A stretch of 63,942 nucleotides of DNA, counting the filler, from Octopus bimaculoides (lineage: Eukaryota): NCBI RefSeq assembly GCF_001194135.2. It is 8 parts of 8 records of this genome, joined end to end, with 100 filler letters (N's around TTAATTAATTAA, not from the genome) between each part and the next. Parts side by side here need not be neighbours in the genome. Positions count along the whole stretch, not along the records: positions 1 to 28,822 come from NC_069005.1; 7 more parts are not named here. One strand, given 5' to 3'. The position numbers and the translations under genes are program-made. The notes beneath the pieces were generated by a model, which saw only the letters and a list, made by a program, of their open reading frames with translations, had not been told where the DNA came from and made no database searches. Of the stretch, positions 1 to 63,942 are shown piece by piece (the first letter of the stretch is position 1; the number at the start of each line of letters is the position of its first letter).

Positions 1-35
<35 letters not shown>

Positions 36-164
36 TACTACAGCAGTCTCCACAGCTACCGACACCACCACCAGCAACGACCTCTTTCCTTTCCCGAGCA
101 TCTAGTAACACTATCTGTATCACGTCCTCACATTGTTGTTTTTTGTCTTTTCCCTATTTTTGAA

Positions 165-196
<32 letters not shown>

Positions 197-241
197 AGAT
201 ATACACACACACACACTACATATATATGTATGTATGTATGT

Positions 242-570
242 GAAGGCGGTGGCTTAGTGGTTAGGGCATTCGGCTTACAATCGTAAGGTTGTGAGTTTAA
301 TTCCTGGTGGCATGTTGCTGAGTCCTTGAGCAAGACATTTTATTTCACATTGCTCCAGCCCACTCAGCTGGCAAAAATGAGTAGTACCTGTATTTCAAAG
401 GGCCAGCCTTGTCACACTCTGTGTCACGCTGAATCTCCCTGAGAACTACGTTAAGGGTACATGTGTCTGTGGAGTGCTCAGCCACTTGCATGTCAATTTC
501 ACAAGCAAGCTGTTCCGTTGATCATATCAGCTGAGACCTTCATCGTCGTAATTGACAGAGTGCTCCTCCT
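242..570 (+). mobile_element. tRNA-derived SINE, family 1
   Basis: A-box/B-box head tggcttagtggttag...gagtttaattcct; 3' half shared with copies at 12152 and 19576. Confidence 0.8.
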
Positions 571-733
571 ATGGATGTATGTATGTATGCAACATCAATA
601 TATTAGATCAGAAATACAGAAATTTTCGCTATGCTTGAAATGAATATGGTTATAAAAATGTCTCCCTTTTTCGTGCTTAGATACTGAAGGAACCCAAGTG
701 AGCACACATATTTATGTAGGTATGTATGTACAA

Positions 734-773
<40 letters not shown>

Positions 774-2476
774 TGTGTTACATAACAGCCTGAGAGGGAA
801 CCAGTAAATTTGGGGAAGAGGTGCAGTATTAATGATCACATGACTTGCCAAAAACATTTAAGAAGGTTATAAGTACAATATTCTACAAGCCTGAATATAT
901 TTTAATCTGTGTGAAAGTGAATTGCTTGGTTCAGTTAGTAAATAACAAAACACTCACAGTCATAACCAGAACAAATACATGCACACATATGTACACAGTC
1001 ACACACAGATACACATACATTCTCAAGGAAAGAAACAGAGACTGTTTGATCCAACAATGAAACAGGGACAAGTCTAACAAGAAAACATTATTATTAAATT
1101 AGATCAAATCCTTTACAGGGTTCCCCATGCACATATACACACAAGATCAGTGAAATTTAAACTATATAACAAAAAATACAAAAGAATAACAAGAATTTTG
1201 TTCTAGGTCTTTAGAAAAACGTTTTTTTTTTTTTTTTGCTTTGTTCAGAAACAACTTTTGGTAAAAGCTAACCCAGGTAAAGCAAACCTATGATGAAAGG
1301 TCTTCTGGCCATGTCCATCCAGTGAGTCTTTTTAGGAGTGTGTAGAAGTAAATTATCTAAGTGGTCTTTTCTTTATTTAAGATTGTAAGGTGTTATTTGT
1401 GGAAAATTTGCTGCTATTTCTAGAAGGTCGACTGACCACATACACGTTCCTTATTGTTATTTAATTGTGTTAATTTTTTTCCTTTTTGACATCTCTTCTC
1501 AAATGATTTCAGTTTGCTCTTACAAAAACAGAAATTAAACTATTTTCCAAACATTCACAAAACATTGGTGAGATGGTCTACGGACGACTTTCTCCAAACA
1601 TTCTTACATCCTCCTAATGTTCTTCAGCCAACAAGGGAATATCTATATGGTTGTTAAACCAACAAGATATAGTGAAATTTTCATCAAATTACACCATAAC
1701 ATCTTAAATAAAAACACACAACATACAAAAACACAGGATGGCCACAACTGGAAAGATTTTGATCATAGGTCTGTTTTGCTTGGTCTATACTGAACTGGAG
1801 CTAACTATAACAAATCTAGCACACAAGGTCATTTTAGCTGAGTTATCTGCCACACTTTTGGGCTTTCAATGAGCATGCCTGATATATGAGACACACAAGC
1901 AGCAGCAGAAGGAGGAGGCAGTGGAGGAAGACAAGGACAAGAAGCAGCAGTAGCATCAGTAGTAGTAATAGTAGTAGTAGTGGTAGTAGTTTTACAAGCC
2001 AGTTTGTTTTTACTGCTAGATAGCTTGCTTTCAGTGTCCATTAGTTTAAACAAGCTGAGTTGACTGGAGAAAACATACCAGACCAAGCTAGACTGGACTG
2101 GACTGGACAGGACCAGCAGGAGTAACAAAAGAAATAATAATAATAATAAATGACATAAACACTAACTAAAATGAGGTCAGGTCAAGTGAGGTCATGTGAG
2201 GTGAGAGAGAGAAGAGTAGAGAGTTCAAAGTGAGACAAAATAACAGCAGCATTGGTTGGACAAAAGAACTGAATCAGAAGAAGGCAGAAGGTAGTGATGA
2301 CCCCTGCTCCTCACCACCCCTCTTTTGAAGAGCAGTCTGAGTAACCATTGAATACCACCCACCTTTGCTGACCCACTTTCACTGAGAGACCACTGAGCAT
2401 TTCCATCCTCTCTGAGGATCAGTATGAGCAACTATTGAGCACTCCCTTTCCCAATTTGAGCATCAGTGACTGTTGA

Positions 2477-2578
2477 CTAAGATGATAATAGGGAGAAGTG
2501 TTCAGTTAGTTGTTCCACACGTCGTTTACATTTCATTTTCAGCTGAAGAGAGTCCAACTTGTTGATAGGAAGTTCAAT
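2477..2578 (-). CDS. PLEKHM2: PLEKHM2-like terminal coding exon: IELPINKLDSLQLKMKCKRRVEQLTEHFSLLSS-stop
   Basis: Strong pyrimidine tract ending tctcag, in frame, TAG at 2477-2479. IELP resembles VDLP. The seven exons total 1014 nt = 338 codons. Confidence 0.78.
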   Translation of the reverse strand: MELPINKLDSLQLKMKCKRRVEQLTEHFSLLSS

Positions 2579-2699
2579 CTGAGAGAAAGAGAAAGAGAAT
2601 GAGTGAAAGAACATGATGAGGTAATATATATAAAGAGATGGAAAGGGAGAAGAGTACAGATTGTGAATACTTACATATATACATACATTTATGTGTGTA

Positions 2700-2743
<44 letters not shown>

Positions 2744-3058
2744 TGTATGTGTGTGTGTGTGTGCCATCATCATCTATTAATGCCCACTTTTCCATGCTTG
2801 CCTAGATCAGACAGAATTTATTGAAGCAGATTTTCTATGCCTGGATGCACTTTCTGTCACCAACTTGTTTCCAAGCAAGGTAATATTTTCCCAAGGTGAT
2901 GTCTAGACAAAGGTAAAAAACAATACACACACACACACATCAAAGGGATGTGAGTTCAATTCTCATGGCTGGTTGCTGACAGATTTTTCTGCTCTGTAAG
3001 GTTTTATTCTATATATGGTGTTCTATCAGTATTTATGTGTTGAAAAATATATCTGTCT

Positions 3059-3112
<54 letters not shown>

Positions 3113-3261
3113 TTGCAAGATTCTTGATGTGAAATCGTGTGTTGAAACAGATATTGTTGTATTTGGGGATGGTCATGTTGTCAGTTTAGCCAATAAAAAC
3201 ACACACACTATATATTTGCTGTTAATTTGATTCAGCTTTATATTACATTAATTGTATTTCA

Positions 3262-3304
3262 GCCAGAGTTCTTTCATCACACTTCTGTGACCTCATCAGT
3301 GGTC
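3262..3304 (-). ncRNA. Degenerate PLE-type type I hammerhead motif
   Basis: Minus strand ACCA CTGATGA G GTCAC agaagt GTGAT GAAAG AA CTC^TGGC. Core present, short stems I and III. Confidence 0.55.
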
Positions 3305-3659
3305 CTTTGCTTTCTTCTTTCTTATATGTGTGTCCCTCCTTGCTAACGATAGCTATTTTGTATTTTGTATTCCTAATGTATGTGTCTATATATGCGCATT
3401 CGTATCCCTCTATGTGTGTCTATGTTTGTCTATGTTTTGTAAGTGTATGTGTGTGTACGGGGAGTGCCTGTATTATCTGTATCCCCTGTTAATACATGTT
3501 CGTTTAAGTTTGTTTTTATTTATTTGTTCATGTGTTTATACCTATTTTTTTGTGTTGTTTTGTTTGTTTTTTGTATTTAATTTAATTTTGTTAACATATG
3601 TAGTTATTTAATTCTATTTGTTTATCTATGTATTGTATTATATTTTGTTCATATTGTTA

Positions 3660-5760
3660 TTGGTTTATGGGGATTTTATTGTCATATGTTGTGGTTTGTT
3701 GTGGGTGTGTGCTAGTGTTCCATTCCAGTTTCCTATTNNNNNNNNNNNNNNNNNNNNNNNNNNNNNNNNNNNNNNNNNNNNNNNNNNNNNNNNNNNNNNN
3801 NNNNNNNNNNNNNNNNNNNNNNNNNNNNNNNNNNNNNNNNNNNNNNNNNNNNNNNNNNNNNNNNNNNNNNNNNNNNNNNNNNNNNNNNNNNNNNNNNNNN
3901 NNNNNNNNNNNNNNNNNNNNNNNNNNNNNNNNNNNNNNNNNNNNNNNNNNNNNNNNNNNNNNNNNNNNNNNNNNNNNNNNNNNNNNNNNNNNNNNNNNNN
4001 NNNNNNNNNNNNNNNNNNNNNNNNNNNNNNNNNNNNNNNNNNNNNNNNNNNNNNNNNNNNNNNNNNNNNTACTGCATCGTCCCTCTGTACATCTTATACT
4101 ATAGACCACATTTCTGGCTTTACAGTTTGTGGGCTAAATCTACATACAGTACAGTTCCTATCAGTGCAGGGGTTTCTACTAAAAGGGTAGGTTCTACCGA
4201 TAAGGGATTTGATAGGGTTGCCTGGCCTTTCAACAACCTTAATTCTTAGCTTAAGTTTGTCTAGGGCCCTTCTAAAGCGGTATGCCAGTTCGCCTCTAGT
4301 GGTGGTGTCGACGAACATGATGCTCTGGTATTTGTGGCTATCATACCATGAGTTGGCCTTCCCTATTTTCTTCTTAATCCTTTCAATGGTGTTCCATGAT
4401 TTGCTCCTATAAAGTTGGCAAATCACATTCCTATCATTATGTTTGATGGTTTCAGATTTCCTCATAGCTCCTTTGTATACTCTGATCCTTTCTTTATGGC
4501 TGTAACCTGAGAACTGCATGCGGTGAACGAAATGTTGTATATGTCTCTTTAACTCTGTAGGGTCACACATGCAGGACACATTTCGCATTACTCTGACGAG
4601 GTCTACCATCAATGTATTGAATTTGGCATTGTCCGCGATAGCTGTGTTCCGGTGGATCGGGTATTTGGAGGCCATAGGTTTGGCATAGTGTGAATGAAGG
4701 ATTTGGGTTTTATTATTCTCAGTTTCCAGCCAAGGTAGTCTATGGTTAGGGTGTTTAGTAGGGTAGTCTATCATGACCTTTATACTCTGGTGGATGGAGT
4801 TAGCTATTTGCTTGACATATCGAGAGTACATATTCACGAGTATGGAGTTCTGTGTCAGGCGTTCCTTGAGCCTTCTGTCCCATCATACCATGAAGAGGTT
4901 GGCCACATCACCGGCGATACTAACACCCACAGCTGCCTCCTCGTCCTGGGCGTATATTCTGTTGTTAAACTTAAACGTGTGGCCTTTTAGGGTAACTCTT
5001 ATACTAGCTCCTAGTGCATGTGCGATCATTTTCTTTACCTGATGAACATTTGCGGGGGTCCGTATGGCTCTGGTCCATCCGCTCCATCTCTTTATAGGGG
5101 TCTTCCTAGCCATAGAAGTAATTGTGGGTGGTCTACCTCCTAAACGTCTACTAGTGCAGAAACTTCTAAGGTCGTGTTTATCTAGATATACATCGTCATA
5201 TGTCAATCTAAGTAGGAGGCCCAGTTCTTCTGTGTTGACATTGCGGAACTCCACTTTGCTCTTTTCCAAGGCAAAATCCACGTCGAGAGATGGGTATAGT
5301 GATACCACATTCATGCTACCCACTATACATCCTGTCAGGTCGCAGGTGTTGTTACAGTCGTTGATCCTGCTGAGGAGATCTTCCGTGCTATCACAAACAT
5401 CAGGTGACATCCGGATTAAGGAGCGTATGATCATTGAGAGGAAGTAGGAAATCCTGTAGTTGCTAGCGATATTCGCTCCACAGACTGGTCTTGTTGGTGG
5501 TACCGCCACAGGATCAGTAGTTACTTTGTGGTCCTTGCGAAGTCCATACAGTGTGGAGATATCGTTGTTCCAGGCTTGCAAATTGTTGACTGTGCGTTTC
5601 TGGGGTCCAAGAAGAATTGTCCACATCATCATGTGGGCGTTGAGGACCTTTTCTCTCTCCTCATGCGCCTGTAAAGTTGTTACTTTCGTATTGGCGATGT
5701 GAGGTTGCATTGCCTGGATATAGTTCGGTAAGCTGTCTATTGACATCCTGCTGTAATTCA
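3660..5760 (-). mobile_element. Penelope-like retroelement, decayed RT plus C-terminal Cys-rich linker; endonuclease mostly lost in an N gap
   Basis: ORF 4883-5839 has VGSMNVVSLYPSL...FKFNNRIYAQ...GVSIAGDVANLFM. ORF 4094-4837 has HFVHRMQFSGY...IKVVERPG...NPCTDRNCTVC. NRKLEWN follows the gap. Frameshifts present. Confidence 0.8.
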
Positions 5761-5947
5761 ATGAATGCGAAACAAAGAACTGCCAAAATTTTTGCAATAA
5801 GAGTATGAAACATGAACATGAGAGGCGATGCCCTTGCATAGACCAAAATACTTACTTTGTAACTCTCAAGAGACAGAATCACTCTAGAAAATTCTCAACA
5901 AAATGTTTGTAACCTCTCCAGTTTTTGATTAGCAATTTCTTTAATCA

Positions 5948-5979
<32 letters not shown>

Positions 5980-6048
5980 NNNNNNNNNNNNNNNNNNNNN
6001 NNNNNNNNNNNNNNNNNNNNNNNCACACACACACACACACACGCACGC

Positions 6049-6088
<40 letters not shown>

Positions 6089-6123
6089 ATACAAACAATA
6101 ATCAAATGAAAGGTGACAATTAC

Positions 6124-6243
6124 CTGAAACAGTTTCTTCCAACAGTACATGAGTTTGTTAATAAATTTGGTCTTTTCTTTGTCTGAATTGAAATATAATA
6201 TCCACTGTTCTGAACTGACACCATCTTCCTGGGACTCAAACTC
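6124..6243 (-). CDS. PLEKHM2: PLEKHM2-like penultimate coding exon: EFESQEDGVSSEQWILYFNSDKEKTKFINKLMYCWKKLFQ
   Basis: Acceptor tgtccacag, donor gtaatt, 120 nt, phase 0/0. Spacing EF...W.LY....E...W...Q as in the PLEKHM2 C-terminus. Confidence 0.85.
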
Positions 6244-6460
6244 CTGTGGACAAACAAACACATAGTTATAGTAATTTGAAGTGAAACAGACTTGTGGAAA
6301 TATCAATAGGTAGGAGAGAGAGAGAGAGAGTGAAAGAGTATATGAGTATATGTATGCAAATATGCATGTATGTGAATGTACACATACATATAGTAGTATG
6401 TTAGTAAGTATTATTTCATACAACATAATTCTATGAAGTCATTAGGTAAGATAATTACTC

Positions 6461-9400
6461 ATCATCATCATTTAATGTCCGTTGTCCAAGCTGGCATGGA
6501 TTGGACAGTTTGACTGGGCTGGCATGTTGGAAGGCTGCACCAGGATCCAGTCTTATTTAGCATGGTTTTCTACGGCTGGATACCCTTCCTAACACCAACC
6601 ACTCTGAGAGAGTAATGGATGGTATTACATGCCATCAGCACAGGTGCCATTTGCGTGACACTGGTATCTGCCATGATTGCAATTTTGCTCAGCTTGATGG
6701 GTCTTCTTTTCAAGCACGCCATAATGCCAAAGGTCTTGGTCATTGCCTCTGTGGGGTCCAACACTCGAAAGGAGTTCAACCACTTTGCTTCCATGAGGCC
6801 CAATGCTCAAAAGGAACTCAGCCACCTTGTCTCCATGAGGCCCAATGCGCAAAAAGGAACTTATGCACATTGCCTCCATGATACCCACCACTCGAAAGGA
6901 ACTCAGTCACTTTGCCTCCATCAGGCCCAATGCTTGAAAGGTACTCAGCCACTTTACCTCCGTGAGGCCCGACGTTCAATGGTTGACTTTTTTACATGCC
7001 ACCAGCATGGTTGCATTTGGCTTGATGGCTTCTCTTAAGCAGAGCATATCACCAAAGGTCTGTCACTAGTCATTGCCTCTGTGAGGATCAAAGTGTTTGA
7101 AGGTCATGCTTCACTGCCTCATCCCATGTCTTCCAGGGTCTACATCTACTACAGGTTCTCTCCACAGTTAGAGATCGGCACTTCTTTACACAACTGTCTT
7201 CATTCACACGCATCACATGACCATACTAGCACAGTCGTCTCTCTTGCACACCACATCTGATTCCTCTTATAGCTAGCTTTTCTCTCAAGATGCTTACACT
7301 CTATCGAACATGCACACAGACAATGCACATCCAGCAAAGCATATTGGCTTCATTTCTTTCAAGCCTAATCCTATTCTCACAGCTAAGCTATTGGAACAAT
7401 CATTTCCACTACTAACCTAGTCACCAAGATACTGGAAGCTATCTACTACCTCTAGCTTTTCCCCCCTGGCAGTTGATGGAGTCTATTTTCTGCACATGTT
7501 CAGCATCTGTTATGCCTGTGCACCTTCCACATACAAAAGTTTCACTGTTAACTTATCTTTGATGTTGCTGCACCTTTTGTGTGTCCAAAGCTTACACTGG
7601 GTGCATCTTATGGAGTTTCTACCTACACCTTTTCTACAGATTGAGCAGGGCTATCTACCTGAGAGGATTTGCGATTTGTTTTAGCTAGGTGAACTCTAAA
7701 GCCCTTTGATTCTAGACCTTGCCGCCATACCCGGAACTTCTCTAGTTCTGGTAGTGATTCTGCTATAAGAGCAAGATCGCCAGAACAGAGGAGCTCCCAG
7801 GAGCAACCTGTCTTGAATTCCTTTGTTATTGTCTGGAAGACAATGATGATCAAGAGGGTGCTGAGCACTGATCCTTGGTGAACCCATACATGTACCCTGA
7901 ATTCTTCATTGTACTCATTGCCAACCCTCACCTTACTGGTAGCATCCCTGTACATGTCTTGTATAGCTCTCACCAACCACTCATCTATCCCTAGTTTCCG
8001 CATTGACCACCAGATAAGGGATTGGGGGTCCCTGTCAAAGGCTTTCTCCAAGTCAACAAAGGCCAAGTACAGAGGTTTATCTTTGGCTAGGTATTTCTCC
8101 TGCAGCTGTCTTACCAGAAATATAGCACAAAACCAAACTGCATTTCATCTAGACTAACTATCTCTGTAACTTTCATCACCTGATCCAACAATTTGATACT
8201 TCTGTAATTATTTCTATCTAAGGCATCACGTTTACCTTTGTAGCAGTTGACTGTGATGCTGCTACACCAGTCATTGAGCATGACTCCTTCATTGACCACC
8301 TGATTTACAATAAAGGTGATGAGACCATAACCCACACCACCAGATATTTTAAGCATTTAAGCGGTGATACTTGATGGGCTAGGGGCTTTCCCTGCCTTCA
8401 TATCCTTAATTGCTTTATCTACCAAGTTACTGTCGATTCAAATAGCTAGTCCCTCAGTTCGATCAACATTTGGCAGACTCTCTTCTTTCCATTCATTTTT
8501 CACATTCAGCAGTCTTTCATAATGGCATCTCCAAGCCTCTTTCTTTGCAGACCCATTAAAAGCAAGTGCACCATCATCCATGTGGACACATTTCTCTCCT
8601 ATGATGTCACAATTTTCTCTCGCACACTGTCTTGCAATCCAAAATACCTCAGTTCGTTGGTGCTAACGGTGTTGTACATAGGCAAACTTCTTTTCTGCTT
8701 CTCCCCTGTATAGATATACTTGTCTCCTAGCTTCCCTTCTGGCTATCTGATACAGTTCCTTGCTGCCCCCACTTTTCCAGGCCTGTTTCTTTGCCTTAAT
8801 GGCCCTGTCTACAGTATTGTTCCACCACCACTTCACCCTGGGTCTGGAAGGGACTTTGCGCTGCCATAAATTTGGTCTGTGGCACTCAGCAAGCTGTTCT
8901 GCAGGATTTCCACATTGCCTTCTATATCACAGGTTTGTAGCTGCTCTTCTCTCCCATCAAATTTCTCCTAAATCAAATGTCCCTAAATCTCTGACCATAT
9001 GAATGGTCGTTAAGTTTCCTTCTTTTTCAGATTGGTCTGCATCTCGGCAGCCTTTTGGCCTGGAGTCAAAAGTCGCTAATGACTAGTCTTTGCTAAGGGA
9101 TACATTCTTCACCAGAGAGAGTCTTTGCATTGAAGAGCAACCATGCATCCCTTGGTATGGTGAGAATGAAATGTATCTGGCTACCAGAGTCACCTGATTG
9201 ATAGGTTATCAGGTGGCTGGCTGGCTTCCTGAAGTTGGTATTGCAGATCAAAGGTTATTCGCATCACAGAACTCCAGTAGCCTTGTTCCCTTTTTGTTTC
9301 AGAAAGGAATTCCATGGCCCCTATGAACACCATGGAAAATACTGGGCTGCCATCTGACATGCCCATTGAAATCCCCAGCCATGAAGATGAGATCCTTGTC

Positions 9401-9830
9401 ATCCGTCTTAGAGGTAGTCTGCAGGAGGATATCATAAAAGTGGTCCTTCTGTTCATTTGGTAGGCCCGCTTCTGGGGCATAGGCAGATATAATTGTAGCT
9501 ATGCTATTCTGCAAGACTAGCCTGAGCTTAAGTACTCTATTGCACACTCTGACTACCTCTATGAACTTATCCACCCATTTCTCAGCAAGAAGTATGCCCA
9601 CACCACCTACTCCACCACAGTTACCTTCGCAGAAGATTTTATATCAATGTGTCTTGCCTTTGAGGAACCTGTCTGAAGTTCCTCTCCACCTAACTTCTTG
9701 GATGCAACATACATGAACATGCCTCCTTTCAAGCATCTCTACAATCTCATTAGATCTACATTGTGCCTACATTTACAGTGCCAACTCTGAAAACTGGGAA
9801 AGGAATGTGGTAGGAAACATGGGAAGGAGA
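6461..9830 (-). mobile_element. RTE-clade LINE, near full length, decayed (APE endonuclease + RT + 3' UTR with gat tail)
   Basis: APE motifs IISAYAP and AGDFNGHV (9299-9601). RT motifs AFVDLEKAFDR and VHQGSVLS (7623-8066). 3' end ...ggacattaaatgatgatgatg near 6461. Confidence 0.9.
6767..6980. repeat. About 42-nt minisatellite, 5 degenerate units, in the RTE 3' UTR
   Basis: Repeated gaaaggaactcagccactttgcctccatgaggcccaatgctc-like units. Confidence 0.85.
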
Positions 9831-11189
9831 GATGTTATTTAGCACCTGAAAAGAAGGTTTCCATGATCATTTGATACCAAACATGTGATAACAGTTGCTC
9901 TTATCATTCAAACAAGTTAAAATTGTTACCACTACTGGGGGTGAGAGTAAGGTAAGCAGTGTAAATATAAGCGTTGCTGCAGCTGCAAATATAGAAATAA
10001 ATATGGCAATGTTGAATTAAGTAAGTAAATGTGCTGCTATTTGGTTGGGTTAGTCCATTATATATATGTATGTATATATATATCTAGAAAGAGAGAGTGA
10101 GGGGCGATAAAAAGAGGGAGAGGGTGAGAGGAAGATGGTTTGGAAGGGAGGGAAGGACAGAGGTATGCAGAAGTAAGGCAGAGCTCTGTGGAGGTTTTCA
10201 GTATGAAAGAAGAGGGAAGAGATTTCACAGTAAAGAGAAGAGATTACCGGCATGCAACATAGGGGATTTCCAGTATTGGTGAGTGGGAAAGGAGGGGTGC
10301 ATCGTGAAAAAGAAATGTAAGTACAGGCTAGCTTCGCCTAAGGGTTACAAACTGAATTTAAGGAGCGTTTAGCATGTTAGTAATACAAGTTAAATAAATG
10401 AATGAAGAGAAATGATAAACGATTAAAAAGCGAGAGAATTTCTTAGCTTAGTGGTTGGACATTTTGTGTTGTGATATGATGGTGTCGAATAGCAGGAAAA
10501 AAAAAATGTATATGTAGTTTGATAAGTGCTAATGCACAAAACTCTTGGAACTTGAGTCACTGTTGCTTCTGCTAAATATTGATAAAAATAAACATATACT
10601 CATATTTTGAGTTCTATTTTTCCTGTTTGCATCAACATGCCTATATATGATACTAACACATGGACGTAGTGGGGAACCTACAAAAATTTCTAAGACCAGT
10701 CATGTGACTATCCTCTACCAATCAAATCCTATTCAAAACATATACTAATTTGAGCCATGAACTCCCTATAAAGACAGGGCAAACTTCAAACACTAGTCAG
10801 AAACAAGGCAGCTGTGACATGAGCCACGTCTTTCTATTTGAACTTTTTAAAAATCAGTGTAAACTGTGAAACCAGTTAAAGCTTCAAATATATTAATAAA
10901 AAATATGTTAACTATTCTCAGTGCATTCAACTTCTATTTTTCCTATATCTCTACCCGTATGGAATAAAATAAGGTTTTCTATCCACAAAGCCAAAGCCTT
11001 TGTATAGAGCTCATCAGACTCTATACAAAGACAAAAATTTAAACTTTGTAAGTTGCGGATGTGAAGAAACGCTCAGAAATCGAGATTTAAGTCTCAACAT
11101 ACAAGAACATTAATGAGGACAGGTTGTCTCCTCTGAACCAGAAGATAAAACAACCCTTATAGACATGAAAATGCCTAACCAGCAAACAG

Positions 11190-11627
11190 GGAGATCCAAT
11201 TTTCTAGTTGGTAGCGCTAGAAGTGGACACATTTAGAGAAAACTCCATTGTGACTATTTAACGCGCCAGGTTTAGTATAGTCCTTAAGAATTTTGGCTCT
11301 CTCCGCAATGCAGATTTTGCAATGGCCACACCCATTAATATATGGGCCTGGATGATCTAGTATTTTCCAAGTGATATCACATGGGGTCTCTTGATCTTTG
11401 ATCACATAGCAGGCCAGGGATGTGACAAACCATCCTTCTGGACTCTGAAGGATGACTGGTAGTTGCAGAAGCAACATTTGAAAGATGTACTGGCTGATAC
11501 AATATATAAACAAACTTGAGATGAAGCTATATTTGCACTCCTAGTATATCTCTGATAGGTTCCGGGCCTGTGTATGCTGTTGGTAACACTATTGCTGATG
11601 CAGTCAATATGGTACAATGATCTGGCA
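11190..11627 (-). mobile_element. Penelope-like GIY-YIG endonuclease fragment
   Basis: YIVSASTSFK...NYQSSFR, ITWKILD.PGPY.NG...CKICIAERAKIL...LNS...CVH; frameshifted and cut by an N gap. Confidence 0.75.
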
Positions 11628-12075
11628 GTGTGCTTCTTTTCTGATATATGTTTTATTGATTTTATATNNNNNNNNNNNNNNNNNNNNNNNNNNNNNNNNN
11701 NNNNNNNNNNNNNNNNNNNNNNNNNNNNNNNNNNNNNNNNNNNNNNNNNNNNNNNNNNNNNNNNNNNNNNNNNNNNNNNNNNNNNNNNNNNNNNNNNNNN
11801 NNNNNNNNNNNNNNNNNNNNNNNNNNNNNNNNNNNNNNNNNNNNNNNNNNNNNNNNNNNNNNNNNNNNNNNNNNNNNNNNNNNNNNNNNNNNNNNNNNNN
11901 NNNNNNNNNNNNNNNNNNNNNNNNNNNNNNNNNNNNNNNNNNNNNNNNNNNNNNNNNNNNNNNNNNNNNNNNNNNNNNNNNNNNNNNNNNNAAGGGGAGG
12001 TAATTGGTTATCATTGTTATTGTTACTGTTGTGGGCAAGGGAGATAACTGTTCAGCTTTTGGTAAGGGGAGGGGA

Positions 12076-12106
<31 letters not shown>

Positions 12107-12151
12107 AATAAGTTTCAAAACACTTGTTTAATGAGGGGATTTATGTACAGT

Positions 12152-12445
12152 TGCGTGGCTTAGTGGTTAGGGTATTCAGCTCACGGTCGTTGTGTCCTCA
12201 AGCAAGACACTTTATTTCACGTTGCTCCAGTCCACTCAAAAATGAGTAGTACCTGTATTTCAAAAGTACCTGTATTTCATAGCCTTGTCACGCTATGTGT
12301 CACGCTGAGTCTCCCTGAGAACTATGTTAGGGGTACACGTGTCTGTGGATTGCTCAGTCACTTGCACATTAATTTCATGAGCAGGCTGTTCTATTGATGA
12401 TATCAGCTGGGACCTTTGTCGTCATAACTGACGGAGTGCTCCTTA
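12152..12445 (+). mobile_element. tRNA-derived SINE, family 1
   Basis: Homologous to 242-570. Confidence 0.8.
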
Positions 12446-12491
12446 CAGTGATATAATCGTGAATTAAAATATGTAAAAACATAAAAGTTGG

Positions 12492-13140
12492 TTATGCGTG
12501 CATATTAAGACATGTTCTGTATTTTTCAATGAAATGAGTTTCTTTATTTAAACGTTCTTGTGGAAAGATTGTGTCTTTGCAATGGTAGAAGGGGTAGACT
12601 GTGAAATTTGGTTTGATATTATCTGCACATTTTTCTATATGTTCACTGAGTGGAATTTGCCTGTATTGCAGGAAAGAGATTTGCTCTTTATGTAGAGTGG
12701 TTCTCCGTCTCAAGGTCATACTCATCTGTCCAATATAGTTGTGTCCACAACCCAAGCAGGTTATTACATAAATTAGGTTCTCAGAGGCACAAGTGAAACT
12801 AGTTTTAATTGTGAACTTCTGTCCTTGTTTGAAAAGGAAATCTGAACCTTCAAGTAATTTGGGGCAGGTTCCACAGTTTGGGCGTCCACATTTTTTAACC
12901 ATTGGTTTCGTGGTTGTTTTGTAAAGCTTCACATTTGTTAGCAGTCTCTTTAGCGATTTGTGTTGCTTTTTGCATTTGATGAGTCTGTGCGTTTTCAGGA
13001 TGTCATTCATCTTTGGATCTCTAGTTAGTAATGGGAGATTTTGCTCAATAGTATTGAATGTCTCACTGTTTCTGGGGTTGTGTGTTGATATAAACAGTAG
13101 TGTTTTTAAGATGAGGTGTGGTGTTATGTTTTGTTGTCCT
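12492..13140 (-). mobile_element. Penelope-like element 3' fragment with intact GIY-YIG reading frame
   Basis: KCGRPNCGTC...FTCASENLIYVITCLGCGHNYIGQ...LRRRTTLHKEQI...KETHFIEKY...LN. Confidence 0.88.
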
Positions 13141-13956
13141 TAGTGTTTTTATGTCTAATTTTTTGGCACATTTCAATATTTGTTTTGTATGTATACACAT
13201 AAGTACCTATATATTTTGCATTTTTTTAAATGTAGATAGTATTTAAGGTTTTACAAATATTGTCTCCCTTGCACCAATTACAAATATACACCATTTCTGT
13301 TTTTAGATTTCCTCCTTACGAAAAACATAACACTATTTTCGCCATAAACTAAATATGTTGAAGAAATAATCATTTATATTTAAAAAAAACTTTTTTCAAT
13401 GCGTAATATAGATCAATTCCACATTTTAATACATCTTTACTCAAGTTTTTATGTATTTCGTAAAGTTCTTTTTTTATTCATTTTGAAAAGTCATCTATAT
13501 GTTTTTAGATAACGAAAGTGACATATAATAACTATATTGTTTATGGATTGTTGATTTTTATGTAATACTTAAATGAAAAACTATTAATCAATCTCACATA
13601 CTAGTCTTAGCTTCCTATTTACTTAAAAACAGTAGAAATGACAGTTGATGGTTAGCAAATCTTTAAATATAAATTTCAGATAACATATAACTGTTTCTTT
13701 GGTATTTCTGAACATGCATACACATACATTTTAACCAGTATTTTCTATAGTGAGTTTTTTAAAGTAGATATGTATTTGATTTAATAGCAAGGAAGTCAAA
13801 ATTTTAAATATTAGATATGTAACCACCCAAGTCCTTCAATATCTTTAGTCTCAATTCAAATAATTGTGAGTGGAAGAATGAATATACAAATACCTGAAAA
13901 ATTCTATGTATATTTTAAGCATCTTTTTGTTTATTTTTTATTTTACTTAAATCTCA

Positions 13957-14038
13957 CCTACCGAAGAGGACAAATTTGACCTTTATGATGTTCTATTTAT
14001 GGAAACCTTGGTCCTTTTATCCGAGACAATTGTCTGGG
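13957..14038 (+). ncRNA. Degenerate PLE-type hammerhead motif
   Basis: CCTA CCGAAGA GGA..long loop..TCC GAGAC AATT GTC^TGGG. Palindromic GACAATTGTC stem III; two core substitutions. Confidence 0.45.
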
Positions 14039-14519
14039 AATATGAAATATGAAATAAAAACTTAATCTCTTTTTACATCCAATCTGATTCATTTATTTTA
14101 TTTGATGAAATTTATTAAACTTTGAATGCTTTCATACCTATATGTTGTTTTTTTTAAATTTGCAAATAAACTATGAGGAAAAGTCATAAAAAATCTACAG
14201 AAATAATTCCTATTATAGGACAAAGATAAAGTCATCCGGATAAACATATGATACATATATATAAATATATATAAGTCTGTATAGAAAGAAGTTGTTCTTT
14301 CTCAGGGATATATTATCCAAGCGTACACCAGTTTTGCACTATATCAATTAGCAATACCGGAAATTTTTCATGTGTATATGTACTAGTGTTTATCATTGGT
14401 TCTTCTTCAATGATAGTACTTTACATCTTTGAAATTCCAAATGTCACTATGAAGATTTCCATCATTTTTGATATAAGGAAAAAAAATTTAATTCAAAGAA
14501 AACAGAGAATACATATACT

Positions 14520-15175
14520 GAATAATCAATTTATTATCATAGTCTTCATATATTCCTTTTTAGATGGTATTGGAATATTTTTTATTAATATGTCTATGTC
14601 TATCTTCTCCATTTTATGGGTGGAATGCTTACTGAAGCTGCGTATATAACGAGTGATTAACAAATCTGTATCGAAAGAAGTTGTTCTTTCTTATGGATAT
14701 ATTATCCAAGCATATACCAGTTTTGCACTATATTGATTAACGATACTGGAAATTTTTCAAGTGTATATGTACTAATGTTTATCGTTGGTTCTTCTTCAAT
14801 ATTAGTACTTTTGAATTTTTAAACTTTTTTCTCCTATATCAAAAATGATGGAAACCTCTATAACAACAACTGGAATTTCAGAGGTGTAAAGTACTAATAT
14901 TGAAAAACCAACAATAAACACTAGTACATATGCACATGAAAAATTTCCAGTATCATTAATTGATATAGTGCAAAATTGTTGTATGCTTGGATAATATATC
15001 CCAAAGAAAAAACAACTTCTTTCTATACAGACTTATTAATCACTCATTATATATGCAGCCTCAATAAGCGTTCCACCCGTAAAATGAACAAGACAGATAT
15101 AGACATATCAATGAAAGATATTCTAATACCATCTAAAAGGAATATATGAAGGCTATGAGAATAAATTGATTATTC
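14520..15175. repeat. Foldback/inverted repeat, about 290-bp arms (14520-14810 and 14889-15175); extra partial copies near 14272-14440 and 17250-17290
   Basis: The reverse complement of the right arm aligns along the whole left arm (roughly 80% identical by eye). Confidence 0.88.
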
Positions 15176-15199
15176 TGTGTATGTATTCTCCATTTTCTT

Positions 15200-15815
15200 T
15201 GAATTTTTAGGTTGCACTGATAGACTGCAAAAACTCAGATAATGTAAAAGACGGTGGCAATACAATTGAAATGAATCATCAAAAAAGATCCAACAAAAAA
15301 GACTGCTGATACCACAATGCTCCAGACACAAACAATCAAATGGAACATCATGAAAACAGAATCAAAATGCCACCAAATAAACATAAAAATAATAATAGTA
15401 CAAATAACTGCACATGCCATAGAAAATCTGCTTGTCCACTCATGAAGCAATGTATCCAAAAGACATAGTATACAAATGCAAAATCTCCACATCCCAACAT
15501 AAATACATGGACATAGATGCCATGGAAAACCAATTCAAAGTCCATTATTGCAACCACGTCTCTTCATTCCACAAAATAAACAGACAACATGCAACTTCAC
15601 TGGCAGACATAATACAGAGACTGAAAGAATCAAAAACTAAATATGAAAGGAAATGGTCAATAATAAAAAATGACACCCATGTAATTCACTATCCAACAAA
15701 TGTGACCTTGGCTTTGAGGAAGCATTGAGTATACTGCTGAGTAATGAGAACCTGGTAAACAAGCATGATGAGAAAATTCCAAGGTGTAGCCACCACATCA
15801 AATATGCATTTTCAA
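15200..15815 (+). mobile_element. Penelope-like GIY-YIG fragment, decayed
   Basis: KDIVYKCKI...ENQFKVHYCNHVSSF...TSLADII.RLKE...KWSIIK, followed by a degenerate C..C..EK...LVNK...RCSHHIKY. Confidence 0.8.
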
Positions 15816-16324
15816 GATGGGACAGTGTATAAAGATTATAATATCTATTATTCTATTTCACCACATGCATCCTTTCCGTCTCATGTCTATATATATATGA
15901 TGGAGTGTGTGTATATATATGGAGTGCCTAACAATATGCCTATGTGCATGAGTATAGATAAATGTATGTGCATCTATGTATGGGTGTGAAAGTGTTTGTT
16001 GATCAGTGTGTGTGTATGCGTGTGTGTGTGTGTATATGTATGGGGACGCCCAGAGATGTAATTGTGTGTATATGTGTGTCAGTGATTGTATATGTATGAG
16101 TGTATGTGTGAGTGTATTTGGGAAATAATAAAGTTTAGCATGTGCAACCTAACATGTGAAACAAAACGGACAGCCAATGTATACAATGCCACTCATGTCG
16201 AGCATGTAGAGGCATGCTGACAGCAAGCAAACTGGAACTGCCAGTGTCTACTAGATTCAAAAGAGCCAGTTAGATGTGTTAGCATCAAAGTCAAAGATTT
16301 ACTTACGGGGAAAGCGATTATATA

Positions 16325-16412
16325 TCACCTGAGGAGATACAACTGGATCCCATTGCTTAATTTAAGTCCTGTATATATGTGGATCTATGTTGTATCGCAA
16401 CATGTGTAGCAT
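16325..16412 (+). ncRNA. Degenerate PLE-type hammerhead motif
   Basis: CTGAGGA GATACAAC..45 nt..GTTGTATC GCAAC ATGT GTA. Perfect 8-bp stem II, A13 changed to C, weak stem I. Lies downstream of a same-strand GIY-YIG fragment. Confidence 0.5.
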
Positions 16413-17622
16413 TTATTTAATAGCTCTAAACATACTCCTTCCTGTTGACTCTAGTTATTCAATTTTCATATATATATATATATAATTGTTATATATTGCA
16501 GTTGGTTAGGATCATGTTGATCATAAGGTATTAGCTTACTAGCTTCCAACATGTTATTAGCTAGCAGTCCACATTGAAGGAACATTGATAAATTATTTAC
16601 TTAATTAATCAACTAATAATATTTCAATTTCATCATTCCAATGTAAAATTTAGAACAATTATTTAAAGTTAACAGGTACTCCACAACTCCAATTTCAGTA
16701 GTAATATTAGTCATATATGGCATGCAGCACATAAATACAATTGGAGGAGATTAGACAATAGCAGTTCAAGCCCTGCAACATATGTTTCATTATCAAGACA
16801 TTTTATCCATAATTTCATGCACTGCATCATTATCATATCCATTTCTTTTTTTTTTATCTCAAGTTAGTTTCAATGAAGACTATTTCAGCTGTTCAAATCA
16901 ATAGAATTATCTATTTAATGTATCAGAGTAATAAGTAGCTGAGTATTCCATAGATATTTGTATCTTTAATACTCAGGTAGTCACAATATAATACTTTATA
17001 TGACAAAGAATGGATCCTCAAATCAATGCTACTGTCCATCCTATAGGTTTCCACGCACAGTTTCTATTTGCCAAATTTCATTCACAAGACTTGGGTTGAC
17101 TCAACTCAACTTAAGGTATAAGACACTTGCCAGAGGTCAGAGTATGACTGAACCCAAAACCTCGTATTAGTGTAGCTAATTTCTTAACCATTCGGTCATT
17201 CCTGCATCCCATATATCAGCTCTATATTTCCTTACATCCACTGTAATCCATTGATATAGTGCAAAACTGGTGTACACTTGGATAATATATCACATTAAAT
17301 CCTTGGGTGCTTTTAACACAGCCCACTCTGTTACAAATATTCAGAGCTGGCCTTTATTCTGAGGTTGACCATGTGCCATAGTTTCTTCAGACACCCCCTT
17401 GTGCATGCATGCACACACACACACAAACACGCACACCACCACTACCACCACCACCACAACCAGCAACAGCAACAGCATCAGCAGCAGCGGTCTTAGCATC
17501 CATGAGAAAGAAAGGATCATAGGTACATCGGTTTTTTTTTTCTCTAGTTAAAGTTCTAAGAATAAAATAAACACAACGTGTTGCTTGCAATACAGTATCA
17601 ATGTGAAGAATAAAAAATTTAC

Positions 17623-17799
17623 CAGAATACAATAGGAAGAGATCTGGTTGTCTTGGAGAATAGCTGTGACATCTTCCAAATTGGCACTGCCCAGTGTACG
17701 GAAGAAATTAGTCTGTAGATCCTCATGACACATAAGTAACTTGTTTTGACTTAGTAAAACACAGCAACCAATACAGCTGTTTGATATCACTCCACGATT
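17623..17799 (-). CDS. PLEKHM2: PLEKHM2-like coding exon: NRGVISNSCIGCCVLLSQNKLLMCHEDLQTNFFRTLGSANLEDVTAILQDNQISSYCIL
   Basis: Acceptor tttcactttcag, donor gtaaat, 177 nt, phase 0/0. CHEDLQTNFFRTLGSA resembles recalled CHEDCQTSFFRSLGTA. Confidence 0.92.
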
Positions 17800-17829
17800 C
17801 TGAAAGTGAAAGTGAAACAAATAATGAAA

Positions 17830-18810
17830 TAAACAGAAGTAGATGGGTCAGTAGGAGGCTTACAGAGTTATTTTGCAAACCCACATCACTCCACATTTAC
17901 TTCCACTGCCACTCCGACCATCCGCATCATATAATTCAATCAAATCCAAAATCCCAAATTTTAAGGATAAAATGGATTTGTACTGATATAGGGGACTACT
18001 GGAAACATGCTTTTGTACACCATTATGTCAAACATGGTTACAGTAAATCACAATTAAAGGAAATTGCAAATGACATAGCTAAGATTAGCAAGGAAAGTCA
18101 AATTTTCCCACACAATTTTAGCAAAGTACAATGATGGAATTCTTTTAGTGATTAACTGGCACCAACATTTTGCTGTCATTTCAAAAGTGTTACATAAAAG
18201 TTAGCAGCATGTTGTGGAAAAATATCCCTGTTTCTAACATATATTTCTTCCGTTGCCTATTGTAGCCTTTAGACAGAATAAAAACATAAGAGAACTATTA
18301 ACCTCTATTTTTGACTCCAAGAAAACTAACATTGTAGTTTCTGCACACAGTACCTTGAAAAACAGCCACAAGAGAGGTAAGCCCTGTTCATTATGCAACA
18401 ACATGAGTCAAGTCAATTCCATCAGGAATCATAACAGAAATGCTGAGATTTACATGGAAGAAGAGATGTGTAGAAATTCCCATTTGGTGTACGCATCAGA
18501 ATGCACCAAACATAACTTGATTTATGTTGGTTGTACAACAGAACAATTATACAAAAGATTCAATGGGCACAGATATGATGTCAGGCACAATAACAGTAGT
18601 TTGACAGAATTTGCCGAACATTTTGCATCAAACGGCTGCAATTTTGAAAAAGACTTGAAAGTGCATATTCTCAGAAAATATTCTGAATCTGCTTCACTTT
18701 CAGTCCTCAAAATGCATGAGGAGAAATATGTTTGAGAGTTATTAACATAACACTCTGGAAGGATGAATAAAATGACAGGAGAATTTCATCATATTTACAC
18801 AAAACTGATT
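17830..18810 (+). mobile_element. Penelope-like element fragment (RT thumb + GIY-YIG)
   Basis: KPTSLHIYFHCHSDHPHHIIQSNPKSQILRIKWIC; PIVAFRQNKNIRELL; HLVYASECTKHNLIYVGCTTEQLYKRFNGHR. Confidence 0.88.
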
Positions 18811-19575
18811 AAATATTCTTCTTTTTCCTTTTCTTTTCTTCTTTCTTCTTACCAGTTGTAAACTTGAGAATTGAAGACTGATGATGTCATTCCATCAACA
18901 TGGGAACACTGGTTGCCTCATTCAAATTTTGGATTTGAATTTTTATAATTTTGGATTTGTATGTATCACTTTTTATTTTGAACTCAACAAATACAGACTA
19001 GCTGTTGAAACATTGTTCAACTAATAAAACATCTATTGCAATCACATTGCACTCTTTGTATTGTCTATTTACCTTTATGAGGAGTTACATCAATCCTTTT
19101 AAAATATCATCATCATCATCATCACCATCACCATCACCACCACCATCATCATCATCATCATGATCATCATCATCATCATAAATAATATTAATACTCTAAC
19201 TTTCTGCTTTTGTACATACCTGTTGTGTGCGTCACACTTACTTCAAAGAAGTGGCAAAGCAACAGAGAAGACAGAGAGGAAGTAAGAGAGTGAGAGAGAA
19301 AGTGAGAGAATGAGAAAGAGAGAGAATGAAAGAGACAGTGAGTAGTGACGATGTTCATTTTGTTTTTTTTAAATATTTATCACATTGCAAGAGAAGTAGA
19401 TACATAGATACATATACACATTGTTAAATCAAAAGTGGGAGAGAAGAAGGACACTTTGTGTCCCTCTTCTTTCCTGCTTTTGATTTAACAATGTGAAAGA
19501 GAAAGAGAGAAAGTGAGAGAGACAGTAGATACATAAATCCAAAGAAAAGTTCATACATAGATACATACACACAGT

Positions 19576-19958
19576 GGAGGCGCAATGGCCCAGTGGTTAG
19601 GGCAGTGGACTCGCAGTCATAGGATCGCAGTTTCGATTCCCAGACTGGGCGTTGTGAGTGTTTATTGAGCGAAAACACCTAAAGCTCCACGAGGCTCCGG
19701 AATGGGATGGTGGCAAACCCTACTGTACTCTTTCACCACAACTTTCTCTCACTCTTACTTCCTGTTTCTATTGTGCCTGTAATTCAAAGGTCAGCCTTGT
19801 CACAATGTGTCATGCTGAATATCCCCAAGAACTACGTTAAGGGTACACGTGTCTGTGGAGTGCTCAGCCACTTGCACGTTAATTTCACAAGCAGGCTGTT
19901 CTGTTGATTGGATCAACTGGAACCCTTGACGTCATAAGCGACGGAGTGCCAACAACAA
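19576..19958 (+). mobile_element. tRNA-derived SINE, family 1 variant with a different central segment
   Basis: Head tggcccagtggttag...gtttcgattccc; 3' half matches 400-570. Confidence 0.8.
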
Positions 19959-20139
19959 CATACACACAGCAAATATTGGATGTCAGTTTCACTTTTCATT
20001 ACCACACGAGAATAAAATTAACTCACAAATGGTTGAGTACTCCACAAACATGCATAACATTAACTTAGTTCTCAGGGAGATTCAGCCTCACACAGAATAT
20101 GACAAGGCTTGCCCCTTTGAATTACAGCTACAACTCAAG

Positions 20140-20175
<36 letters not shown>

Positions 20176-21890
20176 GAATGTATTTGTGTGTGTGTATAGT
20201 TTAGGTTAGTTAAAAATGTTTGCAATAATAAGTGTCGCATGGTGGAAATAAATGCAATTACCAAACTTTCATTCATAAATCCATTTATTATTTCATTCTT
20301 TTGCATATCAATTTGTACATGAAGGTTCTTTGAATATGTATGTTGTATTTTAAGGCTAAATAGTAATACCATTTATGTTTGTGTAACTGAAATATTTTGG
20401 TTGGATTATATAGTCATTGGTGTTATAATACTTTCTATATTCTGTAACTGTCACAATATACTTTTCTAGACCTGATTTTTTTGTAGGGAGGGGCCAGTTG
20501 ATTAGATCAACCCCAGTACACAACTGATACTTAATTTATCGACCCCGAAAGGACAAAAGGCACAGTCAATCTCGGCAGAATTTGAACGCAGAGCATCATA
20601 ATATACAAACATTTCTCATGGCACCAGTACACTGTTTACAGATGCTTACATTTTTTTATGTTTTCCATGAATTTTTCACAGACCCAGCTAGTTATTATTA
20701 TCATTATCATTATTATTATAAGCTTTGTGCTGCTAATAGAAAGGGTTATTATAAACACTCCTAAGATAGTGAACTGTAGAATTGTGAGAATGTCAAAAAA
20801 TTCACTATGGTATTTGTTCTGACCCTGTACATTCTGCATTCAAATCCCACCAAGGTCAACTCTATGCTTCATCCAAGTACTAGTCTGGCACTGGGGGGTC
20901 AATTAAATAAACTAACCTCCCTCTTCTTAAAATTGCTAGTCTTGTGCTTAAATTAGTTAAGGCATTGGACACAATGCCTTATAGTATTTGTCTTATAGTA
21001 TGGTTCTTTACATTCAGAATTCAAATCCTGTCAATGTCAATTTTATCTTTCATCTCTCCATGATCTACAAAATTAGATATCAATCAAATACTAAAATTAA
21101 TGATATTAACAATTCCACTCCCCTCAAAACTGTTAGCTGAGTGCCCAAAGTAGAAACAAATATTATAAACACTTTGTTCCAGTTATTTATGTTCTAAGTT
21201 CAAATACTGTTCATCTCTCCAAGGTTAATAAAATAAAGTCCCAAATCAAGTACAGAGGCCAATGAAATTTACGAATCCCCCTCCTCTTAAAATTGCTGTT
21301 TTTGTGCCTAAACTAGAAGCTATTATTATTATTATAAGCACTCATAAGACACAAAAGATTGTACCTTTGAATTCGCATGTACTACATTCTTAGCAATAAC
21401 ATCTGCCAATTTAATCCCCTTCAGGGACTTCCTTTAACTTTAGCTGTATCCAACATTATTATAATTTATTATTACAATCACTGTAATATCACTGAAGTAT
21501 GTCTTTTGGTTCAACTCATGCCACTCTAGCTATCCAGGAAATATGTTAAATTTTCCTCCAGGGCTCTTTTTAACTGCAGGTAGGTGTCTCATAGCATCTG
21601 GCCTTGTACCAACGTATTACATCCAAAGACTGGATCTTTGGATTCAGTAGTACTGTACTCCTGACAATAACATCTGTTAATAGGTCTTGCAAATATTAAG
21701 CCATGAAGATTTGTTTTAAAATTTGGATTAAGAAGACACTGCAAGAGAGCAGAGTCAAATGCTTCGACCGACCTCTAAGTGAGAAGTGTCACCTATCACA
21801 ACTAAACCTCCAAGTGTGTGGTATTATCAGTCTGCCTCTAATGTGTCATCATCTTCCATTGTACCCCAGTTCTACTTCTCATTCACTCAC

Positions 21891-22122
21891 CTGCATGACT
21901 TCAGAGGCAGCCTGACAGAAGCTCTGTTGCCACTCATTAGCCTCCAGTGGTGTAGCAGCAGCAATGTACCAGTAGTCACCATTGGTCAACATAATTTCTA
22001 TGGTGTTCTCTCTGTCGCTATCAGTAGCTCGTCGGCATCCAGTACAGTCCTCAATGCCCATGTTGATGAAAGCTGAAGGTTTACTATCTGTCTTGTTGTT
22101 ATACATACAAAGTGCTCCATCC
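21891..22122 (-). CDS. PLEKHM2: PLEKHM2-like coding exon, PH domain body: DGALCMYNNKTDSKPSAFINMGIEDCTGCRRATDSDRENTIEIMLTNGDYWYIAAATPLEANEWQQSFCQAASEVMQ
   Basis: Acceptor tatttttcag, donor gtgagt, 232 nt. NMG.E.C.GCRRA...DR and EW.Q..CQA.S match the recalled SKIP PH domain. Confidence 0.92.
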
Positions 22123-22429
22123 CTGAAAAATAACAACACATCTGAAATATATTCCTTATGAAATCTTTGGACATCTACTATTTATGAAAGATCACCAGAA
22201 ATTATCTTTCTGCTTTCTGTGTAATTATACCTGACTATCTTTTATTTGTACTTATATTTTCATTAGCTCAAGTGCTGTTTCTTATAGCCAGCTGCTGCTT
22301 ATTTGGATTACAACTCTCATGATGTGACACTGGATTTTAGGCATTTGATGTGGTTTGAGCTCTAATCTGTGCTTATCTATTTATCTACACCTTTTGACGT
22401 ATTCTTACTCTTCATGTGTGTGTATATGT

Positions 22430-22690
22430 AACAGATTGGTTTTACATCAAACAAGGTGTCCACCACAGCTGCATCCTTTCTCCAAATCTCTTTAATATAT
22501 ATCCTGAGGTAATAATGAGAGATGTGTTGTACGGTTTCACTGAAAGCATCAAAATTAATGGTAAGGTCATCACAAATCTGAGTTATGCAGATGATGTAGT
22601 CCTCATAGCCAGCAGCATGCAAAAACTACACGATTTAGTTAATAGAGTAAACAATGCAAGAACTCAAGTTGGGTCTCATCTGAACCCCAC
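22430..22690 (+). mobile_element. LINE RT fragment (RTE-like)
   Basis: KQGVHHSCILSPNLFNIY...ITNLSYADDVVLIA. Confidence 0.8.
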
Positions 22691-22791
22691 CACCCCAAAA
22701 AATAATGTGTGTGTGTGTGCACGCATGCACACATGATATATACTATGAGATATACAATGAGAAAGTTTTAAAAAAGACAGAGTCAACTTAC

Positions 22792-22952
22792 TTGAGTACG
22801 AAATAACCTGGTTTCCACATGAACCCCCTAAAGTAGTCATGGTAACGATGGAGGAGGTATCCTTCCTTGTAGGTCCACTCCCCCTGGTTGCAGGTCAACT
22901 GAGCATCTTCCCAGTGTATCAGCTGGTAACTGTGAAGTTCAACATCATACAT
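22792..22952 (-). CDS. PLEKHM2: PLEKHM2-like coding exon, start of PH domain: MYDVELHSYQLIHWEDAQLTCNQGEWTYKEGYLLHRYHDYFRGFMWKPGYFVL(K)
   Basis: Acceptor tattttcag, donor gtaagt, 161 nt, phase 0 to 2. Contains the LIHWED and KEGYL...WK..YFVL PH-domain motifs. Confidence 0.9.
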
Positions 22953-25024
22953 CTGAAAATACATATATTTTTACATTTTACTCAAAAAACTAAAACCATA
23001 ACTAGTTGAAAATAGCTGAAACTGCTGAAAATTATTTGAAACTAGCCATTGGAGCTGAAACTACTCATCAATTAATTAGTTTCTTATCATCATTGGCATT
23101 TCCTGGTATTGAGAAATCAATGCCATTGAATTTATATACGCGTTCTAAAATGGCTGTATAAGCCTCTTTTTAACCAAAAAACTTCTCTGAGAGTAACAGT
23201 GTGAGTCCTTATTGTTGTCCCTCTTCCTTACACTAATGTCTCTTCAAGTTAACTTTCTGTTGCATTATCAAAAGGACATAAAAATTAGATAAAGCCATGA
23301 ATCATTTTACATATATGCTAACAAGATAATGTTATGAATCACAAAATTCTTGATTGGAGCAGACTTAATATCAGACTGTTGATGCTTCTGATTGTTCTCT
23401 CTATAGAAGAAAAATGCCAAATATGATACAAATTAATTAATTAATTAAATGCAATATTCTGCCCTCACTGCTTCCTTATTTCTCAGCATCCCACCTGCTT
23501 ATCTATCTACCTTTTTGTACCTTAAGGGTACAGCCTCATACCTCACCTCTATTATCCTTTCTCTTTTTCCTGCTGGGGAATCCATGTATCACCTGCTCTT
23601 GTCACTCTTTCCTGTTTTAGCCTCTCTATACCTGGCAGCTGCTACAATACTGACCCCCTACTCTGTGAAGAGGTCTTGTCTTGTGACTTACTCGGTGACA
23701 CCCCCCACCCCCACCCCACTGGTGCTGGTGCCATGAAAAAGGAAAAAACAGTATACTCTATAAAGTGGTTGGCATTAAGAAGGACATCCAGCTTTAGAAA
23801 CTTAGTCAAAGCAGACACTGAAGACCAACACAACCTTCAAGCTGGTTGGATCCTGTTGAACCATCCAACCCATTCCAGCATGGAACATGGACAGTAAACA
23901 ATGATGATGTAAAATGTCTATATTTACAGTGGCTGTACAAGTTAAGGTGTTGGACTAGTAACTACATGGTCATGATTTCAAATGGTATAACTATATCACT
24001 ATAGCTCTGATCACAGCCTTTATCAGAGATAATTGGGACTACATGAGAACAAGGATGACAATAACATTAGAAGTCATTACATGGTAGCTTCTTGGTTCAC
24101 AAACGAGGGAGTCATGGCTGGAATGCTTTTGATCAAAGGTTTACTGGACCAAGGTTGCTTGGAGCTAAATATCAACAGCAAGGAACCACATCTTAGATAA
24201 TGTGATCCTAGATATACCATGTCTGATTAAAACATAGGATAGTCTTAGCTGGAACACACTTGATCAAAAATATATTGGATCAGGAGAGAGCTGGGCTTAA
24301 ACAACAGCAACAAAGAAAAACACATTATATTAATGTGGCCCTAGATACATTATATCTAAGTAACAGATAGAAAGATTGTTGCTGTAACACATTTGATCAC
24401 AAGTCTGTAAGACCTGAGCAGCCTTTGACTAAACAACTGTAACAACATACACTATCATACCATATATTAGATAATGCACCCTTAAATACACAATCATCAT
24501 TATCATCATCATTTAATGTCTATTTTCCATGCTGGCATGGGTTGGACAGTTTGATAGGAGCTGGCTAGGCATGAGCGTGCACCAGACTTCTGTATCTGTT
24601 TTGGCACGGTTTTTACAGTTGGATGCCCTTCCTAATGTCAACCACCTGGCAGAGTAGACAGAGTGCTTTTTACGTAGTACAAGCAAGGATAGTTTAAGCA
24701 TGGTTTTTAAAGTTGGATGCCCTTCCGAATGCCAACCACTTTACAGTGTGGACTGAATGTTTTTTTGCATGGCATCAGCACTGGCAGGGTCACAATATTT
24801 AAATAAAAGACTGAATGGTCATAGATGGAATGCTTTTGATAATAGGTCTGCTGGATCAAGACTGATCTAGAACTGAACAAAAACAACTGTAGCTGTTCTA
24901 GATACATTATAGCTAGAACATTTTGACCGTTGGTCTGCAGGATGAGAGCTGAGCTGAGTGGTGCTAAATAATAATACCAAACACCAACAAATTAGAAAAA
25001 AGACTAAAGAGGAAGATGACTTAC

Positions 25025-25157
25025 AGAAGACTTTGTCTCTTGGGAAATGTATTTCTTCATTGCTATCTGCTGAGAAGTGGCATCTGTGAGAACACTCAGT
25101 TTTGGGATGTTAAAGAAACTGGTTTCCATAGCATGAGATAAACAGTTAATTATTGAC
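25025..25157 (-). CDS. PLEKHM2: PLEKHM2-like coding exon: (R)SIINCLSHAMETSFFNIPKLSVLTDATSQQIAMKKYISQETKSS
   Basis: Acceptor ctccttccaaccag, donor gtaagt, 133 nt. SVLTDAT...IAMKKYISQETK resembles recalled SILTDAT...LALAKFVAQESK. Confidence 0.88.
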
Positions 25158-25603
25158 CTGGTTGGAAGGAGAGATAAGAGAGAAGAGAAAATTACTTTAT
25201 TCACAGAAATTATTTTATTGAAATTACAGCAAAACAACTAGGGCTGTTTTTAGTAGTGTGCCTGTGGAATTTATATACATGTGTGTGTGCTAGTGTTTCT
25301 ATGTATGCATATACGGAGACTGCATTAGTTTTTCTGAGGACACTTCTTTCAAGAGCTTTAACCTTTTTCTAACTTACTTTTCTACCTTATTTTTCAGATA
25401 AATAATGTCAGACTGACTCAGAAAATGAAAAGGTATGCTGTAATCATTGCCTTAAAAGCTTAGCATATTGATATAGAGATAGCACACTTCCTGGAAGTTG
25501 CCAAGTCCTTCATTGTCAAAGTTCAAAAGGGCCTGGAAGCTGCTGACAGGGATCCAACATCAGCAGCTAAACACAAAAAACAAAACTGATATACCCTGTG
25601 TGT

Positions 25604-25650
<47 letters not shown>

Positions 25651-25893
25651 TGAGTGTGTGTGTGTGTGCATGTGTGTTAAAGTAATAAAGTTAATGTCTG
25701 GTCATAGAGTGATCAATGGTTTCAAATCCATGAAAGCTGTTGCTTCACAGATGACTCATTAGACTCTAGTCCAAAGACAAATTTAACTCTTCACCTCTTA
25801 TTTCTCTCTTTTCAAGATCAGTGATGGTTTGTCACTGGAAAAAGTTATAGTATTTTGCGAGTGGGGTGAGTTTTCATCACTAGCTGGTGATTA

Positions 25894-25940
25894 ACACATG
25901 CTGAGGACAGGTAGCCACCCAGAAACTTGAGTCTGTGTGT
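25894..25940 (+). ncRNA. Type I hammerhead ribozyme motif, copy A
   Basis: ACACATG CTGAGGA CAGGT AGCC ACCCA GAAAC TTGA GTC^TGTGTGT. Catalytic core intact. Stem I has two G-U pairs; stem II has two mismatches next to the core. Confidence 0.85.
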
Positions 25941-26399
25941 ATCACGTAAGGCTAGGGGTGGGAGCAATGACCTCCCCTCGCAAATACTAATCGGACACAG
26001 AATGTGTGTCATTAGCCAGCTGGAAGAGATGTCTTCCTGGGGCTATAGACGCCAATAGCACTGTCCCGTATAGGACGCCACACTTGGTTGGCAATTATAT
26101 GTTACGATTCCATATTGCTACTGTTTACATCTCACCCAGAGATTTAATATAGCTTATTTCTCCTTTTTCAAGATCAGCGACGGTTCTTTCTCAGACATAT
26201 GAAACATTGACAGTGTATATATATCTATATATATATATATATATATATATCATAACATATAATTGCCAACCAAATGTGGCATCCTATACGGGACAGTGCT
26301 ACTAGCGTTTATAGCCCCAGCTGGCTAATAACACACATTCTGTGTCCAATTAGTATTTGCAAGGGGAGGTCATCACTCCCTTCCCTAGCCTAATGTGAT

Positions 26400-26446
26400 A
26401 CACATGGACTCGAGTTTCTGGGTGGTTACCCATCCTCAGTGTGTGT
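26400..26446 (-). ncRNA. Type I hammerhead ribozyme motif, copy B
   Basis: Minus strand ACACACA CTGAGGA TGGGT AACC ACCCA GAAAC TCGA GTC^CATGTGT. Intact core, perfect 5-bp stem II, palindromic ACTCGAGT stem III; two mismatches at the core end of stem I. Confidence 0.9.
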
Positions 26447-26756
26447 TAATCACCAGCTAGTGGTGAAAACACACCTCACTCACAAAATACTGCATGCTTT
26501 TTCCAACGATGAACCATCGCTGATCTCGAAAAAGGAGAAATAAGCTATATTAAATCTCTGAGCAAGATGTAAACAGTAGCAATATGGAATCATAACATAT
26601 AATTGCCAGCCAAGTGTGGCATCCTATATGGGACAGTGCTGCTGGTGTTTATAGCCCCAGGAAGACATCTCTTCCAGCTGGCTAACAACACACATTCTGT
26701 GTCCTATTAGTATTTGCGAGGGGAGGTCATCGCTCCCATCCCTAGCCTTATGTGAT

Positions 26757-26803
26757 ACACATGGACTTGAGTTTTTGCATCAGTACTCATCCTCAGCATG
26801 TGT
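26757..26803 (-). ncRNA. Degenerate type I hammerhead motif, copy C
   Basis: Minus strand ACACATG CTGAGGA TGAGT ACTG ATGCA AAAAC TCAA GTC^CATGTGT. Perfect stem I, but G12 is changed to A and stem II is damaged. Confidence 0.75.
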
Positions 26804-27864
26804 TAATCACCAGCTAGTGATGAAAACTCACCCCACTCGCAAAATACTATATGCTTTTTCCAGCAACGAACCATCGCTGATCTCGTAAAGAGAGAAATAA
26901 GCTATATTAAATTCAATAAATATTAAAACGGGCAAGTTAGACAAAAATGATATTAGCAACTTCAATGAAGAGTGTAATAGACATGTGTGGGTGATGTGTA
27001 TGTGAGCGTGTATTGAAGGAACTGTACTATCAATTCCTCTCATTTAATAAAAAATATGCTCTATACATGTACTGAGTTTTTGTTCTTCTAGAGATAGTCA
27101 TACATAGTATTATATAAGACTGTTAGTGGAACAAAGTCTAGCTCCAGCATGATAGAGAATCACCAGACTGAGGTCAACCTTTAATGATATCCTCAACATA
27201 ATGCACCATATGTCCCTGTCCTGAGAGGAAGGCCTAAAGGGACTTGGAAAAGTATAAAGAAGTCATGGGAACATACATGGTTTTGAAGAAAACATCAGAA
27301 ACATCAGGGGGCTAGTCAATTACATCGACCTCAGTGTGATTTCATCGACTCTGAAGGGATGAAAGGCATAGTCAATTTCAGCAGAATTTGAACTCAGAAC
27401 ATAAAGACAGAAAAAATGCCAATAAGGATTTTATCTGGTAAGCTAACCATTCTGCTAGCTCGCTGCCTTAATAATAATAATCCTTTCTACTATAGGCACA
27501 AGGCCTAACATTTTGGGGGAGGGGACATCGATCCCAGTGTTTCACTGGTAATTAATTTATCAACTCCGAAAGGATGAAAGGCAAAGTCAACCTTGGTAGA
27601 ATTTGAGCTCAGAACTAAGCAAATTGCCCAAAATGCCAATGATTGTGCCAGCTTTCCACCTTAATAATATGTGCCTGGTGTACCCATATCAGACAGGTAG
27701 TCATGATGGGTATACTGAGTTTTATATATTTTACCCCAGTGTCCCTTTGATGGCATGCAGTGCTCTCTCACTCAATAATAATAATAATAATAATAATAAT
27801 GGTTTCAAATTTTGGCACAAGGTCAGCAATTTTTAGTAATATTGTTAAACACATCAAACCTTAC

Positions 27865-27953
27865 CTGGATACTTCTTCATCTCCTGTGGTCAGCCAGAAT
27901 TTACGTCTTCGGTTGGCACATACAATATTAATTACTTGACTATTAACACTCAG
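27865..27953 (-). CDS. PLEKHM2: PLEKHM2/SKIP-like internal coding exon (most 5' exon found): LSVNSQVINIVCANRRRKFWLTTGDEEVS(R)
   Basis: Acceptor ttattatag, donor gtaagg, 89 nt, phase 0 to 2. Resembles recalled vertebrate PLEKHM2 ...LDQQTVKLVCTNRRKQFLLDTAD. Phase fits the next exon. Confidence 0.85.
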
Positions 27954-28234
27954 CTATAATAATGGAATAAATGAATGGCAAAATGAGAGTTTGGTAATGA
28001 CAACTGTAATACATTATTATGTTTATATTAACAATTAATAATTTTAAGGGAAAGGGATTAGTTGATATCCTTGACCCTAGTACTTGAGAAGTACTTTATT
28101 TCATTGACTCCAGAGTGATGAAAGGCAAAGGTGACCCTGGAGGAAACTGAACTCAGAACATAAAGAGTTGGAAGAAACACCACTTCACATTCTAATGATT
28201 TTTCCAGTTCACTGGAATATATCTCTGGGTGAGA

Positions 28235-28271
<37 letters not shown>

Positions 28272-28281
28272 NNNNNNNNNN

Positions 28282-28322
<41 letters not shown>

Positions 28323-28764
28323 CCAGTGTTACTCAGGATAAAAATGGCATACATTTTTGTTGTTTTACTAGTTTCAGTCATGTGACTGTGGCCATGCTGA
28401 AGCACCACATTTACTCGAAAAAATCAACCCCAGGATTTATTTTTTGTAAGCCTAGTACTTATACTATCGGTGTGTTTTGCCAAACGGCTAAGTTACAGGG
28501 ATGTAAACACAGCAACGTCAGTTGTTAAGCAATGGTAGGGGTACAAACACAGACACACGCACACAAATACATATGAGAGTGTGTGTGTGTGTACATATAT
28601 AAATATATATATACATATATACATATATATAAACATATATATATACATATATATATACATTTATATACATATTTATATAAACACATATATACATATATAT
28701 GTACATACATATACATATATATGTACATGTATATACATAAGTATATATATATATACAGATATAT

Positions 28765-28822
<58 letters not shown>

Positions 28823-28866
28823 NNNNNNNNNNNNNNNNNNNNNNNNNNNNNNNNNNNNNNNNNNNN

Positions 28867-28878
28867 TTAATTAATTAA
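28867..28878. other. Artificial contig-join linker TTAATTAATTAA inside about 100-bp N spacers (also 38864, 41648, 53743, 58719, 60581, 62502)
   Basis: The same 12-mer, with stops in all six frames, is centred in N runs seven times. Confidence 0.95.
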
Positions 28879-28922
28879 NNNNNNNNNNNNNNNNNNNNNN
28901 NNNNNNNNNNNNNNNNNNNNNN

Positions 28923-28957
<35 letters not shown>

Positions 28958-29812
28958 CATACATACACGGATTTCTTTGTATTTATATATATGTGTATGT
29001 ATGTATATTTATATATAAACATATACATAGGACCATAACTTGCTATTCATAAAATAGATACAAACAACATAAACACCCGAAACATAAGCAGCTACAACAA
29101 CAACAACAACAACAACAACAAAAACAACCACCACCACAACAACAACAACAGCTGCGTCCGATATAAATTTGAAGACGAATTAAGAAGTGGCGGATTTAAA
29201 AGGAGATGGAGGTAGCAAAGCAGGGGTGGGATGAGGGAGTTGTGTCTGGAGGTGTTAGGTGTGACAATGGTTGGAATCACTGAAGAATTTTTGCGTGTGT
29301 AGTGATGAAATATCAGTGAAGAAATATAATGAAATCGAATTTAGATGCAACAGGAATAGTGTCTTTTCTAGGAAGTATTGACAATGTGACCTTCGACATT
29401 TAACACTTTAACTTTTAGTTGTTAAGCTGAGATGAAGCGTAGAGGGAAAGAGCTGGAGAGAGAGAGAGGGATGGAGAGAGGGAGGGTGGGAGAAAGTTAG
29501 GAGGAGAGGAAGAATTTGGAGAGTAAGGTGTCTGATGAAAGAATTGACGGAACGTGTGGTGGTGGTGGTGGGGGCTGGAGGTTATTGCGAATGGAAAGGT
29601 GCGAAGAGAGAGAGAGAGAGAGAGTGAGTGAGAGANNNNNNNNNNAGAGAGGGATGGAGAGAGGGAGGGTGGGAGAAAGTTAGGAGGAGAGGAAGAATTT
29701 GGAGAGTAAGGTGTCTGATGAAAGAATTGACGGAACGTGTGGTGGTGGTGGTGGGGGCTGGAGGTTATTGCGAATGGAAAGGTGCGAAGAGAGAGAGAGA
29801 GAGAGAGTGAGT

Positions 29813-29859
<47 letters not shown>

Positions 29860-29965
29860 GGAGGGAGAGAAACAAGAACGAAGAATAAGAAGAATGCGAT
29901 GAAAACTTGAAGTGAACCTGAAATAGAAAAATACCACATACACACACGCACCCACGCGTGCGCGC

Positions 29966-30099
29966 ACATATATAGATGTTTTCGATCTAGTTTGGATTCT
30001 TTGCCATCAAATTTGAATCCTTTGCCAACAAATTTGAATTCTGTGCAATCAAATTTGATGGCAAAGAATCCAAACTAGATCGAAAACATCTATATATGT
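29966..30099. mobile_element. Small hairpin MITE-like element with perfect arms of about 50 bp, in TA repeats
   Basis: atatagatgttttcgatctagtttggattctttgccatcaaatttga has its exact reverse complement at 30049-30097. Confidence 0.8.
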
Positions 30100-30245
30100 A
30101 TATGTATATATATCTATATGCCTGTATCTATCCCTCTGTCTCGACACACACATAAAGAAACAGACAGACATACACAGATATACTTGCATACACACACATA
30201 TATATGCATGTATAGATACATTATATATATATTTATATACACACG

Positions 30246-30277
<32 letters not shown>

Positions 30278-30509
30278 GATAGATATATAGATAGGTGCAT
30301 AGATAATTGATAGATGGATAGATAGGTGCATAGATATATTGATAGATACATAGATAGATGCATACATATATGTATTTATACATATATCTGTAATATGCAA
30401 TTGTATATATAATACATATAAGATATACTTAACATATATATTACACATAATTCAATATACAAACATAAATGTAATGCACACACACATATATCACGAGTTC
30501 ACGTGATCG

Positions 30510-30783
30510 ACAAGTCTATCGCATGTTGTTATACCTCGCTGATCACAATGCGCTTTGAATCGTTTTAGCTTTTAGATGATGCCACTCCGCAGGCTAGACG
30601 AGCAAGCCAATATTTCCTAAGATTGGAAGTCTACTCCGTTTCAGAGTTAGCCATTTATAGTTGAATTGACTGGAGTAACGTGTAACGAAGTGTTTTACTG
30701 AAGAATACATTGCGTCGCTCGATCTAGGAATCGAACTCACTGTCGCTAGATCGTGAGTGCAACGCCCAAACCACTTGGCCATA
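30510..30783 (-). mobile_element. tRNA-derived SINE
   Basis: Minus-strand head tggccaagtggtttgg...gagttcgattcct. Confidence 0.7.
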
Positions 30784-30873
30784 TGAATATATTTGTATGT
30801 ATGCACAGAACCGAATCCTGACATCAGTGAACATGCATCTATATACATTTACATATATCTACTACAAAATTTC

Positions 30874-30937
<64 letters not shown>

Positions 30938-31473
30938 ATAATGTCAATCGCTTCCGTTCTAAGTTCAAATGCCGTCGGAATCAACGCCCCTTTTCATTTC
31001 ACTAGGGTCTGTAAATCAAAGAAACTGTAAAATAGTGAGGTCAGCTCATGTCTGCAAATAGAAAGCATTTTTCGCTTGAAAGGAATTGTAATAGAAGACT
31101 ACGACTTGGTGGAAAACGTGTTTCTAGATTAATTGGACTTGAAATTAAATACGTTGGATTGCCATGTTTGATCATAAAACTTGGCGATTTAGCTTGATTT
31201 GAGGGGAAACAACTATAATAATATCCATTATTTAGTATAATCAAGAGTTGAAACCAGTAAAAGAACGTAAATATTTAACGGTTTAAATAGGATTTTTAAA
31301 AAATATTAACAGAATTAAAATTCATTTTCTACATGAGATTGTTCTAATGAATGACACTGAAAGAAAGAAATGAAGTGAGTGATTAGCGATAAAGAGAAAG
31401 GGAGAGAGAATCATAAGGTGGACAAAGAAAGAGAGATATATATTTAGAAAGAGAACAGCAAGCGAACGAGAGA

Positions 31474-31515
<42 letters not shown>

Positions 31516-31998
31516 CAGAGAATGTATAGAGGTCCGTTGGAGAATGAGCGGGTGAGTGAATGTATGCGTACGAATATGTACATGTTTGTGTGTATGTATA
31601 TATATGTATGCTTGTACGTGTGTCCATGTGTCTGCGTGTTGGTATGTGTGTGTGTGAGTGTGTTTGTGTGTGTGTGTATGTGTGTGTGCGTGTATTGTAA
31701 GGATGTGAATATTGGTCGGTGAGAAGGAGCATTCCATGCTAATATGGTGGGTGTAACACACACACACTGATCAGCGGCCATATTAGATGGGACCCATAGG
31801 GAACTAGTGATTCGAGAAATTTGTTTCTTTTTATTCTGGGAATGAGGCTCGTTTACGGGCATTCAGATATACACTCATATACACACACACTCACACACAC
31901 TCACACACACATAAATACACAAAATCTCTATACACATGCACACGCATACATATATACACAGCCATACACCCACGCAGATTCATCTTTCTGTCTCTCTC

Positions 31999-32032
<34 letters not shown>

Positions 32033-32084
32033 TGTATGTATGTATATATATATATACGTATATATATATACACATATACATACA

Positions 32085-32137
<53 letters not shown>

Positions 32138-32149
32138 AATATCTATATC

Positions 32150-32181
<32 letters not shown>

Positions 32182-32686
32182 AACTTATATAGTACACATG
32201 TAAATATATATATACATACACATATACATATACACACACATACCTATTTACGTATGTATATGTGTATATATGTACACACATACACACACACACACACATT
32301 TATGTGTGTACATATGTGTATATATATATACATATATATGTATGCATATGCACATAAATACAAACATTATTGCACATACCGGTACATATATACTGAATCA
32401 CGTGTGTGCATATATATATATATGGCAAATGTATGTGTGTGTGTGAGAGAGAGACAGAGTGAGAGTGGGAGAGTTTGTATGTATATGTGTGTGCATATGT
32501 GCGTGTGTACATATACGCACGCATAATATAATATACACACGCGTAAACATACACGTGTTACCGACAGCACTGGCAAGGAGAACATCATGAATATCAATTA
32601 GATAGATAGAATGAAAATAAACACACACAGCTGTACACACACGCACACACACACACACACGCACGCACATACACACACACACACAC

Positions 32687-32744
<58 letters not shown>

Positions 32745-34085
32745 GCACACGCACACACAATGTTAGAAAAAGCTGTCGGGCAAGATTTTCAACATTTTTG
32801 AAAAGACACCTGTGAGAAGAATCGCCAAACCGGAAATACATGTTTTCTAGGACTGGCGAAATAGCGGAGCCTGTTGGCAATTGGGTTTGCTTGGCTTTCA
32901 TATTGGATAGCGTGTTAATTTAGTAGCGAATTCTTACAACTTGAAAGGAAACCAAGTACTACGTCTACGCTTATATATGCATATACATGTGTGTGTATGT
33001 GTGTGTGTGTACGCGTGCATGCATGTGTGAGTGTCTGTGTATACGCCTGTGTATGGCTGTACACACACATACTAACACACACACATACACATATATACAC
33101 ACACACATACATATGTATATGTATATATATATATATATGTACATATGTATGTACACACGCACACATATATATACGTATATACGTACGTACGTACGTATGT
33201 ATGAATGTATGTATGTTTGTATGTATGTGTGTGTATGAATATATGCACATATTTATATCTAAATATGTGCACACATTAAGAATCAATCTATATTACATAT
33301 ATACATATGTATATATGCACACACACACACACTCACATGCGCATATGTGTGTGTGTATGCGCGTGTGTGTATGAACGTGTTTGTGTGTGCGCATATATGT
33401 ATCTGTTTTTTCACGTGTGTGAATTTCGCTTTTGTGTTTGCTTAAGTTGAAAGCCTGTGAGGAAACAGATGTTGTACCTCGGGTGGGTCATTTTACTAAT
33501 AAAAACACACCCACCGGTTCGATTTCACTTCCCTTTATGGATTTTCCATTTTGTCACACGATGGCTAATGTTTTGAATATTTCTACACAAGTGTAATTTT
33601 TTCATGTTAATTCCGAAAACAAAACCAACCAGAAGGAGATCCAGGAGTTGACCAAAACAGGATGGTGGGACAATATCTTAAGTCTCATTTGGCTTTCTTG
33701 GAAATCCAGTCGGAAAGTGAAGTGGCGGTTGCTTCTGACAAGTTCCTATGGAAGAGATGCCTGAGGATTCTACACTCACAACCTCCTGGAATTAGATGAA
33801 CGGGAAAATGTATAGACATTTTGTTTAGAAGCCTCCGTAATCGACTCAGTGCGTTGGCGATGCAATGGAGAGCGTCAGGTTTTTACTTGATTCCGAAGCG
33901 CGAGTAATAGATGGACTTTGTTAGTTTTTGATAAATAAAAATACTAACGAAAGAAAATGAAAGCATAACAAATGTTTTAAAGACGAAGAATTTCTATGAA
34001 CGAAAATATAAAAATGTGCCAGCTGCTCTAACTGAAAATTTTACAGCCAGACAGGTAGATAGAATGAAAATAAACACACACAGCT

Positions 34086-34150
<65 letters not shown>

Positions 34151-35239
34151 TGCACGCACGCACGCACGCACGCTCGCACATACACGCATATCAGCAATTT
34201 TCATATTTCACAATATAAGACATATTTCCTTTTATTCTTTTCTGGAATAATAAATATGAATTTGTTACAAAACTTTAAAATCTTAAATTTTTATTTGTTT
34301 TAAGCAATCATAAGCTTCTGTTACCGTCATAACGACAATAGCTATTGCTTTACTGTGTCACAGCACCAATTTCCAAGTTATATAAATAAATGCTTGTGTG
34401 TGTGTGTGAGAGAGGGAGAGAAGGAGAGGGAGAAAGAGGAGAGCGAGAGTGTGTGTGCGCGTATACGTGCAAATAGTTTCCATGTATAGGTGTTTTTAAA
34501 AGTTGTAATCTAAAACAATGGAGCAAAAATACAGCAAAGGAGTGTTTCGATGACGTTTTTCTGAAATTAATGAGTAATGAGGAAGTGCCAGTGCCCATCG
34601 CCTATGAAAACGCTCTTCGACCTGTGAGATTAATCTCATCCTGGTCACACCTGCCGGAAGGGAGTCCCAGAGGGCTGACGTTCTGGGACTAAAGGACTGG
34701 ATATATTGACAAGGCTGAAGACAACACGATTAATGATTAGAGGGAAGACAATTTAGAAGGGATGGTCTGCGTAAATACGACATGTAGTCAATTATCTCAA
34801 GAAGGAGAGGCTATGATAATGGTGGTAGAAAAAAATAGAGAAGGAAGCACGATATGTGGTACAAAGAGTATGAGACATATTGGCTTAAGTGTTTTGGCGC
34901 CATCTGTTTGGCGTAACTCATTCAACGATGGTTTATTTGACGTCAAACGTTTTAATGTTTCTGTCCTCTCACTTTCCTATGCGTATATTTATGCGTATGC
35001 ATTCATGCGCATGTGTGATTGTGCGAGTTTGACTCTAGTGCCAAAAAGTACCGATGCCAATACAGGTTCCATGTCCAGCCAACTGTGTTACATCGTCAGC
35101 GTGCAAACTGTAGCGTCATATTGCCTCCTCCTGTGAATCAGTGGCTTGATCGTACATTTGAGTGACTTTATGTCAAGAAATCGGGTAGTCCTTTTCTGAC
35201 TGTGATTTAGAACAGTGGTCCTAAACCAAGGTCCATATA

Positions 35240-35298
<59 letters not shown>

Positions 35299-35724
35299 AT
35301 ATGTATACAAATATATATTCTTTTATTAGTTTCAGCTCGACACTTGCGGCCATTTTTAATTACACATATATACAAATAAACTTAAAATAGCAAAACTTCA
35401 TTAGAAACCCACTTTGAATTGGTACCATGTACCTTAATTTCACGACCGTTTTATATTAGTCGAGGATCTCGGCACTCTTACACATGACGCAGCGAAATAT
35501 CAAGGCCGTTTAAAGACAGATAAGGATCAGTTTGCCCGGCGCTTCAACTGAAAATTCTTCATCGAGCCAGATAGAAAGGGCGACCAACTTCATCTCGGCT
35601 AATGAAATATATGCATATAGAATTAAAAGAAAAAACGCAACACGTTTCATCCAGCGCCTATAACATCTCTATTAAGCAAGAAAATTTGAAATATGCTATA
35701 TGTGTAAATGTATGTATGTTGGTA

Positions 35725-35761
<37 letters not shown>

Positions 35762-35816
35762 ATGCCTGTGTGTGTGTATACATGAACTAATGAATGTACT
35801 TATGCACGAACACACG

Positions 35817-36207
35817 AGTGGCTGTGAGGTAAGTAGCTTGCTTACCAACCACATGATCCCGGGTTCAGTCCCACTGCGTGGCATCTTGGGCAAGTGTCTT
35901 CTACTATAGCCTCGGGTCGACCAAAGCCTTGTGAGTGGATTTGGCAGACGGAAACTGAAAGAAGCCCGTCGTATATATATATATATACATATGTATGTAT
36001 GTGTGTATGCGTTTGTCCCCCCAACATCGCTTGACAACTGATGCTGGTGTGTTTATGTCCCCGTAACTTAGCGGTTCGGCAAAAGAGACCGATAGAATAA
36101 GTACTAGGCTTCTAAAGAATAAGTCCTGGGGTCGATTTGCTCGACTAAAGGCGGTGCTCCAGCATGGCCACAGTCAAATGACTGGAACAAGTAAAAGAGT
36201 AAAAGAG
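35817..36207 (+). mobile_element. tRNA-derived SINE, family 2 (internal TA/TG microsatellite)
   Basis: Near-identical structure at 58252-58650; partial copies at 28335-28560 (-), 36840-37010 (+) and about 56480-56620 (-). Confidence 0.85.
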
Positions 36208-36329
36208 TATATCTTAAGCAAGTGTATATTGAGATCAAGCGCCAGGTTTTATTACAACAGCTATGTCTAAGCGAAATAATAATTATGATGATGGTGACGA
36301 TGATGATGATGATGATGATGATGATGTTG

Positions 36330-36383
<54 letters not shown>

Positions 36384-36492
36384 GTTACAAATTTTGGCGC
36401 AAGGATAGCAATTTCGGGGTGAGAGGTAAACCAGTGAAATATATACAGTTATTTTACCGAGCTGAACACTGGTACAATATATGTATACAGTC

Positions 36493-36541
<49 letters not shown>

Positions 36542-38160
36542 GTATATATATATATATATATTTATACATGCATATTTATATATATATATATATACATACA
36601 AATAGATAGATAGATAGATACATATATACATTAATACATATACACATAAAGAGAAATACATATACGGAATTGTATATAAATACACATAGACACAAACATT
36701 TGTGTTACAGAGTGTATGTGTATAGATGAATATGTGGATGGATGCATACATATATATATATGTATATACATATATTCATATGTATGTACACGAATGCATA
36801 CAAATATGTATGTATATTTTATATAAATGTACACATAAGCGCAGGCGTGGCCTTGCGGCATGAAGCTTGCTTCCCAAGCACAAGGTCTAGGGTTCAGTCC
36901 CACAGCATGGGACCTAGGAGTATGACTATAGTCTTCTACTATAGTCTCGGGTGACCAAACAAACCCTTGTGAGTGGATTTGGTTGTCGGAAACTGGAAGA
37001 ATGCCGTCGGATATATATATATATATATATATNNNNNNNNNNNNNNNNNNNNNNNNNNNNNNNNNNNNNNNNNNNNNNNNNNNNNNNNNNNNNNNNNNNN
37101 NNNNNNNNNNNNNNNNNNNNNNNNNNNNNNNNNNNNNNNNNNNNNNNNNNNNNNNNNNNNNNNNNNNNNNNNNNNNNNNNNNNNNNNNNNNNNNNNNNNN
37201 NNNNNNNNNNNNNNNNNNNNNNNNNNNNNNNNNNNNNNNNNNNNNNNNNNNNNNNNNNNNNNNNNNNNNNNNNNNNNNNNNNNNNNNNNNNNNNNNNNNN
37301 NNNNNNNNNNNNNNNNNNNNNNNNNNNNNNNNNNNNNNNNNNNNNNNNNNNNNNNNNNNNNNNNNNNNNNNNNNNNNNNNNNNNNNNNNNNNNNNNNNNN
37401 NNNNNNNNNNNNNNNNNNNNNNNNNNNNNNNNNNNNNNNNNNNNNNNNNNNNNNNNNNNNNNNNNNNNNNNNNNNNNNNNNNNNNNNNNNNNNNNNNNNN
37501 NNNNNNNNNNNNNNNNNNNNNNNNNNNNNNNNNNNNNNNNNNNNNNNNNNNNNNNNNNNNNNNNNNNNNNNNNNNNNNNNNNNNNNNNNNNNNNNNNNNN
37601 NNNNNNNNNNNNNNNNNNNNNNNNNNNNNNNNNNNNNNNNNNNNNNNNNNNNNNNNNNNNNNNNNNNNNNNNNNNNNNNNNNNNNNNNNNNNNNNNNNNN
37701 NNNNNNNNNNNNNNNNNNNNNNNNNNNNNNNNNNNNNNNNNNNNNNNNNNNNNNNNNNNNNNNNNNNNNNNNNNNNNNNNNNNNNNNNNNNNNNNNNNNN
37801 NNNNNNNNNNNNNNNNNNNNNNNNNNNNNNNNNNNNNNNNNNNNNNNNNNNNNNNNNNNNNNNNNNNNNNNNNNNNNNNNNNNNNNNNNNNNNNNNNNNN
37901 NNNNNNNATATATAGGAATTTATATATATGTACTCATTCATTTTTATACATTTATAAATGCGTTGGCACGTGTGGAAATATACATCCATAATCATGCATG
38001 TAGGAAATATATATAAGTATGTATATATAGTTAAGCGTATACATCTATATCCGAATATATAAATATATATATATATATATCGATGTATATGCATACACAC
38101 TTATAGACATGTACAAATGTTACACACACAGACACACACAGTTACACACACATATATATA

Positions 38161-38236
<76 letters not shown>

Positions 38237-38919
38237 CACAAACACATATATAAAATTATATATATATATGATTATATGCATGTGCTTATGTATGTTTATA
38301 TATATATATACATATATATATTTATACATACATACACATACAAACTTATATACATACATATTTATATACACACACACACACATGTATATGTGTGTATATA
38401 GGTATATACCAGTGTAAACGTTATGTTATATTTTTACAAATGTGTCAGTATATTAATTGTATAAAGACACGAATTTATGGTGCGCGAGTGTCTATGTGTT
38501 TGCATTGCATATCGATAAAACTCTTAGCACGAAACTCATAAGTCAGACTATATACATATATACATATATACGTGTATAAATATATACATATCTAAATATA
38601 TATATGTATGTATATATATAAGAATATAGATATATATGCATATATATACCTATATGTACACACTCATATCTATCGATCTATCGATCTAGCTATACAAAAT
38701 ATGTATGCAGAAAGATAAACGAAATGCACACATATAAATTTCTCATGTATATATTACATGTGTATATATATGTATATGTATATACGTACATACATACATA
38801 CATAGATAGCTATATATATNNNNNNNNNNNNNNNNNNNNNNNNNNNNNNNNNNNNNNNNNNNNTTAATTAATTAANNNNNNNNNNNNNNNNNNNNNNNNN
38901 NNNNNNNNNNNNNNNNNNN

Positions 38920-38981
<62 letters not shown>

Positions 38982-39076
38982 GTGTGTATTTATATATACA
39001 TGCATATATATATATGTATATGCATGTATCTATATAGATATGCATATATCTCACTCTTCTCACTCTATATAGATAT

Positions 39077-39160
<84 letters not shown>

Positions 39161-40092
39161 ATGTGTGTGTGCGTGTGTGTGTGTGCGTGTGTATGTGTGT
39201 ATGTGCATAAATAAAGTTTGTAAGTTTCGTGGAGGTTCTGTTTGATTACAACGACTCCTTATCCATAATATTAGCTGTTACTTACTTCATCGACCCTGAA
39301 AGGGCGAAAGGCAAAGTATACCTTGTCGGAATTTGAATTGAGAACATAAAGATTCGTAAAATACTGCTAAACATTTTTTCTGGCGCGCTAACGATTCTGC
39401 CAACATACATACATATGTATATATAAAACAATTCTTTATATTTTAGGCATAAGGCCTGAAAATTGGTGGAGGTAAGTAGTCGAATACATCGACTCCAGTG
39501 GTACATATTTTATCGACTCTCAAAACTCGAAAAGCAAAGTCGACCACGATGGAAGTGGAACTCAGAACTTATAGGCCAACAAAATTTTGTGGAGAGAGAA
39601 TTAGCTGAGGTTGTTAACTCACTACTTGATTAATTACATTATTTTATCGTCTCGAAAGGAGGAAAGACGAAGTTGGATTCAACGGGGTTTGAACATAGAG
39701 CGTTAAGAGCCGGAAGATATACTGAAAGTTATTTTCTTTCACAATCTCAGTAATAATAACATTAATAAATAACATAAATAATGAAGATAATAATTCTAAT
39801 AACAACAATAATATTAATAATAGTAAGAGGATTAACAATAATAACAAAAAAAAAAATAATGACAAATATATAACATGTATGATGTAGTAGATAAATATGA
39901 GTAGTTTTCCATAGTGACTTTCAATTTCATGCTAAAGAGAAAATTGACGAGATGAATAGGATGTCAACCGAAAGCCATCAGAGGAAATATATCACAGGAA
40001 ATATATCACTCCAATCAATCATGTATTCACGACAAAATTTAACGTCACATTTTCAAATACATTTCACTAAGCAACATACTATTATCAACACT

Positions 40093-40164
<72 letters not shown>

Positions 40165-40173
40165 CCTATCTAC

Positions 40174-40216
<43 letters not shown>

Positions 40217-40226
40217 GGTGTCTACC

Positions 40227-40265
<39 letters not shown>

Positions 40266-40893
40266 TTATCTATCTATATATCTGTCTGTCTATCTATCTA
40301 TCACATAATATATCACGTGATACACACACACAAACACACACACATATATATGCACACAAACATATGAGGGAAACATTTCATTTAGACATTGTCTAATAGA
40401 ATAGTATTTCTTGTGATGACTACATACAATAGCATAAGTTCCGCGTGACCTAGCAAAATTCTTCTTAGTGGTTACCAACAAATTGCTAAGAAGGCATATG
40501 ACCATATTGAAACTAACCTGATCAAAAATGTAAAACTAAAAGATATTTTAAAATAAAGCGTCCAACTTAAATGAGCTTCTCTCTGCACATGAACACTTCT
40601 ATATGTATAAAAATATTTTCATGTTGTATAGACGTGTAAAGAGTTCCTTATTAGAAATTCTTCAGACAGAAAAAAAGGAATTATTATTATTATTATTATT
40701 ATTAGTATTAATATTATTACTATCATCATCATCATCTTTATCATCATATTCATCATTATTTTGCCCTGTCTGAAGAATTTCCGATTGAAATTACTTACAT
40801 GCCTATCTTGCATGTAAAACGTTGTAATTCCATTTACTAAATGAAATACATGTAATGGTGAATACCAAAAAAATTTCCAGCTTCCTGTTTTGT

Positions 40894-40925
<32 letters not shown>

Positions 40926-41561
40926 AAATAATATGTAACGGTGCAAATAACATGAAATACAAACGAGTTAGAGACGTAAACAACGAGAAAAAATGGAAAA
41001 CAGGACAAGTAAACACAGAAAAAAGATCCTTTATCAGTTGTTGGCTGTCTTTTTACTCCCCATTTTGAGCATGTGTGTTTATGTCAATATATAAATATAC
41101 ACACACATACAGACATATATAGACATACGCGTGCGCACTGGCACGCCCAGACGCAAATACACACACATATGTATGTATATATTTACATATATATGTATAT
41201 ATGTGCTTGAGCTTGTATGTTTATGTGTGTCTGTAAGTATTATAATGTTTCCCTTTGGCATGGCGATAGAAATAACCTGGTGTTCGAACTCAACTGGCAG
41301 AAACTTCAGAATAAAGCGTTAGTGGCGTACAGAACGAAAAATTAAATGAAATAAATCGCAAAAGTGTTGGAGATTATGCAATGAACGTCATTAGCTTACA
41401 GCTGTTTCCGCTGTGGGTTGCAGTGCACAGATGTGTGTGCGTGCAAATCATCTAATTATTGTGATGTGAAGCTATAATGTGAATCTACAAGTGCACTGTA
41501 ACCTAGGGTTGAAACGGCTTTAAATTCCACTGCTGTTGTGTGTCTGTCTGTCCGTCAATCC

Positions 41562-41603
<42 letters not shown>

Positions 41604-43169
41604 NNNNNNNNNNNNNNNNNNNNNNNNNNNNNNNNNNNNNNNNNNNNTTAATTAATTAANNNNNNNNNNNNNNNNNNNNNNNNNNNNNNNNNNNNNNNNN
41701 NNNAGATTCAGCATGGAAAATTACATTAATACACCAAATTTGAAAATTTTCACTTAATTTTTAAAATTTCAAAAAGTGCAGCCAAACAGAAAAAATCCAA
41801 AAAAAAATAAATTACAGAAAATAATAGACAACAAGAGACTTTGCTTTTCCATATGTAAATACATTTAAGCTTCTGAATTTTAAAGTGAAAGTACTTTCTC
41901 AGGAAATGTTTCCCAGGTCAAAAACAAAGAGTGACTGAAAATGAAACTCATATGACATTGAATAATTGTTCAATTTCTTCATTAAGAAAGACACGAAGCC
42001 CCATATACCTCGTGGGTCCTCTCGTAACATCAATCCTTTCCAGCTGGGACGTATCCCAAGGAGCCCTACCTGCCTAACCTTTGGGCAGAACCTAACGGAA
42101 AGTTCCCTCAACTCTTGCAACCACCACACCTATTCTGAACGACAAAAGAGGTTCATGGTGGTCATCCTTCTGTTCATATGACCTCTCTTCTCTTATTCCT
42201 GCAAGGCCCCTTGGCCATTTGTGTGATGTTACTAACCCTTTACTTCCAACCCACCTCTGCCCCACAATAACTGAAACCTAAACTCTAATACTGGTCCTAA
42301 ACCTAATCCTAAACCTAACCCTATTTTTGTGTAGAATCATGATTAGTTTAAAGCAGGGGTTCTCAACCATTTTCTACTTGTGGATCTTCCCATAGCCATT
42401 TGATGTTTAATAACTCCTATTGTATTTTTATAATTAAATATTATTAGGACTTGTATAATTGGCACTCAGCATTGCTCAGGGTGTGAATGCTTCATCATTC
42501 TAAGAACACTTATTTTCTAGTCTAGCAACCTGCACTGCTGAAGCTTTTTTGGAAAATGAACAGAATTCCATGCCAAACATACCAAAATTCACAAAAACGT
42601 ACAAAATATTTTTGAAATATGTCACAACCACAAAAATAAAGAAAAATACAGGTTTTTCTTCGGAAATTTGAAATATATAATGACTTGAAATTTATGAAAA
42701 TACATTTTCTGCAGCTTGTGCAGCAGCAGTTGCTGTAGCATTCCTGGCACGTTGAATGGTGCACTGTTTATCATTTCCTGCAGCTCGCGCAGCAGCAGTT
42801 GCTGTAGCATTCCTGGCATGCTGTTCTTCATTCTCTGCAGCTCGCGCAGCTACAATTGCTGTAGTATCCCTTGTACAACAAATAATGCACTGTGACTGAC
42901 TCAGGTTATTGCATACTGAAGCTGTTAAGGAAGCATTTCTGATTTAACAACTGCTACACTGCTCCTTGCTTTCCATGGCTTGTGGTGGCTGTGCAAGCAG
43001 CATTTTGCGAATGTCTTCATGTAGTCTCATGTGAGGATTCATTTACTCTCCTCTTTGATGTCTCTGCTGCAGCAGTTTTGCGACCAATACAGGCTCTTTT
43101 CTTAGGTGGCATTATCTCAGAGTTTAGAAGCTTCAATTACAAAATGCAGATGTGGCTAAAGTAAATTTA

Positions 43170-44490
43170 AATACATGGAGTGCAAAAAATTTAGAGAGAG
43201 AAAACAGAGAAAATCAGTTGAAAGCTGTAGAAGTTTTTAGAGAAAAACCTGTGTAAAACAGTTTCTCGCTTGAAGCAGGAGCTCTGAGCAAAATATTATA
43301 GTACATGACCATCCTTGGCACATAGGTAATGTGTGTGTGTAAAGTTTGGTGAAAATTGGTTGAAAACTGTAGAAATGCATACATACTACACACACAGACA
43401 TCTTTGTTGGGGGAACATACAAATACCATAAAGGCAAAGATATTTATGCGCAACAAAATTGAAATACACTGAAGTCAATTTTTAGGTATATGTGGCAAAA
43501 CTGAGTTTAAACACACTGGGTGAACAAAAATGAAAAATAAATTATTTTTCATGGAGAACATACAAAAACCGTAACAACAGATTTTTACACACAACTAATT
43601 TAAATGCAAAGAAGTCAATTTGTAGGCAGAACTTACAAACCCCATTTGAGCGTATGAAGCTCTAGAAGAAAATATAGCTTGAGTGAAAAAACTTGAGCTG
43701 CTCAAGGATAGCTTTTTCTAATGCATGACCACTCAGTGGCATGGTTGAAATCTCATTGATTTGTAATAAAAGCTTATTGGCTGTATGTGGCCCATAGCGG
43801 TCATATATACACACGCACAACATTTTCTCATAGAGGGAGAAAGGGAAATAGTGTATTTAAATAGATGGAGTGCAAAAATTTAAAATAAGTAAAGTAATCT
43901 AGGGAGAATGTACAAATACCATAAAGACAAAGATATATGCACAACAAAATTGAAATACACTGAAGTCAATTTTTAAGCAGATGTGGCAAAACTGTATTTA
44001 AACACACTGGGTGAACAAAAATTCAAAATAACTAAATTATTTTTCAGAGAGAAAATAGGAAAACCGTAGCAGAGATTTTTACTCACAACTAATTTGAAAT
44101 ACATGGAACTCAATTTGTAGACAGAAGTTAGTGAGTGTGTGAATGAGTTAAAGAGAGAGAAAGTGAAAGAAACAAACAGACTAAAAGAGAAGAACTATTA
44201 CAGAGAGTGAGAGAGAATATGTGTAAGCAAAATGAGAAGAGAGAAATAAACAGAGAGAATTGGTTGAAAACTGCAGAAGTTTTTAGAGAAAGACCTGTGT
44301 AAAACACTGTTTTTTCATGGTTTCTCGCTTTATGCAGGAGCTCTGGGCAAAATGTTATAGTGCATGACCATCCTTGGCATATAAGTAATGTGTGTGTAAA
44401 GTTTGGTGAAAATCAGTTGAAAACTGTAGAAATACATACGTACTACACACACACACATCCTTTGTTTTATATATATATATATATAGATTT
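43170..44490 (+). repeat. Internally duplicated non-autonomous repeat with a Helitron/HINE-like 3' end
   Basis: Blocks repeated at about 43455/43945 and 43245/44290. Ends in aagtttggtgaaaatcagttgaaaactgtag...cacacatcctttgttttatatatatagat. Confidence 0.55.
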
Positions 44491-44639
44491 CTTGCACATA
44501 AACTTCAATAACTATCTAAATTCTATGGAAAATGAATGTTCACAAGTAAAAACAGCCACAGATATAGAAGGACATTTATTAAAAGAAGATAGTACTTTAG
44601 TGCTACTTTATTTAATGCAAGCCATGTAGTTGATACTGC

Positions 44640-45640
44640 TCTACTAGTTTCGCACTATTTGGCTCCAACATTGTCAAGGATAATCGAAGATCACCTCTTT
44701 CTACAATGCTGAGTCAAGCTTTTGACAATAAGTTTAGTAACAGGGTTGAAACCAGATTCAACAAGGTAAAATGAAAGAAAAGCAGTAAAGTACAACTGCA
44801 CTTTCTCTCAGAGTAGTGGATTCTTTGTAGCAATGTCATTACTTTTCTATGCATTATGTTCTCCATCTTTAAATCTTGCCTGAAATATTTCACCACTCTG
44901 CAATTCAATGAGATTCTCCTGCAAACAAATATCTACACCAGCAACATTAACTTCAAAAGGAAGTGTCACCCAACACAGAAAATTTCACTTCAGTAGCTTG
45001 CTAAACCAAGCTTGTATATCAACATGCAAGTTTTTCAATTGTTCAGCAGACAATACAAAGTCATCATCATGTAGATTACTGCTAATTGATTCCAAACAAG
45101 GAAATTGCAATAGTGCACAACATACAATATTCATTTTCTAGATATGTACTTTCCATAGAAAAGCAGTAATAGCTCCTTTGGAAAATATGAGATCAGAGTT
45201 TTCTCCTTGAAGCTGTTTATTAAACAAATTAATTTTATCAGAAATATCTGGTAAATAAGATGTATCACATTTAGCTGCAACCATTTGTTGGCCAAAATTG
45301 TCATTAGCCAGAAATGAAACAGTACTGTCTCAATGTGTAACAAAACAACACAGACAATTACCTTTTGATAACAATCTCATCTCTGTGTGAATTACAAGGT
45401 GTTAAAACTCTTCTTCATTTTGATTACAGAATTCATGGAAGATGTGGTCTTGTAAAGAATTTGATTTAAAATAGTTAACTTTTACTACAATATTAAGGAC
45501 ATGTGCAGACATCCACTTAATTGTCTGCAATAGCATTTTTTTAAATAAGCAGTAAAACCTATGTATGGTTTGAGCCGTAAATTTGCACGTGCACACTGCA
45601 AGAATAAACATAATTCGCACAGAAATTTTACCTAGTGTGT
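44640..45640 (-). pseudogene. Decayed hAT (Buster/Charlie, FAM200/ZBED-like) transposase fragment
   Basis: VLNIVVKVNYFKSNSL...FHEFC...LVIHTEMRLLSKGNCL (cf. LLHTEVRWLSRG); YLPDISDKINLFNKQLQG; many stops. Confidence 0.8.
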
Positions 45641-45944
45641 GTGTGTGTAAAAGGAAGTTATTTTATGGCATTCTTTCATTTGAAGAAGCAAAGTTGTCAA
45701 CTCGAAATATATGGGATCATATGATTGTTCGTTAATTTCCCTAAAATTTCTGTATGCTTTGAAGAAAGCAGAAATTGAGGGAGAGAGGATAAAGTGAAAA
45801 GGCGACATTTGCTTTGAAGCGAGAGGAGAAAGTGTAAGATGTACATGTATATGAAATGGACGTGTGTGAGAGAGTGAGTGAAGGTGTGTGTTGTGATGTA
45901 TGAAATTCTTTGTATGTATGTGCAAGTGGCACTCACTCTGTCTG

Positions 45945-45983
<39 letters not shown>

Positions 45984-46012
45984 CACATTATCTTTCATAT
46001 ACACGTACATAA

Positions 46013-46103
46013 ATGGGCGAAGGTAAAGAATACGCACACCACCCATTTTCAGCGTAACCTTAATCCTAAACACTAGGAGTGCATATTCTTGACCTTCGCC
46101 CAT
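46013..46103. mobile_element. 91-bp MITE-like element with 25-bp terminal inverted repeats
   Basis: ATGGGCGAAGGTAAAGAATACGCAC vs the reverse complement of the right end, ATGGGCGAAGGTCAAGAATATGCAC (2 mismatches). Confidence 0.75.
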
Positions 46104-46919
46104 AAATTCATATGCATATATCGTTTATGTGCATGAGAGAGAGAGTGAGGCTGTATTTCCTCATAACATATAGAAAAATTGATGTCTTTTAATGCAATTT
46201 TTTTGGTTGTGGCTTATTTTTATACAATATTTATGGGTACATTTTCATAAATGTTTGTCTGAGTAGAATTCTATGCATGTGTGAAACATCGGATGAAAGT
46301 GATACATTAGAAGCAAATCAAAATATTGTCCGAAAATGAACTCAAAATTGTGCAACCCAACCTAGTTGTCAAGGTTATTTTAATTGTAAAGAAGAGTTGT
46401 TGAGTCAAAAACAGTTTATTTGGTAGATAGATAATAAGCAGCTTTCTTTATTATAACACACATGTGACTAATTCGGAGAAACATTACTTTCATTATTCAC
46501 ACATTGTCTCTCTTGTAATGCAACACTTTGTAATTTTGGTTCAAATTCAAAGTGTGAAACTATTTTCAATTTCTAATGAAACCTGGTCGTTATAGAGAAG
46601 TGTATTTGAAATAACTATAGCTAGTTATTGAGATAACATAGAAAATATATAAATGACGATAAAGTTCATTTGACATGTGTAATTGATTTGATTTTCTGGA
46701 AGGTGGTGAACTGGCAGAATCATTAGCATACCATGTAAAATACTTAAGTGGTATTTCGCCTGTTCAAATGCTGCCGGGGTCAACTTTGCCTTTCATCGTT
46801 TCGCGGCCAATAAATTAAGTACCAGTGAAATACTGAGGTTGATGTAATCAACTGGTCTCCCCCGAAATTTCAGGCCTTGTGCCTATAGTAGAAAGGATTT
46901 GATTGTTCTGGTCTTAACA

Positions 46920-47195
46920 TCAGCTGGTATGAATAGAAGTCATTTGACAACACCCTTTTGTTTGTAATTGGCTATCCTGTTGCAGGTTCAATCCAAGGAA
47001 TATTGAAATAATACCCATCTTGTCCATTCTACAGAATAAGATTATACTGGAGAGAACCAGAAGAGGGATGAGTCTGTGAAATACGTTTAAGGTTATTATC
47101 TTGAACACAAATGAGAATATCATGATTTTCATGGGGATCACCAACCATAAGGATGGCTACTTCATTAGATGTAGGCTCATTAAAACAGCGTAAAA
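46920..47195 (-). pseudogene. Helitron Rep/helicase N-terminal fragment, decayed
   Basis: A frame not shown in the ORF track reads FNEPTSNEVAILMVGD...DILI...LKRISQTHP...LQYNLIL.NGQDGY...DFYSYQLM, like the Helitron motif PTANEVA...LQRISELHP...LQYPLLFP.GEDG. Confidence 0.75.
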
Positions 47196-49292
47196 TGTTC
47201 TTTACTATAGTTTACTATAGACGTAACAAACGCAGAAATGCACACACACTCATAGAATTGATAATATTGAAAACAACAAAACATACACACACGAAGTTCA
47301 AGCAAAACAAAATGTAGTCAATATAGGTGCAAAACATACTTTCTGTAGCATAGTTATGCTATAAAAAAATGGAAAGTCGCCAATTTAGCAAAAGCTAGTA
47401 TGCGTCACCAATGTAAGAAAGTACAGAAAGTCAACATTTATTTGAAACATGTACTAAATGTTATAAAATTCATGATTGAATGAATGTTACAGTGAAGAAA
47501 GTTAAAGTCCAAGAAAATTCAGAAGGCATAATTCAGTTTTACATACAAAAATAATTTATTTTAAAATTTTGAAACGAATGCTGAACAAAGTGAATAAAAA
47601 GGAAGATGCTGTTTTTGAACTGTGTAACATTATAGGCTGTAGAATAAATACTGAGTAATGCAGTAGAAAGTTTGTGTGACATTGATACTCACATTGATGA
47701 AGAATACAAGGACTGTTAAAAAAACATCTTGAAACTGGTTAGGAGTGGAATAACATTGCTGTAATTATATTGAAAGAGCCACTGTGGCTTTCTACTTTGC
47801 CAAGTTTCCGAATTTGTTATAATAACCAGATTAGTAATTTTTTTCAGATATATCTGCGAGTATTGTGAGTGGTGTTGTAGTGGATCTTGCATGCATGAAG
47901 TGGATTCTATCCACCATAGTCAAATTTAAATCAACACTGCAACAGAACATTTCCAACGGTGGAACAATAGTTTTTCTCTGACAACAGTTTAATATTTTCC
48001 AGATGCCTTTAGCTAGGCCGAAACAATGTCTTCACCACTTGACCCTTCCTGACCTCTTCTACTCCACGAAAATCTAGAATAGAGATAACAGGACCACCAA
48101 CTGAATCCATTGTTCTCAATAATATATCTATCCCTCTGGATTGTTATAAAAGCAAGGAAATCCCAAGAAAAATTTAGTTTAGTCACCAGTCGGTGACGAC
48201 TCAGTGACAACGAAGTCTGGGCTGACCAGCTAGAACCTTCGCCGGAGGGAGAAATGAAGTTTACTGCTAGCAACTGTGAGACCACATCCCACACCCTATA
48301 ACCATCACTAGCTCGCATCCTTTTCTCTGTAACACTACCATATCTCTCTCTATATATATACTACTATGAAAACGTGTACACACATATACAGGCCGAAATT
48401 AACTTTCTTTACCTTGCATGCTTTATGAACCGTGTTATACTATTACACTAACCTACCCGTCGTGGTATGGCATTTATTAAAGTAACGGTAAATAAATATT
48501 TCTTTATAACTTCGATCACTGTTCATCGTTCATCTTACAACCGTTGCTATTGGTAACTATACAAAATTATCATCGCTACAAACACAAATATTATCGTTAC
48601 AATTGGTGACCCCGAACAAGAGAATTGCAGCCTTCACAAAAACCTTATCGTTACAATTGGTAACCTCCGACTCTAACATTTACCCTACAATTGGTGACCC
48701 CGTGAAAAAAAGAAATGCTGCCTTCTGAAGCTGCATTATCAACAGTTACAACTGGCGACCCCGAGCGAAAGAATTACTGCCTTTTGCATTTTTGCTGATT
48801 CGAACTATAGAACTAGGAAATCAACAGTCGCTAAACCAAAGGGAAAAGTAATGACAACCTTCGTCACCGCCAAAATGCATCCTCCATCGACCTGCTACAA
48901 AAAGCACTATACTGCGATGCAATCTACGATGCACATCACAACACTGCCGACGCACAAGGTATTCGCCGACCATGAAAGCCTATAAGCGCAACATTTTGAC
49001 AGCTACATGCCCAGAAACTAAGTGGAAGAAAATACGGAAGCTCGCACATGCAACCTTTTCGGCACACACACTTTTCGTCTCGTCCCGACGTACAAACCCT
49101 GCATTGTGTATGAACTTTTGCACGTACATAAGACTCTCACATAGACTTTCAACAACACTTTTTCTTTGCTTGCACATCGTTTTGCTTTCAGCAGTAGACT
49201 TTTCACAAAGGAAAACTATTTTCAGCTAAGTTTGTTATATTTGCTTATTGTATTGTTCTGTTTGCACTGCACACTTTTATTTGTTGATGAGT

Positions 49293-49437
49293 TACACATT
49301 CCGCGATGCACACATTCCGTGATGCACACATTCCGCGACGCACATATTCCGCGATGCACACATTCCGTGAGGCACACATTCTGTGATGCACACATTCCGC
49401 GAAGCACACATTCTGCGATGCACAAATTCTGCGACGA
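49293..49437. repeat. 16-nt minisatellite (cacacattccgcgatg) x9 inside the LTR element
   Basis: Directly countable units. Confidence 0.9.
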
Positions 49438-50638
49438 CTCATTTCACTAAAATGGCTAAATTCATGTGCATATTTTTTTTTTTAATGTTCTATGTTATTA
49501 TTCATATTTTGTATGTACTTTTCTCGTTCACTTTCAAAATGTATTGTTGCATACACACACGCATGCACCTTTCCTCAGTGCCTGGCCTTGCACATGCATC
49601 TGCACACATGGTTCATAAACACACAAATGCTATCTGTGTCACATTCATGCACCACTCATGCCTTTCTCGCTTGTTTTTCATGCTACCTGTGCCCTTGTAG
49701 ACACAACTCATCTCTGTAAGACTCTATGTCGGTCACGCATACATAGAGAAAGTTGTTTGTCCTTTACAATGCGCCAACATGCCACACTTTTATTCCTGCA
49801 CGATCGAGGCTTATAATACCTCATGCACCGGCTGGCAACCTCAGCCTTACTGCATTAATCACTGGCATATTCAATACTGTACACTCTATTTGTAATCAAT
49901 GCACTAGCATTAGCCTCAGCCTTGCAAGCCCTATTGCACTCATGCACATGCACCTCTGTTATGCATATCTATTACCCTTGTTTTGCAACACGCCTGCGTT
50001 AGCTCAATTCTTTTCCCAACTCAAAGTACGTCGGATGTTCACATGCTCTGCGCTCATGTTTAGACATAATTTCCTCCGTAGACCCCTGTTTGGTCACGTA
50101 ATTAACAGAAAATGATCTATCTAGCGCATCACTTCAGCATGCTTACACTGTTGTCCTTGCTAACTCAGCAATTAACCACGACAACAGCACCAGGCGCATT
50201 TCACTTCGGGCATTTCACCTTCAAGGCATTTCACACACTGTAACCCTGCAGGAAGATCTTTCATATCTCGGATTGAGAATGCACTCACTCGCTCCCCTGA
50301 GCTCAATTTCGAAACGTGCCCCTGCACTCCTGTATACGCCCTCACGCGCCCATTTGCTGTACTGCCCAGTCACTGACTGCACACATTTTAGCACGCAAAG
50401 CAACACTGTCCCGTATGCACTTCAATGATCCTCTTTCCTGATATGCGAAATTTCTCCTTAACCATACATTATTTTCTTATCTCCTTTGTTCGTTCGCTTC
50501 CCTACCAGGAACCTCACTGGCGAGTATTGTGATGTAGTGGATCTTGCATGCATGAAGTGGATTCGATCCACCATAGCCAAATTTAAATCAACACTGAAAA
50601 ACAGAACTTTTCCCACGGTGGAACAATAGTTTTTGGCA

Positions 50639-50770
50639 CTGTCATGCTATTAGCTGTCAGAAGTGAAAGTGCTCACTGCTAGTGAAGTATGTATCTGTCT
50701 GCCTGTCTGCCTGCATGCCTGTTGCTGGCCTGTCGATTCTTTGGCTACTGACAGCTAATACCATGACTGG
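50639..50770. mobile_element. Small MITE inserted in the 3' LTR
   Basis: gtcatgctattagctgtcag ... ctgacagctaataccatgac (20-bp inverted repeat, 1 mismatch), located where similarity to the 5' LTR breaks. Confidence 0.6.
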
Positions 50771-50785
50771 CCGGAGCGAGCTATA

Positions 50786-50824
<39 letters not shown>

Positions 50825-52497
50825 ATCTATCTATTACTCGAAAGTTCGCGCGTCCGCACTAGCTAGTCGTGAGTGGTCGATCCTATTATTTTTAAACTTT
50901 AANNNNNNNNNNNNNNNNNNNNNNNNNNNNNNNNNNNNNNNNNNNNNNNNNNNNNNNNNNNNNNNNNNNNNNNNNNNNNNNNNNNNNNNNNNNNNNNNNN
51001 NNNNNNNNNNNNNNNNNNNNNNNNNNNNNNNNNNNNNNNNNNNNNNNNNNNNNNNNNNNNNNNNNNNNNNNNNNNNNNNNNNNNNNNNNNNNNNNNNNNN
51101 NNNNNNNNNNNNNNNNNNNNNNNNNNNNNNNNNNNNNNNNNNNNNNNNNNNNNNNNNNNNNNNNNNNNNNNNNNNNNNNNNNNNNNNNNNNNNNNNNNNN
51201 NNNNNNNNNNNNNNNNNNNNNNNNNNNNNNNNNNNNNNNNNNNNNNNNNNNNNNNNNNNNNNNNNNNNNNNNNNNNNNNNNNNNNNNNNNNNNNNNNNNN
51301 NNNNNNNNNNNNNNNNNNNNNNNNNNNNNNNNNNNNNNNNNNNNNNNNNNNNNNNNNNNNNNNNNNNNNNNNNNNNNNNNNNNNNNNNNNNNNNNNNNNN
51401 NNNNNNNNNNNNNNNNNNNNNNNNNNNNNNNNNNNNNNNNNNNNNNNNNNNNNNNNNNNNNNNNNNNNNNNNNNNNNNNNNNNNNNNNNNNNNNNNNNNN
51501 NNNNNNNNNNNNNNNNNNNNNNNNNNNNNNNNNNNNNNNGAAGTCTGGGCTGACCAGCTAGAACCTTCGCCGGAGGAAGAAATGAAGTTTACTACCAGCA
51601 ACTGTGAGACCACATCCCACACCCTATAACCATCACTAGCTCGCATCCTTTTCTCTGCAACACTACCATATCTCTCTATATATATACTACTATGAAAACG
51701 TGTACACACATATACAGGCCGAAATTAACTTTCTTTACCTTGCATGCTTTACGAACTGTGTTATACTATTACACTAACCTACCCGTCGTGGTATGGCATT
51801 TATTAAAGTAACGGTAAATAAATATTTCTTTATAACTTCGATCACTGTTCATCATTCATCTTACAACCTTTGCTATTGGTAACTATACAAAATGATCGCT
51901 ACAAACAAAAACATTATCGTACAATTGGCAACCCACATCGCTACACAAACAAAAACATTTATCGTTACAGTGTTAAATCAGGAAAATCTTCATGTTGGTA
52001 GTACTTAAAAGTGAATGTTGTTGTTTGTTAGAAGTCCAAGCCACAAGTAAACTTTCAATATCCGTGCGTTTCACAGAGGGGAAGTTACATACAAAAACTA
52101 AAAGATACACACATGTATATTATTGCATATGTGAAGCCAATCTCTGTCCCTGAGTGTGTCTGTCTCTGTCTTTAGATGCATGTGTGTGTGTGTCAGTCCT
52201 CACAAAAATGTATGTGTAGTGACAGACACATACACCGTTACACAAATATACTTGTCAGTCATCGGCCTAACGTAGGTAACAAATGTGGAACACATGCATA
52301 TAGAAAATGTGACGTCATTGTCATTATGGTGGTGATATAAAATGTTGATAGGGGACTAAAAGAAAAATGATAATGTTAAATTTTTGTATTACAAATATGT
52401 GAATGAAAATATAGTTTAGTTGGTAGCCAAAAGCTTACTGAATCTTTTGATACCCCTCACGTGAAAATCAGCAACTCAGTTTTGGAATGCATAAGGA

Positions 52498-52529
<32 letters not shown>

Positions 52530-52686
52530 TCTCTTTTATAGTTATAGATATATATATACACACACATACACATATATTCATGTATATGTATATATACATA
52601 TCGCCACATATATACACATACACACGTGTGTTGGCATAGATAGCTAGACAAATAGATAAATATAAACATATGTACATATGTGTGTG

Positions 52687-53697
52687 TATTGGGTTGTCAA
52701 TAAAGTTCTTGCAGAGTTTTAAATTTTGGTTTTAAATTATGTATTTTCAAATTAATTTTTATTAAATTACTTTGACTTTATATATCATTTTAAAGCTTGT
52801 TTTTCGCTCTATCTAATCATATTACTCTTTTTCTTTTTGAATAATTAGGCCATTTTTTCCGGAACGTTGAATACAACATGGACAAAAAACAAATTTGTAT
52901 AATTTTCTTATTCCAGTTCAAGCTAGGCCGAAAACCTGCTAAACAGCTCGCGATATCGACGATGCATTTGGTCCAAGAACCGCTAATGAATGTACAGCAC
53001 AATGGTGGTTCAAGAAATTTCGTAGTGGTGACAAGAGTCTTGAAGATGATAAGCATAAGAGCCTTAGTTGAAGCCAATCCATGCGCAACTGTTTGAGAGC
53101 TTGCTTCTGCATTAGACATAACGTATACAACAATTTCCAACTTCTGAAAGACTTTGAAAAAACAAAGATACTTGAGAAATGGGTACCGCACCAATTGAAC
53201 GACAACCAGAAAAAACGCCATTTTGAAGTGTCATTTTCTCTTCTTTTACACAAGAACGACCCGTTTCTCGACTGGATTGTGACTTGTGATGAAAAGTGGA
53301 TTCTTTACAACAACCAGCAATGCTCAGCTCAGGGGTTGGATGCTGACGAAGCTCCACGGCACTTCCCAAAGCCAAAGTTGCACCAAAAGAAGGTCATTGT
53401 GACTCTTTGGTGGTCTGCGGCCGGACTCATCCATCACAACTTTTTGGATCCAGGCAAAACCACTACGGTGGAGAAGTACTGTCAGAAAATGGATGAAATG
53501 TATAAGAAACAACGACAACAACAGCCAGCATTGGACAACAGAAAAGGACCAATTCTTCTCCATGACAATGCTCGGCCACACGTCACACAACTGGCCCTGC
53601 AGAAGTTAAATGAATTGAGCTACGAAACTCTGCCTCATCCGCCATACTCACCAGACCTCTCACCTACCGACTATCACTTTTTCAAGCATCTCGATAA
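52687..53697 (+). mobile_element. Mariner (Hsmar1/SETMAR-like) DNA transposon, frameshifted, 3' end lost in a gap
   Basis: TA + TIR-like ttgggttgtcaataaagttcttgcag. Transposase motifs [50 protein letters not shown]. Confidence 0.95.
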
Positions 53698-53994
53698 CNN
53701 NNNNNNNNNNNNNNNNNNNNNNNNNNNNNNNNNNNNNNNNNNTTAATTAATTAANNNNNNNNNNNNNNNNNNNNNNNNNNNNNNNNNNNNNNNNNNNNGA
53801 TGATGATGATGATGATTATATATATATGAAGAGATAGATATGAAGATATATATATATATATGTGTGTGTGTGTGAAGATATATATGTGTATATATATTTA
53901 TGTATATGTATATGAACACATATATAGATCTATCTATCTATATGTATATATATATATATATATATATTCAGCTCATTAGTTGTGGCCATGCTGT

Positions 53995-55450
53995 GGCACT
54001 GCCATTTAGTGTTGTTACATAATTTTGCTTCACTAATTCTTTTTAGAAATTGACGTTTTGTGCATGAGGGAGTTTAATGCTGCTGTCCTTATCTGCACTT
54101 CCTGCTGTGAAGTTGGTTCAACTGGGACACTTGACAGTAAGAGGCTTATTTTCATTTTGAAGACACATACATCCACCCCATGTAAGTTTGTCAGGTTCTT
54201 TCGGAAGATATTGAAGAACTGTGGACCTTTTAAGCACAGGCTGTTGCAATATCTTGTCCTATGTCTTGATGGCAAATTTGGAATCTATGCAGTTCTAGGA
54301 GCATTAGTATTACTCTCAATGCCAAAGTTTGGGACAAGTCCCTCTCGGATCTTCCAGATGTATATTATGGCATATCTTTCCTGCCTACACTTTAGGGCAT
54401 AGAATTTCAATCTCTTGAGTTTTTCCCAGTAGCTTATATGTTGTATATAGGCTATCTTCTTCGTGTAACTTCGTTGGATTGCCTGAAGTTCTGCAATTAA
54501 TTTTTCACTGGTTGGTGACCATAGCTGGGAGCAATAGTCAAAGCGGTTTAAGACAAGTATCCTTCAGAGGACCATCATGGTTTCCTGATCTCTCGTTATA
54601 AAAGTTCTAAGACTCCATCTGGTCTGCCGCCTGCATTTCATTGCCAACTTAGCAACATGCACATGGAAGGATGCATCATTACTCATGTAAATGCCCAGGT
54701 CTCACACTGACTGTGTCTCTAGGATTGCAATCCCTCCAGGTCCAGTGTATTCAATTGGTATTGCATTTAGTTTTGCATGCTGATAGCACAGAGCTTGAAA
54801 CTTTTCAGCTTTAAACTGCATGCTATCTTTTTTTAGCCCACTTGTATATTTCATCCAACTTGCGTTGCATGTGCATAGCATCTTTAGGGTTCTGTATCAC
54901 CTGTGAGAATTTTATATTATCTGCATCACTTGTGATCGTGGCTCTTTGTGTGGCTGAGGGCATATCTGAGAGAGCCATTATGAACAGTAGTGGTCCCAAA
55001 ACAGAGCCTTGTGGAACACCACTCACTATTCACATGTCACTGGAGGATGCCCCATTGGCTACTACCACCTGACTTCTATCCTTCAGAAAGTCATGCAGCC
55101 ACTCCTAGTTTCCTGACTATGCCGAGATCACGCAGCTTGTGACATACCATTCTATGATTGACTTTATCGAAGACCTTTGCAAAGTCGAGATATATCACAT
55201 CCACATTTGAGTGGTTGAGCAGCTGTTTCAGCACTCAATCATAATGTATTGTAAGAGCTGAGTCAGGCAAATTCTTCCTAGTAGGAAACCATATTGGGTA
55301 TCAGTCAGCAAATCATTTTCCTCAAGGAAGGTGATTAATTTTCTTCTGACTATTCTTTCCACGACTTTGCTGATGTGCGAGGTCAGAGAGACAGGTCTGT
55401 AATTTTTGGCCTCTGCTATGTCCTTTATGAATAAGGTATATTTTACCCTC
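53995..55450 (-). mobile_element. 5'-truncated CR1-clade LINE, decayed
   Basis: NYRPVSLTSHISKVVERIV...QYGF; SGVPQGSVLGPLLF; C-terminal LKGPQFFN...FKMK. Confidence 0.88.
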
Positions 55451-55904
55451 CTTCGGCTTGCTTGGAAGTTTACCGGTTGCAAGGAAGCTCTGAAAGAGTG
55501 AGTGCCGTGGTCTTGCTAGGACTCACTTGCATGCTTTTAGAAGGATTGCTGGGAATCATCAGGACCAGTAGCTGGAATATAAATATATATAGGACTATAA
55601 ATATATGTCTACATATGCATTCATATCTATGTATTAAAATATAAATCTGTATACACATATATGTATACACAGATGTGTGTTTATGTGCGCACATGCACAC
55701 ACACACACCCAAAGCATAATAGTTTTCTGATTAACATAACATTTCCTTTAAAATTGTGGTAAACATAGTTTAAAATTAATTTCGTGCAAGAATTATGTAA
55801 TTATATATTTAGTGTTGTGTATCTTAATGAAACAGCTGTTGAACTGTATGTGAAATTTAGGTTTTTCTACTTTTATTGCTTAATAAGTTGCTCTTAAAGA
55901 TCAA

Positions 55905-56258
55905 TTTAGCCAATTTTATTTATACTTAGATGTTGCCATTTTGAGCGTGGCCGTTGCCAGTACCGCCTGACTGGCTCCCGTAGGATTTTCGAGTGAGATC
56001 GTTGCCAGTGCCCCTGGACTGGCTTCTGCGGGTGGCACATAAAAGACACCATTTCGAGCATGGCCGTTTTCGTGCGGGTGACACGTAAAAGCACCCACTA
56101 CACTCTCTGAGTGGTTGGCATTAGGAAGGGCATCCAGCTGTAGAAACTCTGCCAAATTAGATTGGAGCCTGGTGTTGCCATCCGGTTTCACCAGTCCTCA
56201 GTCAAATCGTCCAACCCATGCTAGCATGGAAAGCGGACGTTAAACGATGATGATGATG
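55905..56258 (+). mobile_element. RTE 3'-tail fragment; similar tails near 23690-23910 (+), 24505-24790 (-), 56360-56460 (-), 63355-63580 (-)
   Basis: ggttggcattaggaagggcatccagc...ccaacccatgctagcatgga...gacgttaaacgatgatgatg matches the 3' end of the RTE at 6461. Confidence 0.8.
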
Positions 56259-57264
56259 TTGGAGCTACATGTACTGACTGCCTTATTATAATGTGTTAGT
56301 GTTTAATGATCTGTTATTAATTAAACTTTTAATTACTGGGAATTCTTTGAATTCATCACCATCATCATTTAATGTCCATTGTCCATGCTGACAAAGGTTG
56401 GATGGTTTGACCAGGGCGGGCAAGCTGGAAGGCTGCACCTGACTCCGGTCTACACACACACACACTTATTTATATGTTTGTATGAGGTGGCTTTGTTTCA
56501 GTTCCCATCTGTCAGATCCACTCTCAAGGCTTTAGTAACCTGGAAGCTACAGTGGGAGACACCTACCCATGGTTAATGCACAGTGGGACTGAACCCAAAA
56601 GCATGTGGCCGAGAAGACTGTATAAAGTATACAAAGTTGTATGAAACAATGTCAGCCTCACCATGTGTGAGTGTATATATACATATATGTGTGTGTGTGT
56701 GTGTGCGTGAATATATATGTATAAAAATGTATGTTTGAGTATATAAAAATATGTATATGTATTTATATATATATTGTACATATATATATATGCACACACA
56801 GTCATATAAAATCATAAACACACACACATATCTATATCTAAAATCATATCCTCAAATGTCATGTCAACTTTGGAAAAGTCTTGATTCTGGAGATAATCTC
56901 CCTTTCTCATATGGAGTCTGTCTTAGTTGCTATTTGGTGATTGTAGCAGGTCCTCCAGAGCTGCAGGTAATTAAAATAAATTCAGAATTTATATTGCATG
57001 CTATTGGATAAACATGCATTTGTCTATATACCAACTGGCTACTCGTGTGATATTTCTTTTAGCTCACTTTTGTTTAATTATGTTAATTACTTGGACTATA
57101 AATTGGTTCGATGTATTTTTGTATTTGCATAAGTCCCTTGGCTAGGAGATAAGTGGGAGATGATTTTAATAAATCAAGAATCTATGTCCTTTGATATTTG
57201 ATATACCTGTTTTGTCTATCTTATACAAAGATAAACTGTTATATATAAATACACATGCACATTC

Positions 57265-57312
<48 letters not shown>

Positions 57313-57985
57313 ATACATACATACATTCACACACATAGCTATAAAGATTTTTGTGTATATATGTGCTTATCAATTTTATGTGTATGTGTGTGTGTTCATT
57401 TATGTTTATGATTGTATATAAATGCATCCATATATATGTAAATGTTTATATACACACATATAAACATTTTACATACACACACACACAAATACCACATATG
57501 CATGCTAATTATAAGAATAAACTTGAGTAGAATAATTCAGTTTTGGAACAGTGAAACTTGAAGCATATAGAGCTATAAATAATAAAATGTATATATGGGG
57601 TTAAAAAGCACTTTGGACTGAAGTTGAAGGCTTCCTGTAGGATTTGAACCCACATCTTCTATAAATATGGCACACATTCTGTCACTGGACCAAAGCATCC
57701 CATTTGACTTTCTTATTCTTACCAGTGAAAACTGTGTTGTGGATGTCATAAGAGTTTATGAAGTTTGAGAGAATGTAAAATAGTTGCTGATTTGGAATGG
57801 TGAAACTTGAAGCAGATAGACCTTATAAATGATAGGTGTGTAAATATTAAGTTGAAAACCCTTTGGGTAAAAAAAAAATCAAAGGGGCTGCCAATGGGAT
57901 TTGAACTCACCATTTGTATAATGTTTACAATGAAGTTAAATGTAGAGTATAAGATATTGAAATTTATAGTCATTTNNNNNNNNNN

Positions 57986-58038
<53 letters not shown>

Positions 58039-58251
58039 GTTCATAAATATGAGTGTTATTTGTTAATTTCATAACTTGCGTACTTACAAAAATGGACATT
58101 TGTAGACTGGCACACAAGCTGAATAATCAATCGATATGTGTGTGTGACGCTAAAGAAAATACAACTAGAAATTGGAATATAACAATAACATTTCAACAAC
58201 CAGCTATTCTGGTGCAAAAACACACATGCATATATATACATATATATATAG

Positions 58252-58650
58252 GAGTGGCTGTGTGGTAAGGAGCTTGCTTACCAACCACATGGTTCTGGGT
58301 TCAGTCCCACTGTGTGAAACATTGGGCGGTGTCTTCTACTATAGCCTCGGGCTGACCAAAGCCTTGTGAGTGGATTTGGTAGGCGGAAACTGAAAGAAGC
58401 CCGTCGCATATATGTATATATATATATATATGTATGTGTGTGTATATGTTTGTGTGTCTGTGTTTGTCCCCCCTGCATCGCTTGACAACCGATGCTCGTG
58501 TGTTTACATCCCCATAACTTTGCGGTTCGGCAAAAGAGACCGATAGAGTAAGTACTAGGCTTACAAAGAATAAGTCCCGGGGTCGATTTGCTCAACTAAA
58601 GGCGGTGCTCCAGCATGGCCGCAGTCAATTGACTGAAACAAGTAAAAGAG
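58252..58650 (+). mobile_element. tRNA-derived SINE, family 2
   Basis: Homologous to 35817-36207. Confidence 0.85.
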
Positions 58651-58883
58651 AGAATATATATATATACATATATANNNNNNNNNNNNNNNNNNNNNNNNNN
58701 NNNNNNNNNNNNNNNNNNTTAATTAATTAANNNNNNNNNNNNNNNNNNNNNNNNNNNNNNNNNNNNNNNNNNNNCTTTCAATATAGTAACAATAAGAGCA
58801 TCACAACAAACCACAGCACTTTCCAAGGCACAGAGAGCTGCGCTCGGCAGTGCAGTAAAAGCACGTGATAAAGATAAGACTAT

Positions 58884-58964
<81 letters not shown>

Positions 58965-60060
58965 CATTGGCATAAGGTCAGAAATTTTGTTGGAAGAATT
59001 AATCGATTAATGCCACCAAGTGTTTGGCGCGTACTTGATTTTATCGACTTCGAAAGGATGGAAGGACGAAGTAAAAAATGCTCTGCTCACGTCTCTTCGT
59101 TCGAGATGTGGACTCGGAACATAAAAGGATGGACAAGTGCTACAAAGCATTGTGTCCAGTCCACCATGACTACCACCTAACACTTTAACACTATCCCCAC
59201 AACCACCACCACCGCCACAACCATCATCGTCATCATCATCATCATCATCATCATTATCATCATCATCTTCATCAGCATCATCATCATCACATCATCAGCA
59301 TCATTATCGCTTATACATGATAGAAAATGGATCATTGTCGACTTTGGACCTAAAGAATAATTACATCATCATCATCATCATCATCAACAACAACTACAAC
59401 TACAACAATTACAACGGCAGCAGCAGCAGCAGCAGCAGCGACGGCAACGTTGATGGCGATGATAAAGATTTCTCGCGCGGATTAATTCCAAGTGGCGTTC
59501 CTCAAAGTGGACGAATCTATTAGATTAGCGTAGCGTACTTTAAACGAGATTTCTAAAAGGTTGTCAGATATGCAAATGAGATTTATTCTATTTAAGCTAT
59601 TAAATGCGCACAAATTAAACGATGAAATCTCTTTTTTACATCTATTAGTTTTTTCGTCCTACTTTTATTTACTCATCTGTGCGCATGTGCGTAAAGGCAT
59701 ATGTGTGTGTGTGTGTGTGTATATATTATATCATATTATATCGTATTATATTATATTGTGTTATATCTCTTCTCTTTGCCAAAGCATTGCTTCTACATCA
59801 TTAATTGCTTCAGATCCGTCTTTGATATCCTTTCAGTTCTTTTTGGTTTTGTATTTTTTTCTAAATTTTGATTTTATTTTTTGTATGTGTGTGCGTGTAT
59901 ATTTGTTCGTATGTATGTATGTATGTATGTATGTATGTATGTATGCATGTATGTATTTATATGGTGTATGCGTATATGTTAGAGAGAGAGACAAAAGGGG
60001 AGAGAGAGAAGGGAGAGAGAGAGAGAGAGAAGAGAGAGAGAGAAGGGGAGAGAGAGAAGG

Positions 60061-60092
<32 letters not shown>

Positions 60093-60492
60093 GGAGGACC
60101 AAAGAGAGGCAGAAAAAGAGAGACAGAGAGAGAATGACAGAGGAGTAGAGAGGGAATGAGAAAGAGAAAGAGGAAACGAGGGGGAGAACGAGTGAGAGAG
60201 AGAGAGAGAGAGAGAAAGAGGATGAAAGAGAGGCAGAAAAGAGAGAGAAAAGGAGAACGAGAATGAGAGAGGGAAAAACGAGGGACAGAGAGAACGAGAA
60301 TGACAGAGGAGGAGAGAAGGAATGAAAGAGAGAAAGAGAAAGAACAAACGAGAGGAGAACGAGTGAGAGAGAGAGAGAGAGAAGGAGAACGAGAGAGAAG
60401 GAGAGAGAGAAAACGAAAATGGGAGAGGGAGGACAATAGAAAGAATTAGAGAGGGGACATGACAGAAAACGAGAGAGAGTAGGCAAGGGAAT

Positions 60493-60536
<44 letters not shown>

Positions 60537-60636
60537 NNNNNNNNNNNNNNNNNNNNNNNNNNNNNNNNNNNNNNNNNNNNTTAATTAATTAANNNNNNNN
60601 NNNNNNNNNNNNNNNNNNNNNNNNNNNNNNNNNNNN

Positions 60637-60668
<32 letters not shown>

Positions 60669-61761
60669 ATAGAATTCACAAAAGAAAAAAACAAAAGACG
60701 AAGACAAGTGGTGTAGACAACAAACAGATGTATTAGTTTAACGCTCGGGAAGTGAAAAAGTCTTTGGGTTTCGAGCCTAGGCTCTTCCACAGAAAGGAAC
60801 ACAGGGAGAAACAAGGAGAGAAAATTAAGAATGTGTAGCGCCTGCGATCTATACACACATACATCCATACATGTACACACAAACACACACACACACATAT
60901 ATGTATAAGATAGGTTTATATGCTAAATTATCACATGCATAAGTAATCTGATTGGTACAAAATGCATTTATATATGAAATGGCAAACGTAAGAGAAGCAC
61001 AAAAATATTTCTTTAAAAGCAGACGTCTATACACTCCCAAACATTTACAGATACACGTAACCAAACAAGAAAACATGTTCACAAATATACTGGCATCATT
61101 ATATCACATTTCTTAACACGCACATCCGTTTACTCTAAGACGTAGTCATTGACTTCTTCCATTACTTATTCAAAGAAATTGTTATATTTTTATACTGGTC
61201 CGTAGATGCGCGTGTGACGTAAATCATACTGTGTCTGTAGGATAGTAAATACGTGGATATGTATTTTTTTTTTAATGTTACAATCTTACTTTACACTATT
61301 AATAATTGCATTCGTCTTCTGTAGGTGCGTGAAGATGAGATTCAAGAAAATATAACAAACACTTGAAACAGATGCCACGACCGTTTAAGGATTCCCTAAT
61401 TAGCTCGCTAAAGATGTGGTCAAATTAAAAGGTGTCAGCTTCAAACTCTACCTTATCTGTATTAAAAGTACAACAGGAGCTCGGTCAATCATCTTGCGCG
61501 TCTTATGTAATAATTTAACAGTTCAAAAATGATGTAGGCTCCAGTACCACAACTTGATTTTTTGATGTTTTGATAAAAACAAGATAACGTCCACGTTATT
61601 AATTTACTTTCTGAAAAAGTAGCAACCAAATTTGATTCACATCTTGAAAGAATGAGCTAGTAATAAATATGTTTAGAAATAAAGGGTGGGCACAGATAGA
61701 ATTTCATAGCACTGGTAGTGTCAATATTGAATTATTTTCAATATTAAATACATAGAAAAAA

Positions 61762-61980
61762 GGCCGCGAGCTGAGAGGAACGTTAGCACACCGGGCGAAA
61801 TGCTTAGCGATATTTCGTCTGTCTTTACGTTCTGAGTTTAAATTCCGCTGAGGTTGAATTTGCCTTTCATCCTTTCGGGGTCGATAAATGAAGTACCATT
61901 CGTGTACTGGGGTGTATCTAATCCACTGGCCCTCTCCCCCCAAAATTTCGGGCCTTGTGCTTCGAGTAGAAAAGAATATT
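61762..61980 (+). mobile_element. tRNA-derived SINE, family 3 (many decayed copies: about 20480-21290, 27300-27660, 28060-28210, 39270-39720, 46705-46900, 59030-59140, 61995-62170)
   Basis: Recurrent ttctgagttcaaattcc...gactttgcctttcatcctttcggggtcgataa motif. Confidence 0.8.
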
Positions 61981-63942
61981 AAATACAAAAAAGGCGATGA
62001 GAGGATAGAATCGTTAGCATGCCGGATGAAATGCTTAGCAGCATTTTGTCCGTCTTCACGTACAGAGTTCACATCCCACCGAGGCAGACTTTGTCTTTCA
62101 TCCTATCGAAATCGATATAATTTGTACGATTTGAGTACTGGTGCCGATGTGATCGACTTACCCCATGCATCAAAACTGCATATATACGTACATATATATA
62201 TATATATATTTCTCCGTCATTATACAGACGTATATATGTGTGTGTGTGTATGTATGTGTATATACGCCAATGCATACACACTTCACAAATCGTATGAGAA
62301 AGAAAGAATGACAGAAAGAAAGAGAGAAATCGCAGATAGGAATGTACATTCATACTCACATAACACTTTTTCCGACTTACTCTCTCTCTCCATTTCTCTT
62401 ATACACCCATTCAGTTAGATTTGTATGAAAATATATATATATATATATATATATATANNNNNNNNNNNNNNNNNNNNNNNNNNNNNNNNNNNNNNNNNNN
62501 NTTAATTAATTAANNNNNNNNNNNNNNNNNNNNNNNNNNNNNNNNNNNNNNNNNNNNACAATGAACTAAGAAAAGAACATCTACACTAGAAACAAGGAAA
62601 TGTCCTTCGAACCATATCCTATCACATTTCAAAAAGGATGTGTTGGATAATTTTAGTTCTAAATATATTTAGTAAAAAAATACTAAACAGAACACTAGAA
62701 GCCAGTTTAATCAGGGCTGACCTGGAGATAGTCAAGTCACAGAAATGTGTACTAAAAAACAAGCTTATCTCACCACCACCTCTAAAGGCACAAGGCCTGA
62801 AATTGGAGGAAGGGAATAGTTCCCCAGTACTTGACTGACCCTCACAAAAGGATGAAAAGCAAAATTTATCACCAAAGAGTATTAGAAGACATTTTGGTGC
62901 CATTTGGGATCACCGATTCAATACAGATTTGTTTCACATAGGATGTTTTAATGTTTCCCTTATTCTCTCTCTCCCTCCCTCATTATTTGTCTATGCATAT
63001 TTCTGCATGCATGCATGTTTGCCTCCAGCACCAGATTAAATACTGTCAGCAAAACATGCTGAATGTCCAGTCAGTTGTGCCATATCATCTACGTCTAAAC
63101 AGCTGGCCCCATATAGTTTCATTAAAACCACAGAGGGAAGTGAACTCAGAACATAAACAGTAAACAGTCGGAAGAAATACTGCTAGGCATTTTTCCCAAT
63201 ACTCCAACAATTCTGCCACTTGTTACACCCATCTTTCATATGTGATAAACAACAAGTATCCTTCCTAACTAATTTCAACAATCTAGTGTAGTTAACCTCT
63301 AAAACTGTGACAAACATTATCTCCCACTTCTAGCTTTTACACTCGTACCATTTATCATCATCATCATTGTCTGTTTTCTATGCTGGCATGGGTTAGATGG
63401 TTTGACAGGAGTTGTTCAGACCCCAGTTGTCTATTGTGGCATGGTTTCTTCGGCTGGATGCCCTTCCTAACGTCAACCACTTTACAGAGTGTATGGGTGC
63501 TTTATAGATGCCACCAGCACATGTGCGTTTACGCACCACTGACACGAGTGCATTTCATGTGGCACTGGCACCTGTAGAGGACAAATCTGCATGTATGAAT
63601 GACCACAATTTGTCTTACTTCAAATTTCATATGTCAAAGGAACCTCAAATCATAACTGCAACCAGTATATATCCTCTATTTTTCAGCCAAGCCCATTAAA
63701 CAAGAATAGCAACTTCTCTTTCACAAACAAGTTAATGTTTTCTATTGATAAGAGAAGGGGTAGGAATAACTAGATAAATAGATAAAATGAATAAATGAAT
63801 GCTAAATCAGATACCAGGTGTTTTTATAATCTATATTTCTTTAGTTCAATAATGTGAGAGTGTGGCTATGCATATCTTGGTTGACACTAGTCAATCCATC
63901 TTCATTATCAGAATTGGTTCCACAATGACACTTATACAAGCT

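What the first reader, a model, noticed from the sequence alone, without database searches (positions are those of the whole stretch)
25798..26912. Retrozyme-like element: 357-nt non-coding tandem monomers, each with a type I hammerhead ribozyme
Seen: a 357-nt unit repeats in tandem with no ORF, and all three ribozyme-bearing copies have a hammerhead at the same position. The three copies combine to ACACA(C/T)G-CTGAGGA-TGGGT-ARCC-ACCCA-GAAAC-TCGA-GTC^C(G/A)TGTGT. That gives a 7-bp stem I, the CUGANGA/GAAA core, a 5-bp stem II, a minimal stem III with the palindrome ACTCGAGT, and a GUC cleavage triplet. Established: metazoan non-LTR retrozymes are tandem repeats of a few hundred nt with minimal type I hammerheads. 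Their transcripts self-cleave to monomers that can circularise, and Penelope-like elements are thought to mobilise them. Palindromic stem III supports dimeric folding. Inference: this is a cephalopod retrozyme family that should produce an RNA of about 357 nt, possibly circular. I cannot check whether the family is already catalogued. Each genomic copy is damaged at a different place, mostly by transitions consistent with CpG decay, so activity is predicted for the consensus and younger copies elsewhere, not necessarily for these.
Basis: partly seen in the sequence, partly recalled or inferred. Interest (0 to 1): 0.92.

Follow-up and report, generated by a model that had tools for sequence, protein, structure and literature searches.

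The report
Decayed hammerhead-ribozyme repeat cluster (retrozyme-type)
This is a worn-out cluster of three copies of a roughly 357-base non-coding repeat, each carrying a self-cutting hammerhead RNA motif; it belongs to a family of about a thousand copies shared by several related species, and it is a new example of a known class of animal mobile element, not a new kind of thing.

Summary
The repeat and its hammerheads are real, but the layout was misdescribed. There are 1.1 units on the + strand (25797-26189) and 1.86 units on the - strand (26249-26912, period 357). The two arrays converge on a (TA)n tract.

All three units carry a type I hammerhead at the same unit position. None looks intact:
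- Copy A has G12>A.
- Copy P has a broken helix II and a broken loop 3 palindrome.
- Copy B keeps the core but has lost two helix I pairs.

Public DNA contigs show about 1,000 family copies per genome in at least four species. Sub-families carry different but always palindromic loop 3 sequences (UCGA, CUAG, CCGG, CAUG), which supports cleavage as a dimer.

Helix II is closed by an unusual C/A opposition. Rfam gives only a sub-threshold Hammerhead_1 hit (15.8 bits against a cut-off of 34).

RNA-seq shows sparse reads in both orientations and no ends at the cleavage sites. The predicted 357-nt or circular RNA is therefore unsupported, though these libraries cannot exclude it.

Penelope-like element remnants lie in the same window.

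Verdict: a new member of the metazoan non-LTR retrozyme / Penelope-type hammerhead repeat class. Interest is moderate to low.

The parts
25797..26189 (+). Unit copy P: 1.1 units in hammerhead-sense orientation on the + strand. Its outer (5') end is at the unit position ATTTAATATAGC/CTTATTTC. Weak similarity may extend back to about 25781.
   Evidence: (I1, D6). It is 89.3% identical to unit A and 87.1% to unit B.
25894..25940 (+). Hammerhead of copy P: ACACAUG CUGAGGA CAGGU AGCC ACCCA GAAAC UUGA GUC^UGUGUGU. The core is intact. Helix II has two mismatches, the loop 3 palindrome is broken (UCGA>UUGA), and helix I has 7 pairs including two G.U. The predicted cut is between 25933 and 25934.
   Evidence: Rfam gives no hammerhead hit even on an 81-nt stretch.
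26216..26250 (.). (TA)n microsatellite where the two convergent arrays meet. About 25 nt of unrelated sequence (26190-26215) precedes it.
26249..26555 (-). Unit copy B: 307 nt, truncated at its 3' end (in sense) against the (TA)n tract. It lacks a 17-nt segment that P and A have.
   Evidence: (D2, D3).
26400..26446 (-). Hammerhead of copy B, the best preserved: ACACACA CUGAGGA UGGGU AACC ACCCA GAAAC UCGA GUC^CAUGUGU. The core is intact, helix II has 5 bp (U10.1-A11.1) and the loop 3 palindrome is intact. The two helix I pairs next to the core are lost through CpG decay on both strands. The predicted cut is between 26407 and 26406.
   Evidence: On an 81-nt stretch the only hit among 4227 Rfam families is RF00163 Hammerhead_1, at 15.8 bits (cut-off 34), E 0.14, covering model positions 1-45.
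26556..26912 (-). Unit copy A: a full 357-nt unit. Its outer (5') end is at the same unit position as copy P.
   Evidence: A 498-nt single-copy contig from an independent run of the same species spans the 26912 junction with no differences (26838-27335).
26757..26803 (-). Hammerhead of copy A, dead: ACACAUG CUGAGGA UGAGU ACUG AUGCA AAAAC UCAA GUC^CAUGUGU. It has G12>A, helix II is destroyed, and the loop 3 palindrome is broken. The predicted cut position is between 26764 and 26763.
   Evidence: It does not match the motif search.
26407..26763 (-). The cleavage-to-cleavage monomer (357 nt) that a - strand transcript would yield if both hammerheads cut. It is 44% GC, with a circular minimum free energy of -115.8 kcal/mol against -91.5 +/- 5.2 for shuffles (z = -4.7), and 68% of bases paired.
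   Evidence: No RNA ends are seen at its termini.
25396..26929 (.). A 1,534-bp segment holding about 400 bp of other sequence (with a (TG)n tract), the whole repeat cluster, and 17 nt more. It is absent from the orthologous site in three related species. In one other species the left junction and the sequence up to 25618 are present.
   Evidence: Contigs of organisms C (867 nt) and D (629 nt) join 25395 to 26930 with about 23 nt between. A contig of organism B (372 nt) does likewise, but its left part is inferred from matching contig depth (40.8). A contig of organism H (514 nt) runs on through 25395 to 25618.

Best explanation
The locus is an old, decayed insertion cluster of a non-autonomous, non-coding repeat of the metazoan 'non-LTR retrozyme' class. 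These elements are now regarded as derivatives of the terminal repeats of Penelope-like elements (PLEs).

Each ~357-nt unit carries a type I hammerhead:
- Helix I has 7 bp, continued after a 2-nt UA bulge by 5 more pairs (GUGAU/AUCAC).
- The core is CUGAGGA / GAAA.
- Helix II is a 4-bp GGGU/ACCC stem with a 4-nt loop.
- Helix III has 2 bp with a palindromic 4-nt loop.
- The cleavage triplet is GUC.

The expected life cycle is inferred from published work on coral, mussel and axolotl elements, and is not shown here. Read-through transcription of multimers would come first. Two neighbouring hammerheads would then pair through the palindrome ACUCGAGU into an extended helix III and cut after GUC. 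[quoted passage not shown] A PLE reverse transcriptase would copy them back into DNA, giving tandem and inverted partial copies, often at microsatellites.

At this locus the three units are probably all inactive: A has G12>A; P has broken helix II and loop 3; B has lost the two helix I pairs next to the cleavage site. Any activity would lie in better-preserved copies elsewhere among the roughly 1,000 per genome.
For: Shown here:
- The unit occurs three times with the hammerhead at a fixed position.
- The motif is far beyond chance: 2 hits against 0.00 expected, and 2 against 0.04.
- The only Rfam hit on the best copy is Hammerhead_1, over the full length of the model.
- The family is abundant. 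2,500-3,500 DNA contigs per run align at >=80% in organisms A, B and C. Summed depth is about 57,000 at the hammerhead core against a single-copy depth of 47.6, which gives about 1,000 copies.
- In the stretch where minor variants could be scored (26421-26435), variants above about 8% fall at tolerant positions: N7, position 10.1 and loop 2. Two helix II positions also vary at low frequency (26421, 26431; 4-13%). No variant of 20% or more is listed in the core.
- The family majority restores the CpG pairs of helix I (26405 T>C).
- Sub-family hammerheads seen in the loose-end consensuses carry four different self-complementary loop 3 sequences (UCGA, CUAG, CCGG, CAUG). The broken forms seen locally or in RNA reads (UUGA, UCAA, CUGG) are single CpG-decay steps from these.
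- Cofolding gives an 8-bp intermolecular helix III: -38.1 kcal/mol for the dimer against -31.6 for two monomers.
- The monomer RNA is unusually stable (z = -4.7), 44% GC and has no ORF.
- PLE remnants in the window have a C-terminal GIY-YIG domain and CX4CxxC linkers.
- Inverted junctions recur in other family copies.

From the literature:
- Definition and life cycle of retrozymes: PMC7229834, PMC7761336.
- Their origin from PLE terminal repeats: bioRxiv 10.64898/2026.07.22.740005.
- PLE insertions as partial tandems plus inverted copies, with microsatellite bias: PMC8557442.
- An extra nucleotide after A9 and a palindromic loop 3 as PLE hammerhead hallmarks: PMC4209133.
Against: - There is no evidence of processed RNA. 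Only about 12-22 reads per million match the family, which is less than its share of the genome. They fall in both orientations and do not end at the cleavage sites. RNA contigs cross the site uncut. The library selection method is unknown, and poly(A) selection would hide small circles.
- Rfam scores are below threshold (15.8 against 34). There is no hit at the gathering threshold, none on the 1.3-kb scan, and none for copy P.
- Helix II is closed by a C/A opposition in the family majority. Read the other way, this is an extra C after A9 plus an extra A before G12. That is not in the descriptors I could read, which stress G10.1-C11.1 directly next to G12. Catalytic competence is therefore untested.
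- The two arrays are convergent and share a fixed 5' end. Published PLE schemes show an inverted 5'-truncated copy placed head-to-head instead.
- The presence/absence boundary between species (25396/26929) does not coincide with the repeat boundaries, so this locus gives no clean insertion footprint or target-site duplication.
Confidence: 0.75

Rival explanations
1. The units are terminal-repeat (pLTR) debris of an autonomous Penelope-like element. On this view they are left-over partial tandems and an inverted copy from PLE insertions, not an independently propagating retrozyme that makes circular RNA.
For: - The hammerhead has the PLE hallmark of an extra nucleotide after A9 and a palindromic loop 3 (PMC4209133).
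- Tandem plus inverted layouts at (TA)n tracts are typical of PLE insertions (PMC8557442).
- Three PLE remnants lie in the same 29-kb window.
- There is no RNA evidence for unit-length circles.
Against: - Units follow each other directly at a 357-bp period with no ORF between them.
- Depth is similar across most of the unit (roughly 700-1,300 copies), as expected of a self-contained short family.
- The PLE remnants in the window show no similarity to the unit and no hammerhead.
- The distinction is partly semantic, since retrozymes are now proposed to be pLTR derivatives (bioRxiv 10.64898/2026.07.22.740005).
Confidence: 0.15
2. The repeat is an ordinary dispersed repeat or satellite whose hammerhead-like string is a relic or coincidence with no catalytic role. 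The local arrangement arose by DNA-level duplication and inversion.
For: - Rfam scores are sub-threshold, or there are no hits at all.
- There is an atypical C/A opposition beside the core.
- All three local copies are damaged.
- No RNA ends are seen at the cleavage site.
- The cluster sits inside a larger 1.5-kb indel, so it may have moved or been lost as DNA.
Against: - The full core is kept across about 1,000 copies and at least four species, with variation concentrated at tolerant positions.
- Four different palindromic loop 3 variants are seen. A random 4-mer is self-complementary 1 time in 16.
- The helix I CpG pairs are restored in the family majority.
- The monomer is strongly self-paired.
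Confidence: 0.07
3. The element is a SINE-like repeat transcribed by RNA polymerase III that carries a hammerhead, as in the Schistosoma Sm-alpha elements, and is mobilised by a LINE rather than by a PLE.
For: - LINE-type reverse-transcriptase fragments are present in the window (RVT_1 at 7623-8066 and 22416-22736).
- Both arrays share a fixed 5' end, as a promoter-defined transcript would.
Against: - There is no tRNA-like head.
- There is no poly(A) or simple-repeat tail at the unit's 3' end. The 3' ends are variable and the 5' ends fixed, which is the opposite of LINE-mediated 5' truncation.
- Units are arranged in tandem.
Confidence: 0.03

Closest known systems
Metazoan non-LTR retrozymes (Cervera & de la Pena 2020, PMC7229834), especially the Mytilus galloprovincialis family of 350-390 bp repeats with about 5,000 hammerheads
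   Same: - The host is a mollusc.
- The unit size (357 bp) falls within the mussel range.
- It has no ORF, LTR, PBS or PPT, and GC is below 50%.
- It carries a type I hammerhead with a weak helix III.
- The unit RNA is predicted to be highly self-paired.
- There are about 10^3 copies per genome.
   Different: - No circular or unit-length RNA has been shown.
- Local arrays are very short (1.1 and 1.86 units) and convergent-inverted.
- Helix II is closed by a C/A opposition.
- Helix III is minimal, so cleavage as a dimer is expected, as in amphibian elements. Most invertebrate elements instead cleave as monomers.
- No sequence comparison with the mussel family was possible here.
Minimal / PLE-type type I hammerheads in Penelope-like element pLTRs (Cervera & de la Pena 2014, PMC4209133; Lunse et al. 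2017, cited in PMC7761336 but not readable here)
   Same: - There is an extra nucleotide after A9.
- Positions 15.2-16.2 and loop 3 are palindromic.
- A dimeric mode is expected.
- Sub-families within one genome are heterogeneous.
- Copies are found on opposite strands a few hundred bp apart.
   Different: - Helix II here is short (4 bp, against 6-8 bp in PLE min-HHRs) and helix I is long (7 bp).
- That is closer to the 'canonical' metazoan architecture of 6 bp and 4 bp.
- There is an additional unpaired A between C11.1 and G12.
- The unit is not flanking a PLE ORF.
Rfam RF00163 Hammerhead_1, and the 235 Hammerhead_1 loci annotated in the giant squid genome (PMC6962438)
   Same: - It has the same type I topology and core.
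- RF00163 is the only Rfam family that matches copy B.
   Different: - The score is 15.8 bits against a gathering score of 34.
- It is not detectable in a normal window-scale scan.
- Annotation of this kind would therefore miss this family.
Hammerhead-bearing satellites: newt satellite 2 and the Dolichopoda pDo500 satellite (PMC2837043)
   Same: - Repeats of a few hundred bp, each with a type I hammerhead.
- A weak helix III and dimer-dependent cleavage.
   Different: - Those form long homogeneous satellite arrays.
- Here the copies are dispersed, short and mixed in orientation.

Membership tests
Type I hammerhead ribozyme (RF00163) | Conserved core C3 U4 G5 A6 N7 G8 A9 ... G12 A13 A14, with an NUH cleavage triplet | tested here: met
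   Copies P and B have CUGAGGA ... GAAA ... GUC. Copy A has G12>A. In the family majority no variant of 20% or more is listed in the core. Minor variants could be scored only in 26421-26435, where N7 is the sole core position that varies.
Type I hammerhead ribozyme (RF00163) | Three helices in type I order: open helix I, hairpin helix II, hairpin helix III | tested here: met
   The order is read directly from the sequence. In the family majority helix I has 7 bp, helix II is GGGU/ACCC with loop AACC, and helix III is A-U, C-G with loop UCGA.
Type I hammerhead ribozyme (RF00163) | Score at or above Rfam's gathering threshold (34 bits) | tested here: not met
   There is no hit at the gathering threshold. 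Copy B scores 15.8 bits (E 0.14) only when an 81-nt stretch is searched. Copy P gives no hit. The family consensus could not be scored with these tools.
Type I hammerhead ribozyme (RF00163) | G10.1-C11.1 pair directly flanked by A9 and G12 | tested here: inconclusive
   The family majority reads A9-C-GGGU...ACCC-A-G12. This is either a C/A opposition at 10.1/11.1, or a G10.1-C11.1 pair with one extra nucleotide on each side. In 27-41% of depth the C is a U, giving U-A, and this change is a CpG-decay step.
Type I hammerhead ribozyme (RF00163) | Self-cleavage after H17 | not testable with these tools
   This needs in vitro transcription. RNA-seq shows no ends at the predicted sites.
Metazoan non-LTR retrozyme | Short (about 150-450 bp) units repeated in tandem, each with a type I hammerhead | tested here: met
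   Two - strand units lie at a 357-bp period, and a third unit lies on the + strand. The arrays are very short, which is within what the 2026 preprint reports: most families have at most 7 units and many copies are monomers.
Metazoan non-LTR retrozyme | Non-coding, with no LTR, PBS or PPT, and GC below 50% | tested here: met
   The longest ORF inside the units is 55 aa. GC is 44%. There is no tRNA-like sequence.
Metazoan non-LTR retrozyme | Multi-copy family dispersed in the genome | tested here: met
   2,500-3,500 contigs per run match the 657-bp stretch at >=80% in organisms A, B and C, giving about 1,000 copies from depth. Organisms D and H also show family contigs and depth over the units.
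Metazoan non-LTR retrozyme | Stable, highly self-paired unit-length RNA | tested here: met
   The circular minimum free energy is -115.8 kcal/mol, z = -4.7 against dinucleotide shuffles, with 68% of bases paired. This is a prediction only.
Metazoan non-LTR retrozyme | Abundant unit-length linear and circular RNA in tissues | tested here: inconclusive
   Three raw RNA-seq runs give 136-278 family reads of about 12 million records read, in both orientations and with no ends at the cleavage sites. Four older RNA assemblies give low-depth contigs that cross the site. The library selection method is unknown, and poly(A)+ libraries would miss such RNAs.
Metazoan non-LTR retrozyme | Co-occurrence with Penelope-like elements in the same genome | tested here: met
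   A GIY-YIG ORF at 18253-18735 scores 24.3 bits against Pfam's cut-off of 22.6. A second at 12492-13010 scores 17.3 bits. RT-like ORFs are followed by CX4CxxC linkers at 4094-4837 and 12492-13010. Homology between these PLEs and the unit was not found.
Metazoan non-LTR retrozyme | Target-site duplications flanking the array | tested here: not met
   No duplication is seen at 25797/26912 or at the species-level indel boundaries 25395/25396 and 26929/26930. The literature says such duplications are only sometimes present.
PLE minimal hammerhead (Cervera & de la Pena 2014) | [quoted passage not shown] | tested here: inconclusive
   The extra C and the palindromic loop 3 are present. The helix lengths (helix II 4 bp, helix I 7 bp) instead fit the 'canonical' metazoan type I architecture (PMC4209133).

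The most novel reading that the evidence does not exclude
The family-majority hammerhead has one unpaired nucleotide on each side of helix II (a C after A9 and an A before G12). It may be a catalytically competent, previously undescribed core-adjacent variant that standard descriptors and Rfam miss. If so, better-preserved copies of this roughly 1,000-copy family would produce 357-nt circular RNAs in cephalopod tissues. This would extend retrozyme circular RNAs to cephalopods. The locus's 348-nt inverted arms would add a source of long double-stranded RNA in animals known for heavy RNA editing.
Probability: 0.3. Interest if true: 0.5.

Novelty: new member of a known kind. Interest (0 to 1): 0.35.

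Why it matters
If confirmed genome-wide, this would add cephalopods to the animals with retrozyme-type hammerhead repeats.

It would also show that routine Rfam-based annotation misses a family of about 1,000 copies, because the best local copy scores 15.8 bits against a cut-off of 34.

The C/A opposition beside the core is conserved across sub-families and species. It offers a natural test of how much the 10.1/11.1 position tolerates.

The four palindromic loop 3 variants are a compact comparative argument for cleavage as a dimer.

The class, its mechanism and its link to Penelope-like elements are already published for other animals, including a mollusc. A specialist would not be surprised.

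Tried and rejected
- **Tandem Repeats Finder** on the whole piece did not report the 357-nt period. The array is too short and too diverged.
- **Rfam at gathering thresholds** on the whole piece gave nothing.
- **Rfam at E<=10 on 1.3 kb** gave only microsatellite noise.
- **Rfam on 81 nt around copy P** gave no hammerhead. Only the 81-nt scan of copy B gave Hammerhead_1.
- **Other copies in the window.** blastn of the unit and two hammerhead patterns found no further copy. The pattern hit at 1579-1627 has no matching helices and looks like chance.
- **First RNA lay-down.** It was swamped by the (TG)n and (TA)n tracts, so I repeated it on the repeat alone.
- **Size-selected RNA libraries.** A search found none.
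- **Literature.** Searches for a cephalopod retrozyme or hammerhead study found none. Lunse et al. 2017 (PMC5785218) is not held.
- **Empty-site comparison.** I hoped it would give exact insertion ends and a target-site duplication. It instead revealed a larger 1.5-kb indel whose ends do not match the repeat ends.
- **SINE reading.** I considered a SINE with a tRNA head and rejected it.
- **Deliberate omissions.** I did not build a full-length family consensus, because the lay-down tool gives majority letters only for the best-supported sites. I ran no further search on the PLE ORFs, because the Pfam GIY-YIG hit and the linker motifs sufficed for a side issue.
Full report
**1. What is in the sequence**

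The region 25797-26912 holds three copies of a ~357-nt unit, but not as one tandem array.

The repeat finder gives two direct repeats on one strand. One is 239 nt at 88% identity with spacing 357 (26317-26555 / 26674-26912). The other is 72 nt at 92% with spacing 340 (26249-26320 / 26589-26660); the difference in spacing is a 17-nt indel. It also gives a 348-nt inverted repeat, 90% complementary (25839-26186 against 26511-26858).

Read in the hammerhead-sense orientation, the layout is:
- Copy P, 1.1 units on the + strand (25797-26189).
- About 25 nt of unrelated sequence, then a (TA)n tract (26216-26250).
- 1.86 units on the - strand: unit A at 26912-26556 and unit B at 26555-26249.

The two arrays converge. 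Both begin, at their outer ends, at the same unit position (ATTTAATATAGC.CTTATTTC). Both end at different unit positions next to the (TA)n tract.

Tandem Repeats Finder misses the period. No further copy lies in the window. No ORF inside the units exceeds 55 aa, and there is no tRNA-like sequence.

Pairwise identities are 87-89%. Transitions dominate (32:5, 35:3, 26:8). 28 of 55 variable columns are in CpG-decay context, and CpG observed/expected is 0.37-0.53.

**2. The hammerheads**

The three motifs are:

| Copy | Coordinates | Sequence |
|---|---|---|
| P | 25894-25940 (+) | ACACAUG CUGAGGA CAGGU AGCC ACCCA GAAAC UUGA GUC^UGUGUGU |
| B | 26400-26446 (-) | ACACACA CUGAGGA UGGGU AACC ACCCA GAAAC UCGA GUC^CAUGUGU |
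| A | 26757-26803 (-) | ACACAUG CUGAGGA UGAGU ACUG AUGCA AAAAC UCAA GUC^CAUGUGU |

The order is helix I strand, CUGANGA, helix II hairpin, GAAA, helix III hairpin, GUC, helix I strand. That is the type I topology.

The pattern CTGANGA..GAAACTYGAGTC matches twice against 0.00 expected. A second pattern matches twice against 0.04 expected.

All three copies are damaged:
- A has G12>A and no helix II.
- P has two helix II mismatches, and UUGA breaks the loop 3 palindrome.
- B keeps the core, a 5-bp helix II and the palindrome. It has lost the two helix I pairs next to the cleavage site (C1.1/A2.1 and A1.2/C2.2).

Rfam gives nothing at gathering thresholds and nothing on a 1.3-kb scan at E<=10. 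When only 81 nt around copy B are searched, the single hit among 4227 families is RF00163 Hammerhead_1. It covers the full model (positions 1-45) at 15.8 bits against a cut-off of 34, with E 0.14. Copy P gives no hit.

Beyond the 7-bp helix I, a 2-nt UA bulge is followed by 5 more pairs (GUGAU/AUCAC). These are identical in all three copies and also appear in the sub-family sequences.

**3. The family**

Logan contigs of public DNA runs were laid on the unit at >=80% identity. This gave 2,500-3,500 contigs per run in organisms A, B and C. Organisms D and H also show family contigs and depth over the units.

Run X1 (organism A) contains contigs identical to the locus. One 498-nt contig spans the right-hand junction (26838-27335) at depth 47.6. 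This fixes both the source species and the single-copy depth.

Summed depth is about 57,000 at the hammerhead core and 30,000-60,000 over most of the unit. That corresponds to roughly 700-1,300 copies. A peak of about 200,000 at 26652-26695 marks a segment shared with a commoner repeat.

The family majority differs from copy B at two hammerhead positions:
- 26405 T>C (77-88% of depth).
- 26432 A>G (59-73% of depth). This makes the nucleotide after A9 a C.

In the stretch where minor variants could be scored (26421-26435), variants above about 8% occur at N7 (26435), that C (26432), loop 2 (26424/26425), and at low frequency at 26421 and 26431. The narrow scan did not evaluate the rest of the core. 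At the 20% threshold no core variant is listed.

The majority motif is therefore: ACACACG CUGAGGA C GGGU AACC ACCC A GAAAC UCGA GUC^CGUGUGU. The last two letters of the 5' strand of helix I (CG) are inferred from CpG decay in the local copies, not read from contigs.

The C and the A that flank the 4-bp helix II are conserved in every sub-family fragment seen. The C sits in a CpG, so the U-A pair of copy B is a decay product.

[quoted passage not shown] The extra A before G12 is not in any descriptor I could read. Whether this variant is active is unknown.

**4. Comparative support for a dimeric ribozyme**

Loose-end consensuses from DNA contigs and RNA reads show related sub-families that share the core but differ in loop 3:
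- GAAAC-CUAG-GUC
- GAAAC-CCGG-GUC
- GAAAU-CAUG-GUC
- GAAAC-UCGA-GUC (the form at this locus)

All four loops are self-complementary. A random 4-mer is self-complementary 1 time in 16. The broken forms (UUGA and UCAA at this locus, CUGG in RNA reads) are single CpG-decay steps from these.

RNAcofold of the majority motif forms an 8-bp intermolecular ACUCGAGU helix: -38.1 kcal/mol for the dimer against -31.6 for two monomers. This matches the published dimer model for metazoan type I hammerheads (PMC4209133, PMC7761336).

**5. The unit RNA**

The cleavage-to-cleavage monomer (26763-26407, - strand, 357 nt, 44% GC) has a circular minimum free energy of -115.8 kcal/mol. Dinucleotide shuffles give -91.5 +/- 5.2, so z = -4.7, and 68% of bases are paired. 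This is the compact self-paired shape described for retrozyme RNAs (PMC7229834).

**6. RNA evidence**

Three 2026 raw RNA-seq runs of organism A were used, with about 12 million records read from each. At >=80% identity only 136-278 reads lie on the family. They are split evenly between orientations, with depth at most about 60. No accumulation of read ends appears at 26406/26407 or 26763/26764. At >=88% identity the locus itself has depth 0-15.

This is about 12-22 reads per million. The family makes up an estimated 100 parts per million or more of the genome; that figure is my own rough estimate and assumes a genome of a few Gb.

Older RNA assemblies contain 50-146 low-depth family contigs, several of which cross the cleavage site uninterrupted.

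The predicted abundant 357-nt or circular RNA is therefore not supported. The library selection method is not on record, and poly(A) selection would deplete such RNAs. Junction-spanning reads cannot distinguish circles from genomic tandems.

**7. Context**

The window carries remnants of canonical Penelope-like elements, in which the endonuclease lies C-terminal to the reverse transcriptase:
- A GIY-YIG ORF at 18253-18735 (+) scores 24.3 bits, above Pfam's cut-off.
- A weaker one at 12492-13010 (-) scores 17.3 bits.
- CX4CxxC linkers occur at 12492-13010 and 4094-4837. This is the Zn-finger linker described for Neptune/Nematis-type PLEs (PMC8557442).

None of these remnants carries this hammerhead or resembles the unit.

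PLE insertions are described as partial tandems with an adjacent inverted copy and a bias for microsatellites such as (TA)n (PMC8557442). The mixed-orientation layout around a (TA)n tract fits that style, although here the copies are convergent with fixed 5' ends. Inverted junctions also occur in other family copies.

**8. Presence and absence between species**

Single contigs of organisms C (867 nt) and D (629 nt) align to 24736/24929-25395 and then to 26930 onward, with about 23 nt between. A 372-nt contig of organism B aligns from 26930 onward; its left part (about 25280-25395) is inferred from matching contig depth (40.8). A 514-nt contig of organism H continues through 25395 to 25618.

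So 25396-26929 (1,534 bp) is an indel between species. It holds about 400 bp of unrelated low-copy sequence with a (TG)n tract, the whole cluster, and 17 nt more.

Its ends do not coincide with the repeat ends, and no target-site duplication is visible. The polarity (insertion or deletion) is unknown.

The three units differ by 11-13% overall. About half of the variable columns are CpG-type. I have not computed divergence with those columns removed; on a rough estimate it would be near the 3-7% seen between the species' flanks. The data are therefore compatible with all three units arising together, but they do not prove it.

**9. Comparison with the literature, and verdict**

Metazoan non-LTR retrozymes are defined as tandem 150-450 bp non-coding repeats with type I hammerheads and GC below 50%. 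They are expressed as 170-400 nt linear and circular RNAs. They were studied in a coral, a mussel (350-390 bp units) and the axolotl (PMC7229834). A 2026 preprint links them to PLE terminal repeats (10.64898/2026.07.22.740005).

I found no paper on cephalopod retrozymes. The giant squid genome paper lists 235 Rfam Hammerhead_1 loci without further analysis (PMC6962438).

The organism names are coded here. My impression that the adjacent high-copy repeat at 27304-27400 resembles an octopus SINE is from memory only.

The locus meets the structural criteria of the class. It fails the Rfam threshold, and the RNA criterion is undecided. It is best filed as a new, locally decayed member of a known kind. 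The only unusual detail is the C/A opposition next to the core.

Noticed in passing
window 25396-26929: This 1,534-bp segment is an indel between species. It holds about 400 bp of low-copy sequence with a (TG)n tract, plus the whole hammerhead-repeat cluster. Contigs of organisms C and D join 25395 to 26930 with about 23 nt between. A contig of organism B does likewise, with its left part inferred from contig depth. Organism H has at least the left junction. Whether it is an insertion or a deletion is unknown, and no target-site duplication is seen.
   Followed up: partly
window 17781-18735 (+), 12492-13010 (-), 4094-5839 (-): Three remnants of Penelope-like elements. There are GIY-YIG endonuclease ORFs (Pfam 24.3 and 17.3 bits) downstream of RT-like ORFs. 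CX4CxxC Zn-finger linkers (Neptune/Nematis type) are present in two of them. The element at 4094-5839 runs into an assembly gap (a run of N at about 3733-4092). None carries the hammerhead of the finding.
   Followed up: partly
window 7623-8066 (-), 9299-9601 (-), 22416-22736 (+): These are fragments of LINE-type retrotransposons. Two match RVT_1 at 29-30 bits, and one ORF looks like an endonuclease-like fragment. The window is largely a mosaic of transposable elements and microsatellites.
   Followed up: partly
window 27304-27400: A very high-copy repeat begins here. Summed contig depth is 55,000-238,000 at >=93% identity, against a single-copy depth of about 48, in all four species tested. 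It ends in ...GAATTTGAACTCAGAAC and looks SINE-like. From memory it resembles an abundant octopus SINE, but this was not tested.
   Followed up: no
window 25839-26186 versus 26511-26858: If the locus is transcribed through, its 348-nt arms (90% complementary, 324-nt spacer) would fold into a long double-stranded RNA hairpin. That would be a potential substrate for RNA editing or small-RNA pathways. Read depth at the locus was too low to look for A-to-G changes.
   Followed up: no
window 26652-26700 (sense: GGACACAGAATGTGTG..GCCAGCTGGAAGAGATGTCTTCC): This part of the unit has 3-5 times the depth of the rest of the unit in both DNA and RNA contigs. It is therefore shared with another, commoner repeat family. 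It overlaps the 17-nt segment that unit B lacks.
   Followed up: no
other loci of the family (seen as read or contig joints at window 26711/26717 and 26863, and 26700/26863): RNA reads and DNA contigs from other family copies show tight inverted (opposite-strand) junctions within the unit, with 97-99% read agreement. Inverted duplications therefore recur in this family, and at least one such copy is transcribed.
   Followed up: no
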